Shown here piece after piece: positions 1 to 64,000 of a stretch of 64,000 bases of DNA (positions within the stretch are counted from its first letter, which is position 1; every line of letters starts with the position of its first letter). Both the position numbers and the translations under genes were made by a program. Location of the stretch: assembly GCA_030390025.1 (NCBI GenBank), contig CM059432.1, positions 15,564,001 to 15,628,000 on the forward strand. The letters are read 5' to 3'. The notes below the pieces were generated by a model. That model saw only the letters and a program-made list of their open reading frames with translations, searched no databases and was not told the DNA's origin. This stretch comes from Squalus acanthias. Taxonomy: Eukaryota.

Positions 1-547
1 ATGACCAGATAATCTGACAATGAACAATAAGGAAATGGCCGACTTGTTAAATGAATACTTTGCAGTAGAGGAAGATTACAAAATACCAGCAGTAAAAGGG
101 AACCTATAAATAAGGCAAGGGGAGGAATTGATTGGATTTAATATAAGTTTAAAAAATGGTAATGGAGAAAGTAATGTGAGTTAAGATAGACAAATCTCCA
201 GGACCTGACAGTTTCGACCCCAGGGTATGAAAAGAAATAGGTGAGAAAATTGCAGATGTGTTCGGCATGATTTTCCAAAGCTCGGGAATTGTGCCTTTGT
301 ATTAGAAAATTGCAGATGTCACTCCATTATATAAGAAGGGAGGGAGGGAGAAACCAGAAAACTACAGACATGTCAGTTTAATATCAGTTGTGGGTAAGTT
401 ATTAGAATCCATCATCAGGGTCATGGTGGCTGAGCACTTGGACAAGTATGAGCTGATCAAAAAGAGTCAGCAAGGATTTGTAAAGGGCAGGTCATGTCTG
501 ACTAATCTAGTTGAATTTTCTGAAAAGGTCACTAACATAGTGAATAG

Positions 548-969
548 TCACGATACATGACGTAGAGTCATCCAGACTCAAGTCGTCGTTGGCTTGTTCA
601 CAGATGTGATTTCCAGTAAAAAAAAGTTAAAATTTTAAAGTTTATCGTTTTCCATACAGACTGCAGCTTTTGACACATTAGACCCCCTGTAACCCCACCT
701 CATTGTCTCAGTTGTATCTTGCTATGTCTTTGATGTGGTGCCTTCCTGGCTGACCTGATTGTTTATCTGCCGAGGTGTGACAAAAGGTAGTCAGGAGGAT
801 TAAATGTAGTCGTCTGCCATTGTACGCTTCACATGCATTGTTCTCTATCTATATATGCTTTGTCGATTTGTATTCCTTTACTTCACCTGACGAAGGAGCA
901 GCGCTCCGAAAGCTTGTGATTTCAAATAAAACTGTTGGACTATAACCTGGTGTTGTGCGACTTCTCACT
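548..969 (+). mobile_element. Penelope-like element (family 1), 3' UTR/pLTR fragment with 11-bp TSD
   Basis: Flanked by ATAGTGAATAG at 537-547 and 970-980. Homologous to the sequence after the GIY-YIG ORF end at 10935-11306. Contains a hammerhead motif. Confidence 0.85.
883..919 (+). ncRNA. Minimal type I hammerhead ribozyme (Penelope-type)
   Basis: TCAC-CTGACGA-A-GGAGC-AGC-GCTCC-GAAA-GC-TT-GTGA: CUGANGA and GAAA core, 5-bp stem II, stem I TCAC/GTGA, stem III reduced to the palindrome AAGCTT. Confidence 0.8.
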
Positions 970-1025
970 ATAGTGAATAGGGAAGGTGTATGGATGTTAA
1001 AAAGGAAGAAAGTTTATAAACCTTA

Positions 1026-1460
1026 GGACAAGGCCAGCATTTATTGCCCATCCCTAATTGCCCTTGAGAAGGTGGTGGTGAGCCGCCTTCTTGAACCACT
1101 GCAGTCCGTGTGGTGAAGGTACCCCCACAATGCTGTTAGGGAGGGAGTTCCAGGATTTTGACCCAGCAACGATAAAGGAATGGCGATATATTTCCAAGTT
1201 AGGATGGTGTGTATCTTGGAGGAGAACTTGGAGGTGGTGGTGTTCTCATGCGCCTGCTGCCCTTGTCCTTCTAGATGGTAGAAGTTGCGGGTTTGGGAGG
1301 TGTTGCCGAAGAAGCCTTGGCGAGTTGCTGCAGTGCATCTTGTAGATGGTACACACTGCAGCCATGGAACGCCGGTGGTGGAGGGAGTGGATGTTTAAGG
1401 TGGTGGATGGGGTGCCAATCAAGTGGGCTGCTTTGTCCTGGATGGTGTCGAGCTTCTTGG
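1026..1460 (-). mobile_element. 3' end of an L2/CR1-group LINE (here called family B)
   Basis: Reverse complement of the repeat at 32990, 34520 and 47080: RT C-terminus IQDKAA..YKMHCSNSPRLLRQHLP plus tail GGGCAATTAGGGATGGGCAATAAATGCTGGCC. Confidence 0.85.
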
Positions 1461-2917
1461 GTGATAAGTGGCGTTCCGCAGAGATTTGTACTGGGTCCTC
1501 AGCTCTTCACCATATACATCAATGACTTGGATGAAGGATAGAGAGTTGTATATCCAAGTTTGCAGATGACACCAAGTTAGGAGGCAGAGTAAGTTGTGTA
1601 GTTGAGCAGGAAATTTCAAAGGAACATAGGCAGATTAAGTGAGTGGGCAAAACTGTGGCAGATGAAGTGCAATGTGGGGAAGTTTGAAGTCATGCATTTT
1701 GGATCCAAGAATAACATCAGAATATTTTCTAAATGGTGAGTGACTGGGGACTGTGGAGGAGCAAAGAGATTTGGGTATCCAGATAAACAAATCAATAAAA
1801 GCTAGTGCACAGGTATAAAAAAATTATCAAAAAGGCTAATGGAATGTTGACCCATATCTCAAGGGGGCTGGATTACAAAAAGGGGAGGAAGTTATACTTC
1901 AGTTGTACAGAGCCTTGGTCAGATACCATTCGGACTACTGCGTTCAGCTTTGGATGTCGCACCTCAGGCAGGATATATTAGACCTTGGCAGGGGTACAAC
2001 AGAGATTGACCAGAACAATACTGGGGCTTAAAGGGTTAAATTATGAGGACATGTTGCATAAACTTGGCTTGTATCCCACTGAGTTTAGAATGTTGAGGGG
2101 TGATGTCACTGAGGTGCTTAAATTGATAAAGGGATTTGATAGGGTAGACTTAGAGAAACTCGGCCCTCTGGTGGGGGAACCCAGAACAGGGGGCACAATC
2201 TCAAATTTAGAGCTAGGCCATGTAAGAGTGAAATCCAGAAGCAATTTTTCAATCAAAGGGTAGTAGAAATCTGGAACTCTCCCCCAAAAGGCTGTGGATG
2301 CTGAGTCAATGAAAATGTTCAAGACTGTGATCGATAGGTTTTTGTTAAGTAAGGGTATCAAGGCATGTGGAACAAGTGGAGTTGAGGTATAGATCAACCA
2401 TGAACTGACTGAGTGATGGAACAGGCTCAAGGGGCTGAATGGCCTACTCCTGTTCCTATGTTGGTCAGTCTCAATCTAGTTTTGTGCAGTAGTCATGAGG
2501 TTAAAGCACACAGCTACCCTAATAGTTTGGATCTAATCGTTCTGTGTCTGACCTGGGAGTGCTTAACACTGACACTGGGTGCCTGAAACAGATATTTGAT
2601 AGAGACATACATGAATATAGAAACTACAAGTCATGGAAGGCCACTCTCTGCTCTGAACTAATGACCTAGAAAGAAGTATATTTGAGGTCGAGCAGAGGGA
2701 ATATAAGGACCTGGGCACTTGACTAAAAAATAAGACCTCATCAACACAACAACTTGCATTTATATAGTGCCTTTAACATAGTAAAACGTCTCAAGGCGCT
2801 TCACAGCATTATCAAACAAAATTGACACCGAACCACATAAGGAGATATTAGGGCAGCTGACCAAAAGCTTGGTCAAAGAGGTAGGTTTTAAGGAGCGTCG
2901 AAAAGGAGGAAAGAGAG

Positions 2918-3097
2918 CAATGTTCCCATTCAGCTGCGTGGCCATGTGGCCAGGAGCCACGCAGCGGACTGGAGGTCCCATGCAAGCCGGTCACCAGCTT
3001 TTGAATGGAAAAACTGGGCATCCGTGGAAATTTGAATGGGTCATGCAGCCGTTAAAGGGGCCACTCACCCAAAAAAAAAAATTTAGAGGGAACATTG
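2918..3097. mobile_element. Small TIR element (MITE, possibly hAT-derived) inside L2
   Basis: 10-bp perfect TIR CAATGTTCCC / GGGAACATTG interrupting otherwise contiguous L2 sequence. No clear TSD. Confidence 0.6.
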
Positions 3098-4016
3098 GTA
3101 GAGAGGCGGAGAGGTTTAGGGAGGGAATTCCAGAGCTTAGGGCCGAGGCAGCTAAAGGCACGGTCACCATTGGTGGCGCAATTAAAATCGGAGAAGTGCA
3201 AGAGGCCAGAATTGGAGAAGCACAGAGATCTCGGAGGGTTGTGGGGCTGGAGGAGGTTACAGAGATAGGGAGGGGCGAGACCGTGGAGGGATTTGATAAA
3301 AAGGGTGATCATTTTAAAATCAAGGCATTGCTTAACCGGGAGCCAATGTAGGTCAGTGAGCACAGGGGGGTTGGGTGAATGGGACTTGGTGCGAGTTAGG
3401 ACACGGGGCAGCAGAGTTTTGAATCAGCTCAAGTTTATGGAGGGCGGTAGATGGCATGCCAGCTAGGAGAGCATTCAAATAGTCAAGTCTAAGGTAACAA
3501 AGGCATGCTTGAGGGTTTCAGCAGCAGATGAGCTGAGACAGGGACGGAGTCGGGCGATGTTACGGAGGTGGATGTAGGCAGTCTTGGTGATGGAGCGAAT
3601 ATGTGGTTGGAAGCTCATCTCGGGGTCATATACGACACCAAGTTTGTGAATGGTCTGGTTCAGCTCAGACAGTTGCCAGGGAGAGGGATGGAGTCGATGG
3701 CTAGGGAACGGAGTTTGTGGTGGGGACCGAAGACAATGGGCTCGATTTTGCCATTGGGCAGGCTGGGGGCGTGTCAGCCGCTTTTCGTGTTAGCCACCCG
3801 ACTCCAATTTGATGTGGGAAAAATATGCGATTTTCCCCTAATTGGGCACTTGATTTCCAGTGTGTGGGAACCCCTGGCCCAATTAGTCTTTCCATCCTGA
3901 AAGTCGCCTCCAATGACGTCATCAATGCTGCTGGATTTAAGGCCTGCAAGCAGCCTTGCTTCTTCTGCAGACTGCAAACCTTATGCCCTTTGCTGTGATA
4001 GATTCCTCCAGCCAAT

Positions 4017-5998
4017 ATGTCCAGCAGTAGGCCAAAGTCTGCACCAAGGTTCGATGACGCCGCCCTGCAAGCTCTGGTGGAGGGAGCAAGAGGGAATAAG
4101 GAGCTGCTCTTCCCTTCCGCAGGGAGGAAGAAGCCTCCCCAGCAGATGAAGGCTGTGTGGATGCAAGTGGCCCAGGAGGTCAACTCTTTGTCTATGTGCC
4201 GCAGAACCTGGCTGCAGTGCAGGAAGAGGTTTCATGACCTTCTGCGCACTGGAAAAGTATGACTTTCCCATCACCCTCAATCTGATCCCCATTGCCTCTC
4301 CTCACCAGCACTGAGCTTTGACAACCTCTTCCTCCACATCCCACTTGACACTGACATCCCTGCACCCTTACCCATTCCCTCTCTCTCTATGGTCACATTC
4401 ACCTAACTATTCGACTATGCAGCCCTCACACTCCCTATCGCTGTGATGCTATGAAACCAACTTACAACACACAGGGAGGGCCCTTGGTCTTGCCACCTCA
4501 CTCCATCTTTGTCTCCTTCTAACCATCAATGATATGGATTCTCTACACTCACTCCTTCATTCTCACTCAAACTCCACTTGTCTCCCTCATTGCAGGAAAA
4601 GAGAGCTTACAATAAGAGGGAAAGAGCGAGGACAGGATGAGGGCCACCCTCAGTAGCCCAGCTCACCCCCTGGGAGGAGGCGGCCCTGGAGATCGTGGGA
4701 GTGGAGGAGGATGCGTAAGTGGGGGACGGACAGACGGGTGCATCAGAGCAAGCTGGTGACAGAATAGTTCATCATCTCTCTCATTGACATTGCATGAGTC
4801 ACTGATAATGATTCTGATGCTCTAACAGATTGACTTTTGATCATCTGCAATATTCAATGTGCATGTAACCTTGGCCTCACATCTCTGACTCTTTCCTTTA
4901 CTCCCCCACAGGACCATCGAAAGCCCCCGTCCCCACTATCCAGGAGGAACAGCCTGAGCCTCCAGACTCCTCAGAGGAAGCTGCAACCTCTGAGGGCGCA
5001 GCGTCAGCAGAATTCAGCGCACCCAGCACCAGCGCAGACACTCACACCTCGGTGGTACCTTCGCGAGATAGTGTAGTGTTGTCACCTGGTGTATCACAGC
5101 TCACAAGTGAGCATCAGCAGATGGTGGAGACAAGGACAGCAGTGGAGAGTCCTAGTCGGAGGGCGCAGGACTCTGCCAGCTCGGCTCAGCTGCATGTCGC
5201 CCCAGTGCCTCCGGGTCCATCCAGAAGAAGAGCGGTGCTGGAACTTCAGGAAGAAGTGCAGGAGTCTCTGGCAGGTTTTGTCTCCAGGGTCGCTGCGAGT
5301 GTGGAGCGAATGGAGGAGTCCATCGCTAACATGAGCAGAGCCTTTGTGGAGGCGTTGGCACATGAACGCATCACCACGGAAAGGATGGCAACCTCCGTGG
5401 AAAGGATGGCTAACTCCATGGTAAGGCTGGCTACCGTAGAGGAGAGGATGGCTATGTCCATGGAGCAGCTTAGTCGCCAGGGTATGAAAAACATGGTATT
5501 TGTTCAGAATAGACTGACATCTCTCGAGGAGCGATGGTCAGCTCTTCAGCAAACAAACCAGACCTTCAGGCAAGTCCTCGGGAGTAGGACTTCCAGTACA
5601 GAAACGGGTCCTCATGGCCCCCCTGAATTGCAGCAAGGTGCTGTCAAGCCACTTGCTAGCTCTGAAGTGGGCTGACCCATGAGAGGGATGTGGGTGGCAG
5701 ACAACAAGGAAGTGGGGGCTCCTCTCCAAGCGCTCACACGACCATGCCACTGCAAAGTCCTCGGTCAGAGCCCCACCAGAGTCCCCATCCAACTGAGATC
5801 GGCGTCTCAACCCCTGCACAGCCGCAGGAGCAGCAGACTGTTGCCGAGCCCTCACAGGTTCGCAACCCCAGAGGACGCCCGCCAAAGGTGTCGAGACAGG
5901 AGCAGCAAGAAAGTGAGCAAGGGGCCTCCACATCTGCTGAAGCCACAGGGGAAGCACTATGTAGGAGCACGCGTAAGAGGAAGATAATGCACAAGTAG
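4017..5998 (+). pseudogene. Harbinger Myb/SANT-like (trihelix) DNA-binding protein, 3 exons (about 4017-4256, 4596-4755, 4912-5998)
   Basis: Exon 1 encodes PRF..L..LV..W.QVA..VN..RTWLQCRKRFHDL. Introns are GT-AG with polypyrimidine tracts. Exon 3 has a heptad/coiled-coil region and ends PRGRP..RKRK. Exon 2 has two stops, and there is a 1-bp frameshift near 5670 relative to copy 2. Confidence 0.85.
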
Positions 5999-6254
5999 TC
6001 ACAAGGGTAGTCACTTGGGTGAAATGTTATGTTTAATGTTGAAAAGCCATCAGTTGGTTATTGTCATTAAAAATTCTGATGTCAACTGTTGCAGTTGTGG
6101 CGTGTGTCATATCGCTAATGGGACTTCCACATTGAGGGCTTAGGATGACTTGCAATTGTCAGTATGATCGTCAGAGTGGTAGGAACCACAGGTTCTTGGC
6201 CATTGTCAATGCTCTGGTAAGAAGCTGCGAGGCAAAAGTGTTTGATTGGCTAGG

Positions 6255-7505
6255 CTAAGCAAATCTGGCCAAGATGAGTGCGTCCCTTGCATCCCGGGCA
6301 GCAATGTGCTCGCGTGCTGCTGGCGCTGGTTGATGCGCCTCTGCAAGCTGGTCATTGTCGCTCTCCTCCTCCTCCTCCTCCTCCTCCTCATCTGAGGAGG
6401 CTATGTGATGAGCCACTTGTTCCTCAGGCATCTGCAAGCCACGACGCTGTGCCATGTTGTGAAGTGCACAGCAAACCACGACGATTCTGGAGACCCTGGC
6501 TGCTGAGTACTACAGGGCTCCACCTGATCTATCAAGGCATCTGAAGCGCATCTTCAGCTAGCCGATGGTTTGCTCGATTATGGATCTGGTGGAAATGTGG
6601 CTCGAGTTGTAGCTCTCCTCAGCTTCGTTGGATGGGCTCCTCAACGGCGCCATTAGCCATGTCTTCAGGGGATAGCCCTTGTCTCCAAATAGCCATCCGT
6701 TAAGTTGGTCTGGCAGACTGAAGAGCGGAGGCACACTAGACTGGCGCAGGATGAAGGAGTCATGGCAACTGCCAGGGTACTTGGCACAAACATGCAAAAT
6801 TTCCTTCTTGTGGTCACACACCAGCTGTACGTTGCGGGAGTGGAAGCCCTTGCAGTTGACAAAAATACCTGGATTGTGATGGGGTGCCTTAAGGGCCACA
6901 TGTGTGCAGTCAACGACGCCCTGCACCCTTGGAAAGCCTGCCAGATTGTCAAACCCAACCGCACGTGCAGTTACACTGGCTTGATCCTTGGAGAAATGGA
7001 TGTGATTGTGCGCGATGGCAAAGAGGGCGTCGGTTATCTGCGTGATGCAAGTGTGTGCGGCCGCCTGGGAGACGCCGCTGATGTCTGCTGCTGATCGCTG
7101 GAATGAGCCTTAAGCAAAAAAGTTGAGTGCGGTGGTGACTTTGACGGCCACTGGTAAGGGGTGTCCACCTGCTCCTCTGGGCTCCAGGTCTTGCTGCAGC
7201 ATTGCACAGATGTCACCCACTACCTCTCGCGAAAGTCTGAGCCTCCTTTGGCACTGCTGCTCAGTCATGTTGAGGTAGCTCATCCTCTGTCTGTAGACCC
7301 TGTTTGGGGGGTGTCTCCTGCGCCGAAGGGCTTCCATGCGCTGGCGTCTTCTGGCCTGTGCAGCTTCAGGTGGGTGAGCAGCAGCTTGGAGCTCCTGCTG
7401 TTGCTCCTGCAGTTGGTGCTGCTGTTGTTCAGGGTTCTGCTGCTGCCGCGGCTGCTCTTCATCCAAATCTGATGTCCAGGAGGAAAGGAAATAAATGGTT
7501 CCCAT
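6255..7505 (-). pseudogene. Harbinger (HARBI1-like) DDE transposase
   Basis: One continuous frame: [64 protein letters not shown]. Three in-frame stops (about 7110, 6558, 6510) and no frameshift. Confidence 0.93.
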
Positions 7506-9737
7506 GCTTCTGGTATATGCCTCAGTTGAGGAAGCGCTCATTCAAGGTGGCGAGAGGGGTTTCCCAGGAGGTCACACTGGAGATGGGTGTCAGGCTCCAA
7601 ACTTCCACAACAATGAGTAGGCCTATAAAAAGTTCCCCCAGACCTGAGACAACAAAGTTCTGCCACCTGCAAATGAAGATTGCTGAAAACTCCTTTTTAA
7701 TGCAGCTGTTAGTAAGCAATCCACTTGTACTGCCGCCAGGTTTCACTGGCGTGTTTCAGAGGAGGCATGCAGCACGTGGGAAAACTGTTAAAATCAGAAA
7801 GGCCTCTCAAAATTGGATTATAGAGGCACTTAACTGGTTGTTAAAGGCCTTAAGGGCCTATCCCGCCTCTTGGAGGCGGGATGGAGACAGGGTCAGAAAA
7901 CTCCCATGTGGGAAAATTGCTCAGAGGTGGGATGGAGGCGGGATCGGGCACGCCCGCCAGTTTCTGCGATTTTAACACCTCACACGCCTCCAATCCCGCC
8001 TCCTCGGGCCTGGCAAAATCGAGCCCAATGGCTTCAAGCTTCCCAATATTTAGTTGGAGGAAATTTCTGCTCATCCAGTACTGGATGTCGGACAAGCAGT
8101 GTGACTAATGAAAGACAGTGGAGGGGTCGAGAGAGGTGGTAGTGAGCTAGAGCTGGGTGTCGTCAGCGTACATGTGGAAACTGACGCTGTGTTTTCGGAT
8201 GATGTCACTGAGGGGCAGCATGGAGATGAGAAATAGGAGGGGGCCAAGGATAGATCCTTGGGGGACTCCAGAGATAAAGGTACGGGAGCGGGAAGAGAAG
8301 CCATTGCAGGTGATTCTCTGGCTACGATTAGATAGATAAGAATGGAACCAGGCGAGTGCACTCCCACCCAGCTGGACAACGGAGGAGAGGCGTTGGAGAA
8401 GGTTGGCGTGGTCAACCATTTTTAAGGGTTTTAACCTCTGGATTGCTTCCTGTGTCACCTGCTGCACAGGTTAAGGAGTGGAAGATTAGGAAGGTCAATG
8501 TGTGGAGTAAGTGAGTTGTGCCATTAGTTGCGTTGCGCCATAATTTGCTGTGACATTTGCGCTGTTCCACTGATAGCCTCGCCGAAGCTGATAAAACTTT
8601 GTTCTCGTCGTTCAGCCCCACAATGGTGATCACAAATTTTCCGGATTTATGCCATTAATCGCACCGTAGCCACTCAGACTGAAAAATAAAGGCGTGCGTG
8701 AGGTGATTTATGGACCTCACATGACCCACAGCCTAGGAGGCCAACAAAGGGACCATTAGAGCTGTGGAGCCTCACCCCAGCAGTCTGAAGATTGTTTGTA
8801 GAGTTTTATTTTTCTAATTAGAAAGACAACTCCTTTCAAGTTCAAGCCATTCCGTAAAAAAAATACAGAGACAGACAACCTTTGATTATCTATTACTTAT
8901 AATAGAATTTTGAGTTCTGGATTGAAGCCCAGAGAATGCTTACCTTGCCTGCCCTGGTTAGGTCATTGTATTTTATTCAGCACTGGGCACCCGATCATGG
9001 GACAACTGACATGGCGCTTCATCCACCTCCCTCCAAGTCACTTGGCTCACCTTTCAGAGATGACTTTTTACAGAGTTTTAAAAGTTTTTCTAACTGTAAT
9101 TTACTTTTTGAAGTTTATTTCAGATGTTGCAGGTCACTTACCTCCGAGTGCCAAGGCTCAATTTGAGTTATGGCGTCCTCAGCTTTTTATAATGCCTTAT
9201 GATTGGACTGCGGAGTAAGCCATTGGGTATGCGGTGCACAAGGTCCCTAATTTGCCATTGACCGCATTACGCTGTGGACAGATTGGTGTTCCAGCGAGTG
9301 GTGGCGCAAATATAGTGCGATATGAACGGAAAGCACAAATTAACGGCCTGTGCCGCCAAACACGTCGTCCCAGCAAATTCCTCATGGTTATAATTTCAGG
9401 AGAGATAGTGAGGGAAAAAGGGGTTTGGGTAGCAATGTTAGTGAAGGATTCTATCACAGCACTGGAATAAGAGTGCCCAAGGGCGTTGCGTTAAGACAGA
9501 ATCTATAGGTAACGTACTTTGAGAGTTGGAGCTCCTGTGTGCACTAATTATCCGCCAAAATGGTGACTGGTCACCTCTGTCTGCAGATTAGAAAACCCGT
9601 TCGTACAGCAATGGTGTTGTGGACAAAAAAAATTAAACAAACGGCACAAACAAAACCCAATAAATCATTGAAAAACAAGACCGAAATGGCCTCCAAACTG
9701 CTGCAAGAATATTCTTCCTAGCCATTTACATACTTAC

Positions 9738-9917
9738 CTGTATTGCTCAATGTCTAGCAAAGCTGAACAATGGACATTCATTTCACTTGATGTACTAGCA
9801 GCGTCGAGGATGAAAGGAGACAAGGGACTCATCATAACTCTGCTCCCGCATCTTTTGCGTACGATAATGAAATTCTCGCTTATCAAGCAGCTGTTTTTTT
9901 CCAACTGCCCCCTGGGC
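9738..9917 (-). other. Candidate 180-nt internal exon of an unknown transcript
   Basis: Acceptor TTTCCAACAG|G and consensus donor CAG|GTAAGT. One frame is fully open (PRGQLEKNSC..ALLDIEQY). No protein family recognised. Confidence 0.35.
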
Positions 9918-10809
9918 CTGTTGGAAATTCAGGTCATGCACGAAAGAGTCGCAGGGGGCATATGTTCTACTGCAGGCCGCCCATTTCTCGGCTGAATAAC
10001 GGGTGACCAGCAGTTGACAGTCTGGTGGGGACCTTGTACACCCATGTGCCCACCCGGATCATCTTTAACTGGACAGGCAGCACCCCTGCCCAAAACAGGT
10101 GGGAGGTTGTTGAGCGATCCAAATTGGGGGTTCTACGCCTGTATGGTGCATGTCAGTCCCATTTCTTCGGGCATTGAGTGGCCTAACCAGCGATCCTTAA
10201 AGGGACAGATGGAGACCTTGTAAGATTCTCAAAATTCACAGATCCCCCAAAACTCAAAGACAAACCCTAAGGAAAAAGACTTTGGACTCTTTTTCTAACT
10301 ATTACAAGTGGTGAAATGCATTGGGCTTAACCGAAGGACATTTTAGTGCAAAAACCAAGATTTGGTATTTTAAAAGACATGTCTGGACTTGTAAGGGAGA
10401 AAAGGCTGTAAAGGAAGGTGGGATCAACCTCTGTAAAGACAGTTTGGATATTGGAGTTAATGGGAACTGTCTGGGGAACCGCATGACCTCGCTTGGAGTT
10501 AAATCGGCCCCTAGCAGACATTAACATCCTAACAATAGACCCACGGAAAAGCAGCCCCCACCCAATTTACAGAACCCATTAAAGACATGCATAAAACAGA
10601 TTACTTCAGCTTACTCTATAGAAATCATAGGCCCAGCCAAGAAAACCCAAAACATAAGAACAATCAAACTCCGATTAAGTGGCAAATCGACAGGATGGGG
10701 GCCACTTCACACATTTACAAACCAGTTACTGTTAACGAGCCCTCCAAAATCTTACAATGACCGGGATTTGATTTGGCATGCAGATAAGGAAGCTTCAATG
10801 GGTATAATG

Positions 10810-11306
10810 GATCTGCGGGTAAGCGTTCTCCAAGGCAACCTTAGAAACACACGACAACGCAAAATCATCGAGCAGAAACTGATAGCCAAGTTCTGCACTC
10901 ATGAAGACGGTCTCAATCGGGATCTTGGGTTTATGTCACGATACATGACGTGATCCGGACTCGAGTCGTCGTTAGCTTGTTCACAGATGTGATTCCCAGT
11001 AAAAAAGTAAAAATTTTCCCAGTAAAAAAGTAAAAATTTTTTTAAAGCTTTTCGTTTTACATACAGACGGCAGCTTTTGACACGTTAGAACCCCTGCGAC
11101 TTCACCTCATTGTCTCAGTTGTATCTTGCTATGTCTTTTGATGTGGTACCTTCCTGGCTGACTTAATTAACTTTATCACACCTCGGCAGATAGTCAGGAT
11201 GATTTAATTTATTGGTCTGCAATTGTAAAGTACACATGCTTTTTTTTCCATCTATATATGCTCTGACGATTCTGTATCCAATTTACTTCACCTGAGGAAG
11301 GAGCGA
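10810..11306 (+). mobile_element. Penelope-like element (family 1): GIY-YIG endonuclease C-terminus plus 3' UTR, truncated within the hammerhead
   Basis: DLRVSVLQG..RKIIEQKLIAKFCTHEDGLNRDLGFM. The UTR matches 548-900 and ends CTTCACCTGAGGAAGGAGC. Confidence 0.85.
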
Positions 11307-11309
11307 TAG

Positions 11310-12038
11310 AAGGCCCATTCTCAACAGTTCAAGTTCGAGTTCTCCAGTACAGGTACACAGTTCAGCAGTTACAACAAGTTCCCTACAAGTTCAAGGGTGG
11401 AGCAGTTACACAGTTACAGCAAGCAGCAGGGAGTTCAGCAAGCAGTCCGGCAGAAGGCAGTTCCACAGCTCTGAAGAAGACAGTTCAACAAGGCGAGGGG
11501 GCAACAGAAAGAAGTTCAACAAAGAAGGCCAGCAGCTCCAGAAGCAGGCCGACACGCAAGAAGAAACCAGAGCGACCGCCTCAGTGACCATCGGACACCT
11601 CGCGGCAACAAGGGCCTTACGAAACTTTTTATTTAAAAGGACTCTAAACCCTACCTCTAACCAAAGAAAAGTGGGTACTCACCCGATAAATCCAATCCAG
11701 CGAATCCCGAAACCGCGAACCAGCTCAACTGTCAAGGATTCGTTTGGTGAGCATTATCCCTGGTTCTCCAGAGTCCAACCTAACTAGTGAAGTGGGATTG
11801 GGAGGGGTGAAGTATTCTTCTAATGTTATTTCCCTCGCTTGTACCAAAGTGTTCCCCACTTTAGAGTGTTAAGAGTGTTTGTGTTGTGTTTTACTTTCTT
11901 GAATAAAGATCAAAAGTTCTTGCATCAAAACCAGTTGTCTGCTGCACTTTTTGTCACAACCCCCAAATAAGTCCAAGGTCTAGAGCCAAGGGAGTGGGAG
12001 CGATTCGAACCGCTCAGAAGTCAGAGGTGAAGCTGACA
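11310..12038 (+). repeat. Possible solo-LTR 3' part
   Basis: Repetitive CAGTTC/CAAG segment, AATAAA near 11902, ends ..GCTGACA. No TSD or firm 5' TG end identified. Confidence 0.3.
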
Positions 12039-13065
12039 CAAACCACCTCTTGAAAAGGTTATTTTTTTTTCAAATTGTTGTGGGGCCTTGAGCAGCAGGA
12101 GTCTTCCGGCACCCCTCAGCACCTGCTACCCCCCAACAGGCCTTAACTGCCGTATGGCTGCGGGAAATAGTTGGCCAATGTTTCTCCCGACGCACCCTGC
12201 CGAGAGAATGTTAACAAGGTCTGAACCTGAAAGCGGCATCACTCCCATTTGGCACCCGACCTGAAAGCCTCGCCACCAGACCCAGTAGCACCGAATTTAA
12301 CTTGGACCAGGGATTTGTTGTCCCGGGTGGGGAGGGGAGGGGAGCGGCGGTGGAGCCCCCTTGGCCTCGGCAGCATGAGGCCTAGGAGATTTTAACTCCC
12401 CGACAGGGCCGGATCTGAATGCCCACGGTCAGTTGCCCGCCTGAAACCGGCAGGAAACGGCAGCTGGCCAGTGGGCCGGAGCAGAATGCCACCGCCTGGA
12501 ACCGAAGGAACGATCCTCGGCACTCAGGTAACTCGCGAGGAGAGGGGGTTTTGGGAGGGTTTCACAGTCGGGAAGGGGGTGAATCGCTGGGCTCCTGCTC
12601 CCCCTGGCCCCACAGGAAAGTATGCCTCTGGGAAATGGACATGCATTTGCCAGGTGTTTTTGTGGCGAGCGGATGATGTAGAAGATGGTGGTTAACTCCT
12701 GGGCATGGCATAGACAGAAGGAAGATTGTTCTTTCCTGCAACGGGCGGATGGGGTGATTCAGAAAAGGTATCATCTATGACACACTACCGGATGACTCCT
12801 GCAGTAGGCCAACGTACTTGTGCAGCTGTATCCCATGGCCCCTCAGACTCATCAGCGATGACGTTCTGTGGCCTCTTCCTCTGGCTGCTCCACTTGGGTT
12901 CCTCGTAGAAGAGTGAGGTTGTGGAGCATGTAACACACCAGGACGATTCAGCAAACTTTGGCCCGGTACCATTCTGGTGAATCTGCACCCCCACTCCCAG
13001 TGCCATCAATGCTACCTGAATCCGCTATCTTACATCTCAAATCATCGATTACTATGTTTTATGTA

Positions 13066-13220
13066 AAAAAAAATGAGAAGTCGCACAACACCAGGTTATA
13101 GTCCAACAGTTTTATTTGAAATTACGAGCTTTCGTTTCAAATAAAACTGTTGGACTATAACCTGGTGTTGTGCGACTTCTCATTTTTGTCCACTCCAGTC
13201 CAACACCGGCATCTCCGCAG
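13066..13220. mobile_element. Fold-back Penelope family 1 insertion with 13-bp TSD
   Basis: Inverted arms of about 55 bp plus a one-sided tail. TATGTTTTATGTA at 13053-13065 and 13221-13233. Confidence 0.88.
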
Positions 13221-13667
13221 TATGTTTTATGTATCTGGCCACTAGAGGGAGCTTATATTTCACTCTCTTCCTGGAAGACATTGCAGAACCCACAACCTCC
13301 TAATCCAATAATTAACATACCCAGCGGTAAATATCTCACATTATCACTCTCTGTAACCCACCTGGGTTCTGGAAAACCACTATTCAAAGGTGGTCTATGT
13401 GTTCGAGGAGAGGGCGTCATAACTGGTGCAGCTTGTATCACCTGACATGGCAGCTACCTAATCTCATTAGCTAATCCCAATCATTTGGAAGAAGAGTGTA
13501 GGATTTACCATGTTGCATTTTGTAGGGCCTCTATGACAGAAGGTTGCACAACATAGCTAATGACATTTTGGGTACAAGTCCCCAGAGGCTAGTGAGGAGG
13601 GCTTTGCAGGGTCAACTGGGCTGGGTGTGCCTTTGTCATGTCTGAATCCAGTTTTTATTCTTATTTT

Positions 13668-13963
13668 GATACAACTGACTGGATTGCTCAGAGGGCAGTT
13701 AAGAGTCAACCACATTGCTGTGGGTCTGGAGTCACATATGGACCTGACCGGGTAAGGACAGCAGATTTCCTTCCCTAAAGGACATTAGTGAACCAGATGG
13801 GTTTTTACGACAATCTGGTAGCAATACGGGCTTTTTATTTTATTTAATTAACTGAATTTAAATTCCCCAGCGGCCGTGGTAGGATTTGAACTCTTGTCCC
13901 CAGATTGTTAGTCCAGGCCTATGGATTACTAGTCCAGTAACATAACCACTGTGCTACCGTACC
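13668..13963 (-). mobile_element. tRNA-derived SINE (family A)
   Basis: The reverse complement begins GGGTACGGTAGCACAGTGG (A box) and has GAGTTCAAATCC (B box). The body matches 15544-16370. Confidence 0.85.
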
Positions 13964-15120
13964 CTATTTCTTATGATTTTTGCCCTTGTCACAGTTAGAG
14001 AGGAAATTACAAAATATGCTTTCAATATTTTTTTTAATTGCTCTCATAGGGAAATTAAATTTGCTTAGTTTTCAACACTTGTGCGTAGACAAGCTCCTTC
14101 TACCATATTGTATCATAGCATTATATTGTGCATCAAATATTGCCTCCTGGTGATATTTGTACATACATGGAGCAAGGACATTCAATAAAGATTGGAAATT
14201 CCGAGTAATAGGGAGAAGTGGTGAGTACTCTTGGTGCGTAGTTCTAACCTCAGAGTAACAGTCATTTCTTTTTTAATGAATAATATTTTATTTAATTCGG
14301 ACCACAAAAATAAATAATCAACAAGATACACATAGGCCCAATATGCGTAATATCAGCTTCAAAAGGCAGAGTGCAAATATTCCACGACAATTCTGGCTGT
14401 ACACCCTTCAATCTAAGCTAATAAGGCAAATAAAAAAGGCAAAGAACAGAGAAGAAAATCCACTCCACTCCGTTCGATGATCAGCCGTAGATCCATTACA
14501 TCCCCAGAATAAAGTTTGTTTTAATGAATTGCCGTTGTCGCTTTCATTTTCTTAGTCACTTCAATCCTTACCACTTTCCGCTCTCTCTCTTTATGCTTCA
14601 TTCTCGTTATGTCTAAATCTGTATTTCTATTGCCACTGTAATATATAAATGCAAATTCTTTTATTACTATTTAAAGATGCCGCATAATGTAATGTTGAAT
14701 CAATTTTATGACATAGTCAAGGATAATTGAATTTGTCTTGTAGGACTCTAAATAAATGTAAAATTAGTGATGTGAAATGCGCAGTGCTTCCAAGTTAAAT
14801 TACACAGTTAGTTGTAGAAAATATGACCTTTATTTCTGAGTTGTGCCTGTGATTTTCTGATACGTGCTGTCAGATTATATGCTGCTATGAAGCTCACAAG
14901 CTCAGAACACTACCCCCTTAGTGTCTATTATATAGAGAATAATGAATATCTGGGGGTGATTACCACGCGTTTGACTGATTTCTAACCATCACCTGAAGTC
15001 TGAGTTTTTATATTTTAAATATAAATTACATAGAAACAAGCCATTTGGCCCAACTGGTCTCTGCCAAATGTTTATACTCCCCAAGAGTCTCGTCTCACTT
15101 TAATTACACCCTTTGTTAAA

Positions 15121-15538
15121 TTCATTCCTGGGATGTGGGCATCACTGGCAAGACCAGCATTTATTGCCCATCCCTGAATGAATTGAGAAGGTGGCTGGTG
15201 GGCATTCCTCTTGACGTGTTGGTGGTTTAATACAACCTGAGTGGTGTGCTGGACCGCTTCAGAGTGCAGTTAAGGGTCAACCACAACGTTGGTGTGGAGC
15301 TGGAGTCACATATAGGCCAGATCAGGTAAGGACGGCAGATTTCTGTCCCTAAAAGACATTAGTTGGTGTTTTTTTATGATAATCTGTAAAATGGTTAATT
15401 TTACTGCTACCGGATCTTTTGTAAACTGAACTTAAATTCTCAAACTGCAATAGTGGGATTTGAGCTCAATTTCAATTTGGATCATTAGTCTTCGTCTCGC
15501 TGGATTACTAGTCCAGTAACATAACCACTATTTACCAT
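15121..15538 (-). mobile_element. tRNA-derived SINE (family A), diverged, with family-B LINE tail
   Basis: Homologous to the adjacent + strand copy. Tail GGGATGGGCAATAAATGCTGG..GCCCACATCCC. Confidence 0.8.
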
Positions 15539-15543
15539 ATGAT

Positions 15544-16527
15544 GGGAACGGTAGCATAGTGGTTATGTTACTGGACTAGTAATCCAGAGGCCTGGACTAA
15601 TGATCGCAGAGACATGAGTTCAAATTCAGCATGGCAGCTGGGGAATTTAATTTCAGTTAATTAAACAAATCTAGAATAAAAAACTAGTATGGTGACCATG
15701 AAAACTACCGGGTTGTCGTAAAAAGCCAACTGGTTCACTAATGTCCTTTAGGGAAGGAAATCTGCCGTCCTTACCCGGTCATAGAAACATAGAGGATAGG
15801 AGCAGGAGTAGGCCATTCGGCCCCTCGAGCCTGCTCCGCCATTTAATGAGATCATGGCTGATCATCCAAATTCAGTACCCTGTCCCTGCTTTCTCCCCAT
15901 ATCCCTTGATCCCTTTAGCCTTAAGAAATATATCTATCTCCTTCTTGAATATATTTAATGAATTGGCCTCAACTGCCTTCTCTGGTAGAGAATTCCACAG
16001 GTTCACCACTCTGGGTGAAGAAATTCCTTCTCATCTCAGTCCTAAATGGCTTACCCCTTATCCTTAGACTGTGACCTCTGGTTCTGGACTCCCCCACCAT
16101 CGGGAACATCCTTCCTGCATCTAATCTGTCTAGTCCTGTTAGAATTTTATAAGTTTCAATGAGATCCCCTCTCATTCTTCTAAACTCTAGCGAATACAAG
16201 CCCAATCGTCCCAATCTCTCTTCATACGTCATTCCTGCCATCCCAGGTATCAGTCTGGTGAATCTTCGCTGCACTCGGTCTGGTCTATATGTGACTCCAG
16301 ACCCACAGCAATGTGGTTGACTCTTAACTGCCCTCTGAAATGGCCTAGCAAGTCACTCAGTTGTACCAAACCACTGAGACAAAGTCAGCACTGTGGGAGT
16401 ACCTTCACCACACGGACTGCAGCGGTTCAAGAAAGCAGCTCACCACCACCTTCTCAAAGGGCAATTAGGGATGGCCAATAAATGTTGGCCTTGCCAGCGA
16501 CGCCCACATTCCGTGAATGAATTTAAA
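15544..16527 (+). mobile_element. tRNA-derived SINE (family A) ending in the family-B LINE tail, interrupted by CR1
   Basis: A box TAGCATAGTGG and B box GAGTTCAAAT. The body resumes at 16276. The last about 135 bp match the family-B LINE 3' end. Confidence 0.85.
15781..16275 (-). mobile_element. 5'-truncated CR1 3' end with 5-bp TSD
   Basis: QRRFTRLIPGM..LYSLEFRRMRGDLIE..TRGHSL. CGGTC at 15776-15780 and 16276-16280. Confidence 0.9.
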
Positions 16528-16819
16528 AAAACTCTGTCCCCATATCCCTCGAGGCAGGACTCGAGATATTTTTAAACAATTAGCCGATAGTCACATGGCA
16601 TGGCGCCATAGTGTTTTGGTGACTCCATTGCTAACAGCAGCTTCCCATGTCCTTATCAACCATTCTTTCAAAAGGTCCCTGAAAAAACTACCTCCTCAAC
16701 TGTGTTGTTCAGTCACATTCTCTCCCCACATTGTCCTCATCTCCTGTTTGACATTCTCGCCCATTCGATGTAAAGTATTCTCAGCTACATGAGGGGTGCT
16801 ACATAAATGCAAATTATTA

Positions 16820-17195
16820 AAGAAAGAAAGATTTATATAACGCCTTTCACGATCACCAGACGTCCCAAAGCACTTTACAGCCAATTATGTACTTTTGGAG
16901 TGTAGTCACTGTTGTATTGTACGAAACGCAGCAGCCAATTTGCACACAGCAAGCTCCCACAAACAGCAAGGTGATAATGACCAGATAATCTGTTTTAGTG
17001 ATGTTGATTGAGGGATAAATATTGGCCAGGACACCGGGGAGAACTCCCCTGCTATTCTTCAAAATACTGCCATGGGATCTTTTACATCCACCCGAGAGAG
17101 CTGACAGGGCCTCGGTTTAACGCCTCATCTGAAAGACGGCACCTCCGACAGTGCAGCACTCCCTCTGTACTGCTCTGTAGTGTCAGCCTAGATTA
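16820..17195 (-). mobile_element. Deu-domain SINE (SacSINE1-like), head missing
   Basis: The reverse complement carries the Deu-like core AAAGATCCCATGGCA..CCCCGGTGTCCTGGCCAA and an L2-like tail. Confidence 0.8.
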
Positions 17196-17196
17196 T

Positions 17197-20100
17197 TAAT
17201 AGGAACATAGGAACAAGAGTAGGCCATTCAGCCCCTCGAGCCTGTTCCACCATTCAATGAGATCATGGTTGATCTGCGACCTAACTCCATATACCCTCCA
17301 AGGCCAATATATCCTTTCTAAGGTGTGGTGCCCAGAACTGCTCACAGTACTCCAGATGTGGTCTAACCAGGGTTTTGTATAGTTGCAGCATGACATCTAA
17401 CTCCTTGTATTCTAATCCTCTAGATATAAAGGCCAGCATTCCATTAGCCTTTTTAATTATTTTCTGTACCTGTTCATGGCATTTTAATGATCTATGTACC
17501 TGGACCCACAAGTCTCTTTGGACCTCCACTGTTTTTAGCTTTTCACCATTTAGAAAGTACCCTGTTCTATCCTTTTTAGGTCCAAAGTGATCTCACATTT
17601 GCTTACATTGAAATCCATTTGCCCATTCACTTAATCTGTCGATATCCCTTTGTAATTTTATGCTTTCATCTACACTGCCTACAATACCGCCTATCTTTGT
17701 GTCATCGGCAAACTTGGATATATGACTTTCTATGCCATTATGTAAGTCGTTAATAAATACTGTGAATAGTTGAGGCCCCAACACAGATCCCTGCGGGACA
17801 CCACTAGTCACATCCTGCCAATTTGAGTGCTTACCCATTATCCCTACTCTCTGCCTCCTGCCGTTCAGCCAATTTCCTAACCAGGTCAATAATTTGCCCT
17901 CAATTTCAACTAATTTCACCTTAGTTAATCATCTCTTATGTGGGACTTTATCAAATGCCTTCTGGAAGACCATATAAATAACATCCATAGACATTCCCCT
18001 GTCCACTACTTTAGTCACCTCTTCAAAAAATGTAATCAGGTTTGTCAGGCATGACCTACCTTTTACAAATCCATGCTGGCTCTCTCTAATCAACTAAAAA
18101 TTTTTGAGGTGTTCAGTCACCCTATCCTTAATTATAGACTCTAGCAATTTCCCGACAACAGATGCTAGGCTAACTGGCCTATAATCTCTTGGTTTCCCCC
18201 TCTCGCCATTTTTAAATAGCAGAGTGACACGCGCAATTTTCCAACCTAAAGGAACGGTTCCTGAATCGGGAGAACTTTGGAAGATTATAGTTAGGGCATC
18301 TGCAATGTGCTCACCTACTTCCTTTAAAACCCTGGGATGGAAGCCATCTGGTCCTGGGGATTTGTCACTAATGCCATTATTTTCTTCATTACTGTTACTT
18401 CACTTACATTAATTTTATTGAGTCCCTGTCCCCGATTCAATATTAGTTTCCTTGGGATTTCCGGCATGCTATCCTCTTTTTCGACTGTAAATACTGACGC
18501 AAAGTAATTATTCAACATGTCCACCATTTTCTTCTTATTATTGACAATATCATCGCTTTCAGTTTTTAAGGGGCCAACATTGCTCCTGACTTCCCTCTTT
18601 TTCCTAATGTAATTGTAAAAATTCTTCATAATGATTTTGATGTCCCTTTGCAAGTTTCTTTTCATACTCCCTTTTTGTAGCTCTTACTATCTGTTTTGTG
18701 ACCCTTTGCTGTTCTTTGTATCTTTCCTATTCGTCAGGATCTGTGCTATTTTTTGCATTTTTGTATGCTTTTTCTTTTAGTTTTATGCTGTCCCTTACCT
18801 CTTTAATCGTCCATGGCTGTTTTTTTTGGCAAGTAGCGCTCTTGCCCCTCAGGGGTAGAAACTGGTTCTTTATCACATTAAATTCTTTTTTGAACATCTC
18901 CCACTGATCTTCTGTCATTTTACCCATTAACAGATTTGCCCAGTTTACTGTGGACAGTCTCTGCCTCATCCCGTTGAAGTCGCCCTTACCTAAATCTAGA
19001 ATCTTAGTAGCTGTTTTGCGCTTCTCCCTTTCAAATGCTACGTTGAACTCGATCATGTTATGATCGCTATTGGATAAATGTTCACGCACAGTTAGGCTGT
19101 TAACTAAATCTGGCTCATTACTCATTACTAAATCTAATATGGCTTTCCCCCTTGATGCCTGTAGAACATATTGTTGTAGAAAACTATCTCAGATGCACTC
19201 AAGAAATTCACTACCTTTCTGACAGGTGCTAGTCTGCTTATCTCAATCTATATGAAAGTTAAAATCCCCCATTAAAACCACACTGCCTTTGCTACACGCT
19301 TGTATAATCTATGCATTTATACAATCTAGCACTTCACAGCTGCTACCAGGGGGCCTATACAACTCCCACTACAGTCTTACATCCTTTCCTATTTCTTAAT
19401 TCTACCCATAAAGTCTCCACTGCCTGCTTACCTCTCTTTATATCCTCTCTTATCATTGAAGTGATTTCATCCTTAATCACGAAGGCTACTCCTTCCCCTC
19501 TGCCATTTTCCATATATTTCCTGTAGACCTTATAACCTGGCATACTTAGTTCCCAGTCCTGACTGTCTACCATGTCATACCCTCCAATTTCGAATTCGTG
19601 CCTGCAGTTCATTCAGTTTATTCCTTATACGCCATGTGTTTGTATAAAGAACGCTTATTTGGGCCACACACCCTAGCCTGTCCTTCAGCTCTAAAGTTTT
19701 ACTCACACGTTTCTTATTTCTCTCTCCTGGTTTCATCACTTTACATCTTTTAGTTTTCCCTTTACTTTTACAATTTCTGACTGTTATTCTACTCTCTTCC
19801 TTTTCGTTTGTTTTTGATCTACTATTTGTACTACAATTTCCACCTGAGCCCTCCCCCCCATTTACTAGTTTAAAGTCCTTGTGACCGTCCTATTTATCCT
19901 TTCCGCTAGGACCCTGATTCCAGACCGGTTCAGGTGGAGCCCATTCCAAAGGTACAGTTCCTTCCTGTCCCAATACTGGTGCCAGTGCTCCATGAAATGG
20001 AACCCCTCTTTCCCAGACCATTCCTTTAGCCACGTGTTCACTTCCCTAATCAGCTTATCCCTACGCCAATTTGTGCGTGGCTCAGGTAATAATCCAGAGA

Positions 20101-20348
20101 TTATAACCCTTGAGGTCCTGTTCTTTAACTTAGCTCCTAGTTCCTGGTACTCCCCAAACAGGACCTCTTGCCTACTCTTCCCTATGTTGTTGGTCCCAAC
20201 ATGGACCACAACGACTGGATCCTCCCCCTCCCTCTCCAAAATCCTTTCAAGCCTGTTCGAGATGTCCCTTACCCTGGCAACATACCATGTGGGACTCTCG
20301 ATCTTGCTCACAAAGGATGCAATCTGTCCCCCTAATTATAGAATCCCC
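17197..20348 (-). mobile_element. Degraded long CR1: partial ORF1 esterase, APE and RT, with an internal 3' deletion
   Basis: ORF1 19865-20311 has SGNH-esterase motifs (VVVHVGTNN, GLHLN). ORF2 fragments EHLSNSDHNMI, SGVPQGSVLGP, KFADD, RPHLEYC. Confidence 0.92.
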
Positions 20349-20519
20349 TGAATGAATTGACTTGGTTAAAATGAGGCTGCAGAAGATTCAATGCGGGAAA
20401 AAAAAGGTATCAGCTTAATAAAGCGAGGCTCAAAGTTAAACTACATGGCAGAAGAAAACAAATGGATCCATTCAACTCAACCAAAAGATTGCTCAGTATT
20501 TAAGGACAATCCAGCTGTT

Positions 20520-23270
20520 AGAACATAAGAACATAAGAAATAGGAGCAGGAGTAGGCCAATCGGCCCCTCGAGCCTGCTCCGCCATTCAATAAGATCATG
20601 GCTGATCTGATCCTAACCGCCAATCTACTATCTATCACAGAACCATCTCCTGCATCTAACAGAATTGCACACACAAAATAGGAGCAGAATCAGGCTACAC
20701 GGTCCCTGGGCCCGCTCCACTACCCACAGAGCCATGACCGATCCGAACCTAGACTCATGTCCAAATTCCTGCCCGCTCCCCGTAACCCTTAATGCCCTTT
20801 ACTTCTAGGAAACTGTCTATTTCTGTTTTAAATTTATTTAATGATGTAGCTTCTACAGCTTTTTGTGGCAGCATATTCCATGGACCTACCACCCTCTGAG
20901 TGAAGTAGTTCCTCCTCATCTCAGTTTTGAAAGAGCAGCCCCTTATTCTAAGACTATGTCCCCTAGTTCTAGTCTCACCCGTCATCGGGAACATCCTCCC
21001 CGCATCCACCTGATCCAACCCCTTCACAATCTTATATGTTTCAATAAGATCGCCTCTCATTCTTCTGAACTCCAATGAGTAGAGTCCCAATCTACCCAAC
21101 CTCTCCTCATATGACCACCCCCTCATCCCCGGGATTAATCGAGTGAACCTTTTTTGCACTGCCTCGAGAGCAAGGATGTCTTTCCTTAAGTAAGGACACC
21201 AAAACTGTATGCAGTATTCCAGGTGCGGTCTCACCAATACCTTGTACAACTGAAGCAATACCTCCCTATTTTTATATTCTATCCCCCTAGCAATGAAAGC
21301 CAACATTCCATTTGCCTTCTTAATCACTTGCTGCACCTGCATACTAACCTTTTGAGTTTCGTGCACCAGGACCCCCAGATCCCTTTGCACTTCAGTACTC
21401 TCCAGTTTCTTGCCATTAAGATAATAAATTGCTCTAGGATTTTTCCTGCCAAAGTGCATCACCTCACACTTTCCAGTGTTGTATTCCATCTGCCAAATCT
21501 CTGCCCACTTACTTAGCCTGTCTATGTCCCCTTGCAGGTTTTTTATGTCCTCCTCACTCACTACTTTCCCTCCCATCTTTGTATCATCTGCAAATTTTGA
21601 TATGTTACACTTGGTCCCTTCCTCCAAATCGTTAATATAGATTGTAAAGAGTTGGGGACCCAGCACTGACCCCTGTGGAACACCACTAGTTACTGATTGC
21701 CAGTCTGAGAATGAACCATTTATCCCAACTCTTTGCTTTCTGTTAGATAGCCAATCCTCTATCCATGCCAGAATATTACCCCCAATCCCGTGATTTTTTA
21801 CCTTAAGCAATAATCTTTTGTGTGGCACCTTGTCAAATGCCTTTTGGAAGTCTAAATACACTACGTCCACTGGTTCCCCTTTATCCACTCTATATGTTAC
21901 TTCCTCAAAGAACTCCAGCAAATTTGTCAAACATGACTTCCCCTTCGTAAAACCATGCTGACTTTGTCCTATTAAATTATGATTATCCAAATGTCCTGTT
22001 ACTGTTTCCTTAATAATGGACTCCAAAATTTTACCTACCACAGATGGTTAGGCTAACCGGTCTATAGTTACCAGCCTTCTGTCTACTGCCCTTTTTAAAT
22101 AAGGGTGTTACATTAGCAGTTTTCCAGTCTGCCAGGACCTTAGCGGAATCCAGGGAGTTTTGAAAAATTATTACCAATGCATCTACAATCCCTACCGCCA
22201 CTTCCTTCAAGACTCTAGGATGTAAGCCATCAGGTCCAGGTGATTTATCCGCCTTGAGTCCCATTATTTTACCGAGTACCACTTCCTTAGTGATTTTGAT
22301 CGTGTTTAGCTCCTCTCCCCCTATAGCCCCCTGTTTGTCCAGTGTTGGGATATTCTTAGTGTCCTCTACTGTAAAGACTGATACAAAATATTCATTCAGT
22401 GTTTTTGCCATCTCCATATTTCCCACCATTAATTTCCCGGTCTCATCCTCTAAGGGACCAACATTTACTTTAGCCACCCTTTTTCTTTTTATATAACTAT
22501 AAAAACTCTTACTATCTGTTTTTATATTTTTTGCTAATTTACTTTCATAATCTATCTTCCCTTTCTTAATCAATCTTTTTGTTATTTTTTGCTGCCTTTT
22601 AAAGTTTTCCCAATCCTCTGTCCTCCCACTAGATTTCGCTACCTTATATGCCCTTGTTTTTAGTCGAATACTATCCTTAATTTCTTTACTTAGCCACGGA
22701 TGACTGTCCTTTCTTTTACACCCTTTTCTTTTCAGTGGAATATATTTTTTTTGGAAGTTGTAAAATAACTCCTTGAATGTACATCACTGATCATGTGTCG
22801 TCTTACCCTTTAATCTATTTTCCCAATCCACTCTACTCAATTCCACTCGCATACCTTCATAGTCTCCTTTATTCAAGCTTAGCACGCTTGTTTGAGATCC
22901 AACCTTCTCACCCTCTAATTGAATATGGAACTCAACCATGTTATGGTCACTCATTCCAAGGGGATCCTTTACTAGGACATTTTTAATTAATCCTGTCTCG
23001 TTACACAGGACCAGATCTAAGGTTGCTTGCCCCCTGGTCGGTTCAGTTACATACTGCTCAAGAAACCCATCCCTAATACACTCAATGAACTCATCCTCAA
23101 GGCAGCCCTGCCCCATTTGATTTGTCCAATTAATATGATAGTTAAAATCCCCCATAATTATAGATGTTCCCTTATTACATGCCTCAACTATTTCCTGATT
23201 GATACTCCGTCCAACAGAGTTGCAACTGTTCGGAGGCCTATAGACTACGCCAACTAGTGTTTTTTCCCCT
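20520..23270 (-). mobile_element. Young 5'-truncated CR1 with a duplicated 3' tail module
   Basis: Long ORF2 pieces 22784-23155, 22031-22573 and 20755-22041, with terminal (TTCTTATG)n repeats near 20520. Confidence 0.95.
20755..22041 (-). CDS. CR1 ORF2 reverse transcriptase domain and C-terminus (428-aa open stretch of a frameshifted ORF2)
   Basis: QHGF..SCLTNL, YLDFQKAFDKVPH, SGVPQGSVLGP, KFADD, RPHLEYC. Confidence 0.85.
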   Translation of the reverse strand: MVGKILESIIKETVTGHLDNHNLIGQSQHGFTKGKSCLTNLLEFFEEVTYRVDKGEPVDVVYLDFQKAFDKVPHKRLLLKVKNHGIGGNILAWIEDWLSNRKQRVGINGSFSDWQSVTSGVPQGSVLGPQLFTIYINDLEEGTKCNISKFADDTKMGGKVVSEEDIKNLQGDIDRLSKWAEIWQMEYNTGKCEVMHFGRKNPRAIYYLNGKKLESTEVQRDLGVLVHETQKVSMQVQQVIKKANGMLAFIARGIEYKNREVLLQLYKVLVRPHLEYCIQFWCPYLRKDILALEAVQKRFTRLIPGMRGWSYEERLGRLGLYSLEFRRMRGDLIETYKIVKGLDQVDAGRMFPMTGETRTRGHSLRIRGCSFKTEMRRNYFTQRVVGPWNMLPQKAVEATSLNKFKTEIDSFLEVKGIKGYGERAGIWT

Positions 23271-23384
23271 TCTCACACTGCAGCTTCACATATAATACAT
23301 TAGGAGCATAATGCATTGCCGACAAAATATCTCTAATTTTCAGACCTTGGTTAATATTCATCCTCTCAATCCAGAGACCCCCAC

Positions 23385-26300
23385 GACGGGAGGGTTTGCT
23401 AGTGCAGGTGGGGAGGGTTTAAACTAGCTTGGCAGGGGGATGGGAACCTAAGTATAGAGTCAATAGGGAGGGAAGAAAAACTGGAATTGGTAAACAAAAA
23501 CGTAGAAAGTAAATTGGAAGGACAGAGGAATCAAGGGCTAGACAGTAGTCAACAAAGAGGTTTGCTTGTACTAAATGGTATATACTTCAATGCAAGGAGT
23601 ATAGCGAACAAGGCAGATGAGCTGAGGTCACAGGTAGATACTTGGGACTATGATATTATAGCTATTACAGAAAGGTGGCTGAAAGAGGGGCAGGTATGGC
23701 AGCTCAACATTCCTGGTTACAGGACTGTCAGACGGGATAGAAAGGGAGGTAAAAAGGGAGGGGGGGTGGGGTACTGATTAAAGAAACTATTACAGCTGTG
23801 AGGAGGGATGATATATTGGAGGGATCATCAAACGAGGCCATATGGGTCGAATTGAAAAACAAAAAAGGAGCGATCACACTGCTGGGAGTGTACTACAGAC
23901 CCCCAAACAGTAAGAGGGAGATAGAAGAACAAATATGTAGACAAATTTCTGAGAAGTGCAAAAACTATAGGGCAGTTACAGTAGGGGATTTCAACTACCC
24001 CAATATTAACTGGGATAAAATTAGTGTGAAGGGTATAGAAGGTGCGGAATTCCTAAAATGCATCCAGGAGAACTTTTTTAGCCAGTATGTAGCAAGCCCA
24101 ACAAGGGAGGGGTGGTTCTGGACTTAGTTTTAGGGAATGAAGCTGGGCAGGTAGAAGGCATATCAGTGGGGGAGCATTTTGGTGCTAGTGACCATAATTC
24201 TGTTAGATTTAAGGTAGTTATGGAAAAGGACAAGGATAGACCAGGAATAAAAATTCTAAATTGGGGAAAAGCAAATTTTGCTAAGCTCAGAGGGGATTTA
24301 GCCATAGTGGACTGGAAACAGCTACTTGAAGGTAAATCAGTGTCAGAGCAGTGGGAGGCATTCAAGGACAAGATCCGGAGGGTTCAGACCAAACATGTGC
24401 CCTTAAAGAAAAAAGGTGGAACTAACAAATCTAGAGCCCCTGGATGTCTAGAGACATACAGGGTAGGATAAAGAAAAAAAGGGAGAGGTATGACAGATAC
24501 AGAGAGCTAAATACTCCAGAATCTTTAGAGGAGTACAGAAAGTGCAGGGGTGCAATTAAAAATGATATTAGGAAAGCAAAGAGAGAGCATGAAAAATTCT
24601 TGGCAAGTAAAATCAAGGAAAACCCAAAGATGTTTTATAAATATATTAAGAGTAAGAGGATAACTAAAGAAAGGGTAGGGCCTATTAGAGATCATGAGGG
24701 TAATCTGTGTGTGGAGGCGGGAGACGTCGGTAGGGTTCTTAATGAATACTTTGCGTCTGTTTTCACAAAGGAGAGGGGCGAAGCAGACATTGCTATCGGG
24801 GGGAGGAGTGTGAAATATTAGATGAAATAAACATAGTGAGAGAGGAAGTATTAAGGGGTTTAGCAGCTTTAAAAGTGGATAAATCCCCAGGCCCAGATGA
24901 AATGTATCCCAGGCTGTTAAGCGAAGCAAAAGAGGAAATAGCAGAGGCCCTGACCATCATTTTTCAATCCTCTCTGGCTTCAGGTGTGGTGTCGGAGGAC
25001 TGGAGGACTGCTAATGTTTAAAAAGGGAGAAAAGGATAGACCGAGTAATAACAGGCCAGTCAGCCTAACCTCGGTGGTGGGAAAATTATTGGAAAGAATT
25101 CTGAAGGACAGGATAAATCTTCACTTAGAAAGACACGGATTAATCAAGGATAGTCAGCACGGATTTGTTAAGGGAAGATCGTGTCTGACAAACTTGATTG
25201 AATTTTTTGAGGAGGTAACAAGGAGGGTAGATGAGGGTAGTGCGTTTGATGTAGTGTATATGGACCTTAGCAAGGCTTTTGATAAGGTTCCACATGGCAG
25301 ACTGGTCACGAAGTTAAAAGCCCATGGGATTCAGGGAAAAGTGTCAAGTTGGATTCAAAACTGGCTCGGAGACAGGAAGCAGAGGGTAATGGTTGATGGG
25401 TGTTTTTGTGACTGGAAGGCTGTTTCCAGTGGGGTTCCGCAGGGCTCAGTACTAGGTCCCTTGCTTTTTGTGGTACTGTATATATCAGTGATCTAGACTT
25501 GAATATAGGGGGTATGATTAAGAAGTTTGCAGATGATACTAAAATCGGCTGTGTGGTTGATACTGAAGAAGGAAGCTGTAGATTGCAGGAAGATATCAAT
25601 AAATTGGTCAGGTGGGCAGAACAGTGGCAAATGGAATTCAATCCGGAGAAGTGTGAGGTAATGCATTTGGGGAGGGCTAACAAGGAAAGGGAATACACAT
25701 TAAATGGTAGGACACTGAATAGTGTAGAGGAACAAAGGGACCTTGGAGTGCATGTCCACAGATCCCTGAAGGTAGCAGGCCAAGTAGATAAGGTGGTTAA
25801 GAAGGCATACGGAATGCTTGCCTTTATTAGCCGTGGCATAGAATACAAGAGCAGGGGGGTTATGCTTCAACTGTATAAAACACTAGTTAGGCCTCAGCTA
25901 AAGTACTGCGTGCAGTTCTGGTCACCACGTTACAGGAAAGATGTGATTGCACTAGAGAGGGTACAGAGGAGATTTACAAGGATGTTGCCGGGAGTAGAGA
26001 ATCTTAGCTATGAGGAAAGACTGGATAGGCTGGGTCTGTTTTCCTTGGAACAGAGGAGGCTGAGGGGAGACCTTATTGAGGTGTATAAAAGTATGAGGGG
26101 CCTAGATAAAGTGGATAGAAAGGACCTATTTCCCTTAACAGAGGGGTCAAAAACCAGTGGGCACAGATTTAAAGTAATTGGTGGAAGGTTTAGAGGGGAT
26201 TTGAGGGGAAATTTCTTCACCCAGAGGGTTGTGGGGGTCTGGAACTCACTGCCTGAAAGGGTGGTAGAGGCAGGAACCCTAACCACATTTAAAAAGTACT

Positions 26301-26446
26301 TGGATGTGCACTTGGGATGCTCTAACCTGCAGGGCTACGGACCAAGAGCTGGGAAGTGGGATTAGGCTGGATAGCTCTTTGTTGACCGGCACGGACACGA
26401 TGGGCCGAAATGGCCTCCTTCCGTGCTGTAACTAACTTTCTATGAT
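23385..26446 (+). mobile_element. CR1 LINE: last codons of ORF1, complete but frameshifted ORF2, 3' tail
   Basis: ..GEGLN* followed by YFNARS, YYRPP, GDFN, SDHN, DKSPGPD, KAFDKVPH, FADD. Tail GGGCCGAAATGGCC..TTTCTATG. Confidence 0.95.
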
Positions 26447-27194
26447 GTAAAAGAACTGACAGACCCCTCCCGCATCTCCTCACCTACGTCTGTTAATTAT
26501 GGATGACAAAGAATCCATGGGGAGGTATAAATACCAGTATGTGCTGTGTCTAGTTCTTTGGTTTAATGTGTTATTCCATGGATAATATTCTGGAATAAAG
26601 CACCCCAGTGTGAGACTGATTCTGTCATGATGTGTAGACATCTGTTATGGAAATAGAACTTTAATGTTTCTGTAAACCAAGCATAAGCTATGGAATTAAT
26701 CCCACGACACCGAAAATGACTTAAATTAAAAGAATATTGTTCTCTGATCCTATAGTAATTATTTTAATTAAAATGTTATTTTGCAAATATCATGCACAGT
26801 TAAGATTTTACTCACAATAAACTATGCTTCTGTTGTTGATAGAATTAAGCTATTAAGCTATTTTATCATTGTTTGATTCTATATCAGATGAGTCTGCAAT
26901 GCATAAAAGTTTCAAGTGTTTCAGTTTTGGTCACCAACCACCCCACCCAGTCAAACAACCCTTGTTCCCATCGCCAAAGCTTGTATAATTAATCATATTA
27001 ATGCCCCAATGATTTTTCTCCTGGATTGTTCACAGCCCTGTCCAGGAGATTAATCTTTAATTCCTGAAACTCATTGGTGGCCATCCGATACTTTAACATT
27101 ATTTACCTGCAAGCCTAGACAGTGTCAGTAGGCTGTTCAACTGTGAAGGGCATCATAAGTCAGCACGGAAGAAGAGAAGAAGAAGAATTGATTG

Positions 27195-27615
27195 CTTGAT
27201 TGGCACCTCATCCACCACCTTAAACATTCACTCCGGCGTACTGTGGCTGCAGTGTGTACCATCTGCAAGATGCACTGCAGCAACTCGCCAAGGCTTCTTC
27301 GGCAGCACCTCCCAAACCCGCGACCTCTTCCACCTAGAAGGACAAGGGCAGCAGGCGCGTGGGAACACCACCACCTCCAAGTTCCCCTCCAAGTCACTCA
27401 CCATCCTGACTTGGAAGTGCATCGCTGATCCTTCATCGTTGCTGGGTCAAAATCCTGGAACTCCCTCCCTAACAGCACTGTGGGAGTATCTTCACCACAC
27501 GGACTGCAGCGGTTCAAGAAGGCGGCTCACCACCACCTTCTCGAGGGCAACTAGGGATGGGCAATAAATACTGGCCTTGCCAGCGATGCCCACATCCCAG
27601 GGACGAATAAAAAAT
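27195..27615 (+). mobile_element. Family-B LINE 3' end
   Basis: High similarity to 32990-33445. Confidence 0.85.
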
Positions 27616-27942
27616 TTGAGCCTGTGTCCAGGATATTAATCTTTAATTTCTTGGACAATTCTGGAGGATTGGCAGCCCTATATGGCCGTCTGGCAGCAAA
27701 ATGTTCTTCACCTTCAAGCCTAGACAGTCTGAGCAAACTGTTCATCTGTTAGGGGCATCATCGTTGAGCCTGATGCTGTTCATCACTGGATATTGATCAG
27801 AAACGTGAAGCTCGACCAATCTCCTTCCCGCAAGAGCATTAAGGCTAAATGTGGTATATTCACCAGTATGATGGCTGTGTTAACAAAAATCAGCGCAGAT
27901 CATGGATTAAACTCAGCACCTCCCTAGTCTGTATAGTTTAGT

Positions 27943-28162
27943 GGTCATGATGCGGAGATGCCGGTGTTGGACTGGGGTGGACAAAAATGAGAAGTCGCAC
28001 AACACCAGGTTATAGTCCAACAGTTTTATTTGAAATCACAAGCTTTCGGAGCTTACGTGGCCCCTTCCTCAGGTGAAGGAAGGGGCCACGTAAGCTCCGA
28101 AAGCTTGTGATTTCAAATAAAACTGTTGGACTATAACCTGGTGTTGTGCGACTTCTCATTTT
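27943..28162. mobile_element. Fold-back Penelope family 1 insertion with 13-bp TSD and a hammerhead on the - strand
   Basis: Perfect inverted arms of about 85 bp. TGTATAGTTTAGT at 27930-27942 and 28163-28175. The - strand reads TCAC-CTGAGGA-A-GGGGC..GCTCC-GAAA-GCTT-GTGA. Confidence 0.9.
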
Positions 28163-29004
28163 TGTATAGTTTAGTACAGCGAAACCTCCATCAAATAAAA
28201 AAATTGTTGCGCATATTTAATTCCACCCGCCACCCCCACCCCCGTTTGCTAGGGAGAAACAGAAATGCTATTCGAGTAATAATGGATGTATATTTGTATT
28301 TGCTCGGGCTTTCCAAACTGTAAGACTTGAGAGAGTCACAACTACTCATTTATATTCTTTTTAAAAGATAATTAGTCACAGATAACAATAGTTTGAGCAA
28401 ACGCTGTTCAGAATACCTAAATGTCCTTTTCGACACTGATTCCATCACAGTCCTGTGCAATGAATAGGTTCTGAGAATTACATTTTTACAAATGAATCTG
28501 TTTCCATTGTCTAATGGTTGATTTGTGAAGTGGTGTCTATCAGTACATTGTTATTTTAAACAAGACACTGCAGTGTATCAGACGCCTTCACCAGTCTACA
28601 GCTGGATAGTCTACATTTTTAACCTCGTCTCCAGGTCTTTAGATTAGTTAACCAGATGTCCTGGTTTTGTGTATAGGTTTATAAAGAGTCTCTTAGTGCA
28701 GCGAGGATTATTCATGCTGGGGGTTTTACTTCATTTCAGTCTTAGTGCTGGACTGAAATTCTTCCATGGCATCTTGAATGCCTGTCTTGACTCTTCCTTG
28801 CAGGGTTCAATGAAAATGTCTAGCCCAGATTGCCATTTAAAATCTGCGAGGGAGCTCCCTTGTGGCCAAATGCACATGTGCTCCTTAAGAGTACAGAATA
28901 GGAAGGTCTCAGGTTCAATTTCAAGTCTGTGCTGAGTTAGCTGATCTCACCCGGGGCAGCTTCTATGGAGCTACAGTTGGTCCCTTGCTACCTCCCTCCT
29001 TTTA

Positions 29005-30992
29005 GAAGAATCTTACAGCATAGAAGGAGGCCATTCAGCCCATCGTGCCTGTGCTGGCTCTTTGAAAGCTATCCAATTAGTCCCACTGGCTTGCTCTTTT
29101 CACATAGCCCTGCAGGTTTCTGCCCTTCAAGTATACATCCAATTCCCTTTTGAAAGTTACTATTGAATCTGCTTCCCCACCCTTTCAGGCAGCGCATTCA
29201 TAGAATCATAGAATGATTACAGCACGGAAGAAGGCCATTCGGCCCGTTGAGCCCGTGCTGACTCTCAGCTCGTCCCACTCCCCCACCCTTTCCCCGTAGC
29301 CCTGCAAATTTTTTTCCTTCAAATACTTATCCAACTCCCTTTTGAAAGATAAGATTGAGTCTGCCTCCACCACCCTTTCAGGAAGTGAATTCCAGATCTT
29401 AACCACTCGCTGCATAAAAAAGTTTTTTCTTACGTCGCCTTTGGTTCTTTTGCCAATCACCTTAAATCTGTGTCCTCTTGTTCTCGACCCTTCTGCCAAT
29501 GGGAACAGTTTCTCTCTATCTACTCTGTCCAGACCCCTTATGATTTTTAACATCTCTATCAAATCTCCTCCCAATCTTCTCTGCTCCAAGGAGAACAACC
29601 CCAGCTTTTCCAGTCTATCAACGTAACTGAAGTCCCTCATCCCTGGAATCATTCTCGTAAACCTTTTCTGCACCTTCTCTAAGGCCTTCACATCCTTTCT
29701 AAAGTGTGGTGCCCAGAATTGGACACAATACTCCAGTTGGGGCCGAACCAGTGTTTTATACAGGTTCATCATAATTTCCACACTTTTGTACTCTATACCT
29801 CTATTTATGAAGCCCAGGATCCCGTAAGCCTTTTTAACTGCTTTCTCAACCTGCCCTGCCACCTTCAATGATTTGTGCACACATACCCCCAGGTCTCTCT
29901 GTTCGTGCACCCCCTTCAGGATTGTACCATTTAGTTTATATGTCCTCTCCCCATTCTTTCTACCAAGATGTATCACTTCACACTTTTCTGCGTTAAATTT
30001 CATCTGCCACGTGTCCGCCCATTTCACTAGCCTGTCTATGTCTTCCTGAAGTATATCACTCTCCTCCTCACTGTTCACTATACTTCCAAGTTTTGTGTCA
30101 TCTGCAAATTTTGAAATTGTGCCCTGTACACCCAAGTCCAAGTCATTAATATATATCAAGAAAAGCAGTGGACCTAGAACCGACCCCTGGGGAACACCAC
30201 TGTATACCTTCCTCCAGTCCAAAAAACAACCGTTCACCACTACTCTCTGTTTCCTGTCACTTAGCTGTGCTGCCACGGTCCCTTTTATTCCATGGGCTTC
30301 AACTTTGCTGGCAAGCCTATTATGTGGCACGTTGGCGAACGTCTTTTGGAAGTCCATGTACACCACATCAACCGCATTACCCTCATCAACCCTCTCCGTT
30401 ACCTCATCAAAAAACTCGATTAAGTTGGTTAAACACGATTTGCCTTTAACAAATCCATACTGGCTTTCCCTAATTAATCAACACCTATCCAAGTGACAGT
30501 TAATTTTGTCCCTGATTTACTGTTTCTAAAAGCTTCCCCACTACCGAGGTTAAACTGACTGGCCTGTAATTGCTGGGTTTATCTTTACACCCTTTTTTGA
30601 ACAATGGTGTAACATTTGCAATTCTCCAGTCCTCTGGCATCACCCCCGTATGGAGGATTGGTATATTATGGCTGGTACCTCCGCGATTTCCTCCCTCAAT
30701 TTCCTCAGCATCCTAGGATGCATCCCAGGATGCATCCCATCCGCTCCTGGTGACTTATCTACTTTAAGTACAGCCAGCCTTTCTAATACCTCCTCTTTAT
30801 CAATTTTTATGCTATCCAGTATCTCCATTATCCTCCTATACTATGTCTATGGCAGCATCCTCTTCCTTGGTGAAGACAGATGCAAAGTACTCGTTTAGTA
30901 CCTTAGCCATACCCTCTGCCTCCATGCATAGGTCTCCTTTTTGGTCCCTAATTGGCCCCACCCCTCCTCTTACTTCCTTTTTACTATTTATT
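29005..30992 (-). mobile_element. 5'-truncated CR1 (29198-30992) adjoining a second CR1 tail remnant (29005-29197)
   Basis: 386-aa RT ORF 29206-30366 and (ATTCTATG)n tail near 29198. Confidence 0.92.
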
Positions 30993-31748
30993 CTAAAAAC
31001 CTTGCTCATTGACTGTAGGTCCAAACTAACGCCTCAATTACCTCCTTTTTCCTGCTTGGTGTCTTGTTAAGTGCAAGTACTCCTGTGTATTTCAGCATTC
31101 TCAGAAGTTTCTTTTACGGAAGAAGCACTATTTAAATACATGTTGTCGTATTTAAAGCCTGTTGGAAGCCAAGGATCACTGACACAGTTGGAACATTGAA
31201 ACAAAACCTCGGAAAGAATTTCCACACAACACTGACAATAGGAATAAGACAAAAAATCCAATTTCCCATGTGTGTCTGGATATCATATTAAGGTCGACAT
31301 TCTCATTCGCTAGAAATTATTTACGCTTTCAATTGCATTGGGCCTGGGATGCTGAACTGGTTGGTGCTGTTACTCGCTTTTTCTATCATTTGGTGCAATA
31401 ATGTTTCATGACTTCAGCCTGTGTAAACTAAAGTGACAGGATGTGAAGCTGCACATTAGAGAACTGTGGCTTCCACAGGTCGAAGGTCAAGGGTCAAGAT
31501 TTCACCTCCGTGATATGCACCCAGGCAAATTCACTGCAACCCGCAAAACTTTGGCAGGGCCATATTTGGTGCTGGCCTCAGTTGTAGCTGTTTGGAATGG
31601 TGCCACCCATTTTACCATGACATATTCCAAATGTTACTGGCTGGGGAGAGTAGCTTCCGTGTGCCACGCTTCCCTTTTTAGTCTTGTCACTCATGCTGGG
31701 CTCTGCAATGCAGCATGGAGAAAAATCCAGTTACTTCATAGAATGTAA

Positions 31749-32521
31749 GGGCTGGATTTTGTCTTGGGGTCGGGTTGGGGTCGTGTAATCCGCATTTTGT
31801 GTTTCCCCCCCGACTCCAGATTAATGTGGATGAATGATGCAATTTTCACTTAATTGGGCAATTGAGTTCCAGCATGTGGGAACCCATGAACCAATTAGTG
31901 GTTTCAGTCTGAAAGTCGCCTCTGATGATGTCATCATTGCTGACTGCCTAGTCTCAGAGACTGTTGGTGAGAGAGGACCTGCCTGGCTTGCTTTTGATGT
32001 GAGTGGACCTGGATGCAAAATATGGGGGGGGGGGGGAGGAGAAGGGAGAGAGAGAGAGAGAGAGAGATTTTTTTGCATCCAAGTCCTCTCACAGCAAAGG
32101 CCAGGCAGTCTCTGAACACATTCAATGCAGCAGCGGCGACTTTCAGACCTAATACTACTACTACCTTCATCACATCTCCGTTGTAATAGTGGACCTGCAG
32201 CTGATAGTCAGCTGTCCACTTGTGCTCCCGCCAGGTTTCACTGGAGTGTTTCACACCAGGCGTACTTCACGTCAGAAAAGGGTTAAACTAGCTAAAACGT
32301 TTCAAAATGGCATTACAGAGCCAATGTAGAGCTTGTTAAGGGCTTTAATGGCCTCTCCCGCCTCTTGGAGGTGGGACGGAGTCGGGAACCCCGCGACTGA
32401 TTTTGTCAAAATTGCGTGGAGGCGGGATGGAGTCGGGATGGGGTCGGAAACCCTGACCCCGCAAATTTAACCCCCCACACGCCTCCAAACCCGACTCCAT
32501 GGGTCATTCAAAATCCATCCC
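31749..32521. mobile_element. Non-autonomous Harbinger element
   Basis: TIR GGGCTGGATTTTG / CAAAATCCATCCC (1 mismatch) and TSD TAA. Both subterminal regions resemble the ends of the full Harbinger copies. Confidence 0.88.
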
Positions 32522-32989
32522 TAAGTGTGGGCACCGGCCCCTGGCATTTATCTTGCTGAAAGTGGCTGCCTTAACCAACGGCACCTTCAGAAACCACAGT
32601 ACTACGGTGCCAGTGGTTCCACAACTACCGGGGCCATTCGTATTCTGGAGTATATATGTTAAGGAGATTTGTTCTTCTCTTGTAGGCTGAATCCTGTGTT
32701 ACAAAACCTGCTGGTACTTAACTCTTCATCTATGATTTATAAAGATTGCAACAGTAAAATTACAACAGTGACTGCACTTCAAAAGCACGTCATTGGCTGT
32801 GAAGCACGTTGTGACGGCCTGGGGCCGTGAAAGGCGCTATATAAATGCAAGGTTTTTTTTATGATACAAGGAAGATCATCCAAGAAGTGAGGCGTAATGG
32901 GGATATGAGATGTATGTAGAATAATTCTGTTAGTAGGCAACCTCTTCAGCTCTTTTCCCTCGAATAGATTTCCCTAATTTAAGTTGAAT

Positions 32990-33445
32990 GAAGGACAAAG
33001 CAGCCCGCTTGATTGGCACCCCATCCACCACCTTAAACATTCACTCCCTCCACCACCAGCGTACCGTGGCTGCAGTGTGTACCATCTACAAGATGCACTG
33101 CAGCAACTCGCCAAGGCTTCTTCAGCAGCACCTCCCGAACCCGCGACCTCTACCACCTAGAAGGACAAGGGCAGCAGGCGGTTGGGAACACCACCACCTC
33201 CAAGTTCCCCTCCAAGTCACACACCATCCTGACTTAGAAGCATATCGCCATTCCTTCATCGTCGCTGGGTCAAAATCCTGGAACTCCCTCCCTAACAGCA
33301 CTCTGGGAGTACCTTCACCACATGGACTGCAGCGGTTCAAGAAGGCGGCTCACCACCACCACCTTCTCGAGAGCAATTAGGGATGGGCAATAAATGCTGG
33401 CCTTGCCAGCGACGCCCGCATCCCATAAACGAATATTTAAAAAAA
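32990..33445 (+). mobile_element. Family-B LINE 3' end
   Basis: DKAARLIGTPSTTLNIHSLHH..KSWNSLP plus tail. Confidence 0.88.
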
Positions 33446-34519
33446 CCATAGAATTGCAGTAAAATGGTAAAATGGCAGGCTGTTGAACATTGTGTGGCTG
33501 TAACATCTGCTGATGTCTGTATTGCTGAGCTAGGTTCACCCTCTCAATCCCGAGGTTCATGTCTGGAAATGCACGGGTCTGAATACATTTCAATTCAGAG
33601 TTGAAAGGATTCATTAGTTTTGCTGACGTTCAAAAAAATAAATCAACCAAAGGTGAGCATTCAGCACGTCTGTTTCTTTATTAAAATAATTCTCCTCTCG
33701 GCTGATGCAGGTAGAAAGCCGAGACCCTCTGAAACCCTGTGCCCTTTGCCTCAGGAAATTTCTCTTGAGCTGTGCTAATCTAGTTCACACAGCAAAACCT
33801 TCCATGTCTGAGTGTCTAGGTTTAGGAATCTAACTGCTTCTGTGCCCATGGGTTTTTAATTTTAGGTATGAGATTCAACTTATACTTCTTTCCCCATTCT
33901 TTTCAAGTCAACTTTAGAACTACGAACAAGGGAAGGGAAGCCACAGACAGTCAATTCTGTTCAAACAGACATAAAGGGCAGGTCGGGAGGTGACTGCGCT
34001 GGTGACAGGTTTTTTTTTGCTGTCATTGCTATGTTTCCCCCCCCCCCCTCCCCCCTGTTTGTGAAGCAACAGACCGCAGTATATAAGTGAATAAATCTAA
34101 ATGTGGCTCTGAGCATAAATGGGATATAATGCTCCGATTTAAACAGCAGAGCTGTTTCTCCCCTGCCCTGGGACTCCCAATACTGTGGAATCTGCCCCAT
34201 TTACATTCCAGGGTGGAATCCACAGCATCAGCATCAACAGATAAGCAACTGCACAGACGCAAGATTATCTACATCGGCGGTTACAGAACATGAGAAAAGT
34301 CAGGGATGAGAAAAGGTGCTTGAAAGTTAAAATTCGCAACTTTAGCTTCGGGCCAGAAAATCTTCCACCGATGGCTGGGGAAGGTCTGTACAGATGAACA
34401 GTGGAACAATCTTATCACTGTCCGGGCCAACTGCACGCATACTGTGTTCTTAACCAGAAGAAAAACTGCAGCTGCCATGGGAAGCCTTGTTGCTCATATT
34501 TTGTATATTTAGCATTAAC

Positions 34520-35060
34520 AGCCAAGGCACAAGTCAGGAGTGTGATGGAATACTCTCCACTTGCCTGGATGAGTGCAGCTACAACAACACTCAAGAAGTT
34601 CCACATCATCCAGGACAAAGCAGCCTGCATGATCAGCACTCCACCCACTACCTTAAACATTCACTCCCTCCACCACCAGGTTACAGTGGCTGCAGTGTGT
34701 ACAATCTACAAGATGCACTGCAGCAACTCGCCGAGGCTTCTTCGGCAGCACCTCCCGAACCCGCGACCTCTACCACCTAGAAGGACAAGGGCAGCAGGCG
34801 CATGGGAACACCACCACCTCCAAGTTCCCCTCCAAGTCACACACCATCCTGACTTAGAAGTATATCGCCGATCCTTCATCGTCACTGGGTCAAAATCCTG
34901 GAACTCCCTCCCTAACAACACTATGGGAGTACCTTCACCACACGGACTGCAGCGGTTCAAGAAGGTGGCGCACCACCACCTTCTCAAGGGCAATTAGGGA
35001 TGGGCAATAAATGCTGGCCTTGCCAGCGACGCCCACATCCCGTGAATGAATAAAACAAAA
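34520..35060 (+). mobile_element. Family-B LINE 3' end
   Basis: KAQVRSVMEYSPLAW..HHHLLKGN* plus tail. Confidence 0.88.
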
Positions 35061-35214
35061 CAGCACTGCTACCTGAGGAGTACTGAAAGAAATCACCTCT
35101 TCAGTGCTGCCACTGAAGTCAGGGCTACTATCAGCAGTGGTACTGTAATGTAAAAGTAATACAGGCAGTACTCTGCTTAAGTTAAGCTTTGGTACCTAAC
35201 CCAGCAGCACTGGA

Positions 35215-35630
35215 GCTCAGGGTCAACTTAACTCAGTTGATAATACTCTCATTTCTGAGTTAGAAAGTATGGGCTCAAGCCCCACTCCACGACTGAGCAC
35301 ATAATCCGAACGGACACTTTAATGCAGCACCGTTTGATTGGTGGTGCGGTTTCTCAGGTGAGATGTTAAACTGAGGCCCACACTCCCCTCTCCCACTGTC
35401 AACTCAGTCAGACATAAGAGAGTAGGGAGTTCTCCTGGTATTGATACCAACATTCTTCCCTCAATCATTACCATCAAAAACAAATAACCCGGTCATTCAT
35501 TCATTTGCTGTTTGTGGAGCCTTGCTGTGCACCAATTGGCTGCTGTCTTTGCCGACAACAAGAGCGACTGCTCTTCAAAAGTAATCCACCAGCTGTAATG
35601 AGCTTTAAGATGTCCTAGGATGCCAAATAA
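35215..35630 (+). mobile_element. Degenerate Deu-domain SINE (a further tail fragment at about 35720-35895)
   Basis: Diverged match to the SINE at 36660-37117 in the opposite orientation. Confidence 0.6.
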
Positions 35631-36040
35631 ATTCAAATGAGTTGGTTTGTTCTTACCTACATCAAGACATCAATGTCACCCAGATTGTTGTTTAGAGCGA
35701 AACTAATTGACCAATGTCAAATGAAGATTAACTGGTCATTCATTTTGTTGTTTTTTTTAGGATCTTGCTGTCTACAAAATGGCTGTCATGTTTGCTTACA
35801 TAACAAAAGTGACTGCACTTGAAAGTAATTAGATGAAATGGTTTGAGACATTCCTGAGAAACGTGAGAAGGAGCTATAAAATGCAAGTGTTTCTTTTCTA
35901 TTGATGTAGCCATGTATTATTTAGTTTACTATCTGCATTTATGGGCAATCGTCTTTGTCCCAGACTAATCTTGAAATAAGCCAGATCCCACAAATTCACA
36001 ACATCCACAGCATACATTAAACCAGAAATCCAAGAACTTA

Positions 36041-36130
36041 TACAATAGCAAAATACTGAAACGTTAACTCTGTTTCTCTCTCCACGGATGCTGCCTGGCC
36101 TGCTGAGTTTTTCCAGCGTTTTCTGTTGTT
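36041..36130 (+). mobile_element. Very short Penelope family 2 insertion with 14-bp TSD
   Basis: GAAACGTTAACTCTGTTTCTCTCTCCAC..GATGCTGCC matches the reverse complement of 49155-49224. AATCCAAGAACTTA at 36027-36040 and 36131-36144. Confidence 0.85.
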
Positions 36131-36659
36131 AATCCAAGAACTTAATTGGGCCCCAAATTAGGTGCAATTATACAATTGACCTTTGAGAGCATCACCAGAG
36201 GGTTCTGTGCATGGTTTTGTGAATTTTACGTGCATTTGCCTTAAGGTGCTTTCATATTAGTTTGGATTGTGGGGTTGGACCTTCCCTGGTCACAGTAGAA
36301 GGACCATACTTGTCAGTGATTGAAAGATACTGTATGGGCAGGCAGAGGGCTAAGCTGTCTCTGGAGGCACAGGTAGAAACCAGAATTTACTTTAGATAAA
36401 TCTGGTGTCCGTGTGTCAGCTCCCCACATTTGTATTGCTGCAACTGTCTTCTTCATTCCAGTGTTGCGATCGTAGTCCCATGAAAATGTGGCTCTACAGT
36501 TCTGTCAATGGAATAAGAGAGTTGGTTTTAACAATGTAAGCACAGGGAGCTAGTGCACAGACACGCTCTCCCATGATCCAATCTAAATGTGCACTCCCAG
36601 TATAAAGTTACCTTTCCAGTGCTACTTCCCAACTTTGGCAACATCACAGTAAGGTAAAA

Positions 36660-37071
36660 AAAGAAAGACTTGCATTTATATAGCACCTTTCACCACCTCA
36701 GGATGTCCCAAAGCACTTTACAGCCAACGAAGTACTTTTGAAGTGCAGTCACTTCAAAAGTAGTAAACTCGGCAGCCAATTTGCACTCAGCAAGGTCCCA
36801 CAAACAGCAATGTGATAAAGACCAGGTCATCTGTTTTTAGATATTGGTTGAGGGATAAATATTGGCCAGGATACCAGGGGGAAGTCCCCTGCTGTTCTTC
36901 GAAATAGTGCCATGGGATCTTTTACGTCCACCTGAGGATGCAGACTTTGGTTTAACGGTTTAATGTCTTAGCCAAAAGACTGTACCTCCGACAGTGCAGC
37001 ACTCCCTCAGTACTGCACAGGAGTGTCAGTTTAGATTTTTTGTGCTCAAGTCCCTGGAGTAGGGCTTGAAG

Positions 37072-37116
<45 letters not shown>

Positions 37117-37117
37117 A
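36660..37117 (-). mobile_element. Full-length Deu-domain tRNA SINE (SacSINE1-like)
   Basis: The - strand reads TGGCTCAGTGGGTAGCAC (A box), a B-box-like GCTTCAAGCCC, the Deu core and tail CTATATAAATGCAAGTCTTTC. Confidence 0.85.
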
Positions 37118-37744
37118 GGTGAATGGAGTTGGCACTGTTGCTACCAGAGGTGCCAAGATTCAACCAAAAAGCTTGTTTCTACTCGTCTCTTCAGAGATAT
37201 GGGTGCTGCAACAGCAAATATAAATGGTGGCTCTGAGGCACAGGCCAACATTTTTTCCGCCTGTCCATACAGGCCAGCGATAGTCTTTCAATCCCTGAAA
37301 AAAATGATTCTTCTACAGTGTCCAGGGCAGGTCCAGTGGCTGAACAATGGTTACAAGACATAGAGAGAGCAGGGCAGTGCAATTAGTTTTGGATTGCGCA
37401 GACACAATGGGCCAAATGGCTTCTTTCTGTGCGTTAATTTCTATCGTGATGGGATTCTATGGTAACTGGACGAACACAGGTGTTTGTCTGTTGCTCCAGT
37501 GCTGTGGAATCCACCCAGTAACATAAATGGGGCAGATTCCACAGTACCCGCAGTTCTGGGCGATATTGAAGAAATGCTTTCTCGAAAGTTCTGTAATGCA
37601 AACACAGCATTAGTTGCATCTCTTTTATCCATTTTTGCTTCTGTTTGTCTCATGTTTTATGAACTTCAAATAACATGACTCATATCAGAGAGAAGTGTTA
37701 TCATCCTAAGTACAGTACATGGTTAGTCATGCAAAAGACTCCAT

Positions 37745-38516
37745 GGGGGAAAAATTCAGCTGCTTGCGCCTCCCGTTAGCGCCTTAAGAGGGCGCTAATG
37801 GGGCGTAAAGCAGCTAACGCCCGGGCGCAGCGCCGCCCACGCCTCCCGTAAAATTCAGCGGGAGGTTAGTGGCGGCGCCAGCCGGTAGCGCCCTGTGGCG
37901 CTGCGCCGCCGGCGATGACGTCATCGCCGTGTGCAGCACCCCGCTCGCGCTCCAGCCGCGATCTTCAGTCGCGCCCCCTGATTTACCGCCAGACGCTATG
38001 TCCGACGGGTTCAGGGAGGCGTACGTGCGGCCGGGGCGGCGATAGTTAAAGGGGAGGTGGCAGGCGGCCATTTTTGTTGCTGGCCGCCTGCCAGCACCTG
38101 CCCCCGTTGCTGTCCCCGGCCCCGTGAAGCCCCCCCACCGTGAAGTGCCGGCTGCGCTCCAAGAGCCCGGCACTTCTCTTGAGTGCCGGGCTCTTTTGCT
38201 GGCACTCCCGATCCCTGGGGGCCCAGCTGGGCCCCGGTTCGCGCTGCGCAGGGTCCCTCCCCTTTAAGAAGGGGAGGAAGGCCTGCAGTACCGCGGTGCG
38301 ACGTGCCGCAGCGCCTGGCGCTGCGGCACGTAGCGCCAGGATATTCCCTCGCAGCGCCCCAAGAGGGATGCGGGGTGCTTCCAGTGGCGCCCCGCTTCCC
38401 TCTTGGGGCGCAACCACTGAAGTTCCGGCGCGGGGCCGCTAATTTTTTCGGGGCGCTAAAAGTCGCGCCCCGGCGAGGTTAGCGCCCCAAATGGGGCGCG
38501 ACTCAATTTTTACCCC
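37745..38516. mobile_element. GC/CpG-rich MITE, Harbinger-type ends
   Basis: Imperfect TIR GGGGGAAAAATTCAG / CTCAATTTTTACCCC with flanks CAT/TAT. Internal palindrome at 38161-38195. Confidence 0.7.
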
Positions 38517-39593
38517 TATATAAATGGGCGCCTTCATCATTGAGAAATTCCACTATACAGCTGTGCCTAAAGTATGATAACCAATCCTGTCATCTAGTTT
38601 AGAAACACATTGGGCTGGATTTTGCCAGTGTGGGCGGGCTGGGGCATGACAGGTGGCATTCGTGTCAGGACCCCGACTCCGAAGTGAAGTGGGGAAAAAG
38701 TGCGATTTTCCCCGAATTGGGCAATTGATTTCCAGCGTGTGGGAACCCTTGGCCCAATGAGTCTTTTCATACAGAAAGTCGCCTCCGATGATGTCATCAA
38801 TGCTGCTGGATTTAAGGCCTGCAAACAGCCTTGCTTCCTCTGGAGACTGCAAAATTTATGGTGATTGTAGTAAGGAATTCATTGATCGACTATGTCCACC
38901 AGCAGGCAAAAGTGTGCTCCACGCTTCGATGAGCCCACCCTCCAAGCTCTGGTGGAGGGAGCAAGATCGAATAAGGAGATGCTCTTCCCTTCCTCAGGGA
39001 GAAAAAAGCCACCCCAGCTGACTAAAGCTGTGTGGCTGCAAGTGGCCCAGGAGGTCAACTCCATTTCGCTGAGCCGCAGAACCTGGCTGCAGTGCAGGAA
39101 GAGGTTTCATGACCTTCTCCGCACAGGAAAAGTGAGTATGACTTTCCCATCACCCTCAATCTGATCCCCATCGCCTCTCCTCACCAGCACTCTGCTTTGC
39201 TAACCTCTTCCTCCACATCCCACTTGACACTTACATCCCTGCACCCTTACCCATTGCCTCTCTCTCTATGGTCACATTCACTTAACTATTCTACAATGTA
39301 GCCCTCACACTCCTTATCACTGTGATGCAACAACAACAACAACTTACAACACACAGGGAGGGCCCTTTGTCTCCTTCTAAGCATCTATGCTATGCATTCT
39401 CTACACCCACTCCTTCATTCTCACTCAAACTCCACTTGTGTCCCTCATTGCAGGAAAAGAGAGCCCACAATAAGAGGGACAGGAGCAGGGCCATCCTCAG
39501 TAGCCCAGCTCACCGCCTGGGAGGAGGCGGTCCTGGAAATCACCGGGATCGAGAACGATTCCCAAGTGGGGGACGGACAGACGGGCGCATCAC

Positions 39594-42491
39594 TCCCTTC
39601 TCTCTCTTAGGCAGACCCTCGGAACCAAGGATTACTTGCTTCCACATTAAAAATGAGTTCTCAGGTGACTGATGAGTCCAATGCAGGACCTACAGTCTCT
39701 GTCACAGATGGGGCAGACGGTGGTTGAAGGGGCAGGTGGGTGGGGTGCTTGGGTTGACGTGCGCTCCTTGAGCTTGGCTTCCGCTTGCTCCCGGCGAAGA
39801 GACTCGAGGTTTTCGGCGCCTCCCCGGATGCTTCTCCTCCACTTTGTGCGGTCTTGGGCCAGGGATTCCCAGGTGTCAGTGGGGATGTTGCACTTTTTCA
39901 AGGAGGATTTGAGGGTGTCCTTGAAGCATTTCCTCTGCCCACCTGGGGCTCTCTTGTAGTGTCGGAACTCCGAGTAGAGCGCTTGTTTTGGGAGTCTCGT
40001 ATCGGGCATGCGGATGATGTGGCCCGTCCATCGGAGCTGATCGAGCGTGGTCAAAGCTTCGATGCTGGGGATGTTGGCCTGAGCGAGAACACTGACGTTG
40101 GTGCGCCTATCCTGCCAATGGATTGGCAGGATCTTGAGGAGGTAGCGTTGGTGGTACCTCTCCAGTGCTTTGAGGTGCCTGCTGTACATGGTCCATGTCT
40201 CTGAGGCATATAGCAGAGCGGGTATCACTGCTGCTCTGTAGACCATGAGCTTAGTGCCGGGTTTGAGGTCCTGGTCTTTAAACACTCTCTTCCTTAGGCG
40301 ACCGAAGGCTGCACTGGCACACTGAAGACGGTGTTGGATTGCCCTTGTTGACAGTAGGCTCCCAAGGCCTCATCGTGGATTTTGATAATCGGGGGACAGT
40401 ACTGTGTGGCAGGGGCAGGTTGATAGAGGACCTTTGTCTTACGGATGTTTAGTGTAAGGCCCATGCTCTTGTACGCTTCGGTGAAGGTGCTGACGATGGT
40501 TTGGAGTGCGACCTCCGAGTGAGCGCAGACGCAAGCGTCGTCTGCATACTGTAATTCGACGACAGAGGATGGGACGACCTTGGATCTGGACTGGAGGCAA
40601 CGGAGGTTGAACAGTTTCCCATTTGTTCTGTAAATTAGCTCCACTCCAGCAGGGAGCTTACTGAGGGTGAGATGGAGCATTGCAGCAAGGAAGATCGAGA
40701 AGAGCGTTGGTGCGGTGACACAGCCTTGCTTGACCCCGGTTCGTACGTGAATTGGGTCTGTGGTGGAACCGTTGGTCAGGATCACAGCTTGCATCTGAAG
40801 CAGGCGGAGGATGGTGACAAACTTTTGAGGGCAGCCGAATTTGAGGAGGACACTCCATAATCCCTCACGGTTGACAGTGTCGAAGGCCTTTGTGAGATCA
40901 AAGAAGGCCATGTACAGCGGTTGGTGCTGTTCCCTGCATTTCTCTTGCAATTGACGTGCGGTGAAGATCATGTCCATTAGTGGGCGGAATCCGCATTGCG
41001 ACTCTGGGAGGAGTTCTTCGGCCACTGGGAGAAGGCGATTGAGGAGGATTCTTGCGATAACTTTCCCTGTGGCAGACAGCAGGGAAACTCCTCTGTAATT
41101 ACCGCAATCGGACTTGTCACCTTTCTTGAAGATGGTCACAATTACGGTGTCTCTGAGATCCCCTGGCATGCTCTCCTCCTTCCAGATAAGAGAGATGAGT
41201 TCATGAATTCGCACCAGTAGTGCTTCTCCGCCATGCTTTAGTGCCTCGGCGGGAATTCCATCTGCTCCTGAGGCCTTGTTGTTCTTCAGTTGTCGGATGG
41301 CCTTTTCAACCTCATGCCGGGCTGGGGTTGTGCTGAGATGGTGGCGGGTAGCATGCTGCGGGATGGAGTTGAGGACACTCGCGTCGAAGACAGAGTCGCG
41401 GTTAAGGAGATCTTCGAAGTGCTCCTTCCAGCGGGCACTGACTGCCTCTCTGTCCTTGATGAGTACCTCTCTGTTCTTGGCCCGCAGTGGGGTAGGACCA
41501 TGGGTGCTTGGGCCGTAGATGGTCTTGACTGCGCTAAAGAATCCACGCACGTCGTGGTTGTCGGCTAGCTGCTGGATCTCCTGCGCTTTCTCCACCCACC
41601 ATCTGTTCTTTAGGTCGCGAGTTTTTTGTTGGACCTCGGCCTTCAGGCGTCTGTAGAGCTGCTTTCTTGCTCTCAAGTTCTGTTGCTGTTTCCAGATCAG
41701 GAATGCCTTGCGCTTGCGGCTTATTAGCTCCTGAATCTCCTGGTCGTTCTCGTCGAACCAGTCTTGGTGTTTCCTGGTCGAGTGACCAAGCGTCTCTTCA
41801 CAGGTGCTGATTATGGAGGCCTTGAGTGCAGACCAGGCGCTGTGGGCACTCTGTGTCTCTGCATCAGGTTGTTTGTGAGGCGCAGGCTGAATAGGGCTTT
41901 CTTAGCGGGGTCTTTGAGTGCTCCAGCGTTAATTTTCCTGCGGCATTGTTTCTGTTGCCGCTGCTGTTTTGTGGCTATGTTGATGGAGATGACAGAGCGG
42001 ATTAGGCGGTGGTCTGTCCAGCAGTCGTCAGCTCCTGTCATGGCGCGGGTGATGCGGACATCCTTGTGGTCCCTCGCTCGGAAGATGACGTAATCCAGCA
42101 GATGCCAGTGCTTGGAACGAGGGTATTGCCATGAAGCCTTGTACTTGTCTCTCTGACAGAACAAGGTGTTGGTTATGACAAGGCCATGTTCTAAGCATTT
42201 CGACAGGAGGAGGGTACCGTTGGAGTTGGCTTTCCCTACCCCCTCTCTGCCGATCACACCTCCCCAGAGGTCTGTGTCCTTTCCAACTCTGGCGTTAAAG
42301 TCGCCAAGGAGGATCAGCTTGTCGCCCATTGGGACTCGGGACAGGGATTGTTCGAGGCTGGAGTAGAATTCCTCTTTGGTCTCGTCTGTGGCTTCCAATG
42401 TTGGGGCGTACGCACTGATGACCGTAGCGCACTGGTTCCAGGCTAGGGTGAGCCGAAGAGTCATGAGGCGCTCGTTTATACCGCTAGGAGA
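39594..42491 (-). mobile_element. 5'-truncated RTE-clade LINE (APE, RT, C-terminal C2H2-like motif), frameshifted
   Basis: SAYAPT..LGDFNARVG..TDH, ESQCGFR, FDLTKAFD, GVKQGC, QYADD, QLRWTGH, CPICDRDC..GLISHLRTH. TSD GCATCAC at 39587-39593 and 42492-42498. Confidence 0.93.
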
Positions 42492-42537
42492 GCATCACAG
42501 CAAGCTGGTGTCAGAATAGTTTGCCATCTCTCTCATT

Positions 42538-42760
42538 ATGTGGAGATGCCAGTGTTGGACTGGGGTGGACAAAAGTGAGAAGTCGCACAACACCAGGTTA
42601 TAGTCCAACAGCTTTATTTGAAATCACAAGCTTTCGGAGCGCTGCTCCTTCATCAGGTGTGCTGTTCCGGATCATTGACCTGACGAAGGAGCAGCGCTCC
42701 GAAAGCTTGTGATTTCAAATAAAGCTGTTGGACTATAACCTGGTGTTGTGCGACTTCTCA
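42538..42760. mobile_element. Fold-back Penelope family 1 insertion with 13-bp TSD and hammerhead cores on both strands
   Basis: CATCTCTCTCATT at 42525-42537 and 42761-42773. The empty site is visible in Harbinger copy 1 near 4773-4790. Confidence 0.92.
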
Positions 42761-44264
42761 CATCTCTCTCATTGACATTGCATGAGTCACTGATAATGAA
42801 TCTGATGCTCTAACAGATTGACTTATGATCATCTGCACTATTCAATGTGCATGTAACCTTGACCTCACATCTTTAACTCTTTCCTTTACTCACCCACAGG
42901 ACCATCGAAAGCCCCGGTCCCCACTGTCCAGGAGGAAGAGCCTGAGCTTCCAGGCTCCTCAGAGGAAGCTGCAACCTCTGAGGTCGCAGCGTCAGCAGAA
43001 CTCAGCGCACCCAGCACCAGCGCAGACACTCACACCTCGATGGGACCTTCGCGAGATAGAGTAGTGTTGGCACCTGGTGTATCACAGCTCACAAGTGAGC
43101 ATCAGCAGATGGTGGAGACAGGGACAGCAGTGGAGAGTCCTAGTCGGAGTGCGCAGGACTCTGCCAGCTCGGCTCAGCTGCATGTCGACCCTCTGCCTCC
43201 GGGTCCATCCAGGAGAGCGGTGCTGGAAGTCCAGGAACAGGTGCAGGAGTCTCTGGCAGGTTTTGTCTCCAGGGTCGCTGCCACTGTGGAGCGAATGGAG
43301 GAGTCCATCGCGAACATGAGCAGAGCCTTTGTGGAGGCATTGGCGCATGAACGCATCACCGCGGAAAGGATTGCAACCTCCGTGGAAAGGATGGCTAACT
43401 CCATGGTAAGGCTGGCTACCGTAGAGGAGAGGATGGCTACGGTAGAGGAGAGGATGGCTACGGCCATGGAGGAGCTTAGTCACCAGGGTCTTGAAAACAT
43501 GGTCATTGTTCAGAATAGAATAGCATCTCTTGAGGAGTGATGGTCAGCTATTGAGCATGCAAACCAGACCTTCATGGAAGTCCTCTGGAGTAGGACTTCC
43601 AGTGCAGAAACGGGTCCTCATAGCCCCCCTGAAGTGCAGCAAGGTGCTGTCAAGCCACTTGCTAGCTCTGAAGTGGGGCTGACCCATGAGAGGGATGTTG
43701 GTAGCAGACAACAAGGAAGTGGGGGCTCCTCTCCAAGCGCTCACATGACCATGCCACTGCAAAGCCCTCGGTCAGAGCCCCACCAGTGTCCTCACCCAAC
43801 TGAGATGGGCGTCTCAGCCCCTGCACAGCCGCAGGAGCAGCAGGCTGTTGCCGAGCCCTCACAGGTTCGCATCCCCAGAGGACGCCCGCCAAAGGCGTCA
43901 AGACAGGAGCAGCAAGAAAGTGAGCAAGGGGCCTCCACATCTGCTGAAGCCACAGGGGAAGCACCACGTAGGAGCACGCGTAAGAGGAAGATAATGCACA
44001 AGTAGTCACAAGGGTAGTCACTTGGGTGCTGTGATGTATTGTATTTGGACCAGCCATCCTTGTCATGGTATCATAAACAGATTTGATGGCAAACTGTTGA
44101 AGTTGTGGCCTGTGTCATTTTGCAAATGGGACTTTCACATTGAGGGCTTAGGGCGACTTGCAATTGTCAGTATGGTGGTCAGAGTGATAGGAATCCGCAG
44201 GTTCTTGTCCATTGTTGATGCTCTGGTAAGAAGGTGCGAGACAAAAGTGTTTGATTGTGCAGGC

Positions 44265-44490
44265 TAAGCAAATCTGGCCAACATGAGTGCATCCCTTGCA
44301 TCCCGGGCAGCAATGTGGTCGCACTCTGGCACCTTCTGGCCTGTGCAGTTTCAGGTGGGTGAGCAGCAGCTTGGCGCTCCTGTTGATGCTCCTGCTGTTG
44401 GTGCTGCTGTTGTTCCGGGTGCTGCTGCTGCTGCGGCTGGTCTTCATCCGGATCTGATGTCCAGGAGGAAAGGAAATAAATGGTTCCCAT
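44265..44490 (-). pseudogene. Remnant of the Harbinger transposase (N- and C-termini only)
   Basis: [13 protein letters not shown].. joined directly to the C-terminal coding sequence. About 1 kb containing the DDE core is missing relative to copy 1. Confidence 0.85.
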
Positions 44491-45137
44491 GCTTCTGCTA
44501 TATACCTCAGTTGAGGAAGCGCTCAGTCAAGGTGGGGAGAGGGGTTTCCCAGGAGGTCACACTGGAGATGGGTCTCAGGCTCCAAACTTCCACAACAATG
44601 AGTAGGCCTGCTAAAAGTTCCCCCAGACCTGAGACAACAAAGTTCTGCCACCTACAAATGATGATTGCTGAAAACTCCTTTTTAATGATGGAGTTGCAGC
44701 TATTAGTAAGCAATCCACTTGTGAGGCCGCAAGGATTACCTGGCGTGTTTCAGAGGAGGCGTGTAGGATGGGGGAACTGTCTAAAAATCAGAAAGGCCTC
44801 TCAAAATTGGATTATAGAGGCAATTAAGTGGTTGTTAAGGGCCTTAAGGGCCTATCCCACCTTTGGAGGCGGGATGGAAACTGGGGTCTGAAACCCCGAT
44901 TCTGGGAAAATTGCTCGGAGGCGGGATGGAGGCGGGATCAGGTCCGCACGCCATTTTTTGTGATTTTAACACCTCACATGCCTCCAATCCCGCCTCCTCG
45001 GGCCTGGCAAAATCCAGCCCATTTTATCAGGTGTTGCTTACTTTCTTTGGAGTCTATCACATTAGGAAAAAGAATTATTCTGTCTGTGCTATTGTGTCAC
45101 GCTGTGTCACGATTGAAGTGCTAGTCCAAGAAAATTA

Positions 45138-46006
45138 GGTGATAAACTACTCACTGGTGGGTTAGTTGCTCTCTGTACCTTTATGCAGATCAGGATGTTG
45201 TCTCTAACCTTACTTTTCTTCAAAATTAAAGAGCCTCTATCGCATATTCTGCAGTTTTTTTTAATACAGGCTAACATACATTCTGTGGAATTATTACAAT
45301 TATCATGTAAGAAACTGCAGTCTGTGGATTAATGAAACTGTACATGTACAAACAGAAGGCTTTGCATTATTCTGTATGTAATGCCAGTCTGTGCACTATC
45401 CCATGTAACATCTACAGTTTATGGAGTTTAATGGTCAAATAATCATGGACAACATGCGCCAAGGTTTCTAACAGGGGCTCCCACTAGCAGCGTAATATTA
45501 TAAAATGACCCGTTATGTGCTTTCCGATCTGTAGCCCTGAACTTGTTACCTTAATAATGTTCACCCTTTGCATTCTGCTCAGAACCACAGAATTGAGGCA
45601 TAAATGTGCAGTAAAGATTCATTTCCTGTTCAAGCAGGAGAAGACCTGGGCTTGGCTGATGAACCCACTCAAGGTCAGATTACTTCAAAGGAGCTCTGAA
45701 TACAACTGTTGTCTGTCGAACCATAAATTACTTTGAAAATGCGGCTTCAGGATATACTGATGATACCTCACTGCTTTAGTTGCTAAAATATTTCTGTAAA
45801 CACAAGAAGAATTGGTGGGTTATTTCTCCAGAATTCTCCATCTCTGGCATCAGATGCCCTTTGGTGATAAACTAATTGCTGCTGGGTTAGTTGCTCTCTG
45901 GACCTTCATATAGATCAGGACGTTGTCTCTAACCCGACTGTTCTTCAAAATGAAAGAGCGTCTATCACATATTCTGTAGTGTTTTAAATCAGGGTAACAT
46001 ACATTC
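45138..46006 (+). repeat. Diverged direct repeat pair of about 145 bp (45138-45283 and 45863-46006)
   Basis: Both units read GGTGATAAACTA..TGGGTTAGTTGCTCTCTG..AGATCAGGA.GTTGTCTCTAACC..TTCTTCAAAAT..AACATACATTC. Confidence 0.85.
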
Positions 46007-46409
46007 AGTGATGTCACATGCTCATCTTGATCAGCATTAGACTTTTTTTCGTGAAAAGAAACAAGGTGAAAAATATACTTTATTCATTTTTAAATGAGAA
46101 ACGATGAATGGTCAGGAATTTCATATTAAAGGTCGCTGATTGGTTTAGTGCTCCTTTGAGTGCATGCTGGCCTATAAAACAGCTCTGATGTCTGCCCTGA
46201 AGACTCAACTGGTTAATGCAGTGCCTAGTTTAGCCAAAACAGATCAGTAAAGATCACAAGTTCAATCCTTGGTCTGTCCTGAGTTAGCTGATCTTAGCTG
46301 ATGCAGTCCTGTACAATTTGGCTCAGTACCCCTTGATGAGGGGAAGATGAAACTTCACCAGGGATTCTGCTCCTTTTTTCTCTCCAGTGGCTCTTGCTAG
46401 AAACACATT

Positions 46410-46737
46410 CCCGCCCCCATCCTGCAAACCTCCGAGATCTCTGCGCTCCTCCAATTCTGGCCTCTTGCGCAGCCCCGATTATCATTGCTCCACCATTGGT
46501 GGCCGTGCCTTCTGTTGCCTAGGTCCTCAGCTCTGGAATTCCCTCCCTAAACCTCTCCGCCTCTCTACCTCTCTCTGCTCCTTTAAGATGCTCCTTTAAA
46601 CCTACCTCTTTGACCAAGCTTATGGTCACCTGTCCTAATAATCTCCTTATTGTTTGGTAATGCCCTTGTGAAGCGCCTTGGGACATTTTGGTGCATTAAA
46701 AGTGCATTATAAGTGCAAGTTGTTGTTGTTGTTGTTG
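46410..46737 (+). mobile_element. L2 3' end
   Basis: PPRSLRSSNSGLL..GGRAF..QLWNSLP and tail GCAAGTTGTTGTT. Same family as 2741-3360. Confidence 0.85.
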
Positions 46738-47079
46738 GGTGAAGATGGAATTGGAACCGGCTGTGGTACCCCATGCGATCAAATAGCCTGCTAAGCCTCA
46801 CTGTGTCACCTGGAGTGGAGGATAGGTCAAGGTACTTCTCTAAATCCCCAGCAAGCAATCAATGACTTGAGGAGGGGACAAAAGAAAATTGGCAGAAGAG
46901 AAGGAGGAAAAAGAAAGAACCAAAGTTTGGTTCCTGGTCTGGGCTAAGTTTGTCTTAACCGCGGTAATTGGTGGGGGTACTTTAATTTACTTCCATGTCC
47001 TTGGGTTATGGATGGGGAAAATTAGCCAGGGTTTCCAACTCTAATCACACTGCAGTAACGTACATGAGTGTGGATGTCA

Positions 47080-47530
47080 GCCAAAGACAAGATCAACCAC
47101 CGCCCCATGACATTCGATGGCATTACCATCAGCGAATCCCCCACCATCAACATCCTTGGGGGGGTCACCATTGACCAGAAGCTTAACTGCACTGTGGCAA
47201 CTTGCCAAGGCTTCTTCGACAGCACCTCCCAAACCTGCAACCTCTACCACCTTAAACGTTAAGGCAGCAGGCGCATGGGAACACCACCACCTCCAAGTTC
47301 CCCTCTAAGTCACACAACATCCTGACTTGGAAATATATCGGCGTTCCTTCATCGTCACTGGGTCAAAATCCTGGAACCCCCCTCCCTACCAGAATTGTGG
47401 GAATACCTTCAGCACACGGACTGCAACGGTTCAATCAGGCAGCTCACCACCACCTTCTCGAGGGCAATTAGGGATGGGCAATAAATGCTGGCCTTGCCAG
47501 CGACGCCCACATCCCAGGAACTAATAAAAA
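47080..47530 (+). mobile_element. Family-B LINE 3' fragment with internal deletion
   Basis: ESPTINILG..DQKLN joined to the terminal segment and tail. Confidence 0.8.
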
Positions 47531-48383
47531 ATAAGTTATCCCCTATGGTGTAGTAGCCCTTTGACACTCACTATCTGGGCTGACATGTGATAAATGATCA
47601 CTTGGACAAGTCAACGGTGCACTATCAAAGTGGAAATTACCTCCCGCACGGAGGGTTCAAGCAGCCAGGATCTGTGAAAAAAGGAAACATTATTAAAGAC
47701 GGAACCGGAACATTAAGAAGGGGCGAGCACGGAGACGACAAAGAGGGAGAAACATTAAACTTCCCACTGAGAGGCAAAAAGGCACTTGGAACAAAGAGAC
47801 AGCCGACTCCAAGATTAAACAGTGATAAAGCAAATAAATGCGAGAGACGTGGCAAAAAGCGAAGGAACTCGAACCGAGGGTGGAAGGCAGATAGACATGA
47901 CAACAAGGAAAAGAAAATAAACAATGTCAAAGTACAACACGTTGGGAACAGAGTCAGAGCAGGAGATATACGGAGGAAATTAAACCAACTTACACAAGAA
48001 GGAAGAGGTTTTAACACAACACAATAGTATTGGATAATGAACACAGATCGAGTTCAGGTTATAAAGGAAGACATTTATATTTAGAAACAAAAATTGCAGA
48101 CTGAACGCTTAAAGTAATACAAACAATAGCTGCTACAATAACAGGGCTACTTTGAAGGAAGTTGTAGGTAAAGTTGCACAGGACAAAAAAGCAGATAAAA
48201 ATGAATTTAAATTGATATATTTAAAATTTAATTGATAGTTACCTTGAAGAAAATGGCTATTTGTTTTTTTAAGTTTCGGTGCTGTTTTGTAGTAAAACAA
48301 GATAACAGAGGTCTCTGATGTATTTTATCAGATAACAAAAATATATACTCAGCCACCACACAATTTGTTCTTATATATATTAT

Positions 48384-49041
48384 GGGATAGAGTTTCCGCT
48401 TTGGGCACAATCGGCGATCCGGGCGCAACTTGCGCTCAAAATTGCGCTAGTTTTAAGAAGTGTTTTTTTCCCCTCAAGTTTCCGCTCAAGCTCATTTGCA
48501 TATCGTCGAACGTTAAAAAAATGTTGCTTTAAAAAATATTGCTTGATGTATTTAAGGGCGATAACTCGGTGCAGTTTGATTAATACAGCGGAAAATGGGT
48601 TTACCACAAAAAATAAGCATTTTAAATCACAGTGTCAATCCACCACCTGTGAGTAACCCGATTTAAAATTTCCGAAAATGAGGTACACTAATCGGTTTCT
48701 CAGCAAATCAAAAGAAAATTATATTTTGAAATGTGCCTATTAGTGTCCTTGCGCCCAAATAAACCATTTTAATTTTGGGAGCCTCCCGAAGGCCCGCAAA
48801 CGGGGCGCAATTAGTCGAAACTCCCAATGGTGATTAATTCATCCTGGGGGCATGGCCAGGTTTGTGGGAGGGGCCGGCTTCTAGCGCGATGTTTTTTAAA
48901 CTAGTGCAAAAGATCGCAGAAAGTCGATTTGCGCTGAACGCAATTTGCGCTTAAAATGCTGCGATCTTTTCCGCCGGTTACGCCGATTTTGGCCGAATTA
49001 CGGTGGAAAAGGCCAGTGCAACCAAGCGGAAACTCTACACC
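48384..49041. mobile_element. MITE with 3-bp TSD (Harbinger-type)
   Basis: TIR GGGATAGAGTTTCCGCTT / AAGCGGAAACTCTACACC and TSD TAT. Related to 59302-60353. Confidence 0.85.
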
Positions 49042-49145
49042 TATATACAATATATATATTCAATTTAATTGCCATAATCCCCCTTATTATTCTGGACGGT
49101 TCTGGTAATAATGGCACTGGTTGTCAGCCACGTTCATTGCATTAA

Positions 49146-51237
49146 CTGAAATAAAAACAGAAAATGCTGGAAACACTCAGCAGGTCAGGCAGCATCTGTG
49201 GAGAGAGAAACAGAGTTAACGTTTCCGGTCAATGACCCTTCGTCAGAACTGGAAAAAGTTAGAGATGGAAGAGATTTTAAGCAAGTGTAGGGGCAGGGAA
49301 AGGGGGGAGACAAAGAAAGAACAAAAGGGAAGGTCTGTGATAGGATGGAAGGCAGGAGAGATTAAAAGACAAAAGGGATGATGGTGCAAGGCAAAAGGAG
49401 ATAGTAATGGGACAAGTTAAGAAACAAAAGATGAGTCTAGATGAGGTGTAAATGGGAAAGGCAGAATCATCAACAGCTGCCATGTGAAGAAAAAAGAAAG
49501 GGGCAGAGGTTATGGTCTGAAAATTGTTGAACTCGATGTTGAGTCCAGAAAGAAGTCCCTCGAGCTTGCTTTGAGCTTTGCTGTAAGAGGCCGAGGACGG
49601 AGAGATCAGAGTGGGTGGCGTGAAGAATTAAAGTGACAGGCGACCGGAAGCTCGGGGGCACGCTTATAGAAACATAGAAACATAGAAGATAGGAGCAGGA
49701 GTAGGCCATTCGGCCCCTCGAGCCTGCTCCGCCATTCGATGAGATCATGGCTGATCATCCAAACTCAGTACCCTGTACCTGCCTTCTCCCCATATCCCTT
49801 GATACCTTTAGCTTTAAGAAATATATCTAACTCATCCTTGAATATATTTAATGACTTCGTCTCAACTACCTTCTGTGGTAGAGAATTCCACAGGTTCACC
49901 ACTCTCTGGGTGAAGAAATTCTTCCTCATTTCTGTCCTAAATGGTTTACCCGTTATCCGTAGATTATGACCCCTGGTTCTGGACTCTCCGACCATCGGGA
50001 ACATTCTTCCTGCATCTAGTTTGTCCAGACCTGTCAGAATTTTATATGTTTCGATGAGATCCCCTCTCATTCTTCTATACTCCAGTGAGTATAAGCCCAA
50101 TCGACCCAATATCTCCTCATATGTCATTCCTGCCATCCCAGGTATCAGCCTTGTGAATCTTCGCTGAACTCCTTCCATGGCAAGAACATCCTTCCTCAGA
50201 TAAGGCGACCAAAACTGCACACAGTACTCAAGGTGTGGTCTCACCAAGGCCCTGTACAACTGCAGCAAGACATCCCTGTTCCTATACTCAAACCCTTTCG
50301 CTATGAAGGCCAACATACCATTTGCTTTCTTCACCGCCTGCTGCACCTGCATGCTTACTTTCAGCGACTGGTGCACAAGGACACCCAGGTCTCGTTGCAC
50401 TTCCCCTTCTCCCAATCTATTGCCATTCAGATAATAGTCTGCCTTTCTGTTTTTGACACCAAAGTGGATAACCTCGCACTTATCCACGTTATATTGCATC
50501 TGCCACGCTTCTGCCCACTCACCCAACCTGTCCAAATCATCCTGGAGTTTCTCGGTATCCTCCTCGCAGCACACACTCCCACCCAGCTTTGTGTTGTCTG
50601 CAAACTTGGAGATATTACATTTAGTTCCCTTATCTAGATCATTAATGTATATTGTGAATAGCTGGGGTCCAAGGACCGATCCCTGCGGTACCCCACCAGT
50701 CACTGCTTGCCACTCGGAAAAAGACCCATTAATTCCTACTCTCTGCTTTCTGTCCGCCAACCAGTTCTCTATCCAAGTCAATACCTTGCCCCCAATCCCA
50801 TGTGCCTTAATTTTACACGCTAATCTCTTATGCGGGACCTTATCGAAAGCCTTTTGAAAGTCCAAATACACCACATCTACTGGTTCTCCCTTATCTATTT
50901 TCCCAGTTACATCCTCAAAAAATTCCAGTAGATTAGTCAAGCACGATTTACCTTTTGTAAATCCATGTTGACTTTGTCCGATCCTGTCACTGTTTTTCAA
51001 GTGCTCAGCTATTACATCCTTTATAATGGACTCTAGCATTTTCCCCACTACCGATGTCAGGCTTACCGGTCTGTAATTCCCCACTTTCTCTCTATGGGCT
51101 GAGCGGAGGTATTCCGCAAAGCAGTCACCCAATCTGCGTTTGGTCTCCCCAGTGTAGAGGAGACCGCACCGTGAGCAGAGAATACAGTATACTAAATTGC
51201 AAGAAGTACAAATAAATCGCTGTTTCACCTGGAAAGT
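49146..51237 (-). mobile_element. Penelope-like element (family 2): GIY-YIG domain plus 3' UTR with hammerhead, split by CR1
   Basis: CTSCNLVYCILCSRCGLLYTGETKRRLGDCFAEYLRS at 51093-51237 continues as PELPVACHFN below 49665. Hammerhead AGTT-CTGACGA..GGTCATTGACC..GAAA-CGTT-AACT at 49214-49250. Confidence 0.88.
49666..51092 (-). mobile_element. Young 5'-truncated CR1 with an uninterrupted RT frame
   Basis: GNYRPVSLTSVVGK..YLDFQKAFD..KFADN (second catalytic Asp changed to Asn)..GYGEKAGTGY*. (CTATGTTT)n tail. Confidence 0.93.
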
Positions 51238-51725
51238 GCTGTTAGGTAGGGAGTTCCAGGATTTTGACCCAGTGACGATGAAGGATCGGTGATATATTTC
51301 TAAGTCAGGATGGTGTGTGACTTGGAGGGGAACTTGCAGGTGATGGTGTTCCCATGCGCCTGCTGCCCTTGTCCTTCTAGGTGGAAGAGGTCGCGGGTTT
51401 GGGAGGTGCTGTCGAAGAAACCTTGGCGAGTTGCTGCAGTGCATCTTGTAGATGGTACACACTGCAGCCACGGTGTGCCGGTGGTGGAGGGAGTGAATGT
51501 TTAAGGTGGTGGATGGGGTGCCAATCAAGCGGGCTGCTTTGTCCTGGATGGTGTCGAGCTTCTTGAGAGTTGTTGGAGCTGCACTCATCCAGGCAAGTGG
51601 AGAGTATTCCATCACACTCCTGACTTGTGCCTTGTAGATGGTGGAAAGGCTTTGGGGAGTCAGGAGGTGAGTCACGCGCCGCAGAATACCCAGCCTCTGA
51701 CCTGCTCTTGTTGCCACAGTATTTA
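51238..51725 (-). mobile_element. Family-B LINE RT C-terminal fragment lacking its tail
   Basis: RAGQRLGILRR..IYKAQVRSVMEY..KSWNSLPNS. Confidence 0.88.
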
Positions 51726-52423
51726 TGAGTGAGGTGAGTGTTACGAATGAAAAGCGTTCACTTCAAAAAAAAATACCCACCAGCAGAAACAGCTGGCCAG
51801 CTGAGGTGAGACCTGGTTGAGGGTGAGATGAACAATATTATGATGGATAAAAGGAAAAATGTTGATAAGTTAGTTTGGCTAAAGGAAAACAAGTCACTTG
51901 AGCTCAACAGATTACATGATAGGTGCTGAGGGTGATGAGAGAGGAAGTTGCTGAGGCTCTAGAAATGATATTTCAGGGCTCTATTTATTCTGGACGTGTG
52001 TTGGAGGGCTGGAGAATGACTGATGGAGTGCCCACCTTTAAAGCTGGATGGAGGTTTGGGAGTCACTTTCTGGCTTTTAAATTTGATGTATTTCTGTACA
52101 GAAGATGCTCTATGATGCTTCTTTTTTCATTCCCGATACTTATACCCTATACATTTAAGGTGCTGCTGCCGACCCTTTATATTTGGCTGTCCTGCCCAGT
52201 TTCCTGCTCCCAGATTAGTGAGCTGCCAATTGGGGAGCGGCACTTGAACCCACAAGCTTCTGATTCACAGGCGTGGGTGCTACCACTAAGTAACTGCTGA
52301 CACCTTAAAAATTTTTTTTTTTTCAATATTAGTACTTTTTAAAATTGTACTGACAGTTTTGCAATAGGTATACATTCATGTTTTATAAGACTTCCATATA
52401 TTGGACAATGGTTGGACCTAACT

Positions 52424-52790
52424 ATCTAGGCTGACGCTCCAGTGCAGTGCCGAGGGAGTGCTGCACTGTCGGAGAGATGTTAAACCAGGTCCCCGTCTGC
52501 CCCCTCAGGTGGACGTAAAAGATCCCATGACACTATTTGAAGAAGAGCAGGGGAGTTCTCCCCGGTGTCCTGGCCAATATTTATCCCTCAATCAACATCA
52601 CTAAAACAGATTATCTGGTCATTATCACATTGCTGTTTGTGGGACCTTGCTGTGTGCAAATTGGCTGCCGCGTTTCCCACATTACAACAGTGACTCCACT
52701 TCAAAAAGTACTTCATTGGCTGTAAAGCGCTTTGGGACGTTCGGTGGTCATGAAAGGCGCTATAGAAATGCAAGTCTTTCTTTCTTTTCT
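52424..52790 (+). mobile_element. Deu-domain SINE, head missing
   Basis: Deu core plus tail AAATGCAAGTCTTTCTTTC. Confidence 0.82.
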
Positions 52791-53599
52791 AACTGCCTCA
52801 ACCTGTTGCAAAATAGACTAAACTGGCATTCCTCCTGGGATGGAATGCCACTGTACAATACAGGCATATTGAAATTTCTCAAATTTAACCCAATTGTTAG
52901 CCTGTTTAAATAATGAACGGGCTGGCGCCTCTGTTAGAACAGGAATTCCCTAGGATTGCGGTAATGGATTCTTATGCTAATATTACACAGTGCAGTTTCA
53001 CCTCACCAATGCCCATGAATCTGACAGTGTCAGAAATAGTTAACTCTTTAATAAAACATCTTTATGTGGGAGGATGAAGCAGACAATTCTGAATTTAAAA
53101 GAACGACTTAATTGTCAAATATGTTACGAACCAACAGTGCAGCAGGGAGATAAGTTGGTTTGTGATGTAGTTTCTGCCTTTGTGCCTTATAATTCATTTG
53201 ATAAGCTTAAATGTGGTTTTAATGCCATTTATATATTACGAAGCGTCAATCATAGTCTTTTTTGTGTGCGAGGAGGGGAGGGGGTGGAAGAATGTTAAGC
53301 CGATCCTTTAATCGCTATTGTCTAAACTTTAAAAGTCCCTTTTCACAATGCACTGAAATGCAGCCACCTCTCTAGTCAGGATATACCACATACCCAGATG
53401 GGATGGGGGTGGGGGTGGAGGCAATCGACAAAACTGGTTGACAAAACTCAACACTTTAACAACAAAAAAATACACAATTTGCAAACGGTTGCTTTATGCT
53501 GCGAATTAAATGATTTTTGTGATAAGTAAAGGGGAGAAAAAAAGTGCAAGAATTGTAACAAAGAGCCAGCGTGTACTACTGATGTTCCCTTTAACTCGA

Positions 53600-53791
53600 G
53601 TGGGGACGCCCAAAGATGCAACATTTGGAAGGGGGGGGGGAAACACAAAAAAAAAGTTTGTGAGGCATTGGGGAGGAGAGGAGAGGACGGCCGGTTACTG
53701 CTGCTGGAGTCACCCTGTGCAGTGACAGTGGAGTGCAGCTTCCCCTTGCGAGCGTGTCAGAGGGGTTCAGCTAGCTCCAGGGACACTGAGA
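53600..53791 (+). promoter_or_regulatory. Putative promoter / 5' UTR of a host gene
   Basis: Non-repetitive, GC- and CpG-enriched stretch directly upstream of a strong-Kozak ATG. No TSS evidence. Confidence 0.4.
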
Positions 53792-53864
53792 ATGGGAGCC
53801 GAGCTGGGGCTGCGGCCGTTCCTGCTGCTTCTCCTGGGCGTCCTGGGAGAGTCCGAGCAGAGAG
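53792..53864 (+). CDS. First coding exon of a secreted or membrane protein (signal peptide MGAELGLRPFLLLLLGVLGESEQR)
   Basis: Kozak context AGA-ATG-G, hydrophobic core FLLLLLGVLG, consensus phase-1 donor GAG|GTGAGT. The next exon was not identified in this window. Confidence 0.7.
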
Positions 53865-54439
53865 GTGAGTGAGCGAACAACTGACCAGAGTATCCATGCA
53901 AAGGTACAGAAAGTGTGTGTGTGTGTGTGAGAGAGAGAGAGAAAGAATGAATACACGTGAGAAACAGAGGTAGGAAAATAAAATCACCCCACAAGAAAGT
54001 TGACGATTTAAAATGTGAGACACACAAAGAATTTTTTAAAAAGTGTGCGTGAGAAAATTCAAAAGTTTGCATGTGCGGCGGGGAGACCCAATAAAAACCC
54101 AGTAAAAACCCAGAGTAGCTCATCTCGCCAAGTGAGACAAAAGCAGCAAATGCTGACAACACACAGGCAAGGCCCGTCAGTGTCTGAACAGATGGGTTCA
54201 CCACCTCTGCTGAGGATTTCTCGCTATTTCTGCTTTCTGTTATGATTTCAGCATTCTTGGCATTTGCAGCCTTTTTCCTGCCCCGGGAATGGTCTGGCAG
54301 GTAGAGTTTGGTGAGAGTTTGATAAAGTTGCTCGCAGCTCCTTGAGAGGCATTCATTCTCCTTATCTCCTGAGGGAGAGAGAGAGAGAGCTGCAGCAGGG
54401 GGTCCCTGAGCAAGTGTGTCTAGATCTGTAGGTGCCTAT

Positions 54440-54622
54440 TTGTAAATGTATACATATATAAATACATACATATACATATATATACGTATGTGTATGTATT
54501 TATATATGAACACGTATCTGTGGGTATGTATATCTTTGTATATATCTGTATTTGTGTATATCTATTTGTGTATAGATATGTATCTGTGTATTTACACATG
54601 TATGTGTATCGATGTATATGTA
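54440..54622. repeat. Imperfect (TA/TG)n microsatellite; also (TG)n(GA)n at 53913-53942
   Basis: Directly visible in the sequence. Confidence 0.9.
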
Positions 54623-56299
54623 TTTATTTGTACATGTGTGTGCGGACCCCACAAAGCACCACAAACCCGTCTCCACACGCCTTCCCTGGGGTTTCTGGAC
54701 AAAGATGAATTTGAAAATATTACTTTTGTTTTCAGTTAAATAACCCGATTTTTTTGTTCGTTGGCCACATTATATGAAGTAAATCCGATGTAAAATTTTC
54801 AAATATGTTGCGGGGGGAAATGTTATCTTCCAACTCGAAAATAAATCAGCAGGACTTTTTTTTAAAGTTTCCCTCAAATATAATAATACAACATGATTGT
54901 ATTTTCCAATAGTTAGTTGTGCTGTTTTTCTGCAGTGTCATTTTTGCTCGGCCCCTTGATGGACATCTCCCCGGTGGGACCTGCAACGGTCAGTCCCACT
55001 CTGTGCGGCCAGAGGAGGCCCGTTTAGACAAGCTTTCCTCGGCATATTCCTGTTCCTTCCTCAGTAATTCGATCCCTTTATTGCCTTTTGGATTCTTGCT
55101 GTCGAGGAAGAATTAAGAACATTTCATTCATCTAAGAAAGTAGCAGAGATCCGGTATCTTTACCTCCCCCCCCAGCCTAAAAAAAATGCCTAGTGCTGTC
55201 AGTGTGTGTGTGTGTCTGATTTTAACACAATCGAAAGTCGTTCACTTTTTGTATTCTTTACAATCCCGTTGCTCACACTGATTTTAAACTAGTCGGCATC
55301 GTCAGCACAAACTTCTGTTCCAAGTTACTAACATTTGCGATGCTATACACCTACTCAACAACAGACTGCCAATCCTCGTCGTTCCACTTTATCACATCTT
55401 CCCACGGGCACATTGCTCTCCAAACCTGATCGGTAGGTGGCCAGAGCATTTACTTTCCAAATACTGCCCTGCAGTTTGTTTGCTTAGGTTGCCTTAAGTT
55501 TACAGAAGAGGACCAAGCTTTAAAAGCTTGCCTTCCAAGCCATGGTTTATTTATGCTAAATAAGTTACTTCATTTTATAAATGTAAGCTCGACTTTTCTT
55601 CACGCAAGCACTAAAGAGAATTGTGGGCTGGCAGGTGAAAAGGACTAGCAGTTGTGTCTTTGTTTTGGCCTTTTAGAACTGACATTTAGATGCGCCAACA
55701 GGCTATGATTCAAATGGTGCAAAACGGTGTTGAATCTTGACTGGCTGCTTCCAATCTCAGTCAGGCTGTTTGGAGAGGGTACAGAGCAAATACGCTGTGT
55801 TTTCCCACAGACGGGAACTGAAATTGTTGGCTGGTTAGAGAGCAGTGTCGGTACACGCCTGGGAGCAGGTCTTAGAATATTGAGGCGCAGCTCATCGTAA
55901 TCAGTGTGAATGCACAAGGAATACCATCAGCAAAGCACAATGCCCCATTTCTTTGGTCCATGGCGCACTCTGTCTCAGGACAGCCCGGAACAATGTCTCA
56001 CGGGTATTGGGCACGAATCAGGTTATGGGGAATTAGATTTGCGTGTTGGCATCCCAGCACAGTTTCTCCAAGTCTTTTAGTACTTCCAGCAATCAACCAT
56101 TGTTACATTCCTGAGACATCTGGCCTCATGACAGCTGCATTAAACTGCACCTTGCTGTTATGGCACAAGTTTTTTTTTAAAAAAGTGCTACAAACCTTTA
56201 TTATTTCTAATCCATGTAGAGTGGAGTGAATAAGATGCAAGAAAGCGATCATCATTGCAGAGAACCATATGAAGACTTTTGCATGGGCTTGAACAGCTG

Positions 56300-58330
56300 C
56301 TTGCATTTATATAGCGCACTCCTCAGGTCGCTTTAGAGTTACAGGAGAACAGACTGAGTGGGAGGGAAGGACAGACTATAGTTAGGGGCAGGGCTGAGAG
56401 TGGTTCAAGAGAAAAGTATTTCCTAGGCTTTTGAAAGCCGGGAGGAAGGAAGTAAGGTGAAGGAGTTTTGGGAGGAAGTTCCTGAGGACAGGGGCATGTT
56501 GGCTGAAAGATCAGCCGCCTGTCATGGAGCGACGAGGATGGGGAGTAAGGAGCTGACCAGTGTCAGGAATGCAGCTTGCAAGCAGAGACCGGGCTGAAGG
56601 AGATCACTGAGGTAGGGTGGGTGAAGCCACAGATATTTGAAGATGAGTACAAGGATCTTGGAACTGATTTGTAAGGACTTGGGAGTCAAAGGAGGACGAG
56701 AAAAAAAGAAAGACTTGCATTTGTATAGCGCCTTTCACGACCACCGAACGTCTCGAAGTGCTTTACAGCCAATGAGGTACTTTTGAAGTGGAGTCACTGT
56801 TGTAATGTGGGAAACGTGGCAGCAAACTCCCACAAACAGCAATGTGATAATGACCAGATAATCTCTTTTTTGTTATGTTGGTTGAGGGATAAATATTGGC
56901 CAGGATACCGGGGATAACTCCCCTGCTCTTCTTCGAAATAGTGCCGTGAGATCTTTTGCATCCACCTGAGAGAGCAGACGGGGCCTCGGTTTAACATCTC
57001 ATCTGAAAGACGGCATCTCAGACAGTGCAGCACTCCCTCAGCACTATACTGGAGTGTCAGCCCAGCTTTATGTGCTCAAGTCCCTGGAGCGGGACTTGAA
57101 CCCACAACCCTTCTGACCTGAGGCAAGTGTGCTACCCACTGAGCCACAGCTGACACTGGGGTGATGGGTTTTGGATGGATAAGGACATGGGTGGTATCAT
57201 TCTGAACGTGTTGCAATTTATGAGCGATGTAAGTGGGGAGGTTGGCTAGGAGACCATTAAAGAAATCAAGCCTTGAGGTGATGAAGACATGAATTTGAGT
57301 CTCAATGACAGCAGAAGAGAGGTAGAAGTGGAGGCAGGCGCTAATGCAAATGTGGAAGAAGGCAGTTTTGCTGAACGAATGGAAGTGATGTATGCTCGGT
57401 TCAGGATCAAGCAACATGTCAAGGTTATGCCAACTGGACTTAGCCTGAGGTGGTAGTCAAGGACGTTGTGGAGTTAAGGACAGAGGCACATAGTTGCTGG
57501 TGGGAACCAAAGAAGGATTGCTTCAGTTTGCTTACATAAAGCTGGAGGAAGTTTTGACTCATCCAAGACTTAACATCAGGCAGGCCGTTGGAGAGCTGAG
57601 CAACAACCATGGAATCAAGCTAGGAGATGGAAAGGTAAAGCTGGGTACCATCAGCATACACATGGAACTTGATTCCATGCTTGAGGATGATGTCACTAAA
57701 GGGAACCAAAACCCGGAGCTGGGGTACACTGGTAGTGACCGTGGACCGTGGAAAAATATAATTGGAGGATATGTGGTGTCTTCACAGGTGTGAATGGGAT
57801 AAAAAAGAAACCAGTGTGATAACGATGCATTGATTGGGGGAGACTTTGGAAGAGGATGTGAAAGGCAGCAGATGTGTTGAGAAACTTGAGGAAGGACCAT
57901 GAGCCACAGTCACAGAGGTTCGGGACAATGCTAGAGAACAGTGATAGTTTGATGATATTGATAAACAAAGGGATGATGGGTGGTTAGATAGTTGGTGGGC
58001 TTCATTGATTGATAAAATGAGCTTCATGGGAGAGATTTGGGAAAAATTATGCAAACAAGGGTGGCATGGAGGCTGATTTGTAAGAGGGAAGAAACAGGGA
58101 CTTGGAGAGGATACGTGTTGGAACTGGGATGGGGCCACAGTCTCCGTGAGGGGGCAAGAATCGCCATTGATAAGTCTCAGTAAGGCTCTGGATGTTGACA
58201 TGTCCCTCTGCAATTAAGTTATAGATGATGAGAAACGTTTACAATTGAGTGGACATTTTAAAGGATAACAAAGGGGAGGGTTACTGGTTTGCCCAATGGG
58301 ATAGTAGGCGGCAGTCTCTATACAATGTAT
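56300..58330 (-). mobile_element. Old L2 LINE remnant interrupted by a Deu SINE
   Basis: IHVFITSRLDFFNGLLANLP..KLQHVQN, a degenerate MYADGTQLY, and an L2 tail near 56300. Confidence 0.7.
56705..57155 (-). mobile_element. Full-length Deu-domain tRNA SINE
   Basis: TGGCTCAGTGGGTAGCAC A box, GGTTCAAGTCC B box, Deu core and tail. Confidence 0.85.
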
Positions 58331-59301
58331 AAGCTGTCGAGCAAGAGTAGTTGTACCCAGCCTTCATTTCGCATTTTATTTTGGGGCTATTTTCTGAGTC
58401 CCTATTGTCAGTGAGGATCCTCGCCTGCTGTCGTTGCATATCGTAAATTCAGGCCCTAGCTGCCCACGATTTTCTGATCTTCCTCATTTATCATCTGCCT
58501 AAACCCCTGGGTTTTCCCTTACTGAAATCTCCTCCTTATCTTCCCTTAGCCTTTGCGCTGTGCAACTTCTTAGTCTCTTTCAGCCTCTGTCTTAACTCGC
58601 CACTTCCTTACGCTCCTCGCTTCCTTTAACTTCACCATCCACATGTATGTCCACCCCCTATGCCTTGTTAATACAAGGGCCCTCAAGACCGTGGAAATCT
58701 CTATCATTAAGAGAGCTCTCAGAAAATGTTGCCATCTGCCTCCTTATACTAATCTCCCTGACAACCCACTGCCCTTTCACTTTTACTTTCTGATGTGTAC
58801 TGTCAGTGAGAGAGCCTCGTGGTCAGCAACACAGATTCATAAAATCGTCTTTTGCTTTCATACTTGTACCTGAAATGTTAAGGACCTCTATCTTCTGCTC
58901 TGTGGTAATCCGATTGATGTCTTTGAGAGTGAAAGGTCTGGCAGGAAGATATGTTGCAGATTTGAACTCTTAACCTTTTGAGTTCCGAATGCCATTTCCT
59001 GCTTTAAGAATTTTGCGTTTTTTGCTATTGAGCATCTGCACGATTAATTTTCTGTAAGTCTTAAAATGAATGATCCAGGCCTCACAATGAATGACCTTAT
59101 CCTTGAGTATCAACTGAAAAATAGCCCCCATATTTCAAGAAACTTGTAAGTGGAGCATAAGATGGTTTTAAATTTACCACATAGTGGTCGTCCTTATGAT
59201 CAAATGATTGAGACTGGGTGCTGAAACATGACATTTGCTTGGCCTTTGTTTTCAGTAGCAGAGTGAGAGATTCTGGGAGCCAAACCTAGGTGAAAAACCT
59301 T

Positions 59302-60353
59302 GGCCTGGAGTTTCCATTCGGTTGCGCTGGTTTTTTCGGTACAATTCGCCCGATATTGGCGTAGCCAGCAGAAAGAATTGCGGAATTTTAAGCACAAATT
59401 GCCTCCAGCGCGACCCGAGTTTCCGCGATCTGTAAAAGTCATTTTCAGTCCTTTAAAATCGGGTTACTCACAGGTGCTGGATTGACACTGTGATTTAAAA
59501 TGCTTATTTGTTATAATCCCATTTTCAGCTGTATTAATAAGAACATAAGAAATAGGAGCAGGAGTCGGCTATTTGGCTCTTCGAGCCTGCTCCGCCATTC
59601 AATAAGATCATGACTGATCTTCTACCTCATCTCCACTTTCCTGAACTATCCCCATATCCCTTGATTCCCTTAATATTCAAAAATCTATCGATCTCTGTCT
59701 TGAATATACTCAATGACTGAGCCTCCACAGCCCTCTGGGATAGAGAATTCCAAAGATTCACCACCCTCTGAGTGAAGAAATTTCTCCTCATCTCAGTCCT
59801 AAATGGCTGACCCCTTATTCTGAGACTGTGACCCCTGGTTCTAGACTCCCCAGCCAGGGGAAACATCCTCCCTGCATCTACCCTGTCAAGCCCTGTAAGA
59901 ATTTTGTATGTTTCAATGAGATTGCCTCTCATTCTTCTAAACTCTAGAGAATATAGACCTAGTCTACTCAATCTCTCCTCATAGGACAATCCCCTCATCC
60001 CAGGAATCAGTCTGATGAACATTCGTTGCACTCCCTCAATGGCAAGTATATTCTTCCTTCGGTAAGGAGACCAAAACTGTGCACAATACTCCAGGTGTGG
60101 TCTCACCAGGGCCCTATTAATCAAACAGCACCAAGTTACCACTTAAATATATCAAGGAATATCTTTGAAAGCAAATTTTTTTTTTTTAAATGACACTTTA
60201 AAACGCTGCCCAATTGCGCTGGTTCATGGCAGCTCTTGCATTTGGCGATATGCAAATGAGTTTGAGTGGAAACGCAGGGGAAAAAACACCTTTCAAAATG
60301 GCAGCAATTTGCGCCAGAATCGGCGCTTGCGCCTGAAGCGGAAACTCTATCCG
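59302..60353. mobile_element. MITE related to 48384-49041 (opposite orientation) with a nested CR1 fragment
   Basis: Ends GGCCTGGAGTTTCC / GGAAACTCTATCCG with flanks CTT/CTT. Internal homology to the reverse complement of 48480-48670. Confidence 0.75.
59539..60114 (-). mobile_element. CR1 3' fragment with 7-bp TSD
   Basis: RALVRPHLEYC..GYGDSSGKWR*. TATTAAT at 59532-59538 and 60115-60121. Confidence 0.9.
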
Positions 60354-61386
60354 CTTATGCTTAAGATCTTGGATTTCAAAACATCGCAGGAGTGATGGCC
60401 GACTGATTTTTTTTCCCACATTAATTATGAGGTGTTTTACATAGAAACATAGACATAGAACAGTACAGCACAGTACAGGCCCTTCGGCCCTTGATGTTGT
60501 GCCGAGCATTGTCCGAAACCAAGATCAAGCTATCCCACTCCCTATCATTCTGGTGTGCTCCATGTGCTTATCCAATAACCGCTTGAAAGTTCCTAAAGTG
60601 TCCGACTCCACTATCACAGCAGGCAGTCCATTCCACACCCCAACCACTCTCTGAGTAAAGAATCTACCTCGGACATCCCTTCTATATCTCCCCCCATGCA
60701 CCTTATAGTTATGCCCCCTTGTAACAGCTACCTCCACCCGAGGAAATAGTCTCTGAACATCCACTCTATCTATCCCCCTCATCATCTTATAAACCTCTAT
60801 TAAGTCGCCTCTCATCCTCCTCCGCTCTAAAGAGAAAAGCCCCAACTCCCTCAATCTTTCCTCATAAGACCTCCCCCCCAAACCAGGCAGCATCCTGGTA
60901 AATCTCCTTTGCACTCTTTCCAATGCTTCCACGTCCTTCCTATAGTGAGGTGACCAGAACTGCACACAATATTCCAAATGTGGTCTCACCAAGGTCCTGT
61001 ACAGTTGTAGCATAACCTCACGGTTCTTAAACTCAAACCCCTTGTTAATAAACGCTAACACACTATAGGCCTTCTTTACTGCTCTATCCACTTGAGTGGC
61101 AATGAGTGGATATGAACCCCCAGATCCCTCTGTTCCTCCACGTTCCTCAGAACCCTGCCATTGACCCTGTAATCCTTATTCAAATTTGCCCTACCAAAAT
61201 GAATCACCTCGCACTTATCAGGGTTAAATTCCATCTGCCATTTTTCGGCCCAGCTCTGCATCCTATCAATGTCTCTTTGCAGCCTACAACTGCCCTCCAC
61301 CTCATCCACTACTCCACCAATCTTGGTGTCATCAGCAAATTTACTGATCCACCCTTCAGTCCCCTCCTCCAAGTCATTGATAAAAA

Positions 61387-63438
61387 TCACAAACAGCAGA
61401 GGACCCAGCACCGACCCCTGTGGCGCACCGACCCCTGTGGCACACCGCTGGTAACTGGTCTCCAGTCCGAAAATTTTCCATCCAGCACCACCCTCTGCCT
61501 TCTATGAGATAGCCAGTTACTTATCCAATCGGCCAAATTTCCCTCTATCCCACAACTCCTTACTTTCTTCATGAGCCGACCATGGTGAACCTTATCAAAC
61601 GCCTTACTAAAATCCATGTATATGACATCAACTGCTCTACCTTCATCTACACACTTAGTTACCTCCTCAAAGAATTCAATCAAATTTGTTAGGCAAGACT
61701 TACCCTTCACGAATCCGTGTTGACTATCCCTGATTAAGTTGCCTCTTTCCAAATGTTCATAAATCCTATCCCTCAGGACCTTTTCCATTATCTTACCAAC
61801 CACCGAAGTAAGTCTAACCGGCCTATAATTACCAGGGTCATTCCTATTTCCTTTCTTGAAGAGAGGAACAACATTCGCCACTCTCCAGTCCTCTGGCACC
61901 ATCCCCGTGGACAGTGAGGACCCAAAGATCAAAGCCAAAGGCTCTGCAATCTCCTCCCTTGCCTCCCAAAGAATCCTAGGATATATCCCATCTGGCCCAG
62001 GGGACTTATCGACCCTCAGGTTCTTCAAAATTGCTAAAACATCTTCCCTCAGAACATCTACCTCCTCCAGCCTATCCACCTTTATCACACTCTCATCCTC
62101 AAAAACATGGCCCCTCTCCTCGGTGAACACTGACGAAAAGTATTCATTCATCACCTCTCCTATCTCTTCTGACTCCATGCACAAGTTCCCACTACTGTCC
62201 TTGACCGGCCCTACCCTCACCCTGGTCATTCTTTTATTTCTCACATAAGAGTAAAAAGCCTTGGGGTTTTTCTTGATCCGACCCGCCAAGGACTTCTCAT
62301 GCCCCCTCCTAGCTCTCCTAAGCTCTTTTTTTAGCTCATTCCTTGCTACCTTGTACCCCTCAATCGACCCAACTGAACCTTGTTTTCTCATCCTTACATA
62401 CGCTTCCTTTTTCCTCTTGACTAGACATTCAACCTCTTTTGTGAACCATGGTTCTCTCACTTGGCCATTTCCTCCCTGCCTGACAGGGACATACCTATCA
62501 AGGACACACAGTAATTGCTCCATGAAAAAGCTCCACTTTTCGTTTGTGCCTTTCCCTGATAGTTTCTGTTCCCATCTTATGCTCCCTAATTCTTGCCTAA
62601 TCGCATCATAATTACCCCTCCCCCAATTATAAACCCTGCCCTGCCGTATGGCCCTATCCCTCTCCATTGCAATAGTGAAAGTCACCGAATTGTGGTCGCT
62701 ATCTCCAAAGTGCTCTCCCACATACAAATCAAACACTTGGCCCGGTTCATTACCCAGTACCAAATCCAATGTGGCCCCACCTCTTGTCGGCCTATCCACA
62801 TATTGTGTCAGGAAACCCTCCTGCACACACTGTGCAAAAACTATCCCATCCGAACTGTTTGACCTATAAAGGTTCCAATCAATATTTGGAAAGTTGAAGT
62901 CACCCATGACAACTACTCTGTGACCTCCACACCTATTCATAATCTGCTTTGCAATTTCTTCCTCCACATCTCTATTACTATTTGGGGGCCTGTAGAAAAC
63001 TCCTAACAACGTGACCGCTCCTTTCCTATTTCTAACTTCAGCCCATATTACCTCAGACGGCAGATCCCCCTCGAACTGCCTTTCTGCCGCTGTTAAACTA
63101 TCCTTGATTAACAATGCTACTCCTCCACCTTTTTTACCACCTTCCCTACTCTTACTGAAACATCTATACCCCGGAACTTCCAACAACCATTCCTGTCCCT
63201 GTTCTAACCATGTCTCCGTAATGGCCACCACATCGTAGTCCCAAGTACCAATCCACGCTCCAAGTTCTCCTACCTTATTCCGGATGCTCCTTGCATTGAA
63301 GTAGACACACTTCAAGCCATCTTCCTGTCTGCTGGTACATTCCTGCGACCTTGATACCCTCCTCAGTACCTCCCTACACTCACCACTGGCTCCTGGACTA
63401 CAGCCCTTTTTCCCATCCCCCTGACAAATTAGTTTAAA
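61387..63438 (-). CDS. CR1 ORF2 (APE endonuclease plus N-terminal part of RT), no ATG before the APE domain
   Basis: YFNARS, ITETW, FYRPP, GDFN, SDHN, DKSPGPD, NYRPV, DFSKAFD, SGVPQGS. The start shown in the ORF track at 63549 is TTG. Confidence 0.85.
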   Translation of the reverse strand, partial: FKLICQGDGKKGCSPGASGECREVLRRVSRSQECTSRQEDGLKCVYFNARSIRNKVGELGAWIGTWDYDVVAITETWLEQGQEWLLEVPGYRCFSKSREGGKKGGGVALLIKDSLTAAERQFEGDLPSEVIWAEVRNRKGAVTLLGVFYRPPNSNRDVEEEIAKQIMNRCGGHRVVVMGDFNFPNIDWNLYRSNSSDGIVFAQCVQEGFLTQYVDRPTRGGATLDLVLGNEPGQVFDLYVGEHFGDSDHNSVTFTIAMERDRAIRQGRVYNWGRGNYDAIRQELGSIRWEQKLSGKGTNEKWSFFMEQLLCVLDRYVPVRQGGNGQVREPWFTKEVECLVKRKKEAYVRMRKQGSVGSIEGYKVARNELKKELRRARRGHEKSLAGRIKKNPKAFYSYVRNKRMTRVRVGPVKDSSGNLCMESEEIGEVMNEYFSSVFTEERGHVFEDESVIKVDRLEEVDVLREDVLAILKNLRVDKSPGPDGIYPRILWEAREEIAEPLALIFGSSLSTGMVPEDWRVANVVPLFKKGNRNDPGNYRPVRLTSVVGKIMEKVLRDRIYEHLERGNLIRDSQHGFVKGKSCLTNLIEFFEEVTKCVDEGRAVDVIYMDFSKAFDKVHHGRLMKKVRSCGIEGNLADWISNWLSHRRQRVVLDGKFSDWRPVTSGVPQGSVRHRGRCWVLCCL

Positions 63439-63968
63439 CCCTCCCGAAGAGCCGTAGCAAATTTCCCTCCCAGGATATTGGTGCTCCTCTGGTTCAGGTG
63501 CAAACCGTCCTGTTTGTACAGGTCCCACCTTCCCCAGAATGTGCTCCAATTATCCACATAACTGAAACTCTCCCCCCTACACCATCCCTGCAGCCACGTG
63601 TTTATCTGCACTCTCTCCCTGTTCCTCAACTCACTAGCACGTGGCACCGGCAACAAACCAGAAATTACAACATGGTTTGTACTGGCTCTCAGCTTCCAAC
63701 CTAGCTCCCTAAATTCCTGTTTTAAATCCCCGTTCCTTCTCCTACCTATGTCGTTGGTACCGACGTGTACCACGACTTGTGATTGTTCCCCCTCCCCCTT
63801 GAGGATTCTGAAAACACGGTCCGAGACGTCACGGACCCTGGCACCCGGGAGGCAACATACCATCCGTGAGTCTCCTTTGCTGCCACAGAACCTCCTATCT
63901 GTCCCTCTGACTATTGAGTCCCCAATAACTATTGCTCTCCTGCTCTCCCCCCTTCCCTTCTGAGCCAC
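63429..63968 (-). CDS. CR1 ORF1 SGNH/GDSL esterase domain (5'-truncated)
   Basis: VIGDSIVR (block I), LPGA, VHVGTND (block III), DGLHLN (block V). Confidence 0.88.
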   Translation of the reverse strand: MAQKGRGESRRAIVIGDSIVRGTDRRFCGSKGDSRMVCCLPGARVRDVSDRVFRILKGEGEQSQVVVHVGTNDIGRRRNGDLKQEFRELGWKLRASTNHVVISGLLPVPRASELRNRERVQINTWLQGWCRGESFSYVDNWSTFWGRWDLYKQDGLHLNQRSTNILGGKFATALREGLN

Positions 63969-64000
63969 AGGGATGTTAGAATATTTGGCGATAATGCCAT

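Follow-up and report, generated by a model that had tools for sequence, protein, structure and literature searches.

A slippery heptamer kept at the ORF1 end of CR1 retrotransposons suggests that ORF2 is reached by a one-base backward slip

Viruses are known to use ribosomal -1 frameshifting at U_UUA_AAC. The usual -1 signal consists of an X_XXY_YYZ heptamer and a structure 5-9 nt downstream (PMC3542737), and U_UUA_AAC is, together with G_GGA_AAC and A_AAA_AAC, among the heptamers most prone to shift on mammalian ribosomes (PMC5009743). A minority of stimulators begin 12-15 nt downstream, and the characterised ones among these involve trans-acting factors (PMC5009743); quadruplexes can drive about 7% shifting at UUUAAAC, with a best spacer of 6-8 nt (PMC3919603). 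The idea of a frameshift is not new for non-LTR elements, since TRE5-A and TRE3-A of Dictyostelium, which like CR1 are APE-RT LINEs, are said to depend on a -1 frameshift for their ORF2 (PMC5911963).

Birds have CR1 as their main interspersed repeat, and it makes up 11.8% of the chicken model chromosomes (PMC11835228). We observed that it is abundant in the genome of Squalus acanthias too. The closest described CR1 type is ORF1 type IVB of CR1 subgroup 7 (Metcalfe and Casane 2014), which shares with the element described here an SGNH esterase ORF1, an APE-RT ORF2 and heavy 5' truncation; in that study the esterase ORF1 turned up in vertebrate groups only. The CR1 papers searched describe two ORFs and are silent, in the parts covered, on how ORF2 gets translated and on any programmed frameshift. 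Specifically, a CR1 frameshift was not found in the covered parts of PMC5009743, PMC11835228, PMC3905857, PMC4120745, PMC8665684, PMC2734521 and PMC4316615. We found no paper describing one, and the founding work (Kajikawa 1997, Haas 1997, Kapitonov and Jurka 2003) or Repbase may already mention the overlap or propose a frameshift.

The window analysed here is a 64,000-nucleotide stretch of Squalus acanthias DNA, in which a decayed, 5'-truncated CR1 LINE occupies positions 23388-26446 of the + strand as one copy with endonuclease and RT domains in indel-broken frames. Because its 5' end is cut near 23388, only the last 12-13 ORF1 codons and the stop are left (23388-23427); they encode the end of an SGNH esterase-type ORF1p (...GFASAGGEGLN*) which resembles the tails of homologues, and family contigs run on upstream of 23388 into ORF1 sequence, as loose ends. 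A -1 frame linker of 57 codons, free of stops and ATGs, connects the heptamer with the first endonuclease motif (23418-23588). It is followed by the decayed ORF2 (23589-26365), in which an APE endonuclease precedes a reverse transcriptase in several frames broken by indels (Pfam Exo_endo_phos_2 at 23753-24124 and RVT_1 at 24954-25493) and which is colinear with the ORF2 of a copy near 63 kb. The 3' UTR (26366-26446) ends in TTTCTATGATG, which we take to be a CR1-type tail and which is likely the 3' end of the element. No convincing target-site duplication was found around the copy. The minus-strand copy next to it is of another family (58% RT identity), and a twin-priming inversion involving that neighbour was rejected for this reason. 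The 23388 copy is a dead fossil of the ordinary kind, truncated at its 5' end, and gives no product.

Two further CR1 families of the window carry the same cassette on the - strand: the second reads TTTAAAC TAA TTTGTCA GGGGG (63417-63438) with 189 ORF1 esterase codons upstream, and the third reads TTTAAAC TAG TAAATGG GGGGG (19853-19874), where ORF1 ends RTLN*. The ORF1s of these sister families (the 63.4-kb and 19.9-kb copies) match Lipase_GDSL_2, of the SGNH esterase family; the ORF1 esterase profile matches PDB 4C1B (E 3e-50), and the nearest named ORF1 proteins are those of Mustelus (76%) and Stegostoma (70%). Both marks of the class, an ORF2 with APE before RT and an SGNH esterase ORF1, are present, the latter mainly via the sister families. 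By its domain content and named ORF1 homologues, the element is classed as a CR1-clade LINE with an esterase ORF1.

The junction between the two ORFs reads GGG GAG GGT TTA AAC TAG on the + strand (23409-23427), exactly as an earlier note on this DNA had it, and is in phase with ...GGEGLN*. The slippery heptamer T_TTA_AAC (23418-23424) lies in ORF1 phase (X_XXY_YYZ), the ORF1 stop TAG (23425-23427) stands directly 3' of it, and a run of five Gs (23435-23439) follows at +11 to +15 after the heptamer, within CAGGGGGATGGG (23433-23444), as a candidate linear stimulator. The same note had described the -1 frame as devoid of ATG through at least 23777, and this is borne out: 23403-23777 is open from stop to stop without an in-frame ATG, and its translation runs FKLAWQGDGNLSIES...LNGIYFNARSIANKADEL...AITERW, including LNGIYFNARS. 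The endonuclease piece at 23753-24127 is also without Met, while the five ATGs within 23440-23650 belong to the ORF1 frame, where they are open for 2-9 codons. We read the stop at 23775-23777 as a product of this copy's decay, because the family contigs carry an extra base near 23767-23769. Within the linker the -1 frame holds no stop, the ORF1 frame eight and the remaining frame three. Stop-codon readthrough of the gammaretrovirus type is therefore excluded: ORF2 lies at -1, out of the frame of the ORF1 stop, and the eight ORF1-frame stops come before the endonuclease. Transcriptional slippage was set aside on reasoning from the site itself, which has no long homopolymer.

The best reading of this junction, to which we give a probability of about 75%, is a programmed -1 frameshift by which the active CR1 family would make an ORF1p-ORF2p fusion. 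Ribosomes would reach the last two ORF1 codons, UUA AAC; the majority would decode the adjacent UAG or UAA and release ORF1p, while a minority would slip back by one base (tRNA-Leu from UUA to UUU, tRNA-Asn from AAC to AAA), decode CUA where the stop was, and cross an unconstrained linker into the endonuclease and RT. The predicted product would be an ORF1p-linker-APE-RT fusion of ~1,290 residues (ORF1 about 310, ORF2 about 980 codons), with a junction peptide after tandem slippage of ...EGLN-LAWQGDG and not FKLAWQ. The slip itself and the fusion protein are what we infer; among the marks of a canonical -1 site, the phased X_XXY_YYZ, the open -1 ORF downstream and the conservation of the heptamer beyond what the protein needs are all seen.

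Within the window, the 10-mer TTTAAACTAG alone is weak (nine matches at ≤1 mismatch vs 5.1 expected), and its two exact matches at 48895 and 55283 fall outside CR1 elements. The composite TTTAAACTAR-N7-GGGGG, which was defined post hoc after the junctions had been seen, matches three times in the window, each time where a CR1 ORF1 ends, and 100 shuffles gave no match. Each of the three window families has the heptamer in ORF1 phase and ORF2 at -1. The ORF2 proteins of the 23388 and 63.4-kb copies are 54% identical, and fourfold-degenerate third positions agree at 38 of 118 sites (32%) between these two and at 26 of 93 (28%) in the comparison with the 19.9-kb copy. TTTAAACTA is identical in all three families and CAGGGGGATGGG in two of them (23388 and 63.4-kb). 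Since silent sites are saturated between the families and yet TTTAAACTA and CAGGGGGATGGG are kept, selection has acted on the junction, as the earlier note had proposed; moreover the cassette recurs in the third window family and in sturgeon-like and bird-like loci. That selection acted on the active families and not on the dead 23388 copy. The linker was said to differ between the 23388 and 63.4-kb copies, and it does (57 vs 47 codons between the heptamer and the xNARS Asn). The companion claim, that heptamer, stop and following sequence are all retained, holds for the heptamer and CAGGGGGATGGG, which are common to both copies, but not for the stop, which is TAG here and TAA at 63.4 kb.

Variation within the family of the 23388 copy was drawn from contigs of three public runs aligned to 23360-23900, with 40 of 85 variant rows listed. 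None of the 40 listed variants falls at 23418-23426, and none is an indel between the heptamer and the endonuclease (before 23767); among these rows no different frame offset is seen. Nor does any of the 26 listed common substitutions (23427-23742) singly create an in-frame ATG or stop. TAG/TAA exchange at the ORF1 stop is common among the contigs, TAA being the commoner form; other linkers branch off at 23444-23449, and the summed contig depth, which is not a copy number, peaks over the junction. The raw-read run X21 yielded just two reads. The feature is genuine, and its conservation reaches down to the nucleotides.

Outside the window, 41 loci were picked in a metagenome scan by internal esterase motifs and not by the heptamer: 19 of them break off or are decayed before ORF1 is complete, 11 are distant esterases and 11 have a CR1-type ORF1 end. 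The 11 distant loci show no heptamer-stop and no ORF2 match. Among the 11 CR1-type junctions the heptamer is TTTAAAC in ten and GTTAAAC in L002, so that T_TTA_AAC is found in 13 of the 14 DNA junctions once the three window families are included (G_TTA_AAC in L002), while Leu is TTA and Asn is AAC in all 14. The codon preceding TTA varies but ends in T (CAT, GCT, TCT or TGT outside, GGT or ACT in the window). The triplet after the heptamer is TAG in 10 of the 11 outside junctions and AAG in the decayed L026, and GGGGG stands at +11 to +15 in 12 of the 13 junctions with enough DNA (9 of 10 outside ones), being shifted to +8 to +12 in L002. The closest named proteins make L001 sturgeon-like and nine of the loci bird-like. 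As the bird-like loci count as one lineage, the DNA evidence amounts to about six lineages, including the three window families, and not to fourteen independent cases. Viral contigs scanned with two ORF1 alignments and one endonuclease piece gave no relative, plasmids gave no match, and four weak hits in prokaryote genomes were left out of the analysis.

Between heptamer and endonuclease, the -1 frame is stop-free over 35-95 codons in 10 of the 11 junctions that reach the endonuclease (the decayed L003 has one stop), while the other frames of the same linkers hold 1-12 stops each. Upstream, the -1 frame closes 1-5 codons before the heptamer in 9 of 12 junctions and contains an ATG in 0 of 12. 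An open linker would be expected as well under termination-reinitiation, in which ribosomes restart near the ORF1 stop, at an AUG or a non-AUG codon as in mammalian L1, to yield a separate ORF2p, and the conserved letters are the context of stop and restart. It is in favour of this alternative that the first ATG of L1 ORF2 can be exchanged for any sense codon (PMC1965478, PMC5009743), that 8 of 11 linkers have an in-frame ATG before the endonuclease, and that four of the nine bird-like loci (L004, L007, L008 and L009) read TAG-NN-ATG. Yet the codon in this ATG position is GTG, TCG, TGG or TCC in the five other bird-like loci and TGG, TGT, AAT or AGG elsewhere, and three families, those of the 23388 copy, the 63.4-kb copy and L001, have no in-frame ATG before the first endonuclease motif. 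The ATG-less ORF2 of the earlier note thus stands for the family of the 23388 copy, but fails as a rule for all CR1s. Among 12 junctions (the 5'-truncated 23388 copy excluded), moreover, 7 lack the TURBS motif UGGGA in the 30-110 nt upstream, and the others have it at scattered distances; the TURBS-type pairing of UGGGA 40-90 nt upstream with a start beside the stop was not seen, an AUG beside the stop being present in the four bird-like loci only. Reinitiation also gives no account of X_XXY before the Leu-Asn codons or of the switch of residues before LN, GN and KN described below, and we regard it as unlikely.

A dual route, in which frameshifting is ancestral and conserved and those lineages that have an AUG in the linker (some birds) use it as an additional or even the main start, appears less likely still. 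The bird-like loci with TAG-NN-ATG do retain both heptamer and G run, as such a route would have it; but the ATG is unfixed even among bird-like loci, where it may be no more than a neutral codon at an unconstrained place in the linker, and the route is inapplicable to the ATG-less family of the 23388 copy.

The C-terminal tails of ORF1p bear on the proposed frameshift at the protein level, as a T-ending codon before TTA excludes E, K, M, Q and W before a terminal LN. One of 87 distinct tails has any of these five residues there; in a set of 77 tails they stand directly before LN in 1/77, vs 39/77 and 30/77 at the two preceding positions. The hosts of LN tails are sharks, rays, a coelacanth, frogs, turtles, a lizard, a snake, a bird, a sturgeon and a mormyrid fish. 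In the GN tails of a more distant group (n=17), Q or K precedes in 13 and a G-incompatible residue in none, and in the KN tails of the same group (n=10; KN terminal or 11-13 residues before the end) the preceding residue is S, R, T or A in all ten. This switch of residues fits a swap among U_UUA_AAC, G_GGA_AAC and A_AAA_AAC, the GN and KN heptamers being predicted from protein only. Set against this, related elements share tails, and 43 of 159 non-DxxHP tails are without terminal Asn.

The same tails weigh on another explanation, namely that a Leu-Asn protein end is conserved, together with shared ancestry, and the heptamer is its by-product. LN is indeed the conserved protein end in 87 of these 159 tails. 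Nevertheless, TTA and AAC are invariant in the 14 junctions despite saturated silent sites, relatives end in GN, KN or EN, and the ATG-less ORF2 would be left with no route to translation; this explanation is largely refuted, and of all those weighed here we consider it the least probable. Nor does the esterase fold need LN, because the DxxHP-motif esterases, which include the solved 4C1B-like type, carry Asn at the end of just 2 of 20 tails. A FastTree tree of the esterase core (tail excluded, rooted at the midpoint, read without support values) places LN throughout one large clade and GN mostly in another; LN turns up again in a distant group, where it alternates with GN, KN and EN.

Downstream of the heptamer, no shared stem was found in the 70 nt after the stop when 12 junctions were folded (z-scores -1.3 to +1.5), and for 3 of the 12 the predicted minimum was a quadruplex. 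Partner strands for the G run, near or far, were no better than those for control G runs (11 junctions), and pseudoknots were examined only via pairing of the G run. A stem-loop, a shared quadruplex and long-range pairing are therefore unsupported as stimulators by the folding and partner-strand tests, and the stem-loop or pseudoknot of the canonical signal, 5-9 nt downstream, was not found. Conserved instead are the adjacent stop and a linear G5 after a fixed 10-nt spacer, the G run being kept nucleotide by nucleotide, even where these are third positions of -1 frame codons; a linear motif at a fixed spacing of about 11-15 nt, as in arteriviruses, is present. Pausing might, more tentatively, come from the adjacent stop together with the linear G run (+11 to +15), bound by protein or in a weak G-quadruplex, and not from a stem-loop or pseudoknot. 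Our preferred candidate, a guess by analogy, is a protein-bound G tract. Though no canonical 3' structure was found, the junction most likely works in the manner of a viral -1 frameshift.

A G run that is conserved at the nucleotide level without a structural partner would also suit a cassette which serves as a non-decoding RNA or DNA signal, for protein binding, for packaging or for a splice that links ORF2 to an upstream AUG. Such a signal, however, leaves unexplained why the phase relative to the ORF1 stop and the -1 offset are fixed and why the linker is open. Furthermore, the family contigs, which are of uncertain kind and are not a test of splicing, show no recurrent joint. We consider a non-decoding role very improbable.

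The programmed frameshift, if true, would mean that the CR1 reverse transcriptase is made as an ORF1p fusion at a set low ratio, unlike that of L1, and the annotation of CR1 ORF2 starts and of 'intact' copies would change. It would also offer a 22-letter cassette suited to a standard reporter and possibly a new, structure-free type of stimulator. The value of the 23388 copy is that of a second, silent-site-saturated witness of a cassette common to vertebrate CR1s. Heptamer and G5 are kept in distant relatives from birds, sturgeon-like fish and sharks, which suggests a one-base backward slip as the way to the second gene. A broader scenario is tentative and rather doubtful as a whole: the -1 frameshift may be ancient in esterase-ORF1 CR1s, from sharks to birds and in more distant hosts, with the stop and a protein-bound G5 (the protein being a host G-tract binder or ORF1p) as stimulator, a regulated Gag-Pol-like fusion as product, and the heptamer exchanged among U_UUA_AAC, G_GGA_AAC and A_AAA_AAC by lineage.

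Among known systems, the junction resembles coronavirus and arterivirus ORF1a-1b and retroviral gag-pol in its X_XXY_YYZ in the upstream frame, and its heptamer is identical to the U_UUA_AAC of IBV (PMC5009743). As in these viral cases, the polymerase ORF lies at -1 without a start of its own, and the structural protein would be in excess over the enzyme. CR1 differs from the viral cases in that it is a LINE of the host genome, its stop directly follows the heptamer, no stem or pseudoknot was found 5-9 nt downstream, and the frame overlap upstream of the site is often just a few codons. TRE5-A and TRE3-A, although APE-RT LINEs as well, have a different ORF1 (51 kDa, of unknown function according to PMC5911963) and hosts in another kingdom. 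Mammalian L1 is likewise a bicistronic LINE with an AUG-independent ORF2 (PMC5009743, PMC1965478), but its ORFs are separated by a spacer, whereas the CR1 frames overlap at a phased heptamer. G-rich RNA downstream of UUUAAAC is shared with the G-quadruplex reporters of Yu et al. (PMC3919603), which have four G3 tracts and a 6-8 nt spacer where CR1 has a single fixed G5 at 10 nt. The candidate stimulator can be likened to that of PRRSV nsp2TF (PCBP and nsp1beta), where a short linear motif, CCCANCUCC, lies 11 nt 3' of the shift site (PMC5009743), much as the CR1 G run starts at +11; the PRRSV motif is C-rich and not G-rich and promotes a -2/-1 shift at a different site; the likeness is one of analogy only.

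A third CR1 family occurs in the window at 17290-20335 (-), and its TTTAAAC-TAR-N7-GGGGG cassette, the proposed frameshift signal at the end of ORF1, lies at 19853-19874. The linker of this family (the -1 frame stretch from the heptamer to the first endonuclease motif of ORF2) is open in the -1 frame over ~80 codons, with an in-frame ATG ~46 codons into it. Exact matches to TTTAAACTAG at 48895-48904 and 55283-55292 (+) lack the G run and do not fall within a CR1 element; these are chance matches.

The relation between ORF1 and the -1 frame also holds in other families: the source copies of three database proteins (P0052, P0064 and P0102) carry an indel just upstream of the heptamer and run into the -1 frame (FKLIWQGDG, FKLDRLGGG and FKLTQQGHG respectively), showing an identical frame relation.

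The other repeats of the window include a second CR1-type copy with a truncated 5' end at 20758-23332 (-), which belongs to another family and is positioned head-to-head with the studied CR1 copy, less than 100 bases from the 5' end of the latter. A reverse transcriptase frame of 535 codons at 40294-41901 (-) shares only 22-30% identity with the CR1 ORF2s; it resembles an RTE-type LINE. One abundant repeat with LINE-tail-like coding remnants, present in several copies (1120-1458, 27195-27515, 32970-33338, 34509-34958 and 47187-47386), is probably a shark LINE/SINE pair. Reading by eye revealed a long, near-perfect inverted repeat at about 27984-28165 (arms of ~85 bases), preceded by a short repeat-like head.

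Among distant ORF1 proteins, one sub-branch (P0199, P0270, P0265, P0169, P0217, P0155 and P0269) ends in GFLG, FFR, FFH or MFF, tails behind which candidate U-rich heptamers could lie, e.g., U_UUU_UUA, the HIV-1 type heptamer. At four bird-like metagenome loci (L004, L007, L008 and L009), TAG-NN-ATG directly follows the ORF1 end with the ATG in the ORF2 frame, suggesting a possible second route by reinitiation in some lineages. At another metagenome locus (L002, 680-689), the junction is a variant that reads G_TTA_AAC TAG with ORF2 at -1; the start of the shift site of equine arteritis virus is given as G_UU(A) in PMC5009743.
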